Notes: a model not told the origin generated them from the letters alone. A DNA stretch of 64,000 bases from an uncultured Chthonomonadaceae bacterium (GCA_963817895.1 CAWFQB010000002.1:352001-416000); one strand, 5' to 3'. Counted from the first letter of the stretch, positions 1 through 64,000 are shown. Translations and numbers: made by a program.

Positions 1-811
1 CCACGCCGCCAAGCGTGATACGCGCGTCCGTCACCGTGCTGCCGTCCATGGTAAGCGCAACCGCGCAGGCCGACATTGCCCAATCCATAGACTGCTTTTC
101 GCGGAACTTCAGGTACGCGCTTCGAGCGGCAAGCGGCGAGGCGGGAACCAGAATCGCCGTGACGATCTCATCCGGTTTAAGAATGTTTTCGCGCAGCACG
201 TTTTGGGTCGGCAGAATAAAGAACTGCTCCAAGGGAACGCTGCGCACACCGTTCGGCCCGGCAATCGTCACGCTTGCGCCCAATGCCACGAGCGCCGTTG
301 CCGTATCGGATGGATGCACGATGAACGATGGCCCGCCGCCCAAAATGGCGTTGTACTTGTTCTCGCCCGCCGCCGCGTAGCACCGGTCGCCGCCTTTTTT
401 CAGGCAGATGATATGCTCGTTGCGGTAGTACCAGCAACGCGGGCGCTGGCACAAATTGCCGCCCATCGTGCCCGCGTGGCGAATCTGCGGCGAACCAATT
501 ACTTCCGCCGCCTGCGCTAATGCGGGAAAGTGTTTTCTTACATTGGCGTTTTCCGCCACATCCGCCACTTTGACGAGCGCCCCGATTTCCAGCCCCCGGC
601 GCGAATCATACCTCAGTTTGTCCAAACCGGGAATGTGTTTCAGGTTGACGACGGATTCCGGTTCGACCAGATGGTCTTTCATCTCCGTCAGTAAATCCTG
701 CCCGCCCGCCATGACGCGGATACGCCGGTTATTCACGTCCTGCGCGTCCAGAAGGCTGATAGCCTCCCGGACGCTGCCCGGATTGTGCAAATCAAAAGAG
801 TTCATGCTCAT
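1..811 (-). CDS. Xanthine dehydrogenase/aldehyde oxidoreductase FAD-binding subunit (YagS/PaoB-like); 3' end runs off the window
   Basis: Manual translation (absent from the ORF track): MSMNSFDLHNPGSVREAI...MAGGQDLL...SPQIRHAGTMGGNLCQRPRCWYYR...C..GG..C...HPSD...ARITLGGVA. Confidence 0.9.
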   Translation of the reverse strand, partial: MSMNSFDLHNPGSVREAISLLDAQDVNNRRIRVMAGGQDLLTEMKDHLVEPESVVNLKHIPGLDKLRYDSRRGLEIGALVKVADVAENANVRKHFPALAQAAEVIGSPQIRHAGTMGGNLCQRPRCWYYRNEHIICLKKGGDRCYAAAGENKYNAILGGGPSFIVHPSDTATALVALGASVTIAGPNGVRSVPLEQFFILPTQNVLRENILKPDEIVTAILVPASPLAARSAYLKFREKQSMDWAMSACAVALTMDGSTVTDARITLGGV

Positions 812-917
812 AGTTCATCTCGTTGCCGGCCTGCGCAGGTATCCGGCGCAGGCCAATGGTTCATGTTTCTTCGCGAAATAAGCCCGGTAACACGGCCCTG
901 CTTTGCCTATCCGGAGC

Positions 918-1538
918 CTATCTGCGTCTCAGGAATTTTTGTCCATAGTATAACACCTGCGCGACGGCAAGCACAGCGCCGCCCAGGAACATGCCGAAGC
1001 CTTCGGCAAGCGAGGGATGCTTGTCCTGTTCCAGAATGACATAATCCGGCGCAAGCGAGTCGTCCAGTTTAGACAATTCTTTGCGGGTATCACTGTCGGA
1101 ATGAAGGCCGGTTTGGATCATGCCTTCAATGTCGCGCGTCTGATAGGCGCGCTGCGGATTATCGGCAACAAACTTGATTGCGGATTTTTCGTCCGTAATG
1201 CCGCGCGTTCCGCGAACGGTGTCCAGGATGCCGGAGTCTGTGGTTTCCATCAGCAAGTACGTTTTCTCGCCTTTGTCTGCCAGCATTGCCTCTATCGAAG
1301 TGACGGGGACAAACGCCTTGTTAATGGTATGGGAAGTCTGATTTTCCGCATACGCGCTTTCAATCACGTTGAGATGCGCGTCCTTGATGCGAAACCATCC
1401 CTCCTGCGGTTTTTCCTTGAGGAATTGTTCGTAAGTCACCGTATGCGGCGAACGGAAACGCAGGCCTTCCATGATTCCAACAAAGCCAAAGATCAGCAGG
1501 CCAATCGTGACCCCTATCGCAAGTATCGCCAGACGCAT
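918..1538 (-). CDS. Hypothetical membrane protein with N- and C-terminal TM helices, inside the oxidoreductase cluster
   Basis: ORF with hydrophobic termini, co-oriented with neighbours; AAGGAGG upstream of the MRLAIL start. Confidence 0.7.
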   Translation of the reverse strand: MRLAILAIGVTIGLLIFGFVGIMEGLRFRSPHTVTYEQFLKEKPQEGWFRIKDAHLNVIESAYAENQTSHTINKAFVPVTSIEAMLADKGEKTYLLMETTDSGILDTVRGTRGITDEKSAIKFVADNPQRAYQTRDIEGMIQTGLHSDSDTRKELSKLDDSLAPDYVILEQDKHPSLAEGFGMFLGGAVLAVAQVLYYGQKFLRRR

Positions 1539-1587
1539 CGTATCCTCCTTCATTCAGAACAGGTAACAGAGAAATGAACTCAGTGGT

Positions 1588-3840
1588 TTACGCTTTTTCA
1601 GCGTTGTTGTTCTGGCGCAGCTTTTCCAGCCCGTCCAGAATTTTGTCCGGCGTGATGGGCAGACTGTTGACGCGGACGCCGCAGGCGTTGTAAACCGCGT
1701 TGGCAATCGCGCTCGCGCCCGGAATGGCGGCGGGTTCGGCCATGCCGATAACCACGTCGCGGGTATCGCCATCATCAATCAGCGGGATCATTTCGGGCAT
1801 TTCCAGACAGCCGGGTATCTTGTACTCGTCCATTGTAATATTGAGCATATTGCCCGTGTACTCGTCTACGACGTGCTTTTCCAGAAGCGCGTAACCCAAC
1901 GCCTGTATCATGCCGCCGTTGAGTTGGCTTTGTACCGCGCGGCGATTGAGCGGCAGGCCGCAATCCTGAACGCCCACCATTTTCAACACGCGCGTCTGCC
2001 CGGTATCTAAATCTACTTCGACTTCGGCAAACTGAGCGCCATGTATGCCGTTGCCCGACAATCCGGGTTTCCATTCTCCGCGCGCGGTCAGCCCGCTTGC
2101 GCCCAGTGTAGCGCAAGCCTGTTTCCATGTCAGAGCCTTGTTCGGATTCTGGCTGGCATAAATTTTGCCGCCCTCGGCAACCAAATCTTCCGGTTTGGCT
2201 TTCAGGGCGGGGGCCACTTTCGCGAACATCAACAGGCGGGCATTGTAAGCCGCATCCTTCACGGCGGGCGCGAGCGAGGCCGTTGTCGTGCTGCCGCCGG
2301 ACGGGTTGGAGTTGCCATACGTGCTGCGCCCAAGCCGCGCTTCCACCGCTTTCAGGGGCAGGCCGAACTCTTCCGCCACAATCGCCGACATGTAGGTGCG
2401 GGTTCCCGTACCCAAATCCTGCGACCCGACCTGTACGCTGACGCTTCCATCCGACTTGATGAACACGTCTACCTGATTGGACGGCCCGCCGCCCCCGCCC
2501 CATGTCGCCATGCCGCAGCCCATGCCCCGCTTGCACGAATTGTACGGGCCGGACAGTTCGCCGCCACCGGGCGTTTTCGGGCGCTTTTCCCAACCCAACT
2601 CTTTCGCGCCCATGTCCAACTGCCGATGAAACGCCTTGTCCGTTGTGTTCTTTTTGCGGAAATCAATCGGGTCCATGTTGATTTTAGCGGCAAGGTCATC
2701 CACAAGCGATTCCATCGCGAACGATACCTGTGGATGTCCCGGCCCGCGCATGGAGAGCGAAGCGTCCTGATGGGTGTTGACGTGCGATTTATCCCGGTAC
2801 ACGTTCTGTACCTGATAGATGTACGGCAATCCCGCCAATCCGCCCTGCCCTAACCCGCCGAGTTCAAACTGTTCCGTCCGCAGGGCAATCAACGTGCCGT
2901 CTCTCTTTGCGCCCGCTTTTACTTTCTGCAAAGCCCCGTTGCGGTTGCCGCCCATGAGAAACTCTTCGGGGCGATTGAGCATCAGCTTCACAGGCGCTTT
3001 GGCCTGCTTGCTGAGTTGACAGGCGACGCCGCCGGGAAGCATCAGGCCGAACTTGCTGCCGAACCCGCCGCCCATGTGTTCCACAACGGAAACCACGTTC
3101 GGCGCTTTCAGTCCCAACGCGCTTGCCGCTTCGCCCGGAATGGAAAACGTCCACTGCGTACTCGCGTAAACCGTCGCCTTATCGCCCCCGTTATAATCCA
3201 CCACAACGCCGTGCGTTTCCAGACAAACGTGGTGCTGCATCGTGATCTCGTACTCGGCCTCGACAACCGCGTCGCACTGCGCGAACGCTTTGTCCACGTC
3301 GTTCAGGTCGCCGCGTTTTTCATCGTTCTGCGTGTTGCCTTTGGTTCCGCGCTTGTACACTTCCGGGGCGTCGGGTTTTGTGGCCTGCGCATACGTGACC
3401 GCGTGTGGCCGCTTTTTATACTCCACTTTGATGGCGCGAATGGCGTCTTCGGCGATTTCGGGCGTGATGGCAGCAACGGCGGCAATCGGGTCGCCCTCGT
3501 ACTTGGCCTCCGTTTTGCCCATCGTCATGACGGCCTTGACGCCGTTCATCTTTTCCGCCGCGCTCGTATCCACGCTGACCACGTCCGCGCTGGCGTGTGG
3601 AGAGTGCAAAATCCGCCCGTACAACATGCCCGGAAGCCGAACATCATACGTATATTTCGCCATGCCGCTCGCTTTGGCCGGACCGTCCAGTCGTTCCAGA
3701 TCGGTGTTGAGCAGTTTGTGGCTGCCCCGCGCCCCCCACGTCAGCCCGCCCACATCGTCAACCTCGATCTCAACAAGGGTATCCTGCCCGTTCACGACAC
3801 GCGGCACTTTTATCTTTTTCTTTTTGGGTGGTGTTTGCAT
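1588..3840 (-). CDS. Xanthine dehydrogenase family molybdopterin-binding subunit (YagR/PaoC-like)
   Basis: 750 aa; GGGFGSK, MRGPG, QDLGTG, GGS and QLNGGMIQALG motifs. Confidence 0.93.
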   Translation of the reverse strand: MQTPPKKKKIKVPRVVNGQDTLVEIEVDDVGGLTWGARGSHKLLNTDLERLDGPAKASGMAKYTYDVRLPGMLYGRILHSPHASADVVSVDTSAAEKMNGVKAVMTMGKTEAKYEGDPIAAVAAITPEIAEDAIRAIKVEYKKRPHAVTYAQATKPDAPEVYKRGTKGNTQNDEKRGDLNDVDKAFAQCDAVVEAEYEITMQHHVCLETHGVVVDYNGGDKATVYASTQWTFSIPGEAASALGLKAPNVVSVVEHMGGGFGSKFGLMLPGGVACQLSKQAKAPVKLMLNRPEEFLMGGNRNGALQKVKAGAKRDGTLIALRTEQFELGGLGQGGLAGLPYIYQVQNVYRDKSHVNTHQDASLSMRGPGHPQVSFAMESLVDDLAAKINMDPIDFRKKNTTDKAFHRQLDMGAKELGWEKRPKTPGGGELSGPYNSCKRGMGCGMATWGGGGGPSNQVDVFIKSDGSVSVQVGSQDLGTGTRTYMSAIVAEEFGLPLKAVEARLGRSTYGNSNPSGGSTTTASLAPAVKDAAYNARLLMFAKVAPALKAKPEDLVAEGGKIYASQNPNKALTWKQACATLGASGLTARGEWKPGLSGNGIHGAQFAEVEVDLDTGQTRVLKMVGVQDCGLPLNRRAVQSQLNGGMIQALGYALLEKHVVDEYTGNMLNITMDEYKIPGCLEMPEMIPLIDDGDTRDVVIGMAEPAAIPGASAIANAVYNACGVRVNSLPITPDKILDGLEKLRQNNNAEKA

Positions 3841-3852
3841 GATGAACCTCGG

Positions 3853-3955
3853 AGGTTTCAGGTGTCAGGTGTCAGGAAAAACATTTCTGCTCTTGTCTCA
3901 TCTTGTTGTAGCGAAAAGCACTTCCCTGACACCTGAAACCTGAAACCTGAAACCT
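3853..3955. repeat. Intergenic inverted heptamer arrays (AGGTGTC/AGGTTTC ... GACACCT/GAAACCT)
   Basis: aggtttcaggtgtcaggtgtcagg ... cctgacacctgaaacctgaaacctgaaacct. Confidence 0.85.
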
Positions 3956-3957
3956 TC

Positions 3958-4614
3958 CTAACCTTTTTTTGCCGCCGCCAACGCCGCTTCAAAAATATGC
4001 GGGTAGGTTCCGCAACGGCAGACATTGCCCGCGCAGGCATGCTGCACGTCTGTGAGCGTGGGATTCGGGTTGCGCTGCAAGAGCGCGTGTACGGACGTGA
4101 TGAAACCGGGCGTACAAAAGCCGCACATCAGCGCGTCATGCTCCACGAACGCCTGCTGCACCGCGCTGAGTTGCCCGTTTCGGGTGAGTAACCCTTCTAC
4201 GGTGGTGATATGCTTGCCGGCCACATCTACGGCAAGCAACATGCAGGCGTACATGGTTTTGCCATCCACCAGCACGGTACACGCGCCACACGCGCCCTGA
4301 TCGCACACGAGTTTTGGGCCGGTCACAGGCGGTTCGGCATGGTTGCGCAGGGCGTTGACAAGGGTAGTGCGCGGCTCTACCTGCATGGTCATGGCTTTCC
4401 CATTGACATTGAGCGTCACGTTCTGGAAGCCTTTGGGGAGGGTGGCGGTTTCTCCGGCTTTGGCGGCGGGCGCAGCCTCCGCCTCTTTCGGCAGCAGCAG
4501 TTCCGCGCCCATCGTGGTTCCGGCCCCGGCCACGCCCAGCCCGCGTAAAAACTGGCGGCGATTGAAGCCTTTGTTCGGGTTATCGGTTGGTTCTTTGGGT
4601 TCGTTATCCGGCAT
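3958..4614 (-). CDS. (2Fe-2S)-binding subunit with Tat signal (YagT/PaoA-like)
   Basis: NRRQFL twin-arginine motif; CDQGACGAC, CGFC and CRC cysteine motifs. Confidence 0.93.
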   Translation of the reverse strand: MPDNEPKEPTDNPNKGFNRRQFLRGLGVAGAGTTMGAELLLPKEAEAAPAAKAGETATLPKGFQNVTLNVNGKAMTMQVEPRTTLVNALRNHAEPPVTGPKLVCDQGACGACTVLVDGKTMYACMLLAVDVAGKHITTVEGLLTRNGQLSAVQQAFVEHDALMCGFCTPGFITSVHALLQRNPNPTLTDVQHACAGNVCRCGTYPHIFEAALAAAKKG

Positions 4615-4966
4615 AAACGTGTCTTTCGTTGCGGTTACAAGATGTGTGAAATACTCAAAATTCGGGAAACAGGCAAAACGCGGCAGAAAAGGCCAATGTT
4701 TGCGATTCTATCCTTCATTCACGTTTCGACGCAGAAAATCCTTTATATTTTTCGGAAGATTTATTTCAGAGTTCTATCGGCGTGATTTCTGCCACTTCTT
4801 GAGGATTGCGTTTTGCGCTAGCAGGTTTCCAATGTGTGTCGTCTAGCTTCTAAGGTTTCGGTTGCCACAAGAGCATTCTCCTCCTCAACAGCCATATACT
4901 AATGTTCATTATACCCGGCCTCTTACATTGAGCGGGAATATCAACAATAGGCCGCCTGGTATAGAT

Positions 4967-6193
4967 TTATGGAAGGCGCTTCTGAAGAAGCGTGTATGTT
5001 TCGCGGGCGATCTGGCGCTCTTCGTCCGTGGGAACGACCCACACGCGCCTGCCGTCATCCGTTCCAAGAGCGGCCGGTTCCGGGCCGTTAATGTCAACAT
5101 TCAGGGTTTCATTCAATCCTAATCCCATAAACTCCAACCCGGCGCAGATGCGTTCGCGCGTTTTGAAGGCGTGGGAACCAATTTTATCTGTGAAGATCAA
5201 GGCGTCTACGCCGCCCATGGCCGCCGCATACGCGCCGATAGTTTTGCGGATACGGTACGCGAAGGCTTCCAATGCCAGTTTCGCCCACTCATTGCCCTCG
5301 TTTGTCGCTTTTTCCAGATCGCGAACGTCGCTGCTCAATCCGTTCGACAGGCCAAGCAGTCCGCTTTTTTTGTTGAGCAAGTCTGCCACGTCTGCCGCGC
5401 TCATGTTGAGAGCTTGCAGCAGGTACAGGACGAGGCCGGGGTCAATATCCCCCGACCGCGTTCCCATAATCAAGCCCTCCATTGGCGTAAATCCCATGCT
5501 CGTATCCACGCTTTTGCCGTTGCTCACCGCGCACACGCTGGCCCCGCCGCCTAAATGACAGAGTATCAGCCGTGTGCCAACGGCTTCCCATCCAAGCGCG
5601 AGGAGGGCGCGTTCCGTCACATAAGCATAGGAAATGCCATGAAAACCGTAGCGGCGCAGATGGTGTTGCCGCGCGAGTTCGTGAGGGATAGCGTACTGCG
5701 CCGCGACGGGCGGCAGGTCGTGGTGAAAGGCCGTGTCGAAAACGGCGATGTTGGGAACATCAGGCAGGGCGCGTATCGCGGCTTCAATTCCCGCTATGCT
5801 GCCGGGCGTGTGCAGGGGGGCCAGATTCGTCAGGCCACGCAACTGCTGTAAAACAGTTTTATCCACCCGAACCGGTTGGACAAAATCCGGCCCGCCATGC
5901 ACCACGCGATGCCCTACCGCGTCTACCGAAACGGTTTTGCCGCCGTTGTGTTCGGGCGCGACGAGCAGGCGCAGCGCCTGTTCCGCCGCTGACGCCACAT
6001 CCGGCGCGTCTATAGGCTTGCTCTGTTTATTCCCGCCGATGGTCAGCGTCAAATGCGTATCGGCTACGCCAACCCGCTCGATTTCCCCGACCGCCAGAAC
6101 ATTCTCCGGTTCGGTCAGCGGGCGCGGCGTTTCCATCTCATACAGGCAGAACTTCAGGCTGGAACTGCCCGCGTTCAGCGCGAGAATATTCAT
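4967..6193 (-). CDS. ackA: Acetate/propionate kinase with an atypical adenosine motif (FTDKIGSH)
   Basis: NAGSSSLK, GHRVVHGG, VFDTAFH, RRYGFHG, CHLGGG, GTRSGD and PTDEE motifs; downstream of phosphoketolase. Confidence 0.93.
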   Translation of the reverse strand: MNILALNAGSSSLKFCLYEMETPRPLTEPENVLAVGEIERVGVADTHLTLTIGGNKQSKPIDAPDVASAAEQALRLLVAPEHNGGKTVSVDAVGHRVVHGGPDFVQPVRVDKTVLQQLRGLTNLAPLHTPGSIAGIEAAIRALPDVPNIAVFDTAFHHDLPPVAAQYAIPHELARQHHLRRYGFHGISYAYVTERALLALGWEAVGTRLILCHLGGGASVCAVSNGKSVDTSMGFTPMEGLIMGTRSGDIDPGLVLYLLQALNMSAADVADLLNKKSGLLGLSNGLSSDVRDLEKATNEGNEWAKLALEAFAYRIRKTIGAYAAAMGGVDALIFTDKIGSHAFKTRERICAGLEFMGLGLNETLNVDINGPEPAALGTDDGRRVWVVPTDEERQIARETYTLLQKRLP

Positions 6194-6281
6194 TCCGGCT
6201 TTCCCTTGTTGCTTCTTGTATACGGTGTCTGTATGCGCCCGTAGGGACACAACATGTTGTGTCCAAAATGCCGTAAACCCA

Positions 6282-8680
6282 TTAATGCGGCCATTTCCAA
6301 TCGCGGACTTCGGGCATGTCTTCGCCGTGTTCGCGGATGTAATGGCTGTGGGTGATGAGTTTGTCTTGCAGCATCTGCTTGAGAGTTGCGGCCCGATAGC
6401 CGAGCGTGGGAACTCGGTCTATCACGTCCATTGCCAGATGAAAGCGGTCTATTTCGTTGAGTACGCACATGTCGAAGGGCGTCGTAGTGGTGCCGTTCTC
6501 TTTGTAGCCGCGCACATGAATCTCGGCGTGGTTGACGCGGCGATACGTCAGCCGGTGAATCAGCCAGGGATAGCCGTGATACGCGAAAATAACCGGCTTA
6601 TCGGTGGTGAACAGGGCGTTGAAATCGCTGTCGCTCAGGCCGTGCGGGTGTTCCGTATCGGGCAGCAGTTTCATCAGGTCTACCACGTTGACAACGCGCA
6701 TTTTCAGAGTGGGGATGTACTGGTGTAAAATGCTCACGGCGGCGAGGATTTCCTGCGTGGGTATATCCCCGGCGCAGGCGAGAACTACGTCCGGGTCGCC
6801 GTCGGGATCGTTGCTGGCCCATTCCCACATCCCGATGCCCCGCGTACAGTGCAGAACGGCGTCGTTCATGTTCAGATACTGCAAAGCCGGCTGCTTGCCC
6901 GCCACAATCACGTTGACGTACTGGCGACTGCGCAGGCAGTGATCCGTGACAGACAGCAGCGTGTTGGCGTCCGGGGGCAGATACACGCGCACTATCGTCG
7001 GCTTCTTGTTCATAACGTGGTCAATAAAGCCGGGGTCCTGATGCGAAAAGCCGTTGTGGTCCTGCCGCCAGACGTGTGACGTTAGCAGGTAGTTGAGGGA
7101 CGCGATGTTGCGCCGCCAGGGGACGTGCCGGGACGCTTCCAGCCATTTCGCGTGCTGGTTGAACATGCTGTCCACGATGTGGATAAACGCCTCGTAGCAC
7201 GAAAAGAGGCCGTGCCGCCCCGTGAGCAGATAGCCCTCCAGCCAGCCCTGACAGGTATGTTCGCTCAGTATCTCCATTACGCGCCCATCCCGCGCCAGAT
7301 GGTCGTCATCCGTCAAATATTTCCTCTTCCCATGCCCGGTTGGTAACTTCCAGAACCGCGTTCAGGCGATTGGAATTGTTCTCATCGGGCGACAGGACGC
7401 GGAAATTGCGCGCTTCTAAATTCTGCTTCATCACGTCGCGCAGAAATTGCCCCATCACGCGGGTGGCCTCCGCGTTTGTCGTGCCGGGTGAGGTCACGTC
7501 CACAGCATAAGCGCGAAAATCGGGCAGATGCAGGTCTTTGAGTAATTGTCCGCCATTGGCGTAGGGCGTGGCTCCCTGTCGTTTGTCGCCTTCCGGCGCA
7601 AGCGCGGCGAGTTCGGGCCGCAGCGCGCCGCGTTCATCGAAAAGCTCTTCCGGTTTGTAACTTTGCAGCCAGTCTTGCAGAATCTGCAAATGCTCCGGCT
7701 TGCTCATGTCCTCCATCGGAACCTGATGCGAACGCCACGAGCCTTCGGCCTTTTTGCCGTCTACGGTTTTCGGCCCCGTCCAGCCTTTGAGCGAACGGAA
7801 AATAATCATCGGCCACTGCGGGCGCGAGGTGTCGCCCTCCGTTCGCGCCCTGCGCTGAATGGTTTTGATCTCGTCAACAATCGTGTCCAGCGTTGCGGCC
7901 ATAGATCTGGTGCATGGGTTCCGGCTCGGTTCCCTCCACGAAATAGGGTTTGTAGCCATAGCCCAGAAACAGATGCGTCAATTCCTCATCGTTCATGCGG
8001 GCCAGCAGGGTGGGGTTGGCAATTTTGTAGCCGTTCAAATGCAAAATCGGGAGGACAGCCCCATCCCCGACGGGATTGAGGAATTTGTTGCCGTGCCAGC
8101 TTGTCGCCAGTGGCCCGGTTTCCGCTTCGCCGTCGCCAATCGTGCAGACAACAAGCAGATCGGGATTGTCGAACGCGGCTCCATACGCATGGCTCAGAGA
8201 ATAGCCCAACTCGCCGCCCTCATGGATGGAACCGGGCGTTTCCGGGGCGCAATGGCTGGGAATGCCGCCCGGAAACGAGAACTGCTTGAACAGTTTCTGG
8301 ATACCCTCCGCGTCCTGCGTGATGTTAGGATAGCGTTCTGTGTACGTGCCTTCCAGATAGGTGTTGGCGACGATTCCCGGCCCGCCATGTCCCGGCCCCG
8401 TTATATTGAGAACGCTTAGATCATACTTCTTGATAATGCGGTTGACGTGGACGTAAATGAAGTTCAGGCCGGGTGTCGTTCCCCAGTGTCCGAGCAGGCG
8501 CGGCTTGATGTGGGCAAGCGTGAGCGGTTCGCGCAAAAGGGGATTGTCCAGCAGATAGATTTGCCCCACGGAAAGGTAATTGGCCGCGCGCCAGTAGGCG
8601 TTCATGGCGTTCAGTTCCACAGCCCTGAGCGGCTGCGCTTCCTGCGGCGCGGTTGGCGCAGGCAAAGGCGGATTCGTCAT
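6282..8680 (-). CDS. xfp: Phosphoketolase, split into 3 ORFs by frameshifts near 7900 and 7315
   Basis: [30 protein letters not shown] and [16 protein letters not shown] motifs are collinear across the ORFs. Confidence 0.92.
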
Positions 8681-8908
8681 GATGCTCTCCTTACGTCCTC
8701 AAGCAGCGTCTCTCAATCTCTGTCGAAGTTTTGAATCATGTCTGGTTACGTATCAGCATCGCAATGTTCACCGCATCGCGGCAACGAAGAGGAAGTTATC
8801 AAGCCGGCTGGCATTTATCCATCCGGCAGGGCCGTGTAAACCGCGTCCGTTGCGGTACAATGATAGCAGTAAAACCATTGCTCTGCGGATTGAAAAGGAG
8901 TCTGCGCC

Positions 8909-9592
8909 ATGCCTGCGGAAACCATTCCCATCTTGCCCGCGTCCCAACCACCTGCGCCCGCCGGCCTTGTTTATCTCCCGCCCGGCGCAATCGTGATGTC
9001 CGTGGAAGAGTACCTCGAATTTGAACGCGACTCGGAAATTCGTTATGAGTACGTGGACTTTTATGCCATTCCTAAAGACGGCGTAGAGGAACTGGAAAAC
9101 GGCGAAATACGCGCCCTGTCCGGCGAGTCGCCCGAACACAATCAAATTGCCGGCAACGTGTACGTGAAGTTTGACCGTGAAATTGGGGAACGCCCCTGTA
9201 GAGTTTACATTGAGGGTATCCGCGCGCGTGTTTCCGCAACAAAGTACCGTTATCCCGATGTTGCCGCGCTGTGCGGACCGGCGCAATTTGATAACGCCAA
9301 TCCGCCCTGCCTGCTCAATCCCTCCGTCCTCGTGGAAGTCCTGTCGCCCTCCACGCAGCGTACCGACCACACGGAAAAATTCGATGAGTATAAGCGCATT
9401 CTCACGCTCACGGATTATGTTCTCATTGCGCAAGACCGCATGTTCGTAATCCACTACGCCCGTCAAAGCGCGTCCCGTTGGCTTATTTCCGAATACGAGC
9501 AGGCGGCGGATACCCTGACGTTTGCCACGCTCGGCGTTACCATTTCTCTCGGCGAAATGTACCGCAAAATCGTTTTCGCGCCGTCTGTATAA
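8909..9592 (+). CDS. Uma2 family PD-(D/E)xK endonuclease
   Basis: MSVEEYL..E, YPDV, LVEVLSPST..D..EK motifs. Confidence 0.88.
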   Translation: MPAETIPILPASQPPAPAGLVYLPPGAIVMSVEEYLEFERDSEIRYEYVDFYAIPKDGVEELENGEIRALSGESPEHNQIAGNVYVKFDREIGERPCRVYIEGIRARVSATKYRYPDVAALCGPAQFDNANPPCLLNPSVLVEVLSPSTQRTDHTEKFDEYKRILTLTDYVLIAQDRMFVIHYARQSASRWLISEYEQAADTLTFATLGVTISLGEMYRKIVFAPSV

Positions 9593-9620
9593 ATCAGGCA
9601 TATCAACTTGGAGTAACCTA

Positions 9621-10238
9621 ATGGCAAATACAGTACCTTCACTAACAGAAAGCGGCGGGCCGTGGGAACCCACGCCAAACCGTAAGCGATTTACGCGCAA
9701 AGAATGTGAGTTTTTGGAACAAAATCAACTGCTGACCGAACGCTACGAACTTATTGACGGGGAGATTATCTTTAAGATGCCGCAGAATCCGCCACATGCG
9801 CTCACTGTTATGTTGATTACCGCCTGGTTGATGCGGGTATTTGGCGAGATGTACGCGCGCTGTCAATTAGCAATAGATGTGGGCGAGGCCGCTCCCGAAA
9901 TCAACAACCCTGAACCGGATGGCGTTGCATTGTCGCAGCCTGTTACCGCTTTTGCCGCGCGTCATCCTGCACCCATGGAAATTCTGTTAGTGGTCGAAGT
10001 GTCGGATACGACAATACATTTCGACCTGCATAACAAGGCAGCTCTGTATGCCCTCGCGGGTATTGTGGAATACTGGGTTGCCGACATCAAAGAAAGGCGG
10101 TTCGTCGTACATCGCAATCCCACACCTGCGGGCTATGCGGAGGTGACCCAATACGACGCGGAAGAAACCATATCGCCGCTTGCCCGCCCGGACGCGAGTG
10201 TGCGCGTGGCCGACCTGTTGCCGCCTGTACAATCTTAA
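9621..10238 (+). CDS. Uma2 family endonuclease
   Basis: YELIDGEI, PEPD, LVVEVSDTT..D...K..LYA.AGI.EYW motifs. Confidence 0.88.
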   Translation: MANTVPSLTESGGPWEPTPNRKRFTRKECEFLEQNQLLTERYELIDGEIIFKMPQNPPHALTVMLITAWLMRVFGEMYARCQLAIDVGEAAPEINNPEPDGVALSQPVTAFAARHPAPMEILLVVEVSDTTIHFDLHNKAALYALAGIVEYWVADIKERRFVVHRNPTPAGYAEVTQYDAEETISPLARPDASVRVADLLPPVQS

Positions 10239-10285
10239 CAAACCGCGAAATACGCGAAGTAAACGAAAAGAAGACAAACAAGACT

Positions 10286-12118
10286 ATGATGGCGATGCGC
10301 GGCCCGGTTCCCACCGGCCCGAAAAAACCGATCAAGAAAGAAACGTTGGGGCGCGTGATGCGGACGTTTCGCCCCTATAAGCCGCAAGTAGGCCTGATTG
10401 TCGTGGCCGTCTTGATTTCCGCCACATTGGGACTGCTGCCGCCGTTTCTGCTGCAAAGAATCATCAACGACGGCCTGCTGGCGCGCCGTCTCGACCTGAT
10501 TGCCCGCTTTACCCTGATTACGCTTGGAGCGACGCTGGCGGGAACGGCTTTCGCGCTCGGCTATGGGTATCTGAGTATTCTTGTCGGGCAACGCATTATG
10601 CGCGACCTGCGCAACCAGCTTTATGACCATTTACAGGGCATGTCACTGCGGTTTTTCACCGGCACGCGCACGGGCGAAATCCAGTCCCGGCTTGCCAACG
10701 ATGTGGGCGGCGTTCAATCCGTCGTCAGCGACACAGCCGCCAATGTGCTTTCCAATCTGACGACTGTGCTGTCTACCCTTGTCGCCATGATTACGATGGA
10801 CTGGCGGCTAACGCTGCTTTCCGTCGGCATCCTGCCGGTTTTCGCCTTTATCGCCGCCAAAGTGGGGGACTACTCGCGGGGAATCCGGGGCAAAACGCAG
10901 GCGCAGCTTGCCGAACTCAACGCCACGATGCAGGAAACCCTTTCCGTTTCCGGGATACTGCTGACCAAAATCAGCGCCCGACAACGCCTCTCTCTCGAAC
11001 ACTTTGCCCGCGAAAACACCGCCCTGACCGAACTGCAAATCAAGCAGGCGATGGTGATGCGCTATTTCTTCAACCTCATCGGCCTGACGTTTTCCATTAC
11101 GCCTGTGCTTGTTTACTGGCTGGCCGGGTATCTCACCGTCGCGCATAATGACCCGCGCCTCAACATCGGAACCATTGTCGCGTTTACCGCATTGCAGGCG
11201 CGTCTGTTCTTTCCGCTGACCGGACTGCTCAACGTGCAGGTGGAAGTGACCAGCGCGATGGCCCTGTTCGACCGCATTTTCGAGTACATGGACGTGCCGC
11301 AGGACATTCAGGACGCGCCGGATGCCATAACCATAGAGGCAAAGGACGTTCGGGGCAATGTGGCGTTTGAAAACGTGGGCTTCCGGTATGAGAAGGAGCA
11401 GGCGGAACCCACACTGACAGACGTATCCTTTACCGCCCGTTCGGGGGAACTGATCGCGCTTGTGGGAACGTCGGGCGCGGGCAAAACCACTTTAACGTAC
11501 CTGATACCGCGTTTGTACGATGTAGAATCGGGCCGCGTGACGATTGACGGGCAGGACGTTCGCAAAATTAAAATGGAATCGCTGAGCCGGATTGTGGGCA
11601 TGGTCACGCAGGAAACCTATCTCATCCACGACACCATTGCCGCCAACCTGCGCTATGGCCGCCCGGAAGCCACCGATGCCGAACTGGAATCCGCCGCCCG
11701 CGCCGCCGCCATTCACAACCACATTGCCGGCCTGCCCGAAGGCTATAATACGATTGTTGGCGAACGGGGCTACAAACTGTCCGGGGGAGAAAAGCAGCGC
11801 ATCGCCATTGCCCGCGCCATCCTGAAAAATCCCCGTATTCTGATTCTGGACGAAGCTACCAGCGCCCTTGATACCCAATCCGAGCGCCTGATTCAATCCG
11901 CTCTCGAACCCCTTATGGCGGGACGCACCACGTTCGCCATCGCGCACCGCCTGTCCACCATCCTCGCCGCCGACCTGATTCTCGTCATGGAACACGGGCA
12001 AATCGTCGAGCGCGGAACCCATCCCGAACTCCTCTCCCAAAATGGAGCCTACTCCCGCCTGTATGCCGCCCAGTTCCAGAACATGGAACAACAGACTGCC
12101 AGCTACGCCCCACAGTAA
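10286..12118 (+). CDS. ABC exporter, fused permease/ATPase (MsbA/MdlB-like)
   Basis: TM domain plus GTSGAGKT, LSGGEKQR, LDEATS and IAHRLST motifs. Confidence 0.93.
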   Translation: MMAMRGPVPTGPKKPIKKETLGRVMRTFRPYKPQVGLIVVAVLISATLGLLPPFLLQRIINDGLLARRLDLIARFTLITLGATLAGTAFALGYGYLSILVGQRIMRDLRNQLYDHLQGMSLRFFTGTRTGEIQSRLANDVGGVQSVVSDTAANVLSNLTTVLSTLVAMITMDWRLTLLSVGILPVFAFIAAKVGDYSRGIRGKTQAQLAELNATMQETLSVSGILLTKISARQRLSLEHFARENTALTELQIKQAMVMRYFFNLIGLTFSITPVLVYWLAGYLTVAHNDPRLNIGTIVAFTALQARLFFPLTGLLNVQVEVTSAMALFDRIFEYMDVPQDIQDAPDAITIEAKDVRGNVAFENVGFRYEKEQAEPTLTDVSFTARSGELIALVGTSGAGKTTLTYLIPRLYDVESGRVTIDGQDVRKIKMESLSRIVGMVTQETYLIHDTIAANLRYGRPEATDAELESAARAAAIHNHIAGLPEGYNTIVGERGYKLSGGEKQRIAIARAILKNPRILILDEATSALDTQSERLIQSALEPLMAGRTTFAIAHRLSTILAADLILVMEHGQIVERGTHPELLSQNGAYSRLYAAQFQNMEQQTASYAPQ

Positions 12119-12168
12119 ATTTAACATACGAATATAGAAATCGTAGTTGATGTGTTAATAAACTCACA

Positions 12169-12197
12169 TTGACTTTATCTACGTCTTGCGATATAAT
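12169..12197 (+). promoter_or_regulatory. Sigma70-type promoter upstream of the DyP gene
   Basis: TTGACT-N17-TATAAT in an AT-rich intergenic region. Confidence 0.65.
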
Positions 12198-12282
12198 CCT
12201 TTTGCGTTCGGACGGATTATATATTGAAAACCTTACATCTGACAAAAAATATATAAATGCGTTCGTATAACAGGAGAACAGG

Positions 12283-13875
12283 ATGACATTCGATGGAGCT
12301 GGCATCAATCTGGAAAATATCCAGGGAAACATTCTCGGCGGTTTCTTGAAAGACCATCGCGAGATGTTGTTTGTAAACTTTTCGGACCCGGAGGGCGGGC
12401 GGGAATGGCTGGACGAGATGGCGGACAATATCTCCACCAGCGAAGAGGTGATCGCCTTCAACAAGCTGTTCAAGCTGATTCGCGCCAAAAAGGGGATGGA
12501 GGGCGTTGTCAAGGCGACGTGGACCAATATCGCGTTTACGTATTCCGGCCTACAGGCGCTTGGCATTTCGGACTACTACCTGAATCAGTTTCCCGATTCG
12601 TTCAAGCAGGGGATGGCGGCGCGGGCCAACCTGCTCGGCGATACCGGGCCAAGCGCGCCGGATCAGTGGGTGGGGCCGTTCGGCGACGCTGAACGCGGCG
12701 TTCATGCGGTGCTGATTGTCGAGGCGGATGATCCCCGCGATCTGGCGGAAGCGATTGAAGAGTATCAGGACATGATGGAGGAAAACGGCACGGTCAGCAT
12801 CGTCTTCGAGCAGTTCGGCGCGACGCTTCCCGAACCGCTTACCGGCCACGAGCATTTCGGTTTCAAGGACGGCGTTTCGCAGCCGGCCATTCGGGGCATT
12901 GACACGCCGGACGACCCGCAAAATCCCAATCAGGGGCATCCCGGCCAGGACATGCTGCATCCGGGCGAGTTCGTACTGGGCTACGCCACGCAGATCGGCG
13001 AACCGGCGCAGGGCGTGGACGGCCCCAACCCCAATCCGGGTACGCGCAGCGTCAGCGGCCCGCCCTGGACTAAGGAGGGTTCGTATCTCGTGTTCCGGCG
13101 ACTCGGCCAGAACGTGAAGGCCTTTCGGGAGAATGTGGAGTATCTGGCGAACGTGTCCTGCATCGAGGGCGCGACCGCTGACTTAATCGGCGCGAAAATG
13201 GTGGGCCGGTATCGCAGCGGCTGCCCGATGGAGCAACTGAAAAGTCAAACCGGAGAGTATACGCCCCCCTGCGTTGATCCCGGCATCGCCCACCCGCAGT
13301 CCGGTGACGACAATGCCATCAACAACTTCTTCGAGTATGGCGATGATCCTCTGGGCAACAACGTGCCACGCGCCGCGCACATTCGCAAGGCGTATCCGCG
13401 CGACCAGAGTGGAACCAAAGCAAGCGGCACGGACACGGAGAGCCGGACGCAAACGCACCGCCTGCTGCGGCGCGGCCTGCCTTACGGCGCTCCCTATGCG
13501 CCGGGGACCGAGGGCGGGGAAGAGGGGGATGAGCGCGGCCTGCTGTTCCTGTGCTACCAGAAGAGCATTGAAGACCAGTTCGAGTTTGTGCAGCGGGCGT
13601 GGGTGAATGACGCCAACTTCCCGTGCGCGGACGCGAAGGACTTCAAGGACGAGGACGGAAACCCGCTGTATCCGAACGGCCAGAATACCGCCGGGGATGG
13701 CGAAGACCCGATCATCGCCACGAGCGCGAGCGGCACGTTCCTGATAACGGACAGGAGCTGTGACGAGCGCGTAGACAACCTGACGCACTTCGTCACGACA
13801 ACGGGCGGCGACTACTTCTTCTCGCCCTCGATTTCCACGCTGATGGAGATCGCCGCCGACATGTACGACGCTTGA
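12283..13875 (+). CDS. DyP-type (dye-decolorizing) heme peroxidase
   Basis: IQGNIL, EHFGFKDGVSQP (GxxDG), AHIRKAYPRD (proximal His), LLRRG (distal Arg), QFEFVQ and GGDYFFSPS motifs. Confidence 0.92.
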   Translation: MTFDGAGINLENIQGNILGGFLKDHREMLFVNFSDPEGGREWLDEMADNISTSEEVIAFNKLFKLIRAKKGMEGVVKATWTNIAFTYSGLQALGISDYYLNQFPDSFKQGMAARANLLGDTGPSAPDQWVGPFGDAERGVHAVLIVEADDPRDLAEAIEEYQDMMEENGTVSIVFEQFGATLPEPLTGHEHFGFKDGVSQPAIRGIDTPDDPQNPNQGHPGQDMLHPGEFVLGYATQIGEPAQGVDGPNPNPGTRSVSGPPWTKEGSYLVFRRLGQNVKAFRENVEYLANVSCIEGATADLIGAKMVGRYRSGCPMEQLKSQTGEYTPPCVDPGIAHPQSGDDNAINNFFEYGDDPLGNNVPRAAHIRKAYPRDQSGTKASGTDTESRTQTHRLLRRGLPYGAPYAPGTEGGEEGDERGLLFLCYQKSIEDQFEFVQRAWVNDANFPCADAKDFKDEDGNPLYPNGQNTAGDGEDPIIATSASGTFLITDRSCDERVDNLTHFVTTTGGDYFFSPSISTLMEIAADMYDA

Positions 13876-14109
13876 CGCGCCGGTAAACAGCCATACGCAT
13901 AGCCGCCGACAAATTGATGATGGTTCGGCGGCTCTGATAGCCGGGGCTGTTACGGTACTCAGCAGAATAGGAACGGCTGCGCCATTCACCTGTGCGCCAT
14001 AAGCAAGGTTGGTTCGGCTGCCATAGCGGTCTTGAATGTAGTTACATGCTCGTCACCTGCGCGGGAACTAGTGGGTCAGTTGTCACGCTGAGGAACAAAT
14101 ACAAACGGG

Positions 14110-14870
14110 CTATTCCTTGCTCTGCCAACGCCTGCGCACCGGTCGGCGAGTAAAGGCGCGGCTACCGCCGAGCTTATGGCGCTCCCGAAACCGTTGCCGC
14201 CGCTGCCAGCGTTTGCCGCCCCATTCAAACGGCGTCGGATCGGCATTCCAGCCGCGTACCGTAGCAGCCAACCATTCCCGAATCTGTTCCGAACTTTCGG
14301 GATGTTGCCCCGAAAGCGCACGGCGTACCAGGATACGCTGAATGGCTTCGGCCATGTTGAGCCAGGAACCGCCCAGGGGCGTATATAAAAGAAGGATGCC
14401 GTGCTGAGTACACCATTCTACGATTTCGGGCGTGTAGTGGCCGGCCAGATTGTCCCAGATCAGGATCAGGCGCACCAGCGGTCCCAAGCCATCGGCAAAA
14501 GCGGAGGCGGGAAAGCCCCAATCCACCCAATGCCGGCCCCAACCGCTTTGTGCTTCGGGAGGCAAATTCGGGAGGGCGTCGAGAATAGCGCTCAACTCCT
14601 GCTTGAGCCAGGGATGCAGGATCGCATTGGTCGCTTGCTCGACAGGCAAAGCGCGTACCTGACCGCTTTTGGGATGAAACAGTGTCAGCAACTTGGCCGT
14701 GCCCTGCCGAATATACTCGTGCGGCTGACAAGCCGGCTTGCCTTCGGGTTGCCAACTGGCTCCTGGCTGTGGAATGGCTTGGTAGGGTCCGGCTTCGTCC
14801 TGGTTCCAGACGGGAATGCCCGCCTGTTCCGCGCAAGTGTACGCCTGCTCGATCAGCCCCTTTTTAGGTC
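14110..14870 (-). CDS. IS630 transposase DDE part (orfB), joined to orfA by a -1 frameshift
   Basis: QDEAGP, WDNLAGH and SWLNMAE form the DDE triad; AAAAAGGGG at the ORF overlap. Confidence 0.85.
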
Positions 14871-15410
14871 GGCTTCGGGATCCTGTACGGTTGCGACGCC
14901 TTCTTTGCGCTTGCGTTGCACGGTTCCCGTGTGACACCAGGTGCGGCTTTGCTGCCAAGAATAGCCCGCCTGGTGGAGGGTTTGCAGGATGACATAGGTG
15001 CTCACCTTCGGCAGACCATCCGGGGCACGGCGCAAGGCGCGCTGCAACGTCGTCAACGACCAAGTAGCCGTTCCGTCTTTTTCCCGGTCAGGCGGACGAG
15101 CAAACTCTTGGAGGATGCGGGCTTGCTCCTCAGAGCCGTAGGCAAGCGCCGGACCACCGCCGTGATGTCCGGCCACGGCTGGCATGCCTTCCTGATTGAA
15201 CCGGCGTACCAGGCGGGCAACCGCTTGACGCGAGGTGCGTCCGGCTTGGTGAGCCGCTTGTCCAAAAGACTGGCCCTCCGCAACGGCCAGAAGTTCCTTC
15301 GCGCGGGCAATGCGATCTGCCGGAGCGCTGCGCGAACGGGCCAGAGCCGAGAGTTCTGTGCGCTCGGCCTGCGTTAATGGTCGTAACGGTTCTTTCGGTG
15401 GACGTGCCAT
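14853..15410 (-). CDS. IS630 transposase N-terminal HTH part (orfA)
   Basis: [12 protein letters not shown]...RA..LLAVAEG...[19 protein letters not shown]. Confidence 0.85.
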
Positions 15411-15535
15411 GCTCCTTCTCCTGCGGGAGCCAATGCGCTCCACGCAACAGAAGTGACGAGGCAAAAACCGAGTTTGTTCCTCAGCGTGGCAACTGACCCA
15501 CTAGTGCATCTTTAACAAAGTGTTGGTGAAACTCC

Positions 15536-15616
15536 GTAGGGCAGGGGCTTGCCCCCTGCCGACAAGGCTACCGTAAACGCAACTCTGTATCGGCAGGGGG
15601 CAAGCCCCTGCCCTAC
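15536..15616. repeat. GTAG-type REP doublet (REPIN-like)
   Basis: Perfect 27-bp inverted pair gtagggcaggggcttgccccctgccga (15536-15562) / tcggcagggggcaagcccctgccctac (15590-15616); each arm has an internal hairpin. Confidence 0.85.
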
Positions 15617-15759
15617 ACTGCATCATTGTTAAGATTGCACCAGGCTCAAACCGGACACGCTTTGCGCCCGAACCGCCTGCATATTTCCCAACCCGCACAG
15701 CAGCAGCACAACCGCAAGCAGACGCAGATGGACGCCCATCTTATACATGTAAAATCGCA

Positions 15760-16015
15760 ATGATAGCGACGCATGAATCGGCGAAACTGAAACACCTGGG
15801 TGTGATTGAAGGGCATACGGACAGCCGCCCGCTCAGCGGCAGAAACGGCTATTCCAACTGGGAACTGTCCACAGATCGCGCCAACGTCGCCCGTCACGCG
15901 ATGGAAGAGCATGGCATGACGCAGGCGCAGGTGATTGCCGCGCGGCTATGCGGATCGCAAACTGCTGCACCCGGAAGACCCCACGCAGTTTTCCAACCGC
16001 CGCGTGAGCATGCGG
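15760..16015 (+). pseudogene. motB: Remnant of the MotB/OmpA-like C-terminal peptidoglycan-binding domain
   Basis: IEGHTDSRP...SNWELSTDRANVAR, then in a shifted frame RGYADRKLLHPEDP..FSNRRVS; no N-terminal TM part and no motA. Confidence 0.7.
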
Positions 16016-16338
16016 GCTGTCAGGTTGGCGCCGGCCCAACACAGGGCGGGACTGACAAGTATTGCTCTGACGGCAGATGACGAATCTACCGGAGGATGTG
16101 TCGAAGCAACATAAGAGATATGTGGAGGATGTGTCAAGGCAGCAAACGCGAGAAGGAACCACCCCCATAAGAAACAGGCAATGCAGCTTGCCGATGCCTG
16201 TTCCCACCCCCTCCAGTTTCACGAAAGGAACGCCGCATATCGCGCATACAGAGAAGAATCGTGGATTGGTAAGAGGAGTTGGCAGGGGCGGGCGCGAATG
16301 TACATTCAGGCTGCAAACCCGAAGATTTTGCGAAATGG

Positions 16339-18978
16339 ATGAAAACGCGCATGGATTTCCCGACCGGCACTGTCACGCTGGCCTTTACCGATATAGAGGG
16401 TTCCTCCGAACTGTCGGAACGGCTGCAAATCGCCTTTGAGCCAACGCGGGAAACCCATTTTCGCCTGCTGCGCGAAAGCGCGACGCGCTGGAACGGGCTG
16501 GAAGTCGGAACCGCAGGCGATAGCCTCTTCCTCGTCTTTGTCCGCGCTGCCGACGCCGCGCAGTGGGCGGTGGACGCGCAAAAGGCGCTGTTCGCCTACG
16601 CCTGGCCTCCTGACGTGGGAACGCTCAAAGTGCGCATGGGAGTGCACACGGGCGAACCCTATCCCCACGAGGACGCGGGCAAGCCCAACTACTTCGGCCC
16701 TGCCGTGAATCGCGCCGCCCGCGTCATGGGCGCGGGGCATGGCGGACAGATACTCCTTTCCGAACCCGCCCGCGCTCTTGCCCTTTCCGCCCTGCCCTCC
16801 GACATTACTTTTCAGGATATGGGAACGCACCGGCTCAAAGGCGTGGGCGAAGAGCGGCTGTGGCAGGTGACAACTCCCGACCTGCCCGCCGAGTTCCCGC
16901 CCCTCCACACCCTCAACCCTGCCCGCCACAACCTGCCGCCTGCCCCGACCCCCTTCCTCGGACGCGAAAAAGAGATTGCCGACTGGCAGGCGCGGCTTAC
17001 CGGCGAAGCGCGGAATTCTGCCGAATCGAACACAGGTGATGCCCCTCCCCAAACGCGCCTGCTGACGCTGACCGGTTTTGGCGGCATGGGCAAAACCCGC
17101 GCCGCCCTCCATCTCGCCGAATTGTGCGTGGAACGGTTTGAACAGGGCGTATGCTGGATTGAATTGGAGGACGCTCGCTCGCCCGACGAGTTGTATCTGA
17201 AAGTGGCGCAGTCCCTGAAGTTCGACCTGCGCTCCGACAATCCCCTGCGTGAACAGAGTTTCGCGTTTTTATCCGAACGGGAAATGCTGCTCGCGCTCGA
17301 CAATTGCGAACAAATTACCGGCATCGCCGCGTTTGCAGCCGACCTGCTCAAAGCCGCCCCGAAAATTTCCCTGCTCGTCACGTCCCGCGCCGCCCTCGAC
17401 GCGCAGGCGGAAACCGTTGTTGAACTCCGCCCGTTCCCCCTCGAAGACGCCGAGCGGTTGTTTGTGGAACGCGCCCGCGCCCGCCGTGACGATTTTGCCC
17501 TCACGCCCGAAAACGCCGCAGACATCACCGCCCTGTGTCAGGGACTGGAGGGCGTCCCCCTCGCCCTCGAACTCGCCGCCGCCCGCATCACCGCCCTGAC
17601 GCCCCGCCAGATGCTGCCGCGTTTACAGGAGCGGTTCCGGCTGCTGCAAACCCGCGCCCCCGACCTGTCGCCCCGTCAAAGCGCCCTCCATGCCGCCATT
17701 GACTGGTCCTACGACCTGCTGGCGCAGGAGGAGCGGGACGTGTTCGCGCAGTTGGGAGTCTTCGCCGGCGGTTTTACCCTGGAAGATGCTGAAGTCGTGT
17801 GCGAGGGCCTGGATGTGTTCGCAAGCGTGGTGGAACTGCGGCGCCACTCCTTTTTCGGCGTGGAAACGGACAGGCAAACGCAGCAAGACCGGTACATCAT
17901 GCTGGAAAGTCTGCGGGCGTATGCGCAGGAACGGCTTGCGGAGCGTTCGGATGCAGCGGTCACGCGGCAGAGTCATGCCGGATATTTCGCCTGGTTCGGC
18001 AGCGAACGCATGGCGTTGTTCCGGCAGGCGGGCGAAGCCAACGCCCTGCGGGAACTAACCCGCAATCTCGCCAACCTGCGGGGCGGCCTGGAATGGGCGC
18101 GGAGCGCGGAACGGCTTCCGCTAATCGCCGAACTCGCCCTGATTGTGGGCGTCGCGCTGGCGCGTAGCGGCTACATCGCGCAGGCGGCAGCGCCGGTACA
18201 GGAGGGATTGGACGCGCTTTCCGCCCTGCCTGATCCCCCGGACAGCCTGATGCTGGAATTGCTGCTGGAACGGGCGGGGCTGCATCTGGACCAGAAAGAA
18301 GCGCAGGCCGCGCGGGAACTGGCGCAGCAAGCGTGTCTGCGAGCGCAAACGGTAGGGGATGTCCGCAATCAGGCCCGCGCGGAAAACCTGCTCGGACGCG
18401 CCGCGTATGCCGGGGATGATTTCGACGGGGCGCGGCAGCGCTATCAGAACGCGCTGGCATTGGCGACAGCGGCAAAGCGCCCGATTCTGGAAGGCATCGT
18501 TCGCAACAACCTGGGATTGCTGGAACACCGCGACCCGAATGGCAATCAGGATCAGTCTCAGGAGCATTTGCGGCAGGCACTGGCCCTGCGACGCGCCCAC
18601 AACGACCGGCGCGGGCAGGCCGAAACGCTCAACAATCTGGGCCTGCTCGCTTTTGAAAGCAAGGATTGGGAAGCCGCCTGGAACTATTACGCCGAAGCCC
18701 TGCAACGGGAACAAGAACTGCGGCACATTTTCGGCGTCGCCTACGTCCTGTCCAACATGGGAGAAACAGCCGGGGAAAAGGACGAAATAGAACGCGCCTG
18801 CCGCCTGTTCGCCGTATCCGAGCGCCTGCTGCTCGACGTAAACTCCCACCTGTCGCCGGCCGTGTCCGAATACCTGACACAGTTCGCCGCTCGGTGTTCC
18901 CGCGCGAAAGAAACGTTTCAGGAAGACATTAACGGCCTGTCCTTTGAGCAAATGCTGTCCTACGCCTGCGCCGCGTGA
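16339..18978 (+). CDS. Class III nucleotide cyclase + STAND (AfsR/NB-ARC-like) ATPase + TPR protein
   Basis: FTDIEGS/AGDS/VRMGVHTG/GPAVNRAAR cyclase; GFGGMGKT Walker A, LDNCEQ Walker B, TSR, GVPLALELAA; C-terminal TPRs. Confidence 0.9.
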   Translation: MKTRMDFPTGTVTLAFTDIEGSSELSERLQIAFEPTRETHFRLLRESATRWNGLEVGTAGDSLFLVFVRAADAAQWAVDAQKALFAYAWPPDVGTLKVRMGVHTGEPYPHEDAGKPNYFGPAVNRAARVMGAGHGGQILLSEPARALALSALPSDITFQDMGTHRLKGVGEERLWQVTTPDLPAEFPPLHTLNPARHNLPPAPTPFLGREKEIADWQARLTGEARNSAESNTGDAPPQTRLLTLTGFGGMGKTRAALHLAELCVERFEQGVCWIELEDARSPDELYLKVAQSLKFDLRSDNPLREQSFAFLSEREMLLALDNCEQITGIAAFAADLLKAAPKISLLVTSRAALDAQAETVVELRPFPLEDAERLFVERARARRDDFALTPENAADITALCQGLEGVPLALELAAARITALTPRQMLPRLQERFRLLQTRAPDLSPRQSALHAAIDWSYDLLAQEERDVFAQLGVFAGGFTLEDAEVVCEGLDVFASVVELRRHSFFGVETDRQTQQDRYIMLESLRAYAQERLAERSDAAVTRQSHAGYFAWFGSERMALFRQAGEANALRELTRNLANLRGGLEWARSAERLPLIAELALIVGVALARSGYIAQAAAPVQEGLDALSALPDPPDSLMLELLLERAGLHLDQKEAQAARELAQQACLRAQTVGDVRNQARAENLLGRAAYAGDDFDGARQRYQNALALATAAKRPILEGIVRNNLGLLEHRDPNGNQDQSQEHLRQALALRRAHNDRRGQAETLNNLGLLAFESKDWEAAWNYYAEALQREQELRHIFGVAYVLSNMGETAGEKDEIERACRLFAVSERLLLDVNSHLSPAVSEYLTQFAARCSRAKETFQEDINGLSFEQMLSYACAA

Positions 18979-19011
18979 GGGGCCTTGAAGCCCCCGCAAG
19001 GAGAAAAACTG

Positions 19012-22000
19012 ATGAAACTGCGGACTCGTTTCCTGATGACAACAGCGCTGCCCCTGTGTCTGCCGCTTGCCGTGTTGCCGTCGGTTCATGCGCAGACGCC
19101 TCCTGCGACTGCCGCGCAAGCGCCGCCTGTGGCTGCCCTGTCCGAGGCGCAGCAGGAGGCTAAGGCGGCGGAAATCATCGGTCTGCTGACCGCCGCGTTA
19201 TCTGCCAGAACCGCGCATCACTGGGATGAGGCGCTGCAAGCCTACAACAAAGGGCTGGCGCTGGCCCGCGAACTTCAGAATAAAAGCATCGAAGCGTCTA
19301 TGCTGACCGGTATGAGCAATGTTTACGACAGCATGGGCAAGACGCAGCAGGCTTTAGAAGCCTACAGGCAAGCCGGGGCGTTGGAACATTCAAGCGGAAA
19401 TAAACGCGGCGAAGCGATGGCGCTGAACGTGGTTGGCAATTTCCACGTCAAACTCAATCAATTCCAGCAAGCCCTGGACTCCTACCGGCAAGCGCTGCCA
19501 TTGTACACAGAAGCGGGCGACAAGAAAAACGCGGCGGTCACGCTGACCCTGATGGGCCATGCCTGCAACAAACTCAATCAGCCACAGCAAGCCTTAGACG
19601 CTTACATGCAGTCGCTGCCGCTGCGCAAAGAAGCGAACGACAAAAGCGGCGAAGCCGCCACAATGACCTTCATCGGTCGAGCCTATACCCATACCGCGCG
19701 TCCTCAGCAAGCCCTGGACGCCTTCTCGCAAGCCGTGTTGTTGTACCATGCTCTTGGAGATAAAAGCAGCGAAGCTACGCTGCTGCAGGAGAGCGGCGAT
19801 ATTTACAAAGCGCTGGGCCAGCCGCAGAAAGCCCTAGACTTTTACAATCAAGCCCTGCCATTGCGCAAAGCAAGCGGGGACAAGAGCGACGAAGCTGTGA
19901 CGCTTAACAAAATCGGACAGGTCTACGATAAACTTGGTCAGCCGCAAAAAGCCCTGGATGCCTACAATCAAGCCTTGGAGTTGCGTAAAGCAAGCAACGA
20001 TACAGATGGCGAAGCCACTGCGTTGAGCAACATCGGCTCGGTTTATACGGGCATCGGGCAGTCGCAGAAAGCCCTGGACTTCTACAATCAAGCCCTGACA
20101 TTGCAAACGGCGGCGGGAAACAAGCGCGGCGCAGCCACTACCCTCAGTAACATCGGCGTGGCTTATGACCACCTGGGGCAGCCTCAGAAAGCCCTGGATT
20201 CCTACAATCAGGTCTTGACGCTGCGTAAACAGATCGACGACACCAACGGGCAAGCGTCCACGCTCAACAACATCGGCCATGTGTACGACGGACTCGGACA
20301 GCCGCAAAAAGCCTTGGACTTCTACAATCAGGCCCTGCCGCTCTACAAAGCCGCCGGCGACAAAGACGGCGAAGCCACCGCGCTCAATAATATTGGCAGC
20401 GTCTACGACAGCATCAGCCAGCCACCCAAAGCCCTTGATTTCTACAACCAGGCTCTAACGCTGGAAAAGCAGATCGACGACAAGCGCGGCCAGTCCACAA
20501 CGTTGAGCAACATCGGCCATGTGTACGACAACACCGGCCAAACACAACAAGCCATAGACGCCTACAATCAAGCCCTGCCCCTGTCTAAACAGGTGGGAAA
20601 CAAGATCGGGGAAGCGGCCGCGCTCAACAACCTCGGCACGGTCTACCTGCGCACCGGTCAGCCGCAAAAAGCCCTGGACTTCTTCAATCAAGCCCTGCCG
20701 TTGTTACAGGCGGCCCATGACAGGCGCGACGAAGCCGTGATGCTCAACAACATAGGCAATGTTTACGACAAACTTGGTCAGCCGCAAAAAGCCCTGGTTT
20801 TCTACAACAAATCCCTGTTGATTCATAAACAAATCAACGATAGAAACGCCATTGCGTCCACGCTCAACAACATCGGCACGATTAACGATCACACCGGCCA
20901 GCCGCAGCAAGCCCTGGAAGCCTACAATCAAGCCTTGCCGATGTTGCAGGCAACGGGCAACAAAAAAGGCGAAGCGACCACGCGCAACAACATCGGCCAG
21001 GTTTATGATCACCTGGGCCAGCCGCAAAAATCTTTGGATTTCTACAATCAGGCTCTGGCGCTGGAAAAAGTTGTGGGAAATAAGATCGGCGAAGCCACCA
21101 GACTCTGAGCAACATCGGCACGGTTTACGACAAACTTGGTCAGACGCAGAAAGCCTTAGATTTCTTCAATCAGGCGCTGCCATTGCATAAACAGGTCAGC
21201 GATAAGAGCGGCGAAGCTACGACTCTGACCAACATCGGCACGGTTTATATTGATAGCGGCCAGCCGCAAAAGGCTCTGGAGTTCTTCGCGCAAGCCCTGC
21301 TGTTGTTACGGGCTGCCAAAAACAAAAGCGATGAAGCGACCGTACTCAACAACATCGGCCATGTTTACGACAATATCGGTCAATCTCAGAAAGCCCTCGA
21401 TTTCTTCAATCAGGCTCTGCCCCTGCATAAAGAGGTGGGCGACCGGGACGGCGAGGCAACCACGCTCACCAATATCGGTCACATTTACGACAACATCAAG
21501 CAGCGGCAGAAAGCTCTGGATGTTTACAATCAAGCCCTGCCTATCTTTCGCACGATTGCAAGCAAGCGCGGCGAAGCCGTCACGCGCAACAACATCGGCC
21601 AAATTTATGACCACCTGAAGCAGCCGCAGAAAGCCCTGGATTTTTACAATCAAGCCCTGCGCCTGCATAAGGAGATCAGCGATAAGAGCGGCCAGGCGAC
21701 CGCGACCAACAACATCGGCGGCATTTACGACACTATGGGCCAACCGCAGAAAGCCTTAAACTTCTACAATCAAGCGCTGTCGCTGCAACGGGAAGTCGGC
21801 GACAAGGGCAGCGAAGCGGATGAGTTGAGCAACATCGGCTTGATTTACCGGAAGCAGCGCAATCTGAAGTCGGCAGAACGCGCCCTGGAACAGTCCGTCG
21901 CGCTGACGGAAACCATTCGGGAAAATCTGGGGGGGCTGTCCGCCTCGAAGGTAGCGTATCTGGAAAGCGAACTGGGCAATTACTCCTTTTATGCCGACGT

Positions 22001-23784
22001 TCTGGCACAGCAGGGTAAAGCGAAGGAAGCGTTTGCCCTCGCGCAGAAGATGAAGGCGCGGCGCCCTCCTCAACTCGCTGGCAGGCGGACACGCCGCCCT
22101 TCAAAAAGCGCTTACCCCAGACGAGCGCGTCCGCGAACAAACGTTGCGGCAGACATGCGACAGTCTCAACAAGCAGATGATTGGCGAAGGCGTACGCAAC
22201 GAAGTCGGCGGTAAAAAACGATTTCAGGAGTTGCAGGCGCAGTTGCGGCAGGCGGAGCGCGACCTGAGCCGGTATACGGATACGCTGTACGCCCTGCACC
22301 CCGACCTGGCCCGCCAGCGCGTGGCGCATACCCTGACCGCCCCCGAAGCCGGAAAGATACTGCCTGACGACACCGCTCTGCTGGAATACGCCGTGCTGGA
22401 CGCGGGCAATTACCGCAATAAACTGAACCGTGTCCTCGCGTTTGTGGTCACGCCGGACGGCAAAACAACGGCGCAAACCCTGCCTGTCAGCGCCACCCAA
22501 CTGCGCCAACAATGCGCCGCCTTTCGCGCCGCCTGCGCCGACCCGCGCAAGCCGTATCAGCCCCTGGCGCGACAATTGTACAACACGCTGATTGCGCCTT
22601 TCGCGCCCCGCTTGACCGGCAAAACCCACCTGCTCATTTGTCCCGACGGCCCACTGTGGGACGTGCCGTTCGCCGCGCTTATGGCAGAAGGAAAGGGAAA
22701 GGGGAAAAGGGAAGAGGGAAAAGGAGGAGCCAATTCATCCTTCATCCTTCATCCCTCATCCTTTCTCGCCGCCCGCTTCCTGATTACCTATGCGTATTCG
22801 GCGACGGGGGCGCAGGCCAGTATGCTGGCGCGTCCGAAAGGAGCGACAACAGGAGAGGTTCTCGCCCTTGCCAATCCCGATTTCGGCGACACAAAACGGT
22901 TTGGCGACAGTGTGGTGATTCCGGGGCAGCGTCCGTTTGAGGCTCCCTCGCGTCTGCCATCCCTTCCCTCGCGACCCTTCGAAGCGCCGTCGCGTCCGTT
23001 CTCGGCTCCGATACGGCCCTTTGAAGCGCCTTCGCGTCCGTTGCCGCTTCCATCGCGTCCATTTGAAGCGCCTGCTCGTCCTTTCGAGTCGCCTTCGCGC
23101 CCGTTTGAAGCGCCTGCGCGACCCTTCGAGGCTCCGTCTCGTCCGTTTGAAGCCCCGTCCCGACCCTTTGAAGCGCCTTCCCGTGATCTTTTCACGCAAA
23201 TACGCGGCGGCATTGCGGCTTTGCCCGGAACCCAGCGCGAAGCCGACATGCTGCACAACCTGTACCCGTCTGCCGCCATCTACACCGGCGCAAACGCGCA
23301 GGAAGCCACGTTCAAGGCGGAAGCGGGCAAATACAAGTACCTGCATCTCGCGTCCCATGCCTTCTTCAATGATGCCGCGCCCCTGCTCTCCTCCGTTTTT
23401 CTCGCCGCGCCGCCCAAAAGCGGAGCGGGCAGTGAAGAAGACGGGTTCCTCACCGCCCGCGAACTGCTCGACATGGACTTACACGCCGACCTGATTGTGC
23501 TGTCCGCCTGTCAGACGGCGCGGGGCGAGAAACATTCGGGCGAGGGGATTGTGGGCATGACGTGGGCGCTGTTCGTGGCCGGCTGTCCCACGCAGGTTCT
23601 CAGCCAGTGGAGCGTGGACGATGCGGCAACCGCCCTGCTGATGGCGCGCTTCTACCGCGAACTCAAAGCCGGGCAGGCAAAGGGAACCGCCCTGCGAACA
23701 GCGGAACGGGAACTGCGGCGCAACCCGAAGTACGCCCATCCCTACTACTGGGCGCCCTTCCAGCTTGTCGGGCAGTGGCGGTGA
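19012..23784 (+). CDS. Secreted TPR-CHAT (caspase-like) protease, split by frameshifts near 21100 and 22060
   Basis: Signal peptide ending VHA-Q; roughly 22 tandem 40-aa TPR-like units; CHAT motifs PDGPL, LPGT..EA, HLASH, LSACQT, QWSVDD, HPYYWAPF. Confidence 0.9.
22930..23181 (+). repeat. 12 x 21-bp coding repeat (RPFEAPS heptads)
   Basis: Direct count of 12 heptads with variable synonymous codons. Confidence 0.95.
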
Positions 23785-23827
23785 GCGGAAGAAGCGACAG
23801 GGGCAACGCAAAAACGCGGCGGGCTAA

Positions 23828-23929
23828 GAGCCTATCCCAATAGGCGATTGCATTTGCGTCCGAAGGACGCTTGGCCGTAGGCTACTCAGACGGGTACGTT
23901 CTCTGTACCCGGCCTACTGCGATAGGCTC
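23828..23929. mobile_element. 102-bp MITE with IS5/IS1031-like ends, carrying a REP-like unit
   Basis: Inverted ends gagcctatcccaataggc / gcctactgcgataggctc (2 mismatches in 18); TAA directly repeated on both sides. Confidence 0.7.
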
Positions 23930-23974
23930 TAAACTCCTAAAGAATTCAGCCCGCCGCATAAACGTTCAACAGCC

Positions 23975-24172
23975 TCAAAATGTTCTTGAAATAACCGCGC
24001 GGTCGTGATGCCCGTTCATTGCGGCGACATTCGGGCGGGGCATGGCGTTCAACCGGGAATACGCCGCGCCTGTCAGCGCGATAATAAACAGCAACTTGCG
24101 CAGACCGGCGCGAACCGTTTGAAACCGGGTACCCCCGGAAAGCGCAGGCGAACTATCGGATTGGCGCTGCAT
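23975..24172 (-). CDS. Small hypothetical protein (65 aa, one hydrophobic segment)
   Basis: AGGAG 8 nt before the ATG; no recognisable homology. Confidence 0.4.
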   Translation of the reverse strand: MQRQSDSSPALSGGTRFQTVRAGLRKLLFIIALTGAAYSRLNAMPRPNVAAMNGHHDRAVISRTF

Positions 24173-24624
24173 GGCACAACTCCTGATTCCTGATGATCAA
24201 AGCCGAACAACCCTGACAAAACTGCTGGCAGAAATACGGGCATCGTCGCGGCTTCGACGTTGATAATTACAGAGTTGTTCCATAAATCAAGACAAGTTCC
24301 ACACTCTTCGCGCGCCCCTTTTTATTCCCCATGACTAATACAGAAAAAAGAATTAAAAAACCACGAAAAAAACGAACCCTTTGCCCCACTACCGCTGTCT
24401 AAAATAAAACAGATGTCTACTATAACACGAAGGAGGTGCAGAGTCAATGTTCCCATCTTCCCGTTCGCCCTGACGCTTCCGAGGTCACGACGCCTCCACT
24501 GTAAAATTTGACACAACAAGACATCGGGCTGAAAGCGCTGCATTGCCACTATTTCGACGATCTCTCTACATATTTCTCTCTCCTTCTCTAAAAAAGCTTG
24601 GGAGTAGGGGTTAGGCGTTGAGGA

Positions 24625-26742
24625 CTACTTCAAATTTGACGGCTCCGGCAGGGCGCGGACAAATGCCTCGTCGTATTGACGTTGCGCCAGTTCCAAATCC
24701 GCTCTCGCGCCGGTTTTGGATTGGGGGGCGCGTAAGGATTTTTGCAGCGTGTCCCGCGCTTCAGCCCACCGATGCAGCCGATAATACAGCCCGCCAAGTT
24801 GCGACAAACGGTACGAGTCGGGGGCATACGCGATCTGCGTCTTCAGCGCGGCTTCCGCTTCGCCATAAAGCCCCGCATGGTCGCAGGCATACGCCAGCCA
24901 GTCGCCGATGACGTGATCGGCAGGGTTGAGCATTTGCGAGGCGCGGTAATCCCCGGCGGCTTCATTCCAACGCCCCAGCATCTGATACACGGAGCCGCGC
25001 GCTTGCAGGGTATTGGCGAGATAGGGGATGTTGTTATAGCGCAGGCTGCTGCCGCTGGCCGCGCGCCGGGGCCAATCAGACTTGCGGCCCGCCTGCGTGA
25101 TTTCCGCTGGAGTACGCGCTTCGGGAACCATCTGCCGCAGCATCTTGTTGTAGCTTTCCAGCGCCTTTTCGCCCTCACCCGCCTGCGCGAATACGTAGGC
25201 TTCTCCGCCCCGCGCCGGAGTGAAATTCGGGTCGGCATGCATTTCGGCGTACATCAGTTGCAAGTCGTTACGCCATTCCGGTATGTCGGCGCGGGTAATC
25301 ACAACAAAGCGGATACAAACAGCCGACAGCGTGAACAAAAGCAGAACCGGGCCAATATGTTTCCAAAAGGGAGCCGATAAACGCCACGCTGCCGCCCACG
25401 TTTCAAAACCATACGCGAAACCGGCGCCGAGCAATCCGCACACGCCGAACAGGGGAATGGCGGCGCGATACGGCGCGACAAACTGCGACGGCACGGGTAA
25501 AATGTTCAGGCACGGCAACAGGGTCAGCAGCAGCCACAGCAGACAGAACCGGCAGGCCGGATTGCGCCACAAGCGTAAAAGCAGCCACAGGGTAAATCCA
25601 AGCGCCGCATATCCGCCAACCGCTACGCCTATGGGTGGCGGCGTGGGCAAATCCGGCGGCAGATTCTGTCCCAACGGCCCCAACGCCGCCCAATCCCACG
25701 GGCCAAGCGTGGAACCGTGCATGTGATCTACCGTGGGCCACAAAAACGCGCCCGCATAGTACCAGCACGTTCGCCCGATCATCTGAATATGCAGCGGCAA
25801 ACTCCACAGCGAATGTGAGAAAAACGTCCGGGTTGGATCGTGCATCTGCTCTGTTTGGGACACATGCCTCGCCATCTTCAGAAACTGCGCAATGGGAATC
25901 GCAAACACGCCGAGCCACCACAAACGCTCCCACGCAATCTGTTTCTGATGCAATGTGACCAGCAGAGGCGCAAGCAACACCATCAGCAGGCACTGCTCTT
26001 TGGTAAAGATCGCCGCCGTAAACGCCAGCAGGGACAGGAACAGCCATGCAAAGGATGAAGCATGAAGGATGAAGGATGAATTAGCGGAGAGTTGAGAGTT
26101 GATAGTTGGTAGGGTTTCCTCTCCTTCTCGTATCTCGTATCTCGTATCTCGTATCTTTTCCTTTTCCCTTTGTCCCATTTTCAGCAGTCCAATAGCGTAC
26201 AGGGCAAGGAAGATCAAAGCCATTGTATCGGGGCGACCGCCGATGAAAGTGGTGACGGGAACATGCAGGGGATGCAGGGCGAACAATGCGCCGCCAATGG
26301 CGGCGGGCAGGTTGCGGCGAAACAGCAGGCGCAGCAGCCAGAAAACCAGCAGCACCGCGATGCCATGCTGAACCAAATTCTCAACATGGAAGGGGAACGC
26401 TTCATCGCGTCCATGCAGGGGCAGGTTGTGGAACCACCGCTTGCTCCACACGAAACTGACGCCAATCAGAGGACGGTAATAGTACATCATCTGCGGATGC
26501 CGAAAGCAGTCCCATGCGTTTTCACTACAGCCTCGCGTCGCCGGGTCGTGCAGCCACCCGTGATCGTCAATGACCGCTTCCCCCTTCGTCCCGCTCCATT
26601 GCAGCGCCATCGAAAGAAAAGTCATCAGCAACGCGAACAAAGCAAAGGATGAAGGATGAAGGATGAAGGATGAATCCTCTCCTTCTCGTATCTCATATCT
26701 CGTATCTCGTATCTCTCCTTTTCCCTCTTCTTCCTCAGTCAT
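24625..26742 (-). CDS. Polytopic membrane GT-C-like glycosyltransferase (TMTC-like) with C-terminal TPRs; two heptamer-derived insertions
   Basis: IDD, YYRPL, FH..N, LFALHP, R.D, KE and W.ND..L motifs; multiple TM segments; TPR tail. Confidence 0.78.
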   Translation of the reverse strand: MTEEEEGKGEIRDTRYEIREGEDSSFILHPSSFALFALLMTFLSMALQWSGTKGEAVIDDHGWLHDPATRGCSENAWDCFRHPQMMYYYRPLIGVSFVWSKRWFHNLPLHGRDEAFPFHVENLVQHGIAVLLVFWLLRLLFRRNLPAAIGGALFALHPLHVPVTTFIGGRPDTMALIFLALYAIGLLKMGQREKEKIRDTRYEIREGEETLPTINSQLSANSSFILHASSFAWLFLSLLAFTAAIFTKEQCLLMVLLAPLLVTLHQKQIAWERLWWLGVFAIPIAQFLKMARHVSQTEQMHDPTRTFFSHSLWSLPLHIQMIGRTCWYYAGAFLWPTVDHMHGSTLGPWDWAALGPLGQNLPPDLPTPPPIGVAVGGYAALGFTLWLLLRLWRNPACRFCLLWLLLTLLPCLNILPVPSQFVAPYRAAIPLFGVCGLLGAGFAYGFETWAAAWRLSAPFWKHIGPVLLLFTLSAVCIRFVVITRADIPEWRNDLQLMYAEMHADPNFTPARGGEAYVFAQAGEGEKALESYNKMLRQMVPEARTPAEITQAGRKSDWPRRAASGSSLRYNNIPYLANTLQARGSVYQMLGRWNEAAGDYRASQMLNPADHVIGDWLAYACDHAGLYGEAEAALKTQIAYAPDSYRLSQLGGLYYRLHRWAEARDTLQKSLRAPQSKTGARADLELAQRQYDEAFVRALPEPSNLK

Positions 26743-27110
26743 TGGTTTCCTCCTGTGGGCGCGGCGGGCGTTCGGTAGGCGCGGAACAGGCGGAGGCTCA
26801 GGAAGATCGCGCCTGCGACAAAGGGGAGGAGCGCGACACTGGCAATCCAGAACCCCGGCGTCAGATCACCGGCGCGGGAACGAACCCATTCCACAATCAG
26901 CCCGCCCCAGACTACCAGAAGCAGGCGCGTCATATCGGCGCGGTTGGCGTATTCCGGGTCGTGGCGGGATGTCCGGCGCGAACGCGCGAACAATCCGAGC
27001 AGCAGCAGCGTCAGGACAGCAAGGAACCACAGCCGCCAATCGTAATAGGTTGTTGAGGGCGGCTGCGGCAATCCGGCAAGCAGCGGGTCATGTAATCTGT
27101 CAGGTTTCAT
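26739..27110 (-). CDS. Hypothetical membrane protein (3 TM)
   Basis: ORF overlaps the start of the GT gene by 4 nt. Confidence 0.6.
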   Translation of the reverse strand: MKPDRLHDPLLAGLPQPPSTTYYDWRLWFLAVLTLLLLGLFARSRRTSRHDPEYANRADMTRLLLVVWGGLIVEWVRSRAGDLTPGFWIASVALLPFVAGAIFLSLRLFRAYRTPAAPTGGNQ

Positions 27111-27205
27111 ACCCTACAAATACGCCATCGGAAGTGGTTTCTCCTTATTCATTCGCGTTCATTCGCGGCTATTTTGATTTGTATTTGGTTCGTACAGGAG
27201 CCGTC

Positions 27206-27856
27206 ATGCTGAAGCGCGCATTTATTCTTGCCAATGGCGATCCGCCATCACCCGCTCTGGCGCAACGCATTGCAGGTCAGGCCGATTTGCGGATTGTCAC
27301 GGACGGGGCTGTCCACAAAGCCGTTCATCTCGGAATCGTACCCGATATACTATGCGGGGATTTCGACTCGGTGGACTTGGAAGCCGCGCAAAGCAGCTTT
27401 CCCTCGGTTGCCGTTGTGCCGACGCCGGATCAGGAGTTTGCCGATCTGGAAAAAGCGATACTCGTGGCAAGTCAACGGGGCGCAATGGAGGCAGCCATTC
27501 TGGGCGCGTTGGGCGGGCGCATGGATCACACGTTGAGCAGTTTCGCGTTGCTAATGCGCTACGCCGGTATGCTGTCGCTGCGACTGCTCGATGACCGGGG
27601 AGCTACATGGGTCATAAAAGGCAAAGAGCGGCAATCCTTTGCGGCAAATCCGGGCGATACCGTTTCGCTGATAACCTTCACGGGCGCGGATGTCAGCATT
27701 GCGGGAGTGGGATGGCCGCTCGACCGCTTTATGCTGGACCCCGGCACACACGGCGTCAGCAATGTCGCCGCGCAGTCGCAAGTGGATGTGCGGGTTGACA
27801 TGGGCGTGGTCTTCATAACTCATTTGTCGGCTATGCCACAGGGATTTGTGGAATAA
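27206..27856 (+). CDS. thiN: Thiamine diphosphokinase
   Basis: ILANG, TDGA, GDFDS, DQ..D.EKA, GALGGRMDH and GVSN motifs. Confidence 0.9.
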   Translation: MLKRAFILANGDPPSPALAQRIAGQADLRIVTDGAVHKAVHLGIVPDILCGDFDSVDLEAAQSSFPSVAVVPTPDQEFADLEKAILVASQRGAMEAAILGALGGRMDHTLSSFALLMRYAGMLSLRLLDDRGATWVIKGKERQSFAANPGDTVSLITFTGADVSIAGVGWPLDRFMLDPGTHGVSNVAAQSQVDVRVDMGVVFITHLSAMPQGFVE

Positions 27857-27917
27857 AGCAGGATTGACAGCTTCAACGGCAAATCTACTTTGAAATTTCA
27901 TTACTGGACACATTCTT

Positions 27918-28051
27918 GCCAGGGGTTGAAAACCCCTGTCTACATAGCCTGCGGCCAAGCGTCCTACGGACGCGGAACTCTGTTAAACATGAATTCGCGT
28001 CCGAAGGACGCTTGGCGGAACGCCACTCAGACGGGTATTTTCAATACCCGG
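27918..28051. repeat. Inverted REP-like doublet; same unit as inside the MITE at 23856-23912
   Basis: ccaagcgtcctacggacgc ... gcgtccgaaggacgcttgg, with terminal hairpins (caggggttgaaaacccctg; cgggtattttcaatacccg). Confidence 0.75.
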
Positions 28052-28165
28052 AAAACATGTCCGGTAGTAAATTCCAAAACTCTCTTTTGCCTGTCCGATA
28101 CCTTCCGCAGTTTCCGCCCTGAATGTAGTGACATAAGTAGAAACCATTCAGGAGGACACCGGAAA

Positions 28166-30304
<2,139 letters not shown>

Positions 30305-30761
30305 ACGACGCGGCGATGAGGAACAAAGCCGTCGGCCAGGAACAACTTGCGTTGTTGTAATGAAGCAGACCTATGGAACCGTCGAACGCTGGTCAGCCAT
30401 GCTGTTCAGTGGCTGAAATTGTGCGTGGAAGAACGGGCGCGTGATTGTCGGAATGGGTTTTTATTGCCGCTGTGCAATAGTCTGTGTCACGTCGCCAAAC
30501 CGCCAATTCACCGCATACGGCTGGTCTGGCGCGGTAACTCGCCCTTGCGCTGGAATTCCAACTGGAGCCGACATTCTATCCACAGCCATTGCGCCGAGCT
30601 GGCAGGAGGTCGGTAAATTGGGCGCGGTTGCTGTCATTCGCACGGGTTGAACTACTTTCTTTCCATGGAAATGAAAGAAGAGCAGTCAACCCGCGCGAAT
30701 GAAGAAACGGTCAACAGGATGCGGAAAAGGATAGCCGAACAGATGTAGGATAACATGAAGT

Positions 30762-31398
30762 TCAATCGGGAAGCGCAGTTTGTCCGATTTTACGCTTCAC
30801 GCGCTGAAGAGCGTTGTCTACGGCTTTGGTCTGACAGCACAATTCAGAAGACATTTCGCGGTACGATTTGCCCTGTAGATAGCAGTCCAGAACCTGTATT
30901 TCGAGGGGAGAAAGCGTGGCGCGAATGGCGTCCAACCGTCCGCCGTTTTCGCGGGGCGTAACGAGGCATTGCTGCGGATCGGGCGCGCGGCGGTCGGCCA
31001 GGGATTCGAGCAGAACGTTTTCGCCCTCCCCATCCGCGCCGAGACGTCTGGTTCAGCGACACGCAGGTGGTGAGCATGGCGTGTTTCTGGCGCGTGGCGG
31101 TTTTCACGGCGGAAATAATCTGGCGAGTCACGCACAAATCGGCAAAGGCGCGAAAACGGGCCAGCCGTTCCGCCCGGAAATCGCGAATGGCCTTGTACAG
31201 CCCGATCATGCCCTCCTGAACAACATCATCATGGTCCGCGCCCATCAGGAAGTAGGCGCGGGCTTTGCTTTCCACGAGGGGACGGTAGCGGGCCAGCAGC
31301 AGTTCCGTGGCGTGACGGCTGCCGACGCTTGCGCGGCCCGCGAGTTCTTCATCGCTGGGCAGAGCAAAATGGGACGAGTGGGAACATGCCATGACCAT
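30762..31398 (-). CDS. sigH: SigH (Spo0H)-like sigma factor, one frameshift near 31045
   Basis: YFLMGAD.DDVVQEGMIGLYKAIRDF, FADLCVTRQIISAVKTATRQKH; shifted frame gives YLQGKSY.EM...KAVDNALQRVKRK. Confidence 0.88.
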
Positions 31399-31617
31399 CG
31401 GCGGAGCCTTTCCCTGAACGCGCCGACAGGCGAGGCCGGACGCGCATACAGCGCTGAATCTCCCGCGCGGGAGTGTCGAAGTGGGAACTGAAACGCTCGA
31501 ACGGGCGAACGTTGGGCAACAGGGTCAAAGAACGATTTGCGAACGATTTGAATAATAGCGCAAACTGACGGAAGTAACAGGGCGTATGTTGCAATGAAAT
31601 AGCAAACATACAATCAC

Positions 31618-31646
31618 AGTGTAGAGCAACCTTGCAATTCTGTCAA
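31618..31646 (-). promoter_or_regulatory. Sigma70-type promoter upstream of the sigH-like gene
   Basis: TTGACA-N17-TACACT on the minus strand. Confidence 0.65.
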
Positions 31647-31671
31647 GAGGGTAGGCAAATCTTTTTTTGGT

Positions 31672-32524
31672 CTATTTCTCCCAACGATCTAGTCCAAGCA
31701 GTTTACGTCCAAGCGGGGTTAGTTCCGCCGTTGCGCCGAAACGCTCTTCTTGTTTGCGCGGGTCGCCGGGGAAAACGGAACCGCCGGGAGGAAGGCGATT
31801 CTGCCAGCAGAAGGCGCGGATTTCGCGTGCCTCGTCGCTGAGATGTTCGGCGGGAAACATGGTGATATATTGCGAATAGCGGGGACGATTCGAGGTGTTG
31901 TGACCGTTGCCGTGCGCCAGAATGTTGTTCCAGATAATCAGGTCGCCGGTTCGGGCGGGAATGGGCGTCACTCTCATGCCTTCGGGCAGGCGGGACAGGT
32001 CGGGCATACGCGGGTTGCGGTCAGCGGGCTGTTCGGCAATCCATTGCGGGCAAATTCTTGTGGAAGCCGGGGATGCACTGAAAACCGCCCATATCCGTAT
32101 CCGTATCGGAAAGACATAGCACAGCCTGTACGCCCAATCGGGGCGGCAGTTTTGAGGTGTCCACATCCCAGTGCGTAAAGCCTTTGTGGTCGTAGTCGGG
32201 ATGGTCGGGATGCCGGGGCAGTTTCATGCCCACGCGGTCAATGGTGACCGCAAGGTGGGGCGTTCCCAAAATCTCTGTAAACGCCTCGTACAATCGGGGA
32301 TTTTGGCGATTGTCCCACATCGCCGGATGCTGGTACATTTCGATCATGCCGCCCGGTTTAAGCGGTTCGCGGTAACTGTCCTCTATATGGTTGCGGTCCA
32401 ATCCCAGAAACTTCCACATCGCGTCAATCACGCGGTCGCAGTTTTCTTTGGGAATCACTTCGCGGGCAACGACATACCCCTGCTCGTCAAAAAACCGACG
32501 GTTTTCCTCAGTCAAAATAGCCAT
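31672..32524 (-). CDS. Phytanoyl-CoA dioxygenase family (Fe/2OG) protein, frameshift near 32040
   Basis: FFDEQGYVV, HWD, GGFQCIPGFH, GDLIIW...HG...N...PR motifs. Confidence 0.85.
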
Positions 32525-32573
32525 TGCGCAACATTCTCCCTGCTTTCCAGAAGCGTATGATTTATGCGCTGTT

Positions 32574-33245
32574 TTACGCCATATTCGCGTTGGTTTCCTC
32601 CTCAGTTTCGCCTGCGCTCCCCTCGTCTTCTGTATCCTCCTCCTCTTCATCAGCGAAAATCGAATCCACACTCAAATTCAGCCCCTGCAGAACATGGGAA
32701 ACAATCACATTGCCGCTGCCATACAAGCCTGACCGAACATACTGTCCATTCTGCAATTGCAGCACTTCCACAGTTTGTATCGGCGCGCGAACTGCCCATA
32801 TTTCCGGTACGCTGATGAGGGCGTAATCATCCAGTTTGCTTTGATATTTGCGTCCAACTTCATCGGGAGATAACACTTCGACCACCAATTCCGGCGTTAC
32901 TTCAAGAACCTGTTGGTTACGCAATTGCCTGCGCCCGGAAATGCCCGTCCGGGCGCGACTTAAAAACAGTATGTCCGGCTGGCGTGTTTTCACGCGCGGC
33001 TCACGCGCAATCACCACATCTACTGGCGCATTGAGAACTACGCCCAATCTGTTACGGCGGACATACTCTTTCAACGGCTCGTAGATTTCGCCCGAAACCC
33101 ATTGATGGTCGAGCAAGGGGGCTGGACACATAGTTACCACTCCGTCAATGATTTCGTAGGGCCGATTGGTTTCCGGCGTACACAGGTATTCCTCATAGGA
33201 TATCGGCCTGCCGGAACGCGCGGCTCCTTCAATGGTTAATCGCAT
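32574..33245 (-). CDS. Uma2 family endonuclease with acidic tail
   Basis: YEIIDG, QPDILF, PELVVEVLSP, K..DY....VPE.W motifs. Confidence 0.87.
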   Translation of the reverse strand: MRLTIEGAARSGRPISYEEYLCTPETNRPYEIIDGVVTMCPAPLLDHQWVSGEIYEPLKEYVRRNRLGVVLNAPVDVVIAREPRVKTRQPDILFLSRARTGISGRRQLRNQQVLEVTPELVVEVLSPDEVGRKYQSKLDDYALISVPEIWAVRAPIQTVEVLQLQNGQYVRSGLYGSGNVIVSHVLQGLNLSVDSIFADEEEEDTEDEGSAGETEEETNANMA

Positions 33246-33540
33246 GGTCTTGCTCCTGCGTGTCTTGACTACGCATTTTGATTTGCGCGGTCAGGAGTTG
33301 GTTTTGCGTTGCCGCCAACTGCGTTTGCGTTACGGCCAATTTCGTTCGGGTTTGGCGTAATTGCTGCTGTGACAGCGTCAGTTCTCGCGCCAGATACGCG
33401 TTATTGTGCTGAAAGCCATCTGCGCGGTGTTTCCATTGCCCCATCACGCCGATGCTGTGCATCGTTATAAACCCACACATCACCGTCCACACGCCCAACA
33501 TCGCCCAAATCGGCGTAGACATTTTCGGTAATCGCTGCAT
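33229..33540 (-). CDS. Hypothetical single-TM coiled-coil protein
   Basis: AAGGAG RBS; hydrophobic N-terminus and Gln/Leu heptads; overlaps the Uma2 start. Confidence 0.6.
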   Translation of the reverse strand: MQRLPKMSTPIWAMLGVWTVMCGFITMHSIGVMGQWKHRADGFQHNNAYLARELTLSQQQLRQTRTKLAVTQTQLAATQNQLLTAQIKMRSQDTQEQDHAINH

Positions 33541-33564
33541 CGTTGATACTCCTTCTAACTGAGG

Positions 33565-33697
33565 CAGGTTATCAGGTTGTCAGGTTGTTAGTTGTTAGGT
33601 TGTTAGGACAATGCAAGAGTTTGTGTTTACTTGTATACAGTAAGACCATCTGCCGAGTACCTAACAACTAACAACCTGACAACCTGACAACCTAACC
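33565..33697. repeat. Intergenic inverted 7/8-mer arrays
   Basis: caggttgtcaggttgttagttgttagg ... cctaacaactaacaacctgacaacctg. Confidence 0.85.
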
Positions 33698-35378
33698 TAA
33701 AATCCTGCCGCGTGGCCGTCGCAACGCGGGTCGGAACCGCCATGATACGCGCCGGTTTGCGGGTCGCGGGCAATAAGTTGGTACGAACTGCTGTGTCCCC
33801 ATTCCGGCAGCCAGTCTACCGCGTGTCCCCGCGCTTCCAATTCCTCGCGCACTCCTGTTTCTATACGCGATTCGATTGCCAGAACTTCCCGCCCTGCTCC
33901 AGATTCTGCATCCCCCCTCGTCACCACTTCGCCATGCTGCCACCGCGCCGCTTCAATCGCCTCCTGCGGGTTCATGCCATAATCTATGATATTGCAAATC
34001 ACCTGCAAATTGCTCTGCACCTGCACATCCGCGCCGGGAGTGCCGCCGATAAAGGCAAGGGATGAGGGATGAGGGATGAGGGATGAAGCGTGGAAGTTGG
34101 CATTGTAATCATCTTGCATCCTTCTCCTTCTCCTTTTCTTTATCCTTTGTCACGATATACGCATTGAGCGTGTGGGCGGTGCGCTTGCCGGGGGCGAGGA
34201 CATTGACATCGGTCGGGATCGAGGGAAAAGCCGGTCATGCGGTTGTTGAACAGGATGCCCGTACCCGGAACAATCACGCCGCTGCCCCACACATAAAAGA
34301 CGCTTTGTATGAAGCTGATGGCGTTGCCTTCCGCGTCGGCAATGCAGAAGTAGGTGGTGTCGTGATGGATGTTGCCGGGGCGGGCGCGATTGGCGGCGTG
34401 ATGCAGGTCAATCTCATTCCGGCGCTGTTCGGCGTAGGGTTTGGACAGCAGCGTATCTATGGGAACCTTAACAAAGTTCGGGTCGCCCAGATACGCGGCG
34501 CGATCCGCAAATGCCAGTTTCTTGGCTTCCACCTGTACGTGAATCGCGTCCGCGCTGTTGTGGCCCATGCCGGCAAGGTCGAAACCCTCCACAAGATTAA
34601 GTTCCTGTAACAGAATATGCCCCTGCGATACGGGCGGCTGACCGTGAACCGTGTAGCCGCGATAGTTGGTTTTAATGGGTTCCGTGATTTGCGTTTGGTG
34701 GTTTGCGAAGTCTTCTGAGGTGAACAAACCGCCATTGGCATCGCTGTATTCCAGAACGCGGCGGGTGATTTCACCCTTATAAAAAGCGTCGCGCCCGCCG
34801 TCTGCAATCTGTTGCAGCGTCCACGCGAGTTCAGGCTGATGAATGGTTTGGCCGGGAATGGGAGGAGTGTTGTCGGGCAGCCAGATACGCGCGCTGTCGG
34901 GAAACGGGCGCAGAGTGGGGGCGTTCATCCGGCAAACGCGGGACATGCGGTAACTGAGCGGAAAGCCGTCCTGCGCGTATCCGATGGCGGGCGCAAGCAG
35001 TTCCGCAACGGGCAGTTTGCCCCACTTCTCATGCAGCGCGAACCATGTATCCACCAGACCGGGTACGCTTGCCGCCGACAAACCGCGCAGGGGAATGGCG
35101 TTGCCGAAAAGCGCTAATGTGGCGCGGCCCGGCGCGGCTCCGCTGCCGTTCAACGCCGTTGTTTGTTCGGTTTTGGCGTCGTACACGATCACGAACGCAT
35201 CGCCGCCGATCTGACTGGCCGAGGGTTCCACAACCGCAAGCGTTGCCGAAACCGCAAGCGCGGCATCCACGAACGTTCCCCCGCGCATCAGCACGTTCAA
35301 GCCCGCCGAAACCGCGAGGGGCTGCGACGCCGCCACCATGCCCTGCTTTGCCACCACCACGCCCCGATGCTGTGCCAT
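33697..35378 (-). CDS. ggt: Gamma-glutamyltransferase family protein, frameshifted, with a repeat insertion
   Basis: GMVAASQPLA, IGGDAF, DTTYF nucleophile, PGKR..HTL, GTPGAD.Q.Q and GSDPR.DG motifs. Confidence 0.9.
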
Positions 35379-35407
35379 GCTTGCCTCCAAAGAAATGAAG
35401 TTAATAC

Positions 35408-35568
35408 TTTTCACCACCAAGACGCCAAGAACACCAAGAAATTCAGAAGAGAGTACAAGAATACTAAAAACCACGCATCTATTGATGTGAATGTCCCGAT
35501 CCCTCTTAAATCCGTTCTTTTATCTTCTCTTGTATTTCTTGGTGTTCTTGGCGTCTTGGTGGTGAAAA
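35408..35568. repeat. Perfect 35-bp inverted repeat built from 9-mer units
   Basis: ttttcaccaccaagacgccaagaacaccaagaaat (35408-35442) and its exact reverse complement (35534-35568). Confidence 0.88.
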
Positions 35569-35640
35569 CTTACGAAGTTTACTTGAATTGCGGTACTATT
35601 ACCACAACTTCGATTGAACTGGAAAGGCTTATCCAAAACT

Positions 35641-38091
35641 ATGCGCTTTCATACGGTTCCGTTCGCGTTTGCTGTTGGCGTTGTCGCGTCCATAATAAGT
35701 GCGTTGTTTGCCGCTCCTGTCTACGCGCAAAACGGGTACCAGAAACCTCCCGCCGCGATACTGAATGTACTGAATACGCCGCCGCCGCCAACAACGTCCC
35801 TCAGCCCGGACGGAAGCGCGTTGCTGCTGGAAGAGTATAGCCGTTATCCGGCGATTGCGGAAATCTCGCAGCCCATGCTGCGGCTTGCCGGACTGCGCAT
35901 CAATCCTGATACGAACGGCCCGCATCTCGCTTTTCATGGCCGCGCGCTGACGCTGAAAATGCTGGCAGACGGCAAAAGCCATGCTCTTGCCCTGCCGCCC
36001 AATGCGTTTCTCAGCGCGCCCGTGTGGTCCCACGACGGCAAACGGTTCGCGTTTACCAATACTCTGCCGGGACGCATTGAACTATGGATTGGCTCAACAG
36101 AAAGCGCGACTGTAAAACGCTTTCCCATGCCGAATGTCAATGCCGCCTTTGGTCCCGGCCTGCAATGGATGCCGGACAATAAAACACTGTTGTGTCCGGC
36201 TGTTCCTCCGATGCGAGGCAACCCGCCTGTCGCGCCCCGTGTTCCGTCCGGTCCCATGGTACAGGAGAGTGAAGGCAAGGCCGCGCCCGTCCGCACCTAT
36301 GAGGACATGCTGCAAAACCGGCATGACGAAGACCTGTTTGAGTATTATGCCACGTCGCAATGGATGCTTGTCGAGCCGGATACGGGCCGCGCAGGTTCCG
36401 TGGGGCAAGCCCGCCATTTACCAGAACGCCGAGCCGTCGCCGGATGGCAGGCATCTGCTTGTCAATCGCGTTCATCGGCCTTTTTCGTATCTGCTGCCCG
36501 CGTCCGAGTTCCCGCATGATGTGGAGATATGGGATCGGCAGGGGAAAGTGGAAGCGCAAATCGCCAGCCTGCCGCTTGCCGACAACGTTCCCATTGATGG
36601 CGTTCCCGTCGGCCCGCGCAGCGTGCAGTGGAAGCCGACGGAACCGGCGACGCTGTTGTGGGTGGAAGCATTGGACGGCGGCAATCCCAAAACCAACGCC
36701 GCGTACCGGGATCAGGTACGGATGCAGGCCGCGCCGTTCACGGTTCCGCCCCTGACGCTTGTCCAGACCGAACAGCGCTTTCAATCCCTGTTGTGGACAG
36801 CCGACGGCAAAAGCGCCCTGCTGCGCGACTACGACCCGCTGAAGCGCCGAACCCGAACGTTTTTGCTGTCCGGCAATCCGCCCGCAACTCCCCTGCGCCC
36901 CTGTGGGACAAGTCCAGCGAAGAGCGGTATACCGACCCCGGCGTAGCCCCTGCTTCGTCGCCTGCCGACCGGCGGAAACGTCTTGTGGGGGCAGGGCAAT
37001 ACGATTTATTTGAGCCGGTTTGGGCGCGTCCCCGACCGGCGACCATCCATTTTTAGACCGCTTCAATGTGATGACGCGGCAGGCCGAACGCCTGTTTCAG
37101 TCGGATAACGCGGGTTACGAAACCGTAGTCGGATTGCTTGCCCCGGATGGCAGCCGCTTCGTCACGCGCCGGGAAACCCAAACCGAGCCGCCCAATCTCT
37201 ATATTCGCAACGCGAAAAGCGACGCGAAAACCGCCCTGACCGATTTCCGCGATCCGTCCCCGCAACTGCGTGGCATCACCAAACGGCTTGTCACCTACAA
37301 GCGCGCGGACGGCGTACCCCTGTCGTTCACCCTCTATCTGCCTCCGACTACAAACCGGGCGAACGCCTGCCGACGGTTATATGGGCGTACCCGCGCGAGT
37401 TCGGGGACGCGAATACGGCGGGGCAGGTGTCCGGTTCGCCCAACCGATTCACCACGATTGGCAGCTACTCGCACCTGTTCTTTTTGACGCAGGGCTACGC
37501 GGTTCTGGACGACGCGACGATGCCGGTAGTCGGGGACAGGGAAACGCAGAACAACACCTACATCGAGCAGATCGTTTCCAGCGCGCAGCCGCTATTGATA
37601 AAGCCGTTGAACTGGGTGTCACGGACCGCAACCGCGTGGGCGTGGGCGGACACAGTTACGGCGCGTTTATGACCGCAAATCTACTGGCGCACTCCGATTT
37701 GTTCCGGGCGGGCATTGCCCGAAGCGGAGCCTACAACCGCACGCTCACGCCGTTCGGATTCCAGAGCGAACGGCGAACGCTATGGGAAGCGCCCGACATG
37801 TACATGAAGGTATCGCCCTTTCTGTACGCGGATAAAATCCGCGCGCCCCTGCTGATGATTCACGGCATCGCGGACGACAACCCCGGCACGTTCCCCATTC
37901 AAAGCCAGCGCATGTACGAGGCGATACGCGGCAACGGCGGGCATGTTCGCCTTGTCATGCTGCCCGACGAAGCGCACGGCTATCAGGCGCGCGAGTCCGT
38001 AGAACATGTTCTGTACGAAATGGTGGCATGGTTCGACAAATACGTCAAAAACGCGCCCCAACCCTCCTTCAGCGGCAGTGGAGGAGAGTGA
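35641..38091 (+). CDS. Secreted S9 (prolyl oligopeptidase-like) peptidase, several frameshifts
   Basis: Signal peptide; YQKPP, LRLAGLRINP; GGHSYG nucleophile, DDNPGT, EAHGY. Confidence 0.9.
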
Positions 38092-38260
38092 AGGAGAGCG
38101 ATTATTCCGTTAAGTTCGCCTGAAATTGCATCATTGAACAATATAGCAGGTAATATGTAGAAATTGAACGTAAACCTGCGCGTTGCGCAGAAAAAGCATA
38201 AGCATGATCTAACCGGAAGATTGTACGCGATACGGTCAGGATAGCAGGTTAGGACTTAAT

Positions 38261-41200
38261 CTGATAAGTCAGACGATTGCAGGCTATACCATTGTCGAGC
38301 GACCTTATCGCGGCAAAACGTCCCTGGTTTACCGGGCCATACACCCGACGGACGCGCGCCGCGTGGTCATTAAAACGTCGGCTACACCCATCCCGATGAG
38401 CAGGAACGGGAGCGCCTGCGCCGCGAATTTCGGCTGATGCGGCAGATAAGCGATCCGGGCGTGGCGCAGGCGTTTGCGCTCGAACCCTGCGGCGACAGCC
38501 TGGCCCTGATCATGGAACACGCGCCCGGACAAACGCTGCATGCCTACCTGAACGGCGTGGCCATGCCGGTATCGGAGTTTTTGCCGACCGCCATTGCCCT
38601 GTCCGACGCGCTGACAGCCGTTCACAAAGCGGGAATCGCGCATCGAGACGTGACGGCTTCCAACATCGTGCTGCACCCGACCAGCGGCAGCGTCAAATTG
38701 ATTGACTTCGACATCGCTTCCGCCCTGCCGCGCCTGGCCCCGTCCACCCGCAATCCTCATGCGCTGGAGGGAACGCTGGCCTATATCGCGCCCGAACAAA
38801 CGGGGCGCATCAACCGCTCCGTGGACAGCCGCGCCGATTTGTACTCGCTGGGCGTGGTGTTTTACCAGATGCTGACCGGCAGCCTGCCCTTTTCGTCCCG
38901 CGACCCGCTGGAACTGGTGCATTGCCACCTCGCGCAGACGCCGCCCGATCCCACAAGAGTAGAATCCTGCCGTTCCGCCCGTTCTGGCGCAAATCGCGCT
39001 GCGGTTGATGGCGAAAATGCCGGAAGACCGCTATCAGAGCGCGGCGGGCCTGAAAGCGGATTTGCAGAAATGTCTGAACGCAGAGCCGGGACAGCCGTTC
39101 CCCGACTTTGTGCTCGGCGAAAACGATGTTTCGCCCCGGTTCGCGCTGCCGGAAAAGCTGTACGGGCGCGAACAGGAAATTGCGCGACTACAGACCGCCT
39201 TCGCGCAAAACGATAATCAACCCCGGCTTGTGCTGATCCGGGGCTATTCCGGGGTCGGCAAATCCCGGCTGGTGGCGGAACTGCAGGGCGCGATTGCAGA
39301 CAGGCGCGGTTTTTTTCTCACGGGTAAATTCGATCAGATGAACCGCGATGCGCCGTTCCAAACACTGCGCAATTCATTTCGCGAGCTGATGCGGCAGATC
39401 ATGGCGGAAAGCGAGGAGGCCGTTGCCCAATGGCGCGAACGCCTGCGGGACGCCCTGGGAACAAACGGACAAATCGTTGCCGAAGCCCTGCCCGAACTCA
39501 CGCAAATTCTCGGCCCGCAGTTGCCCGTTCCCCTCTTACCCCCCGTTGAATCACAAAATCGCTTCGAGCGCGTGTTTCGAGCCTTCCTACAGGTATTTTG
39601 TCGTCCAGAACATCCTCTGTGCCTGTTTCTGGATGACCTGCAATGGATTGACGCGGCCACGCTGGCGTGGCTGGAAACCACCGTCGGGGATGTGGCATTG
39701 GGTTCGCTGCTGCTCATCGGCGCGTACCGGGAGAACGAGGTCAGCGCGTCCCATCTCCTGCAAATCGCGCTGGACCGCATCCGGGAGCGGAATCTGCCCC
39801 TCGAAACCCTCCTTTTGCAGCTACCCCCTTTTACCGCCGTGTCGCGCTTTGTGGCGGATGCCGTACATGTCGATGAGGCCGGCGCAAGGGAACTGGCGCA
39901 GGTTCTTTACGATAAAACGCAGGGCAATCCCTTCTTCCTCAACCAACTGCTGCTGTCGCTGCATGAAGAAGACTTGTTGCGCTTCGACTATGTTCATCTG
40001 CGGTGGACATGGGACATCGAGGCCATTGCCGCCCGCGAGGTCAGCGTCAATGTGGTCGAACTGCTTGTAGACCGCATGGCCCGCCTGAGCGCGGAGTGCC
40101 GGGAAATGCTGCCGCTTGCCGCCTGCATCGGCGCGGAGTTTACGCTCGGCCTGCTGCAAAGCGTGAGCGGATGGGAGGCGCAGGAACTGGAAACGCGCCT
40201 GTACGAAGCCGCCACTCTGGGCCTGATTGCGCCGACCAACTCCGAACGGGCGTTTCGCTTCCGGCACGACCGCGTACAGCAAAGCGCTCTCTTGCTGCTG
40301 TCGGAGGCGACAGCGGATCGCGTTCATCTGCTGATCGGGCGCAAGATGGTGGCGGAGGGCGCGGACGCGCCTGCCGATCCCCGCTTATTTGCCGCGCTCG
40401 GGCATTTACTGGCTGCTGAAGACCAAATTACCGACCATGCGGAGCGCGAACAAATCGCGCGTTTGAGCGTCACGGCGGCGGGGCGAGCGCGGCGGGCGAC
40501 GGCGTATGCGCGGGCGTTGGACTATTGCCGCGCCGGAATGCGTCTGATGGCCGGACTGGAAACCGCGCAATCGCCCCTGTGGCTCGAGTGCCTGCTGGAA
40601 AGCGCGCAGGCCGCGTATTTGAGTGGCGACGACGCGCAGGCGGAACAATTTTTCGCGCGCGCTCTGGAGGCCGGCACAGACGATTTCGACCGCGCCCGCG
40701 TGTACGAGCAGAAAACGCATTTTCTAACGCAGAAGGCGGATTTTCCCGGCGCGTATGCCTGCGGGCGCGAAGGCGCGGCGCTGTTCGGCGTGTGTCTGCC
40801 TGCCGGCTTCCATCCCGCGTATCTGGCGCGTCAACTCGCGCTTGTGAAAGCGGGAATGCGGGGGCGCAGTCCGCGCGAACTCGCCGGCCTCCCCGAAATG
40901 ACCGACCCGCGCCTGCGGATTGGAGCGCGGCTGGCAACCGCCGTTCTCAAAGCGGCGTACCAGATCAGGCCAGAATTGTGCGTGGCCGGCTCCGCCACTC
41001 TGGTCAATCTGTGTCTGCGGCGCGGCAACTTTCCCGAGTGTCCCGTCGCGTATTTGCCCCTGGGTCCTATTTTTCTGGGCGGCGTCCTGGGGCGGCATAA
41101 GGCCGGACACGAGTGGGGACAGCTTTGCCTTGCGTTGCTGGACAAATTCCATGTTACTCAGCAAACGGCAGAAGTAAATTTTGTATACGCCTACTTCGCG

Positions 41201-43771
41201 CATGCCTGGCTGCGTCCTTTAGAAACCACGGAAGCCTATTTTCGAGTCGCATACCAATCCGGCGCGCAGATGGGGGACTTTTTCCATGCGGGTTGCGGGT
41301 GCAGCGGATTGGCGCAACACGCGCTTATGCAGGGCGCAGACTTGAATTCCGTGTTGGCGGAGTGTGAGCGCGGCATGGACTTTTTGGAACGGGTTCAGAA
41401 TCGGGAAAACCTCGGCACGCTGCTGGCGGTTCGGCAGGCGGTACGGTGTCTGCGGGGGGAAACCCACGCTCCCGACTCGTTTGCCGATGCGACCTTCGAC
41501 GAAGCCGCCTATGTCGAAGAGCTGAAAGGGTACGGCTCACCACATTTCGCGCACTATTACCATGTCAACAAGCTGCAAACGCTCGTCTTGTGGCGCGAAC
41601 ATGACGCGGCGTTGAACGTGGCGCGGGCTTCGTCCGCCTATTTGAAATCGTCCATCGGGATGCAGCATGCTGTGGAACACCATTTTTACGCGGGACTGCT
41701 TTATGCGGAATTAATCGCTCTGCGCCGCCCCGGCCCGCGCCGTCGCTGGCTGCAGACTCTGCGCGCCACAATCCGGCGGTTCCGGCAGTGGGCGCGAAAC
41801 TGCCCCGAAAATTTTCTGCATCGCGCTCTGCTGCTGGAAGCGGAACTGGCGCAAGTCACGGGACAGGATACAATCGCCGGGACGCGCTACGACCAGGCGA
41901 TTGAAGCCGCCGCGCAGCGCGGGTTTGCCCACCACGAGGCGCTTGCCAACGCGCTGTGCGGGCGCTGGCATCGGGCGCGGGGACGGATGCGTAACGCGCG
42001 TTTTTACCTGCGCGAAGCGGCGTATGGCTACCGGCGCTGGGGCGCGACCGCGATTGCGGACGCGCTCATCGAGGAGATCGGCGAATGGGTGTCCCGGGAG
42101 CAGAGCAGCGCGGAGGCCGCCGAGTCCACCAGGGCGGCGAGTGGCTCGACGCGCCACGACGCGCTAAATCTGGACATGGATACAGTGGTGAAAGCGGCGC
42201 AGGCGATTGCCAGCGAAGTGAAATTGTCTGAACTGCTGGCGCGGCTGCTGCATCTGGTCATGGAAAACGCGGGGGCAACGCGCGGTATTTTGCTCCTCCC
42301 GCGCGGCGGAGATTATGTGGCGCAGGCCGAGGGGAACGGCGCGGACATTCAGGTTAAATCCGGCTTGCCGCTTGCCGAGCATCCCGCTCTGGCGCGGTCA
42401 GTCGTTAATTATGTCGCGCGTTCGCGTGAAACCACGATTGTCAATCGTATGGGGCAGGACGCCCGATTTGCCGCCGACGCGTATTTACAGGCTGCCAGAC
42501 CGCGTTCCGTGTTGTGCGCCCCGCTCCTCAATCGCGGCGTTTTAAGCGGCATCCTCTATCTGGAAAACGGGTTGATTGAAGACGCTTTTACCGCTTCGCG
42601 CATCCAACTGCTGCAACTGCTTTCCGCGCAATTCGCTATTTCCATCGAAAACGCGCTGGCGTATGAAGTGCTGGAACAAAAGGTACAGGAGCGCACAGCG
42701 CAACTGGAAGCCCGCAACGCCCTGATACAGCAGATTTTCGGACGCTACAACACGCCGGAAGTTGTGGAGCGACTGCTGGAAGACCCCGGGGGGCTGAAAA
42801 TGGGCGGCGAAAAGCGCGAAGTGACCGCGCTAATTGCCGACCTGCGTGGGTTTGCCGCCTGCGCGGAGAGTCTCGCGCCCGACCAGGTGGTAACGCTGAT
42901 TAACAATTTTCTGCGGGTAATGACCGAAATCATTATTGCGCGCGGGGGAACAGTCAACGGACTTACGGGCGACGGCATGCTGGTGATATTCGGCGCTCCC
43001 CTCTCCTGTCCCGACCATGCCAATCGCGCGGTCAGGTGCGGCCTGGCGATGCAGCTTGCTATGGCGCAGGTAAATGAGTTCAATGCCGCGAATGGCCTGT
43101 CCCAGGTGCAAATGGGCATCGGCATCAGCACGGGCGAAGTGGTTGCGGGCAATATCGGCTCCCTGCAGCGCGCGTCTTACACGGTCATGGGAACCGCCGT
43201 CAATCTGGCCTCGCGTATTGAATCCGTAACTACAGGCGGACAGATTTTTATTTCCGAAGCCACGCTGACGCAGGCAGGCCCGGATGTAGAGATCGGCGCG
43301 CGGCTGGAAATCGAGGCCAAAGGCTTCCGTGGCAAAATTGCCATCTACGATACGCGCGGGGTCGCGGGCAGGGACAGCCTGCGCTTACCCGAAGAGACAT
43401 CCGAACTTATTCAGTTACCACACCCCATTGCCATTCGCTATACGCCCCTCAAAGACAAAAGCATGAGCGGCGAATCACAGGCGGGACGTATTACCTGGCT
43501 GTCCGAAGTCGAAGCGCATATCAGCGCGCCCAATCCGCCCCCGCCACTGACCGATGTGGCCGTCCGGCTGGCGCGGGAGGATGGGAGCGCGATAGACGCC
43601 CTGGCGTATGCTAAAGTGACAGCCGACGCCGCGCGAGAGGGAGCCGATTTTGTGTGCCGGTTCACCTCCGTGGAAACGGAAGCGCGCGATTTTTTGAATC
43701 TTGCCGTCATGCCATGCGCCCTCGTGAAAAATATAGAGGTAATAAAGGAGGAATTGACAACACAAAAGTGA
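38261..43771 (+). CDS. Ser/Thr kinase - AAA/STAND ATPase - TPR-like - GAF - class III cyclase; start uncertain, frameshifts near 38390 and 38970
   Basis: VVIK, HRD, GTLAYIAPEQTGR; LYGRE, GYSGVGKS, LDDLQW, GNPFF, F.HDRVQQ; GAF SVLCAPL..LYLEN; ADLRGF/GDG/AVNLASR. Confidence 0.88.
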
Positions 43772-43845
43772 ATAGAAGCATCGTAACTCATATCTTCAAA
43801 AACTACCCGCCGCAATACGCCGCGCTGTTCGCTGAAAGGGACTAC

Positions 43846-45696
43846 ATGAGCTATCTCGATGTACCGCGAATTCACATTGCGGGCCGGTTTTTTACCGACC
43901 CATCTTCCATTAACAATGACCCTGCCCATTATGACCCGAACTGCGAGCGCCCGTCACCCTGGCAAATGCCCAAAGGCAAGCACTACTTCAAACTCGTTGA
44001 CTGCGCTGTCCGCTCGGTACTGAACGATGTGGGCGCGTCTCCAACCGATGACCCGCTGATCGGAGCGCCGTTTCTAAGCACCGATTTGTTTGTTACGCCG
44101 CCCATGTTCCAGGAGAACGCGCCCTCTTCCGCAGCGAAAATGATTGATCTGGATGTGTACCAGCAGGGCGTATCCACGATTTACGGCCTACAGGTGCAGA
44201 TTGCTGTCAGCGAGACGGTTTCGCTCATCGGAAATGTACTGCCATCTCCGTCCCTGAACAGCTACACGTTCAGCCGCGTCCTGCCCACGCGCGGCTGGAA
44301 CGACGATTCGCAGCAGGCGAGCTACGGCAACGACATCAACGCCTGCGGCAATTTCCAAACTTGTATTCGCGTCCCCATTGCGAACTGGCCGGTAAATGCC
44401 TCGCCCGTCCTCGACCTTCTGCGCGCCAGAACCATTACCGAAAATGGCGACGTTCTGCTGGCCCTCAAATTTACCCTCGATGCTTTTAATAACGTGTATT
44501 TCGGCTGCCCTTCCGAAAATTGCTATCATGGCCGCTTGACGGGCTGTATCGGCCCGATGAAGGCCGGCGACCCGCTACAGGCTCCCGGCGCGCGCTGGCT
44601 GGCGGCCCGCGCGCTGCCTGCCAACGCGCCCTGGTTCGTGCCGACGTTCAATTCTGCGCCGTTTCAGGTGGACGCCACGCGCCGCAAACTGGTGGTGGAC
44701 CTTGCCAACAGCCTGTGCCTCGAAACCATCGGCGGCCCTCCGGTTGATCTGGGCGTGTTAAGCGCCGTGATGGGAGGGGAAGACGGACCGGTTACATTGG
44801 GCGCGCTGCAGTACGATCAATTCGGCTATGAAAATAATGCCGGAATCGCGGAACTGGATTTGACCGACGCGCAGGTACAGCAATTGGCGCATTCGCCGCT
44901 CGCTCTGGTCACCTCGCGGCAGGACATCGGCCCGCAGGCCGTGCTGTCGGAAGACCCTTCCGGGCTGTGGTGGGCGGTGGATACCCGTATTCTGCGCATG
45001 AGCAGCGAAGCGAACAGCGCAGCCAGTGTCGCGACGATTCGGGTGCATGCCACGCAATGGGGCTTGCCCGCTCCCCATGTCGCGCTGCAGGCGCAGGTGG
45101 TTCCCGTTCAGGGCACTACCCCGGGCGCGACCGTGCCGCCCACCTATGCGGGGGATACCTTCAATGCTGAGGGCGCGTTGACGGCCTCCATCACGCCGAC
45201 GGATTATGATGGTTACGCGCAATTGACCCTCAATGTCATCAAAGACCCTGGCTCCCGTACTCCCTGGCTGGACAGCCAACTCTACTTCGTCAATATTTAC
45301 AGGGACGCCCCGCAGCAGGGACAGGTTCAGGAACAGCAATTGTCGTGCCAGGTATGGGCGCGATACCCGGTCAATCCCAATCCGACCTGGGATGTGATTG
45401 CCGCCATGATGGCTGCGTATAACCGGTTATACCCGGCCATGAGGGAGATGATTGATCTGACGGATGAACACTCGTTCCGCGTATTCGCCTTCAATCCGCC
45501 CTGGTCTGTGCCGGACGGCATCACCTTCAACGTGCCAGCCGACTATAGCGTGGATGGTATCAACAGCGGCGCAATCCCGTTTTTCCTGACCCGCGATGGG
45601 GATGACCCGCGCTTTATGCCGCCCACTCGCGACCTGTCGCCCAATAAAATTCAGACCATTCTCAACTACATCAAGAACAATCCGCCGCAGTCGTAA
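43846..45696 (+). CDS. Hypothetical protein resembling the VioB N-terminal region, without a ferritin-like domain
   Basis: MSYLDVPRIHIAGRF..DPSSINND start, AKMIDLD, LYPAM and MPPTRDLS motifs recalled from VioB-like proteins; GAAAGGGA RBS. Confidence 0.6.
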   Translation: MSYLDVPRIHIAGRFFTDPSSINNDPAHYDPNCERPSPWQMPKGKHYFKLVDCAVRSVLNDVGASPTDDPLIGAPFLSTDLFVTPPMFQENAPSSAAKMIDLDVYQQGVSTIYGLQVQIAVSETVSLIGNVLPSPSLNSYTFSRVLPTRGWNDDSQQASYGNDINACGNFQTCIRVPIANWPVNASPVLDLLRARTITENGDVLLALKFTLDAFNNVYFGCPSENCYHGRLTGCIGPMKAGDPLQAPGARWLAARALPANAPWFVPTFNSAPFQVDATRRKLVVDLANSLCLETIGGPPVDLGVLSAVMGGEDGPVTLGALQYDQFGYENNAGIAELDLTDAQVQQLAHSPLALVTSRQDIGPQAVLSEDPSGLWWAVDTRILRMSSEANSAASVATIRVHATQWGLPAPHVALQAQVVPVQGTTPGATVPPTYAGDTFNAEGALTASITPTDYDGYAQLTLNVIKDPGSRTPWLDSQLYFVNIYRDAPQQGQVQEQQLSCQVWARYPVNPNPTWDVIAAMMAAYNRLYPAMREMIDLTDEHSFRVFAFNPPWSVPDGITFNVPADYSVDGINSGAIPFFLTRDGDDPRFMPPTRDLSPNKIQTILNYIKNNPPQS

Positions 45697-45734
45697 GAGG
45701 GCTGTCGGCTCGAATTTTTACGAGGATACATACT

Positions 45735-47285
45735 ATGCGCGGTTTCAAAACCTCTGTTGCCCTTGCTCTGCTGATTGTGTGTCTGTCAGGAATAGCGGCG
45801 CGTGGCCGGGCGCAAAACGATCCCAATAGCGACCCCAACATCGTTCCCAATGCGCTGCCGTATACGCTGACGTTTACTCCGATGACGTATGCGCCGAGTA
45901 CGCGGTATGCGGCTCTGCCCGCGCTGCACTCTTATCGCTCGGTTGTCACAAAAGACGGGAAGTGGCTGGTTCTGGGCGGACGCTACAATGCCGGTCTGCA
46001 CACGTTCAAAACGCCGGTGGCGGGCGTGAACAACTTTTCCAGCCCCAATAAATGGCTGTGGGTGATTGACCCGGAAAAGGGCGTGTTGGGCAAGTTCGAC
46101 GTGACGACCCTGCCGCCCGGCATGGCGCCGCTGTTTCAGGCGACCAATCAGGAGTCCTACTACGACCGCGCTAACGACCGGTTGTACGTGGTGGGCGGCT
46201 ACGGTCTGAATGGACAGGGCAGCTACGTCACGTTTAGCGCCATGATGCGCTTTTCGCCGACACTGGTGATTCAGGAGATACTCAGCGCGGACAGCAATGC
46301 CGTGAAGTCGCAGAAAATTCAGGGGATGGTGCAGCAGTTGCAGGACGACAATCTTGCGGTTACAGGCGGCGAGATGTTTCGGCTGAACGGCGTGTTTTAC
46401 CTCACATTCGGGCAAAAAGCGTCAGGCAAATATGATGCGTTCGGTGGTTCGCTCAACCAACAATACACCCAACAGGTGCGCTACTTCACCCTCAACCCCA
46501 ACGCGCCCGGCCTGTCCTTTTTGACGTTGCCGGTGGGAACGGCGCAAAAGCCCGAGTATCATCGGCGCGATGGCAACATCATGTCCACCATTGACCCGCA
46601 AACCGGAAACCAGCAGATCGGCGTGTTTGGCGGCGTATTTCCCGATGGCGTTATCGGAGCGTTCCCCAATCCCATCTACATTTCGCAGGATCGCTCCATC
46701 GTCATAGACACGGCGAACCAGTATTTCAGCGCGTATAACTGCCCCGTGATCGTGGCCTATGACCCGACAGGCAAGCGGACGTACCATACGTTCTTCGGCG
46801 GTATCAGCCACTACTTCTACAGCGAAACCGCCGCGCAGCAGGTGGTCTACAAGCTGGCGACGGGACAGGGGCGCAACGATGGCCTGCCGTTTATTCGCGA
46901 CATCAGCACGTTTATCCGTAAGGGCGACGGCACATGCGAAGAGTGGATTCTGCCGTCTCCTGTTCCCGGCAGCCTGATGCAGGGAACCGGCGCGGCGTTC
47001 ATGCCGGTCGCCTCGCTGATTGGCGGCGCGCTGGATGAGGAGGGCATTGTGTGGCTGAACAAACTAGCGCCGGAAAGCAGCCAGACTATCGGCTATATCT
47101 ACGGCGGCATCACCGCCCTCAACCCGTTCCCGACGATTCCCAACACGGGTACATCGGGAAGCAATACGGTCTACAAAGTGACGCTGAACATGTCGCCTTC
47201 CGGCGCGATTCCGGTGTCCAAAGCGACAGCGGCAGTGTCTAACGGCACGCCGCCTTTTACCCCGCCCGCTGCGGCGAACCGGTAA
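45735..47285 (+). CDS. Secreted protein, probable Kelch-like beta-propeller
   Basis: Signal peptide; recurrent hydrophobic-GG motifs (VLGG, VVGG, VTGG, VFGG, FFGG, IYGG). Confidence 0.7.
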   Translation: MRGFKTSVALALLIVCLSGIAARGRAQNDPNSDPNIVPNALPYTLTFTPMTYAPSTRYAALPALHSYRSVVTKDGKWLVLGGRYNAGLHTFKTPVAGVNNFSSPNKWLWVIDPEKGVLGKFDVTTLPPGMAPLFQATNQESYYDRANDRLYVVGGYGLNGQGSYVTFSAMMRFSPTLVIQEILSADSNAVKSQKIQGMVQQLQDDNLAVTGGEMFRLNGVFYLTFGQKASGKYDAFGGSLNQQYTQQVRYFTLNPNAPGLSFLTLPVGTAQKPEYHRRDGNIMSTIDPQTGNQQIGVFGGVFPDGVIGAFPNPIYISQDRSIVIDTANQYFSAYNCPVIVAYDPTGKRTYHTFFGGISHYFYSETAAQQVVYKLATGQGRNDGLPFIRDISTFIRKGDGTCEEWILPSPVPGSLMQGTGAAFMPVASLIGGALDEEGIVWLNKLAPESSQTIGYIYGGITALNPFPTIPNTGTSGSNTVYKVTLNMSPSGAIPVSKATAAVSNGTPPFTPPAAANR

Positions 47286-47297
47286 TGAATCCAACCG

Positions 47298-47537
47298 CTA
47301 TTCGTCTTCCGGCGCAATGTCCTCATCACCGCCGCCGAGCAGACTGCGGGCCTGCTGCAAGCGTTGAGAAGCCGCGTCGCCGCCCGCTTTGAGTTTCTCA
47401 ATATCGGTCAGCGACAGGTACACTTTCGCCGCGCCCTCCAGATCGGCGCCCTTCAAATCCAGCACGATCCACCCGTCCGGGTCGGTCTTGCCTTTGAATG
47501 TGCCGGTGAACTTGATACGGTTTTTGGGGAAAAGCAA
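47298..47537 (-). CDS. Small hypothetical protein or 5'-truncated fragment at the island edge
   Basis: Host-like GC-rich codons; TTG start next to the switch to AT-rich DNA. Confidence 0.45.
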   Translation of the reverse strand: MLFPKNRIKFTGTFKGKTDPDGWIVLDLKGADLEGAAKVYLSLTDIEKLKAGGDAASQRLQQARSLLGGGDEDIAPEDE

Positions 47538-47822
47538 CGGAGTTCCTCTGCGTGGCTAAAATAAGGGAGTCACATCTGCTACGAAAGTCTTTTGGTGGTT
47601 TCTTTGTACGCAGAAATAGTCGTCATCTTGTGAAGCGAGGTTTCATAAACGCCATACTGATGTAGTAACCCAAGTTGCTACCTTAAACCGTGTTTGAGAT
47701 AGCAACGTACCAAAAGTAGCAATATTCGCCAGAATCTTCCAGATGAGAATTAAGGTAGCAAATTGAATTAGTAGAATATATTAAAAACTATAACTTAGTT
47801 CTTGTTGTTGACGATGAATCTA

Positions 47823-49625
47823 CTAAAAACTGGTCGCATCAAATCGGCGTGAAGTCGTTTTTAGAAGCAAGGTGACAACTATATAGAGTGTCACGGCGAT
47901 TACAACAGTTATCCCACCAATTGCATAGATGCCTGGATTAAATCCTGACTTCATCTTGCCATTGATATACAAGCTTAACATTTGATTTGAACCGCTTAAG
48001 AATGATGACCTTACATAGTCATTAACCGAAAGCAAAATACCGATAATAAATGCACTGACGATGCCAGGCCATGTCAAACTAAAGAGAACTCGACGGCAGA
48101 TAAAGACTCGTGAGGCTCCCATTTCTCGTGCAACTGCAAACAATGTAGGATTCACACTACTATTCACAGCAAAAATAACTGCAACGCAAAAAGGTAACGC
48201 CCAAGCTATATGTGATGCAGCCACAAGTATAAGTGAGGCACCTTTCATGCCGCAGGATTTGTAAATCTTTTGTATTGCTTGAACGTAAGAATTTGCTGGC
48301 AGGAGAACTAATATACTTAGTCCACAAATTACAACAAAGCGCCACAACTGGTGCCACCATACCAATCCAATAATAAATGCCAAGGTTGCACAGAGAAACC
48401 CGACCGGCAACGCTATTTCAAGTGAGTTAATCCATGCTTGTCTTAACGTATCTCCTTCAAATACCTTCCAATACCAATGTAAACTCAACTCAAACTTTGA
48501 ACTGTTAATTACTCTATATGGCGCAATTGAAAGTATTAAGATCGAGCATACCGGTGAGAGTAGGAATAGCATGATTGCCGCCACTATTCCCCCTTCTAGG
48601 AGCGAAGAGGTAACTTGCCTGTAGTGTTGATGCACTGCCCTTATGGAAGGAATAAAAGTCTCAACATCATTCATTTTTCCAAGTTCGTTAGGTTGGTGTT
48701 CTGAAAGGGTGTTGCTGTCTGGGATAGACCTGCCTACATGGCGGAATAATAAACATCCCAACGCACCGCTGACCAGAAAACAAGCTATAAGTAACGAACT
48801 GAGAGCATGTACCGCAGCAAATTTGTTAGCGCTTTGCAGACCATTAATGAAAGCACTCAGACTTCTGTCTTGCTTTTCAAGTAGGGAAGGCTCCACAGAG
48901 TTTCCGAAAGCTAACCAGAAGGCGCAGAACCATCCAAAAAGAATACCGGGTGCAGCTACAGGTAGAACAATGCGGACGAGTCTCGTACCAGTATTGGCAC
49001 CTATTTCATCGCAGGCTATCCAAAAGCTGTTGCGGCTACTGGGTAAAGCAAGAACCACAGGAAAAACAACGAACGGCAGGGTGGCTGCTATTAAAGTGAT
49101 TACAATAGAAGTCCGAGTGTAAATCAGCCATCGAAGTGGGGTAGCATGTGGGATGGTTGAAGTCAAGAATGAGTTTACAAATCCATTAAGATTGAGAAGA
49201 TGCAACCATCCATATGAACGTGATGTGGCATTTACCAGAAATGGAACATTGAGTGTCATTAACAATGTCCACCGCCAGATTGCTGATTTGCGACGAACAA
49301 TAAAATCTGCAAGTGCTATGCCAATTATAATATCAATTGTGGCTACAATTACGCCCCGAAACACGAGTTCTGATAAAGCTGTGACATACTGCGGTTGAAG
49401 AATTTCCTTATACCCTTGCGTCGAACCCCATCCTACCTGCCGCAACCCATCCCAAGTTACCAAACTCTCGTGAAGGACTACAAACATGGGTATCAGACAC
49501 AAAAATAGAAGGCAGAGGCATGGAATAATAGCCATCGCACTATGCCAAAAGTTTCGGTAGCTATCTTTCATCTCACTCCTCAGAATAAACTCATGTGCCT
49601 GATCTACTATATGCAGATCAGGCAC
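47823..49625 (-). CDS. ABC permease, fused PotB+PotC-like domains
   Basis: Two permease halves, each with an EAA-like loop (IACDEIGA; VAREMGAS) and conserved LP(F) segments. Confidence 0.82.
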   Translation of the reverse strand: MPDLHIVDQAHEFILRSEMKDSYRNFWHSAMAIIPCLCLLFLCLIPMFVVLHESLVTWDGLRQVGWGSTQGYKEILQPQYVTALSELVFRGVIVATIDIIIGIALADFIVRRKSAIWRWTLLMTLNVPFLVNATSRSYGWLHLLNLNGFVNSFLTSTIPHATPLRWLIYTRTSIVITLIAATLPFVVFPVVLALPSSRNSFWIACDEIGANTGTRLVRIVLPVAAPGILFGWFCAFWLAFGNSVEPSLLEKQDRSLSAFINGLQSANKFAAVHALSSLLIACFLVSGALGCLLFRHVGRSIPDSNTLSEHQPNELGKMNDVETFIPSIRAVHQHYRQVTSSLLEGGIVAAIMLFLLSPVCSILILSIAPYRVINSSKFELSLHWYWKVFEGDTLRQAWINSLEIALPVGFLCATLAFIIGLVWWHQLWRFVVICGLSILVLLPANSYVQAIQKIYKSCGMKGASLILVAASHIAWALPFCVAVIFAVNSSVNPTLFAVAREMGASRVFICRRVLFSLTWPGIVSAFIIGILLSVNDYVRSSFLSGSNQMLSLYINGKMKSGFNPGIYAIGGITVVIAVTLYIVVTLLLKTTSRRFDATSF

Positions 49626-49637
49626 ACACTTGTGACG

Positions 49638-50849
49638 TCAAGCACTACGTAGCTTGCTCCACCACTCCTCATACAACTTATACTCCTTCGGCCGAGAGTT
49701 CTGCCAAAATGCCTGTCCACCTTGCTTCAGGAACTTGTCATGAACATGCTGTGCAGTCGCAGCTATGACTTTCGAGTCGAATTCTGATGGATTCTTGCCG
49801 GCGTAATCCACAGCCTTGTCCGTTGGGACAACATAGCCCCTGAGTTTAGACAATGCACACCCATAATACCCCCCCAACTCCCAGTTGGCAAACTGGTGCG
49901 CCAAATCTATTAGGTCACGAGACTTTGCGCCCGTGTGCAAAATCAGATCGTTGGACCAGCCCTCATACCCTTCTTTGGGTACAGCATACTGAGCATTCAC
50001 TCCGGCTTTCTGAGCAGCAAGAACAATAGGCTCCCACCCGGTCATTACCCACACCTCTTGGCTCTTTATGAGCTGTAGGCCGTCTTCCCATCCGTTCCAA
50101 AGACGGCGAAATTGACCGTCCTTTTTTTTCTTGATTAGAAACTCCATAACCACTCCGAGTTCATCGGGAGTAAGGTTACCAGGATCTTGAATTTTCGAGA
50201 TGGCGTTTTGTTTGAGATAGATCGCCGTGAAAATAGCACTGTTGATCCAAGCATCCTCCATTGAGGTCTTGCCCTTTAGTTTAGGATCAAATACAGCGGC
50301 ATAACTGTCAATTTTACCTACCTTATCGGGAAGGTAAATCATGGAGTCGGCATTGATAACGATTGGTAAACCGTATTGTTTTCCGTCGTATTTGGCATGG
50401 CGAATGTCTTGAGCCCAAGGCCAGACCGCCTGCCAGTTGGGAATTTTAGTTAAATCCCATGGAAGAATTTTGCCTGCTTGTGCCAGTTCTGCTTCAGCCC
50501 CACCTTGTAGACCGCCCAAGTCAAAGTCGTCAGCTACTGTGCCTGAGACCATCTGAGTAACAACTGGTCCTGCATCGTTGTTGTTGTCCTTGAACGTTAG
50601 TTTAACGTGCAAGTCCTGTTGTGCTTGTGCCCACGACTCAAGGTTGAGGGTGCCAGTACCGTACAACTTGAGTTCACGGATGCTGGTTACAAGCTTATCA
50701 GATGTAGCCGTACCAGAGTGGTTGTCGCCTCCACGACAACCACTCATTACTGCTGCAAGGCCGATGCCTGAATAGCCGAGTCGGCGAAGTAGGTCACGTC
50801 TTGATATATTGGAGTCGTAACCATGGTGCTGATCTTTGGGTAAGGTCAT
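49638..50849 (-). CDS. PotD/PotF-like substrate-binding protein with Tat-lipoprotein signal
   Basis: SRRDLL twin-Arg, MSGC lipobox; YAVPKEG and FDPKLKGK motifs. Confidence 0.85.
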   Translation of the reverse strand: MTLPKDQHHGYDSNISRRDLLRRLGYSGIGLAAVMSGCRGGDNHSGTATSDKLVTSIRELKLYGTGTLNLESWAQAQQDLHVKLTFKDNNNDAGPVVTQMVSGTVADDFDLGGLQGGAEAELAQAGKILPWDLTKIPNWQAVWPWAQDIRHAKYDGKQYGLPIVINADSMIYLPDKVGKIDSYAAVFDPKLKGKTSMEDAWINSAIFTAIYLKQNAISKIQDPGNLTPDELGVVMEFLIKKKKDGQFRRLWNGWEDGLQLIKSQEVWVMTGWEPIVLAAQKAGVNAQYAVPKEGYEGWSNDLILHTGAKSRDLIDLAHQFANWELGGYYGCALSKLRGYVVPTDKAVDYAGKNPSEFDSKVIAATAQHVHDKFLKQGGQAFWQNSRPKEYKLYEEWWSKLRSA

Positions 50850-50982
50850 CTTAATCCTCCTAAAAACTTTCTAAGTAGACCGAGGGCTAAAGTTCGTAGA
50901 TTTTACATCTCGAAAAACTACGAACTTAGTCCAATGCCCGCCTTAGTTCAACTCAATCCTTGTTCAATCCCTACATTGTTTA

Positions 50983-52131
50983 TCATGTCTGTAGTGGTAC
51001 CGCATAAGCATCAGACAAAGAGAATGAGAATGATATGGGGTCGCCGGGATTGTACTCTACTTCCATCACACGTCGCGGCACATCACAAATGACTAAGTGC
51101 TTATCAATTTGTCCAAGCATGGTAATGTGGATGCGCTTATAAAATCCGCGGAACTGCACAGTACGCACAATTCCACTAAGGTTGATGTAATTATTATTGT
51201 TATTACGTAAACAAATATCCTCTGCCCTAACTAAAATGGCACATTGTTTGTCATATATATGGTTATATTCTTGAGGCAGATGCAACACAACGTTTAAATG
51301 GGCAGATGTGAATTTGCCACTAAGGTCGCATTCACCCTCCAATATAGTATGACCGTCCAAAATTCTTGCGGCTTCCACACATGGCGGGCGTAATACTATA
51401 TCCTCTGTGTTGCCGTAAGCAATTAATTTTCCATGATTTATTATTGCTAAATGACTACATAGCGACATAGCGAAGTCATGATCATGTGTAACGGTAAGAA
51501 TTGTGGGACGGTTATTCCCATTGGAAACTTCTGTTAGCAACAGAGCCAAGTTGCTTTTCTGCTCTGCATCTAGTGACGCTGTTGGCTCATCCAAAAGTAG
51601 AATGGATGGTTGCATAATAAATGCTCTAGCTAAAGCAGTACGTTGTTTCTCTCCTCCACTAATACTAACTGGTTTATGAAATCTTTGATCCCATATACCG
51701 AAACGCTTCAAGTATTCATTCACGCGGGCTTCAGGAGTTGCTTTTATTTCAGTTGGAATGGCATTTTGACGTTTTAATATTTTGAAAAGTTTCAAGAACA
51801 CATCTCTGATGCTCTTCCTGGAAACAGTCAACGGGAACTCTACATTTTTAAAAACAGTGAGATTGGGAAACAGAGCGTGATCCTGAAATACAGTTATGAC
51901 GCTACGTTCGCCAGGTACATGCTGAGTTATATCACAACTGTCAAGTAAAATATTACCATTAGATACTGGAAGGTGTCCTGCTACAATACTCAGCAGTGAG
52001 GTTTTACCTGCACCACTAGGCCCTATAATGCCAACATGTGCACCTTTTTCAACTTTCAAATTTATATCGTCAAGCTGAAATTTATTGTAACCATAGCTAT
52101 AAGACACCTTCCTAATTTCAAGGTAAGCCAC
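50983..52131 (-). CDS. PotA-like ABC ATPase with TOBE tail
   Basis: GPSGAGKT, VFQDHALFP, ISGGEKQR, LLLDEP and VTHD motifs. Confidence 0.9.
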   Translation of the reverse strand: MAYLEIRKVSYSYGYNKFQLDDINLKVEKGAHVGIIGPSGAGKTSLLSIVAGHLPVSNGNILLDSCDITQHVPGERSVITVFQDHALFPNLTVFKNVEFPLTVSRKSIRDVFLKLFKILKRQNAIPTEIKATPEARVNEYLKRFGIWDQRFHKPVSISGGEKQRTALARAFIMQPSILLLDEPTASLDAEQKSNLALLLTEVSNGNNRPTILTVTHDHDFAMSLCSHLAIINHGKLIAYGNTEDIVLRPPCVEAARILDGHTILEGECDLSGKFTSAHLNVVLHLPQEYNHIYDKQCAILVRAEDICLRNNNNNYINLSGIVRTVQFRGFYKRIHITMLGQIDKHLVICDVPRRVMEVEYNPGDPISFSFSLSDAYAVPLQT

Positions 52132-52768
52132 TAGTATTCTCCATTTTTGGATCTACAATGATGTATGGTAATCGTTGCTTCGCTACAGGTAGCAGTTCAA
52201 GGTACTTTCCTTCATAGATTGCAACAATTATATCCATCTCTGCGGCAGGCCCAAATTCTAAATCAACTATGTTCTGGTCTGCAATAAAGAGCTTCATTGC
52301 AATTTCTTCAATGATGTAAGGTGCAAGACGTACCATCATGGGATGTCGTTTGCTCGAAATTCCATGCTGGCGTAGTAAGGGCTGGAGATTCCGAAATATC
52401 TGGTTGTGACAATGACTCGCGAACTCTCGCGAATGTGTATACACATTATTTACTGTCTCCAGATAATATATGAAGTTAGGTAAATTTGCATAATTAGTCC
52501 ACGAATTTATTTTTATATTGGGAAGATTTGAAGCCATCAATGCTGAACTTAAATCTTTGCAACGCTTCTGAACGTGCGCTTCAGCAGAAGCGATTGAAAG
52601 GTGGCAAAGATGTGACTGATTGGTTATTTCTGGTTTGTCAAGAAGACAAATAATTAGCTCATCGCACATACTCTGTGTATGCCGTGCAACATAACTCAAA
52701 TAATGTGGTGTCATGACGTACGCGCCTAGACTAACTAAGATTATACCTTCTTTTTTATTATTTATCAT
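52118..52768 (-). CDS. Divergent tRNA-dependent cyclodipeptide synthase (CDPS)-like protein
   Basis: 216 aa; IILVSLG (cf. GxS motif), IICLLD....N, W...Y...V...Y....EF...C, YIIEEIA (cf. YxxxExP). Confidence 0.6.
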   Translation of the reverse strand: MINNKKEGIILVSLGAYVMTPHYLSYVARHTQSMCDELIICLLDKPEITNQSHLCHLSIASAEAHVQKRCKDLSSALMASNLPNIKINSWTNYANLPNFIYYLETVNNVYTHSREFASHCHNQIFRNLQPLLRQHGISSKRHPMMVRLAPYIIEEIAMKLFIADQNIVDLEFGPAAEMDIIVAIYEGKYLELLPVAKQRLPYIIVDPKMENTSGLP

Positions 52769-54587
52769 CGATATGCCTCGAGTAGAATGTGTTTATTGTT
52801 GCGTACTTTTGCCAGAATCTGTGTGGACGTCCGTCATTTTTATAGTTTTTCCATTGTTGTGGATCCGATATGCTGACCGCGCCTTTATCGAACAAATTCC
52901 TTTTAGCAATTTGGCTGAGACCAGCCGCATTTGCTATATTTGCATCAAAGCAGGATTGAATCTTATCCAAGCTCCTTACATTGTGGAAGTTGGCCCCACT
53001 TAAGTCTGCAAACTCAAAATTTGCGCCTCGTAATGATGTAAAACTGAAGTTAACATAACGCGCTGATATAAAACTGAGGTTCGCGTCATCAAGAAGGGCA
53101 TTTTGAAAGTTCGCACCATCAAGATTGGCTCCCTTAAAATCAGAAAACTGTAGATGGGCCATCTGAAGGAAAGCATTCTGAAAAGAGGCATTAAGAAAGA
53201 AAGCTCCAACACCAAGTGGATGTTCATCACTGTCCGCATGAACATTACTCAAATCGGCATCATCAAAGCAGGCGTTAAAGAACTTAGCCCCGTCGATGCG
53301 TGAGCCACGTAATCTTGTCATGCGTAAGTCACAGTTACGAAAATCCGCGTTTGTGAGAATAGTATCAACTAAATAAGCTTCGACAAGAGAAGAGTGTTCA
53401 AAGATAGCATTTGTTAAGCGTGCGTTGGAGAAATCAGCATCATCCAGAATAGACAACGCAAATGTTGAATTTTGAAGATTTGCTCCCTTAAATAATCCTC
53501 CCTCAACATAGCTTCGTTGAAAACTGGCACCAACTAAATTGTAGTATTCAAGATTTAGTTTTGCGAAGCGCGTCCTTTCAAACAATTGTGCAGGATTATC
53601 ATACTTATTGCGCACAGATTGTAATGGCTTTGACCACACCCAAGCCAAGCCATTTCGAGACGTTTCACTACGTTTAGGTTGACCTACTCCATACCAACTT
53701 TCGGGACGTATGGTAGTTAGCATGTCTACAACCGCCTCGGACTTATCAGGTGATAGCATCGATGCTACATTTTCAGTACGGTTCTTTTTTTCATGTAATG
53801 GGCGCATACTCCTAGCTTGTAGTTCTTCAAGAGTAACAGGAACTCCACGCTTCATAAACGTTTGTACGAGATGTTTAACTTCATCTGCGTAAAGGGCATG
53901 AGTGTGCATACGTCCGCTCAATACTTCACGAACTCCATCTACTACATTGATGCGAACGGAGTCAGGTACTTGACGTGTCATCATAACTGGAACGCGACTA
54001 AGAGAAGCGATGCGTCGTTGCTCGGTTGTACTTCCAATGTCATCTGCCAGACGGGTAAAAGAGCGTTCAGCATTATCTATCATTGAAATACGATTTTGGA
54101 ATTGGTAAGTTAAAATAGCAACCAATATGCCGAAGGCACTGCCAACTGTGAGTAGTGCCTTGCCGAGCATTTGATAACCCTCCGGGCTACTAAAGCTCTT
54201 CCAAAAGTGTTGCCACCAACCTGCAAGCATACTTTTCTTCATGCGACACCACATACTGCGAAGAAGCACTGGTACATTGCTCTTTATTGAAACCCACACA
54301 TCTCCCATCTTCTTTCTACACTTTGCAAGTCCCTTTATGTGTGTAGATTTAAGCCGTATGATACTTGGCATAACTATTTTATTCATCTTGTTTTGATGAG
54401 GAGTTTGAGCAATTCTCTCATCTTGTATGTTCTGAGTTGCAGGTAGTTCAACCCGAATTACATTATTCGACGTTGTTTCAGGAATGACTACTTGAGATGA
54501 GACATGAACAGTATGAGTGTTGTTAGAGTTCCCATGTACCTCATCTCTATGTTGTGCTTCTACAGTATTTTTTTGTGAGTTTTCCAT
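52758..54587 (-). CDS. Membrane-anchored pentapeptide-repeat protein
   Basis: One TM helix; long run of A(D/N)(F/L)xx pentapeptides in the C-terminal half. Confidence 0.85.
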   Translation of the reverse strand: MENSQKNTVEAQHRDEVHGNSNNTHTVHVSSQVVIPETTSNNVIRVELPATQNIQDERIAQTPHQNKMNKIVMPSIIRLKSTHIKGLAKCRKKMGDVWVSIKSNVPVLLRSMWCRMKKSMLAGWWQHFWKSFSSPEGYQMLGKALLTVGSAFGILVAILTYQFQNRISMIDNAERSFTRLADDIGSTTEQRRIASLSRVPVMMTRQVPDSVRINVVDGVREVLSGRMHTHALYADEVKHLVQTFMKRGVPVTLEELQARSMRPLHEKKNRTENVASMLSPDKSEAVVDMLTTIRPESWYGVGQPKRSETSRNGLAWVWSKPLQSVRNKYDNPAQLFERTRFAKLNLEYYNLVGASFQRSYVEGGLFKGANLQNSTFALSILDDADFSNARLTNAIFEHSSLVEAYLVDTILTNADFRNCDLRMTRLRGSRIDGAKFFNACFDDADLSNVHADSDEHPLGVGAFFLNASFQNAFLQMAHLQFSDFKGANLDGANFQNALLDDANLSFISARYVNFSFTSLRGANFEFADLSGANFHNVRSLDKIQSCFDANIANAAGLSQIAKRNLFDKGAVSISDPQQWKNYKNDGRPHRFWQKYATINTFYSRHIDDK

Positions 54588-54753
54588 TCTAAACTCCCCA
54601 ATATTTAATCGCACTACAAACTCGAATGTTGTGACCTGCCTTCTATTGCTTCTACGCTCATAAAGTCCTAAGTAATTTTAACATGATATTCCTTAAAAAT
54701 CAATAGGTTTCCAATTTTTTTATCCGGTGGTGTATTTTGATCAACGTTAAACA

Positions 54754-55338
54754 CTAAAATATGCCATCACCAACCACTGTAATTATCCTCGCCAGCGACA
54801 TGACCGTGCCAAGACACCAGCGAACCGCGTCTATCAGGCGATGCCGCGTGATGTTCTTTTGTTCGATGAAATCGCCGTAGAATTGGTTCTGGTCAACGTA
54901 ACTGCCGAACTCGATCAGGGCGTCGGCAAACACAGGCGGGACGCCCACGCCGAGCGCGGTTAAAATGCGCGCGAACAGGTCGAGCGTGTTGGCGATGATT
55001 TTGCGCTCGTCGGCGGACTGCGATTGCAGCAGAAACAGTGTTTGCGAGATGTCAATCAGATAGACATTGCGCAGCGAGAGTTCCTTAAATTCCGCCTGAA
55101 TGTTCGCCAGTTTCAGAGCCGTTTGCGCAAGGCTGATGTCCGCGAAGAGAACAACCTGTCCATCAGCGATCAGCGGCTGCATTTGCCCGTCCTGCTCAAT
55201 GAGAAAGGTGAAAAAGTCGGGCCGGTCGCGCCTGCCGTCCAGCCGCAGGCCGGTCAAAAAGAAGGTTGCGGTGGACTCAGAATTGGCTTCGTTACCAGCT
55301 TCAAAGGGTAATGGGGTTGTATTTTCATCGGACTGCAT
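54754..55338 (-). CDS. Hypothetical protein
   Basis: Open ~194-aa frame with host-like codons; last codons lie in AT-rich DNA. Confidence 0.65.
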   Translation of the reverse strand: MQSDENTTPLPFEAGNEANSESTATFFLTGLRLDGRRDRPDFFTFLIEQDGQMQPLIADGQVVLFADISLAQTALKLANIQAEFKELSLRNVYLIDISQTLFLLQSQSADERKIIANTLDLFARILTALGVGVPPVFADALIEFGSYVDQNQFYGDFIEQKNITRHRLIDAVRWCLGTVMSLARIITVVGDGIF

Positions 55339-55412
55339 AATTTGTTCCTGATTTTGGTATACTCTCAACAAGCGAAATGAACGCGAGAATGTTGTTTGAC
55401 AGCGGCATTGCG

Positions 55413-55442
55413 TTGACAAAGAGTTGCGTGGTGCGTTATACT
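55413..55442 (+). promoter_or_regulatory. Possible sigma70 promoter for the aminotransferase
   Basis: TTGACA-N18-TATACT. Confidence 0.5.
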
Positions 55443-55515
55443 TATCGCAGTTTACCCAATTCTGTTGAGTTCCGCTTTCCCAATTTCAAGCCGCGAGAGA
55501 GAAACATAAAAATAC

Positions 55516-56880
55516 ATGACGCCGCCGCGCCGTCCGCTTAACCATACCATAACCAACTGCCCGCCTTCGGGCATCCGCCGCTTTTTCGACATCGCGCAGC
55601 AGATGGAAAACGTTATTTCGCTGGGCGTGGGCGAGCCGGACTTTGTCACTCCCCTGCGCATCCGCGAAGCCGGGGTTCATGCGCTGGAACGGGGCGTGAC
55701 CACGTACACCTCCAACAGCGGACTGCCCCTGCTGCGGCAGCGCATTTGCGAAATGCTCGCCACGCGCTATGATGCCCATTACGACCCGCAAACCGAATGT
55801 TTGATTACGGTTGGCGTATCGGAAGGGTTGGATCTGGCTCTTCGCGTCCTGATTAATCCCGGCGACGAAATTCTGGTCCCCGAACCCTGCTATGTGTCCT
55901 ATATTCCCGGCATCCTGTTCGCGGGCGGCGTTCCCGTTCTGGTTCCCACCGACGCGAGTGATGGTTTCCGTCTGCATCAGGAGCGGGTTGCCGAGCGCGT
56001 CACGCCCCGCACCAAAGCCCTGCTGATCGGCTCTCCGGCCAACCCCACGGGCGCCACTCAGTCCCGCGAAGACTTGCAGCAGTTGGTGAACCTTGCCGAA
56101 CAGCACGACTTTTATCTGCTTTCGGATGAAATTTATGACCGCCTGACGTATGTGGGACAGCATACCTGTCTTGGTTCCCTCCCCGGCGCGCGGGATCGCA
56201 CGATTGTTTTCAACGGCTTTTCCAAAGCCTATGCCATGACCGGCTGGCGCGTGGGCTACGTCTGCGCCCCGGAACCCCTGACGACGCTAATGACGCGGGT
56301 ACACCAGTTTACGATGCTGTGCGCCCCGCACGTCGCGCAAATCGCGGCTATCGAAGCGTTGGAACACGCCGAACCGGACGTGGCGGAAATGGTAGCGGAT
56401 TATGATAAGCGCAGGCGCGTGTTCGTGGACGGCCTGAACAGCCTTGGACTGACCTGCCCCGTTCCGCAGGGCGCGTTTTACGCCTTTCCCTCCATACAAA
56501 GTTCCGGCCTGAGCAGTGAAGAGTTTGCCGAGCGGCTGCTGATGGAGGAGCGCGTGGCCGTCGTGCCGGGAACCGCCTTCGGGCCGAGCGGAACCGGGCA
56601 TGTCCGCTGCTCCTACGCCACCGCCATGAGCCAACTGGAAGAGGCGTTGAGCCGCATAGGACGCTTTTTGCGCCGGCTGAAAGCAGAGGGCGAACACGTT
56701 CCGCCTTCACGCCGCGTCCTCAGCAGCAGGAGAACCGCGCTGCAAACCTCACTCCTGACACGCACGGGAGGAACCATCGGGGAGGAAAACGCCGCGCCCG
56801 CGCACGGAAGTTCCGCTCCGGTGTTGCGCGCGGGCGAACTGGTGACGGAAGAATCGCCCCGAAAGGCAGTGGCGCCATGA
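55516..56880 (+). CDS. Class I/II PLP aminotransferase
   Basis: LGVGEPDF, PANPTG, SDEIY, GFSKAYAMTGWR.G and RCSYA motifs. Confidence 0.93.
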   Translation: MTPPRRPLNHTITNCPPSGIRRFFDIAQQMENVISLGVGEPDFVTPLRIREAGVHALERGVTTYTSNSGLPLLRQRICEMLATRYDAHYDPQTECLITVGVSEGLDLALRVLINPGDEILVPEPCYVSYIPGILFAGGVPVLVPTDASDGFRLHQERVAERVTPRTKALLIGSPANPTGATQSREDLQQLVNLAEQHDFYLLSDEIYDRLTYVGQHTCLGSLPGARDRTIVFNGFSKAYAMTGWRVGYVCAPEPLTTLMTRVHQFTMLCAPHVAQIAAIEALEHAEPDVAEMVADYDKRRRVFVDGLNSLGLTCPVPQGAFYAFPSIQSSGLSSEEFAERLLMEERVAVVPGTAFGPSGTGHVRCSYATAMSQLEEALSRIGRFLRRLKAEGEHVPPSRRVLSSRRTALQTSLLTRTGGTIGEENAAPAHGSSAPVLRAGELVTEESPRKAVAP

Positions 56881-57525
56881 GCCAAACGCGCTTCATCACG
56901 CGCTTCTGTGGAACCTTAACGCTGTTTCTAGCGTTGCTTATAGCATCTATGGGCGTTCGGGCGGACCGAATTGTGCTGGGGCCGGACGGAGCCACGCTGG
57001 ACCCGAAGGGCCTCAAGGCGGAATTTGCCGTCACTCCCTATCGCGGCCAACAAAATATCAGCTGGCTGCAATACTCCGCTGCCGCTGGGCATCGAAATTC
57101 AGACGCAGTTTATCAATATTGCCAACAAGCAGCGAAATTTAACTTCGCTGGACGTGCAATATCCGATTCTTTCCGAGTTCGGGCAGTTTCCGTCCGTTTC
57201 CGTGGGCGTTCGCGATCTGCTGGGGACGGGCAGCGAACATCACTCGCTGTATGCCGCAGCGGGCAAATCGTTCATCCTGTCCAAAGATCAACTGAAATTC
57301 GCGCATGATTTTCGGGTCACGCTGGGCTACGGAACCGAACGTCTGGACGGGGCTTTTATCGGCTTTCACTCTTTTTTGAAAGCGGGCGTGTTTGTGGACG
57401 CGGAATTGTACAAGCGTCATCCCAATATCAGCATCGCCCTGCCTCTTGTACGCAACATGAAGGCGCGGGCTTACAGTCTTGATGGCAATATCTTTTACGG
57501 ATTGTCGTACACCTTAGTAAGGTAG
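56877..57525 (+). CDS. Hypothetical secreted, beta-rich (YjbH-like) protein, frameshift near 57080
   Basis: Signal peptide in the first ORF; PSVSVGVRDL..TG in the second. Confidence 0.6.
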
Positions 57526-57639
57526 GGAGTAGGGAATAGGGAGTAGGGAGTAGGAGCTTGCAACAATCAGCATGGTCTTGAATAGCATGTTGAGCAGAAG
57601 TGTTTATCTACTCCCTACTCCCTATTCCCTACTCCCTAC
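57522..57639. repeat. Perfect 32-bp inverted heptamer arrays (GTAGGGA)n ... (TCCCTAC)n
   Basis: 57522-57553 and 57608-57639 are exact reverse complements, including one variant unit. Confidence 0.92.
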
Positions 57640-57652
57640 GATGGAAGCAACC

Positions 57653-58845
57653 ATGACGATGCATTCTCAGAACGATCCCCGGCGCGTGGCGCTTATCAAG
57701 AGCCTGCTGACCAAGAACCGCTTTTACGCGCTTGTAGACCCGAATCGCGGCATTCGCAACGCCGATACCGTTGAGTTTATTCCCGCCGATCTTATCCTTG
57801 GGATCGCTTATCCCTGCCTGGAAGACGGGCTGAACGACTTCGCCGTAATTCGCACCACCTTTGAAACGCTCGACCTGTTTCCCGAAGACGACCCCATCCG
57901 CGAAGAGATGATGGAGATCGTCACCGACGCCCGCAGCAACCTGCTGCGCCGCCTGAACGAACTCCGCGACAAAATCCACGACAACCATGCCCATTTTCTC
58001 GGCACGGACTACAACGAGTTCAAAAGCTACTCGCTGGATATGGTGAACCGGGGCTACCCACGCCGCAACCTCGACAGCATGATGAAACTTAACGTGTTCA
58101 GTTCCGTCGCGGAAGCGGAAGGCTATACGGACAGCAACGAACTGCTCTACCACTACCAGTTTATTCCCGGCACGGATGTTGCGGCTGTGGCCGCCCTGCC
58201 CGCCCGCGAATTCATCGTGGAACTGTTCAACGACGTGCTGACAAGCGTTCTGGATGATGACAACTACAAAAGCAAGTATCTGTTCGACCGCAATGTGTTC
58301 CAGAAATTCATCGCCGTGATGTTCGTCAACTACGCCACAACCGACCCGATGTTCTACGGCATCAACCGCAGCGATTACGGCGTGTCGGGCGAAAAGGACA
58401 TGGACACAACGCCGCTGTATGTCGCTATTCGCAAAGAGTTGCTGGAGATCGAACAGCGCTTGAAGTTGGAAGGGCAGGGCCTGTTCCTGCCCGGGACGCA
58501 GCCGGGCCATGCGGAACCGGACATGGACGCGCCGGACTTCAGCGGCGGGGCACATCCGAGTTCGATATTCCCGACTTCACGCAGACCGGCGAAGCCGGGC
58601 ATCTGGAGCAGTCTAACACCGAACATCTGGCGTCGCGCCTGCCCGTTGTTCTCGTCAATGAGGAGGTGCTGCTCGGCCCCATCCATTCCCTGTGTTCCGC
58701 CGCGCTGGTGTTGAAGCGGCAGGGGGATGCGGAAACGCAGCGGTTTGCGCGCGTGATTCTTGCGGATGCGTGTCGTCTGGTGGATGAACTCAAGCGCCTG
58801 AGCATCATTTCGCCCCTGTCGAACAATCCGGGGCAGTGTGATTGA
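57653..58845 (+). CDS. Hypothetical protein, frameshift near 58550
   Basis: Strong GC3 codon bias; continues in a shifted frame as TSEFDIPDF...NNPGQCD*. Confidence 0.7.
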
Positions 58846-58919
58846 GGAGGAAGGCAGGAATATGGGAATAGGTCAAGCCCTTCTTCATTCCCATATTCCC
58901 ATATTCCTCCCCTTCCCTC

Positions 58920-58948
58920 TTGACAAACCCTGTCTGTAACGCTACAAT
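58920..58948 (+). promoter_or_regulatory. Near-consensus sigma70 promoter ~410 nt upstream of shc
   Basis: TTGACA-N17-TACAAT. Confidence 0.7.
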
Positions 58949-59360
58949 AGGCAGCCCTCGACCCTCACGCATTTCTCATCGGACGTATGCCTTCTAATTG
59001 GCCGCATACTGTCACGCCGGGATTACGCGCGCGTAGTTTGCAGAAGTTGCCTGCAAAAGCATACGCGCGGATTGTGGGCGAAATATGACGCCCGGATGCA
59101 GCAATATGGACGTCCGGCGCGTAACAATATACAATTCAAAACAGGTCGGGGCTATTTTTGGCCCCTGTCACGTTTGCCGCAGGCGCTTTGTCTGTGGAAT
59201 AACGATGCGTTTTCGCGGGGCGCAGCCCCCTGACACTCTGCGCCGTGCGGAAACCAGAGCCGAACTTTATTCGGACGGTGAATAGTTGAAGACGAGAGCA
59301 GAACACGCAAAGCCCGGTTCTTTCGATCAGGCTGTGACCACCCAACCTAAAAACCACGCG

Positions 59361-61451
59361 ATGGTTACTTCTTCCCCTTCCGAAGTCTCCTCCCGGCCCC
59401 GGACACTCTCCTCAGTTTCCGGCAATGTGGCTGTCTCCCATGCTCTGACGACGGAAACCGTCTCGCTGGAAGCCGTTCGCCACGCCATTACGGGCGCGCA
59501 GCACTATCTGCTGGATCGGCAGGAGCCGGAGGGCTACTGGGTCGCCGAACTGGAAGGCGATACCATCCTCGAAAGCGAGTATATTCTGCTCCTGCAGTTT
59601 CTGGATCGCCGCGATCCGGAGAAATTTCGCAAACTCGCCAAATACATTCGCAGCAAGCAGCATCCGGAAGGCTACTGGTCTATCTATCCCGGCGGCCCGC
59701 CGGATGTCAGCGCGTCCGTGAAAGCCTATTTCGCCTGCAAACTGGCCGGGCATAAGGAGAACGAGCCGTTTATGCGCCGCGCCCGCAACGCCATTCTCGA
59801 AGAGGGCGGCGTGACGCAGTGCAATACCTTCACCAAACTCTACCTCTCCATGTTCGGGCAGTACGACTGGCGCGGCGTTCCGACCATTCCGCCGGAAGCC
59901 GTGCTGATGCCCAAGTGGTTCTACTTCAATATCTACAACATGTCCTCGTGGTCGCGGGCGATTCTGGTTCCGCTTGCCGTGATGAACGCCACGCGCCCGC
60001 AGCGTCCCATTCCCGATAACGCGGGCATACCGGAACTGTTCGTGGGCGGGCGCGACCGCAAGCGGATGCGTGCTGTCGTGGGACCGCAAGCCGCTCACCT
60101 GGCGCAACGTGTTCCTGGTCATGGACAAAATCCTCAAGCTCTACGATGCCAGCCCCGTCAAGCCGTTCCGCAAACTGGCGCTGAAGCGGTCACTGGAATG
60201 GCTGCTGGAGCGCGAAGAGAACAGCGGCGGACTGGGCGCGATTTTCCCCGCCATGACGCACGCGATCATGGCCTACAAGTGCATGGGCTATGCCGGACAA
60301 CCATTGGGCGATCTGCAAAGAACTGGCGGAACTGGCCGCGTTCGAGATCGAAGAAGACGACACGATCCGCCTGCAGCCCTGCGTGTCGCCGATCTGGGAT
60401 ACGGCCATCGTCATCAATTCGCTGGTCGACAGCGGCTATGCCGCCGACAGCGAAGCGGTGCAGCAGGCGGCGGAATGGCTGCTGTCCAAGCAGACCACGC
60501 GCAAGGGCGACTGGGCGGTGAAAGTGCCCAATGTCGAGCCGGGCGGCTGGTACTTCGAGATGGAAAACGAGTACTATCCGGATGTGGACGACACCATCAT
60601 GGTGCTGATGGGCCTGTACAAGGCCTACTGTCCGAATGGCGAGCACTGGACGGAAGCGCCCGCCGCATGTCCGCGAAGTCGATGCGCAAGGGGCTGGACT
60701 GGGTCTTCGCCATGCAGAACAGGGATGGCGGCTGGGGCAGTTTCGACAAAGACAACAACAAGACGCTGTTCCAGTACGTGCCCTATGCCGACCACAACGC
60801 GATGCTCGATCCCTCCTCCGCCGACATCACCGCCCGCACGCTGGAAATGTGTCCTACTTCAGCATCGGAAACGCATCCGAATGGGGCCGCGATGTGCAAC
60901 GCGCCCTGGACTATCTCTACCGCGAGCAGGAAGCGGACGGCTCCTGGTTCGGCCGCTGGGGCGTGAACTATCTGTACGGGACGTGGCAGGTGCTGCGCGG
61001 GCTGGCGCGGTATCGGCGAGGATATGCAGTCCGAGCGGATTCAGCGCGCCGTGCGCTGGCTGCACTCCGTGCAGAACGAGGATGGCGGCTGGGGCGAAAC
61101 CTGCCAGTCCTACGATCCCGAACATCCGAAAGCCAACGGGCCAAGCACGCCGTCGCAAACCGCCTGGGCGCTGATGGGCCTGTTCAATGCGGGCGATCTG
61201 GACAGCCGCGTTCGTGCAGCGCGGGCTGGACTACCTGCTGAACAATCAGGACGAGCGACGGAACCTGGGAAGAGGAGTGGTTCACGGGAACCGGCTTTCC
61301 CCGCGTGTTCTACCTGCGCTACCACTACTACCGGCACTATTTCCCGCTCTGGGCGCTGGCGCAGTACCATACGTTTGTTACCGGCGAACCCTGCGACGGC
61401 CCCGCCAACAGCAAAGCGCATGGGGGCAGGTTCGCCAATTTGGAAGTGTAG
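59361..61451 (+). CDS. shc: Squalene-hopene cyclase, multiple frameshifts
   Basis: QW repeats, QPCVSPIWDT, YPDVDDT (DxDD), WFGRWGVNY.YGT and GTGFPRVFYLRY motifs. Confidence 0.93.
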
Positions 61452-61454
61452 CGC

Positions 61455-62504
61455 GTGAAAGACAAAATCGCTAAAGTCGCGTCTAAAATGCAGTGGAACC
61501 TGCTGGCCGCCGCGAATAATTCACGCCCGCCGCAGATTGAAATTGTGCATGAGCGCCAGGCGGACGCGCCGTTTCCCGGCTTGGAATATGTGTATAGGTG
61601 CGTGGAACCGGCGTGTATCGAGCCGGAATTCGGATACGTGATTACCGGGCGCGGCCAGTTGCTGGAAGCGTCTTTGCAGCCCAACGATACCGACAATTTT
61701 CCGCCCTGGCGACAGGGCCTCCCCTCCCCATCCGCCTTTCGCAAAGCCATGCTTCCGTCTGCCGCGAACGTGGTGTCCGTCCCCGCCGCCATCTCCCTGC
61801 GCCACTGGTGGGAGTGGAATTACTTTCATTTCTACAATGATGTGCTGGGTAAACTGCATCTGCTGGAAAAAGCGGGCGTGTCTGCTTCTATCCCTCTGGT
61901 GTTGGGAAAATACGCGAATGAACTCCCGTTCGTGAAGCAGATTATTTCGCGGGGCGAATTGGGAAAGCGGCAGTGGATTATTCAGGAGGATAATTATATT
62001 CGGGCGGACACGATCTACTATTGCCGCAGCAAAGAGACGAAGCGGGAGCGGTTCGGAACCATTCTTCAAATGGCGGACGCGCCCCTCCCGAACCCCGGTT
62101 CACCAAACCGCGTATTTCTGACCCGCAGCCCGAAAGCAAAGCGGCATGTCGCTAATGCCGGGGAGGTAATGGAGGTTGCGGGCAAATACGGTTTTCGCGT
62201 GGTGGATACGGACGGTATGAGTATCCAAAAGCAGATGGAACTGTTTGCCGACACGCGCTATCTGATAATGACGCATGGCGCGGGATTTACCAATATTCTG
62301 TACCGGCAGGACGCGCCCCTGTCCATTCTGGAACTTCACGCCAGTAATTATCTGACTCGCGACCCGCGAGACCTGGCGGAAACGTTCGGACACCCCTATG
62401 ACGAGCTTGGCGGGCCGGCGAATGGCGCAAATCCTCAACATGCCAACTATCACATAGATGCAGCTGAATTGGAGCGCAGAATCCAACAGATTTTGACAGG
62501 GTAA
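61455..62504 (+). CDS. Glycosyltransferase family 61 (DUF563)
   Basis: NYFHF..D, FLTR....RHVAN..E, QMELF and HGAGFTN motifs. Confidence 0.85.
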   Translation: MKDKIAKVASKMQWNLLAAANNSRPPQIEIVHERQADAPFPGLEYVYRCVEPACIEPEFGYVITGRGQLLEASLQPNDTDNFPPWRQGLPSPSAFRKAMLPSAANVVSVPAAISLRHWWEWNYFHFYNDVLGKLHLLEKAGVSASIPLVLGKYANELPFVKQIISRGELGKRQWIIQEDNYIRADTIYYCRSKETKRERFGTILQMADAPLPNPGSPNRVFLTRSPKAKRHVANAGEVMEVAGKYGFRVVDTDGMSIQKQMELFADTRYLIMTHGAGFTNILYRQDAPLSILELHASNYLTRDPRDLAETFGHPYDELGGPANGANPQHANYHIDAAELERRIQQILTG

Positions 62505-62511
62505 GGCCGAC

Positions 62512-63914
62512 ATGAAACAAACCTCAGCTGCGGAATTGAAAACAGGGCTGCACAGGGCGCGACTTGCCATTGTAATGTATTTTCTGATTGTCTGCGGACT
62601 ATGCGCGTTCGCTGTTCCCGTCGGACAGGGACCGGATGAAACCGCGCACCTGACCTACGTCAATTTCGTTACGTCCCGCAATCAGTTGCCCAACCAGTAT
62701 GTGCCAGACCGGTTCGTGGATTGGGAGGGCCATCAGCCGCCGCTGTACTACATGGTGGCCTCCATTCTGCTCCGCGTGGTCAACGGGGGCGAAGCGTGTC
62801 GTCTGGAAGGGCGGCCTGATTCCGCGCGCGAATGGACGCCGATTGCCTTTCACCTGAAAGACGGGTGGGAACATTGGGACATTCGCTTTATCGGCGCGCG
62901 GGATAAATCCGCATTTTACGCGCTGCGGTTTTTTCCCTGTTGCTCGGGCTTGGCATTGTGCTGCTGACCTTGCAAATCGGACGTTTGTTTTGTGAGGATT
63001 CGCTGTGGCAGGTGATTCCGGGCGTGTTTGTGACCACGCTGCCGCAATTTATTTTCAACTGCGCTTACATCAACAATGACCCGTTGAACAACTTGTTCAC
63101 TACAGCGGCCATTTATTACGGCCTGCGCCTGATAACGGCAAAGCAGCCTGACGGCGACGCGTTGCGCCTGGGGCTGTATACCGGACTGTCGCTGTGTACA
63201 AAGAAAACGGGCCTGTTTTTGTGACCATGTATTTTTGCCTTGATCTGGCAAGTGAGTCTCAGTCCCCGCGCCCGAACCCGGACCACGCCGCTTGTGACGA
63301 GCGTGAAACTTGCGCTGGGGATATTCGGAGTGGCGGGCCTGGTAAGCAGCTGGATGTTGCTGCGTAATCGCCTGCTGTATGGAGAATGGCTCGGCAACGG
63401 CATGGAACGCCGCGCGTTTCCCTGGATGATACAGGAAAAATCGCTGCTGTCCCCTTATTTTCGCGGTATGTTTCCGAAACTCCTGTATACTTCTTTTGTG
63501 GGACGGTTTGGGTGGATGGACGTGCTGCTGCCCACATTCGCTTACGGATTCTACCTGCTGCTTATGGGAGCGGCGGGCGTGGGCGTGTGCTGGTATCTGG
63601 CGCGGCGGCCTGCGGGTGAGGAACCGTTTTCACCCTTACGCGTCCGCGTGTACGGCGCGCTGGGCTGTATCGCCTGCTGTCTGGCTGGCATTATCCTGTT
63701 CAACTTGACGCATTCGCAGCCGCAGGGCCGCTACCTGTTTTCCGTTTTGTCCCTGATTGGCGCGCTGGTCGCCCTCGGCGGATTAACCCTTGCCGCGCGG
63801 CTGAAGCTGTTTCGCCGCCTATCGCGTAGTGGCGCATACGCGCTTGCCGCCGTCTGCGCCGCGCTGCTGATCGGCATTGATCTGCTGTCGCTGTGGCGTA
63901 TATACCGAAGCTAA
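62512..63914 (+). CDS. Membrane GT-C/ArnT-like glycosyltransferase (DUF2142-like), frameshifted
   Basis: PDETAH, HQPPLYY, INND, SFVGRFGW and QGRYLF motifs. Confidence 0.8.
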
Positions 63915-64000
63915 CGTTTATTTTGCAGTACGGCGCATGGAAAGCAGAACGGGACTGAAGCCGATAATTATCAGGAAGTCCATTCCTCCACATGCGTAAA

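Follow-up and report, generated by a model that had tools for sequence, protein, structure and literature searches.

A CDPS-fold enzyme linked to an ABC importer on a genomic island of a Chthonomonadaceae bacterium, a possible circuit for a small amide signal

The island and its five genes

The window (64,000 nucleotides from an uncultured Chthonomonadaceae bacterium) contains a low-GC insertion with five co-oriented genes, all on the minus strand and all at the positions given in an earlier note made from the sequence alone. The features are:

47537..54777, no strand: low-GC insertion of ~7.2 kb (GC 0.42) that contains the five-gene operon
52758..54587, minus strand: pentapeptide-repeat membrane protein (PF00805, E 5e-28)
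52118..52768, minus strand: CDPS-fold enzyme, 216 aa (TIGR04539, AlphaFold, Foldseek, VIA-align, profile alignments, column counts)
50983..52131, minus strand: PotA-type ABC ATPase with a TOBE domain (Pfam, NCBIfam, alignment)
50871..50947, no strand: palindromic host repeat, 77 bp, between the ATPase and binding-protein genes
49638..50849, minus strand: solute-binding lipoprotein (Pfam and homologue comparison)
49592..49628, minus strand: hairpin of 16 pairs between the binding-protein and permease genes
47823..49625, minus strand: fused PotB-like and PotC-like permease (NCBIfam PotB 28-240, PotC 341-591)
47662..47766, no strand: dispersed host repeat of ~100 bp with inverted ends, just 3' of the operon

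The AT-rich character of this DNA stands out genome-wide: with a GC content of 0.423 (47551-54800) versus ~0.57 for the contigs, the island is the lowest-GC among the 7,387 7-kb windows of the 7.48-Mb genome. In the congener G002, both flanks (window 47299-47536 and 54778 onward) are joined across ~68 nt, indicating that the five-gene block is an insertion. None of its five genes encodes an integrase or transposase, the window contains no tRNA, and neither terminal direct repeats nor a tRNA target were found for the island. The enzyme family was not found in 60 relatives. A search for the binding protein in other genomes of the host phylum gave 0 of 400, and one of 401 genomes from the phylum of another locus (L002) had it. 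The 77-bp repeat, with two further copies in the genome that are 97% identical, was likely inserted after the arrival of the island; the ~100-bp repeat has 13 further matches (most near full length, 72–86%), and both also occur in G001 and G002.

The 11-nt (52758-52768) and 14-nt (52118-52131) gene overlaps, from which translational coupling had been deduced, are real, with GAGG or GGAG located just 5' of each downstream start. The permease probably starts at the ATG at 49571 (AGGAG upstream), behind the hairpin at 49592-49628, which is possibly an mRNA-stabilising or attenuating stem. Eleven hydrophobic segments were detected in the permease, its PotB and PotC NCBIfam scores are both far below the cut-off, and its halves are encoded by two separate genes in most of the homologous loci. 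All the ATPase motifs (Walker A, Q-loop, signature, Walker B, D-loop and H-switch) are intact in the alignment, so that with the binding protein and the two permease halves the set has the composition of a type I ABC importer. No exporter is encoded in the operon, nor is a regulator in the window's own copy.

The pentapeptide ORF starts with an ATG at 54587 preceded by GGGGAG (an in-frame GTG is present at 54614) and encodes a 609-aa single-pass protein, with the hydrophobic segment at residues 150–168 of the 618-aa reading and a C-terminal pentapeptide-repeat domain and a conserved cap (hydropathy; alignment with four homologues). The gyrase immunity suggested for it in the earlier note is not supported. 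The protein has a single predicted membrane span and scores only 41 bits with the Qnr model of NCBIfam (cut-off 240) and 39 with that of MfpA (cut-off 360), and 10 of the 16 other loci with a visible first slot have unrelated genes in its place. It thus falls outside the soluble, ~200-aa, nearly all-repeat type of Qnr, MfpA, McbG and AlbG, and an envelope-side accessory role appears more likely than gyrase protection. The first slot is swappable: it holds a pentapeptide gene in 6 of 17 loci and, in 8 of 17, a gene for a cytoplasmic protein with a ligand-binding fold. Four of these eight proteins carry a ribbon-helix-helix (RHH) domain (Pfam RHH_1) and the other four are weakly related. The model of the RHH plus ligand-binding-fold protein (pLDDT 84.6) best matches SsuA (E 1.5e-9); a search of the Atlas with this regulator gave no usable match.

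The CDPS-fold enzyme and its link to the importer

The similarity to CDPSs proposed in the earlier note was confirmed by structure comparison: the AlphaFold model of the 216-aa protein (pLDDT 96.5) has the class-Ic aaRS-like Rossmann fold of the CDPSs. Foldseek (52118-52768) gives a TM of ~0.74 with E 3.5e-9, and in VIA-align CDPSs fill the first 10 rows (Z 21.1 to 13.8), the best being PDB 9GUN (Z 21.1, rmsd 2.5 Å over 196 residues, 18% identity). The profile signal is weak: TIGR04539 matches with E 1.6e-4 and 21.3 bits (cut-off 45), a Pfam scan gave no CDPS (PF16715) match for the enzyme, and one homologue (P0045) of the 26 scanned passes the Pfam CDPS cut-off.

In AlbC numbering, S13 of the enzyme corresponds to S37, D44 to position 68, Y151 to Y178, E155 to E182, G173 to Y202 and P174 to P203, with S13 aligned to the serines of 9GUN, 5OCD, 3OQH and 9J61. 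In the family alignment, which spans 23–54% identity, the S37 column contains Ser in 95 of the 96 rows with a residue, E182 is Glu in 102 of 102, Y178 is Tyr in 86 and Phe in 16 of 102, and D68 is Asp in 88 of 102. The latter corresponds, by our mapping, to D58 of ParcuCDPS, which activates the serine (PMC7613923). Y202, the residue of cyclisation as opposed to acylation (PMC5935735), is lost: according to profile alignments with 9GUN and 5OCD, as distinct from an atom-level superposition, G173 faces the Tyr of EIYP/EVYP. A tyrosine occupies this column in one of 104 rows (the XYP-like outlier P0108), in none of 38 fusions and in none of 21 locus rows. One position earlier, Tyr is found in 22 of 104 rows and in 16 of 21 locus rows (F172-G173 in the window), and P203 is present in 57 of 104 rows, without the Tyr. 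Because Y202 is missing, the enzyme belongs neither to the NYH (N40, H203) nor to the XYP (P203) type, the window residues being A16, G173 and P174. The earlier note mentions neither this loss nor the ligand-binding regulator variants of the first slot.

The family has its own conserved residues, namely the invariant E47, N50 (97 of 102 rows), Q123-x-F-x-N127-L-Q-P130 and E177-M178. N50 matches by offset, hence approximately, N72 of Nbra-CDPS, which contacts tRNA A76 (PMC13062777). The P1 pocket motif, by mapping I-L-C-L-W-M-K-E with a bulky residue at 35, has no match among the rows examined of the published table (PMC5816076), so that the product is not predictable; the bulky residues at 35 and 67 are a faint sign that the first amino acid is small.

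The operon core recurs in other bacteria, and the association of the enzyme with the transporter is tight and conserved. Neither outcome that the earlier note had named as refuting its reading, the lack of a CDPS/Rossmann fold match and homologues that never co-occur with the transporter, came about. Among 17 distinct other loci, 16 have the ATPase gene next to or fused with that of the enzyme; the binding protein follows in 15 of 15 and the permease in 12 of 12 where enough DNA is available, and a locus found via the binding protein alone (L107) has the entire set. The enzyme is fused to the ABC ATPase, as the N-terminal domain, in 41 of 111 homologues, and the tree implies about 10 gains or losses of this fusion. 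A prediction of the ATPase-enzyme complex gave no answer (score 0.00) and counts neither for nor against. Tailoring genes are absent from the operon in the loci read, in agreement with the earlier note. The operon is patchy in distribution and often located beside mobile or conflict genes, including those for integrases, a relaxase, AbiEii, Fic and CHAT-TPR proteins, a pattern that fits a shared-signal module better than core catabolism.

No match was found for P0002 in metagenome contigs, for the enzyme or the RHH regulator in plasmids, or for the binding protein in viral contigs, where none of 13 enzyme motif matches is real. Of the 70 metagenome loci with the pattern, 51 are by chance, and none of these has the binding protein or permease. 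A scan of the genome collection gave one locus from 76 matches, with a pattern that fitted only 17 of the proteins in the set, and is therefore no measure of rarity.

The binding protein and its ligand class

The binding protein is the most conserved part of the system. High conservation is common to its whole family and is not peculiar to CDPS loci. Cys38 of this lipoprotein is invariant, and the leader is twin-arginine-like. A polyamine or amine ligand, as put forward in the earlier note, finds no support: of the PotF pocket residues (PMC8666671), W37, D39, E185, D247 and D278 are all replaced (T65, T67, A205 or N203, I275 and N300), and only the equivalents of W244 and F276 remain (hhalign to E. 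coli PotF, probability 68). Many of the 120 homologues listed are named spermidine/putrescine binders, an annotation corrected here for the window protein, which lacks the polyamine pocket.

The closest relatives outside CDPS loci (50–54%, or 51–62% identity in the comparison with plasmid operons) also argue against polyamines. All five top-tier plasmid relatives inspected are encoded behind hydantoinase/oxoprolinase A and B genes in the same ATPase-SBP-permease order, and these enzymes best match the N-methylhydantoinases 7HK5 and 6YRA; the next tier adjoins genes for pyroglutamyl peptidase I and an Asp/Glu racemase family protein. The hydantoinase/oxoprolinase neighbourhoods point to a cyclic-amide ligand, and by guilt by association the importer likely carries cyclic amides, although the five operons all come from related Alphaproteobacteria and are not independent cases. 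The pocket motif at 298–301 differs between the groups (W-S-N/I-D versus W-G-N-N), so that the ligands may differ. A nested position of the hydantoinase-type within the CDPS-type binding proteins, seen in the first tree, moved in the second, from which the frameshifted L103 was left out (as it was from the identity figures), and a single CDPS clade is not rejected by the AU test (p 0.19). Accordingly, we limit the claim to one tight binding-protein family.

Possible functions and comparison with known systems

We tentatively favour, with somewhat less than even confidence, a synthase, importer and sensor for an untailored small amide signal, which agrees with the suggestion in the earlier note that a signal is made and re-imported. 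Judging from the equivalents of S37, D68, Y178 and E182, the enzyme of this inserted module would use aminoacyl-tRNA, and its product is probably a single small amide that undergoes no tailoring, likely a cyclic dipeptide or a related lactam. The ring might close independently of Y202, either with the help of the invariant E47 or spontaneously once the product is released. The product may leave passively, given the lack of an exporter gene, and the adjacent predicted ABC importer would recapture it; the ligand-binding regulator co-encoded in many homologous loci could then read it as a signal, and the rhizobial operons that combine the same binding protein with hydantoinase/oxoprolinase would consume this molecule or a similar one. 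Against this reading stand the missing exporter, the absence of a regulator from the window's own copy and the fact that an importer, an enzyme and a ligand-sensing repressor are equally a catabolic layout.

It is conceivable, albeit unlikely, that the enzyme is instead a tRNA-dependent transferase that moves an amino acid or dipeptide from S13 onto an imported solute, with the ATPase fusion channelling the acceptor; this modifies the other idea of the earlier note, the acceptor being a cyclic amide or peptide rather than a polyamine. Exactly the acylation residues are retained and the cyclisation residue is missing (roles as in PMC5935735); neither Y202 and ring closure nor an exporter would be required, and the enzyme is repeatedly fused to the cytoplasmic face of the importer. 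Yet adjacent overlapping genes can fuse without channelling, a lactam or diketopiperazine is a poor nucleophile unless it has an amine or hydroxyl side chain, and no downstream user of a modified product appears in the loci read.

Rather improbable, too, is a scavenging unit in which the CDPS fold runs in reverse, the serine opening an imported cyclic dipeptide or lactam in place of the ATP-dependent hydantoinase/oxoprolinase of the sister operons. The two kinds of enzyme genes do share a slot, immediately ahead of the ATPase gene in one and the same transporter family; the layout with an importer, an enzyme and a repressor is catabolic, the Ser/Asp pair is retained, and diketopiperazine-opening enzymes were called unknown in 2013 (PMC3852281). 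Microscopic reversibility, by our reasoning, would demand the Y202 proton relay for opening as well, the sister operons need ATP for such a reaction, and N50, the approximate counterpart of a tRNA contact, is nearly always kept. Moreover, the CDPS-like proteins mostly form single-member clusters (17 of 20 looked up), whereas four binding proteins of the hydantoinase-side clade belong to clusters of 8 to 48 members.

That the CDPS-fold domain is a non-catalytic regulator of the ATPase, sensing charged tRNA or a dipeptide and gating uptake, seems very unlikely: the frequent N-terminal fusion, the loss of one catalytic residue and the established regulatory domains of importer ATPases (CmpC/NrtC are among the fold matches, as an analogy only) are compatible with it, but a pure binding domain need not retain a nucleophilic serine, its aspartate partner and E182 nearly invariant. 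Least probable is a conflict system, in which the enzyme product is an antibacterial or alarm molecule and immunity comes from the pentapeptide protein, for example by gyrase protection: the island location, the conflict and mobility genes beside other loci and the immunity to other antibiotics that pentapeptide proteins confer speak for it, but PADLOC 2.0 found no match for the permease, binding protein, enzyme or pentapeptide protein (and generic ATPase matches only for two fusions), the pentapeptide protein has a membrane anchor, is three times as large as Qnr or MfpA and is missing from most loci with a visible first slot, and an importer would act against a toxin producer.

Within the favoured reading of an amide signal made, imported and sensed, a more specific version, a third, tyrosine-less branch of the CDPS fold in a mobile signalling circuit with an importer, an RHH/periplasmic-fold repressor and alphaproteobacterial hydantoinase/oxoprolinase interceptors, is at present doubtful; if true, it would give a cyclodipeptide importer, receptor and degrading enzyme together. 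One binding-protein family connects four components, namely the CDPS-fold enzyme, the importer, the ligand-binding regulator and an orphan enzyme for ATP-dependent ring opening, so that identifying its ligand could reveal the molecule shared by them. A signalling role of cyclic dipeptides in bacteria is widely described (PMC11610984), and the operon, no description of which was found in the open-access PMC and bioRxiv literature, would offer a handle on the uptake, sensing and breakdown of small peptide signals in bacteria. Under any of the alternatives, a CDPS fold with its acylation machinery but lacking the 'strictly conserved' tyrosine implies a kind of chemistry so far undescribed for it.

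Among known systems, the nearest solved structures are those of XYP CDPSs: 9GUN (putative, from Porphyromonas gingivalis; no paper on it was found in the open-access literature), followed by BcmA (9J61), BtCDPS (6ZTU) and Fdum-CDPS (5OCD). The window enzyme shares with these the fold, the equivalents of S37, Y178, E182 and P203 and, as in ParcuCDPS, D68, but lacks the Tyr at 202 and a Pfam match, is below the TIGR04539 cut-off, and belongs to a family with the invariant E47, the N50, NLQP and EM motifs and a fixed link to an ABC importer. Unlike this operon, the CDPS clusters characterised so far are built around tailoring enzymes. Gondry et al. 2018 (PMC5816076) describe two NYH CDPSs that carry a fused ABC-transporter domain of ~250 aa (OGY85379.1 and OGI43181.1); there, too, the CDPS domain is N-terminal, whereas the P1 motifs are VGLAWFLY and IGFAWFLY. 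In the window family, residue 35 is bulky, Y202 is absent, and the ATPase is of the PotA/TOBE type and comes with a full importer.

The plasmid operons of Aminobacter, Leisingera, Rhizobium and Pararhizobium (LuxR-type regulator, hydantoinase/oxoprolinase B and A, ABC importer) share the binding-protein family and the ATPase-SBP-permease-permease order behind the enzyme genes, but encode ATP-dependent ring-opening enzymes where the window has the CDPS-fold gene, and no CDPS-like gene is present in the nine plasmid regions fetched. Many such enzymes are speculated to be lactamases or cyclic dipeptide hydrolases (PMC6061476). To PotABCD and PotFGHI the importer is similar in architecture, with weak profile matches, whereas the PotF pocket residues are replaced and all NCBIfam Pot scores are far below the cut-off. 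With no homology claimed, the make-import-sense circuits of LuxS with Lsr and of Phr with Opp follow the same logic as the one proposed here, that is, a small signal, a dedicated ABC importer and a cytoplasmic regulator that binds the ligand.

Extent and surroundings of the island

The island operon comprises genes for a pentapeptide protein (the first slot), a CDPS-fold enzyme, a PotA-type ATPase, a binding protein and a fused double permease. The earlier description of five co-oriented ORFs, with overlaps of 11 and 14 nt, on AT-rich DNA was borne out on rereading the window sequence. The island has a GC content of 0.42 compared with about 0.57, the lowest among 7,387 7-kb windows of the genome. 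In the congeneric genome G002, both island flanks are joined across about 68 nt, and this junction sets the bounds of the insertion. A search of 60 relatives for the enzyme family and one of 400 further host-phylum genomes for the binding protein both found nothing. The features of the region are as follows.

43000-47298: end of an AAA-GAF-guanylate-cyclase protein, a 680-aa protein without a Pfam match and a kelch-like secreted protein
47299-47536: portion common to G002
47537-54777 (approximate): insertion
47662-47766: dispersed palindromic host repeat inside the island, with 13 further matches in the genome
47823-54587, minus strand: island operon
50871-50947: second, different palindromic host repeat inside the island, with two 97%-identical copies elsewhere in the genome
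59286-60521: ORF whose start we take to resemble squalene-hopene cyclase

The presence of the two repeats suggests that enough time has passed since the island arrived for it to pick up host repeats. The genes to its left have no counterpart in G002 or in G001, another genome compared, so the site carries a second insertion, of host GC. The ORF at 59286-60521 seems to go out of frame near residue 290, possibly through a frameshift or a sequencing error.

The CDPS-fold enzyme

A Pfam scan of the window enzyme gave no match, TIGR04539 scores 21 bits (cut-off 45), and in the best Atlas clusters the CDPS family is assigned to 10-41% of members. A profile of 58 homologues reaches solved CDPSs (best E 2.5e-22). 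With the AlphaFold model (pLDDT 96.5), Foldseek returns CDPS matches at TM about 0.74, and VIA-align returns ten CDPS rows with Z from 21.1 to 13.8, TyrRS being lower at 12.7. The proposal made earlier from the sequence, that this is a CDPS-like enzyme, thus agrees with the predicted structure and the profile search.

The active site was examined, in AlbC numbering, in an alignment of 104 rows, derived from 112 proteins after 8 shorter than 150 aa were left out. At the S37 position 96 rows have a residue, which is Ser in 95; Glu is found at the E182 position in 102 of 102 rows, and the Y178 position carries Tyr in 86 rows and Phe in the other 16 of 102. Position 68 is Asp in 88/102 rows; the ParcuCDPS study describes activation of the serine by the equivalent aspartate (PMC7613923). 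By contrast, the Y202 position, with the register set by aligning E-x-x-P to EIYP and EVYP of the solved CDPSs 9GUN and 5OCD, respectively, is Tyr in a single row of 104, an XYP-like outlier. According to three reports, this tyrosine is strictly conserved in active CDPSs and required for cyclisation (PMC5935735, PMC11580168, PMC13062777). Tyr occurs one position earlier in 22/104 rows, where it could in principle compensate; the window protein has F172-G173 there. Given that the S37, Y178, E182 and D68 equivalents are kept and Y202 is lost, the window enzyme is predicted to follow CDPS-like chemistry as far as the acyl-enzyme and belongs, judging from its sequence, to neither the NYH nor the XYP subfamily.

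CDPS-like domains also occur fused C-terminally to a Ser/Thr kinase (P0112) and N-terminally to DUF1232 (P0106).

Gene neighbourhoods of the enzyme

Fusion to a PotA-like ATPase was found in 41 of 111 enzyme homologues (50%-clustered library), with Pfam ABC_tran present on all seven fusions tested, and the fused state changes about 10 times on a quick enzyme tree. A metagenome motif scan yielded 70 loci, 19 of which encode the enzyme family, with four pairs being duplicates. This set without duplicates, together with L002 and L107, makes 17 distinct loci, 16 of them reached via the enzyme and hence unbiased as to the transporter; L107, reached via the binding protein alone, has the whole set, enzyme included. 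The co-occurrence of enzyme and transporter claimed in the earlier note holds across these neighbourhoods: the ATPase is adjacent or fused in 16/17 (9 fused, 7 separate), followed by the binding protein in 15/15 and by the permease in 12/12 loci where the contig reaches far enough. The exception, L002 (9661-12743), has a DDE transposase directly after the CDPS-fold domain, its pentapeptide gene is reduced to a fragment, and no binding protein was found in its genome. The binding protein has 646 homologues; seven enzyme homologues have a longest contig equal in length to that of one of the listed binding-protein homologues, an indirect sign of linkage, and one of these seven (10,745) is locus L037 itself.

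Across loci, full-length binding proteins are 52-62% identical to their window counterpart, compared with 29-51% for the ATPase, 26-42% for the enzyme and 22-33% for the permeases. The enzyme genes of the near-twin loci L045 and L085 differ by 10 synonymous codon changes and 3 non-synonymous ones. Low-GC loci (L046, L048, L051/L062, L054, L061), which we guess are probably from Bacteroidota, encode a short ATPase that lacks the TOBE domain, and their enzymes have Phe in place of Y178. L048 lies among integrase, relaxase and coupling-protein genes, and L051 adjoins AbiEii/DUF6088.

The first slot is variable. It holds a membrane-anchored pentapeptide protein in 6/17 loci (one a fragment, one truncated by the contig end), a ribbon-helix-helix (RHH) protein with a ligand-binding fold in four, a weakly related protein in which no DNA-binding domain was recognised in four low-GC loci, and a CitMHS-type transporter and an unassigned fragment in one each; in the last it lies off the contig. 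The low-GC type is 14-17% identical to the RHH type, with a profile match at E 5e-5. The model of P0238, of the RHH type (pLDDT 84.6), matches SsuA, the CmpC/NrtC regulatory domains and Thi5; Pfam has no family for the ligand-binding part, and no hydrophobic segment was detected in RHH-type proteins. This type of regulator, with 23 homologues found, is present in cultured Novosphingobium resinovorum (BV97_01123, WP_036523888.1). At L089 (932-2816), the CitMHS-type transporter and an unassigned 196-aa protein replace the usual first gene; no other locus has a candidate exporter.

Ligand, possible function and known systems

A polyamine or amine ligand had been considered, and the replacement of W37, D39, E185, D247 and D278 of E. 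coli PotF (residues as listed in PMC8666671) in the window binding protein argues against it, in an alignment of modest confidence; other conserved acids are present in the pocket region. A plasmid search with the binding protein gave 19 records at 50-54% identity, the next being at 34% or less. All five inspected encode, in this order, a LuxR-type regulator, hydantoinase/oxoprolinase B and A, ATPase, binding protein and two permeases, with no CDPS-like gene, and the best matches of the hydantoinase/oxoprolinase enzymes are N-methylhydantoinases 7HK5 and 6YRA. A hydantoinase/oxoprolinase pair also goes with the binding protein of Aminobacter MDW-2 (WP_067968010.1). Lactamases or cyclic dipeptide hydrolases are proposed for such genes in PMC6061476. 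Four second-tier records adjoin pyroglutamyl peptidase I, an Asp/Glu racemase family gene, or SDR and polysaccharide-deacetylase genes. In the tree, binding proteins of the CDPS type and of the hydantoinase type group closely together as one family, set apart by a long stem (support 97). This shared family makes a cyclic amide a well-pointed candidate for the importer ligand, although the five records are all from related Alphaproteobacteria. The hydantoinase-side clade also contains P0166, P0154, P0233 and P0235 (Rokubacteria, Mesorhizobium and others; 8-48 cluster members).

We tentatively favour, at somewhat less than an even chance, a synthase, importer and sensor for a small untailored amide. 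The predicted synthase would make the amide, ring closure being assumed to proceed without Y202; the product would leave the cell without an exporter, also an assumption, and then be taken up by the importer and read by the sensor. This reading is preferred because it brings together two clues that are independent of each other: a fold associated with peptide cyclisation, and a binding protein common to cyclic-amide hydrolases. Transfer by the enzyme onto an imported solute, which would best account for the lost tyrosine and the ATPase fusion, appears unlikely overall, and so, a little more strongly, does ring opening by the enzyme in place of hydantoinase, which would best explain the shared gene slot. 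A purely regulatory role of the CDPS-fold domain fits more poorly and is improbable. Least probable is a conflict system in which the pentapeptide protein confers immunity: several loci are flanked by genes for integrase, relaxase, AbiEii, Fic and CHAT proteins, but the overall fit is poorer and PADLOC gave no match for the permease, binding protein, enzyme or pentapeptide protein. The gyrase immunity suggested earlier is likewise disfavoured, given the single membrane segment of the pentapeptide protein and its scores far under the Qnr and MfpA cut-offs.

That the synthase, importer and sensor constitute a complete new signalling circuit is doubtful. No description of the operon was found in the open-access literature, and the accessible portions of two neighbourhood surveys (PMC5767969, PMC2922099) do not mention it. 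The former describes a CDPS operon of Burkholderia that includes pumps for the import and export of siderophores. Gondry 2018 (PMC5816076), according to which polar cyclodipeptides escape C18 columns, mentions CDPS-ABC fusions in one sentence, and its supplement contains two; these are NYH enzymes, a different type from the island family.
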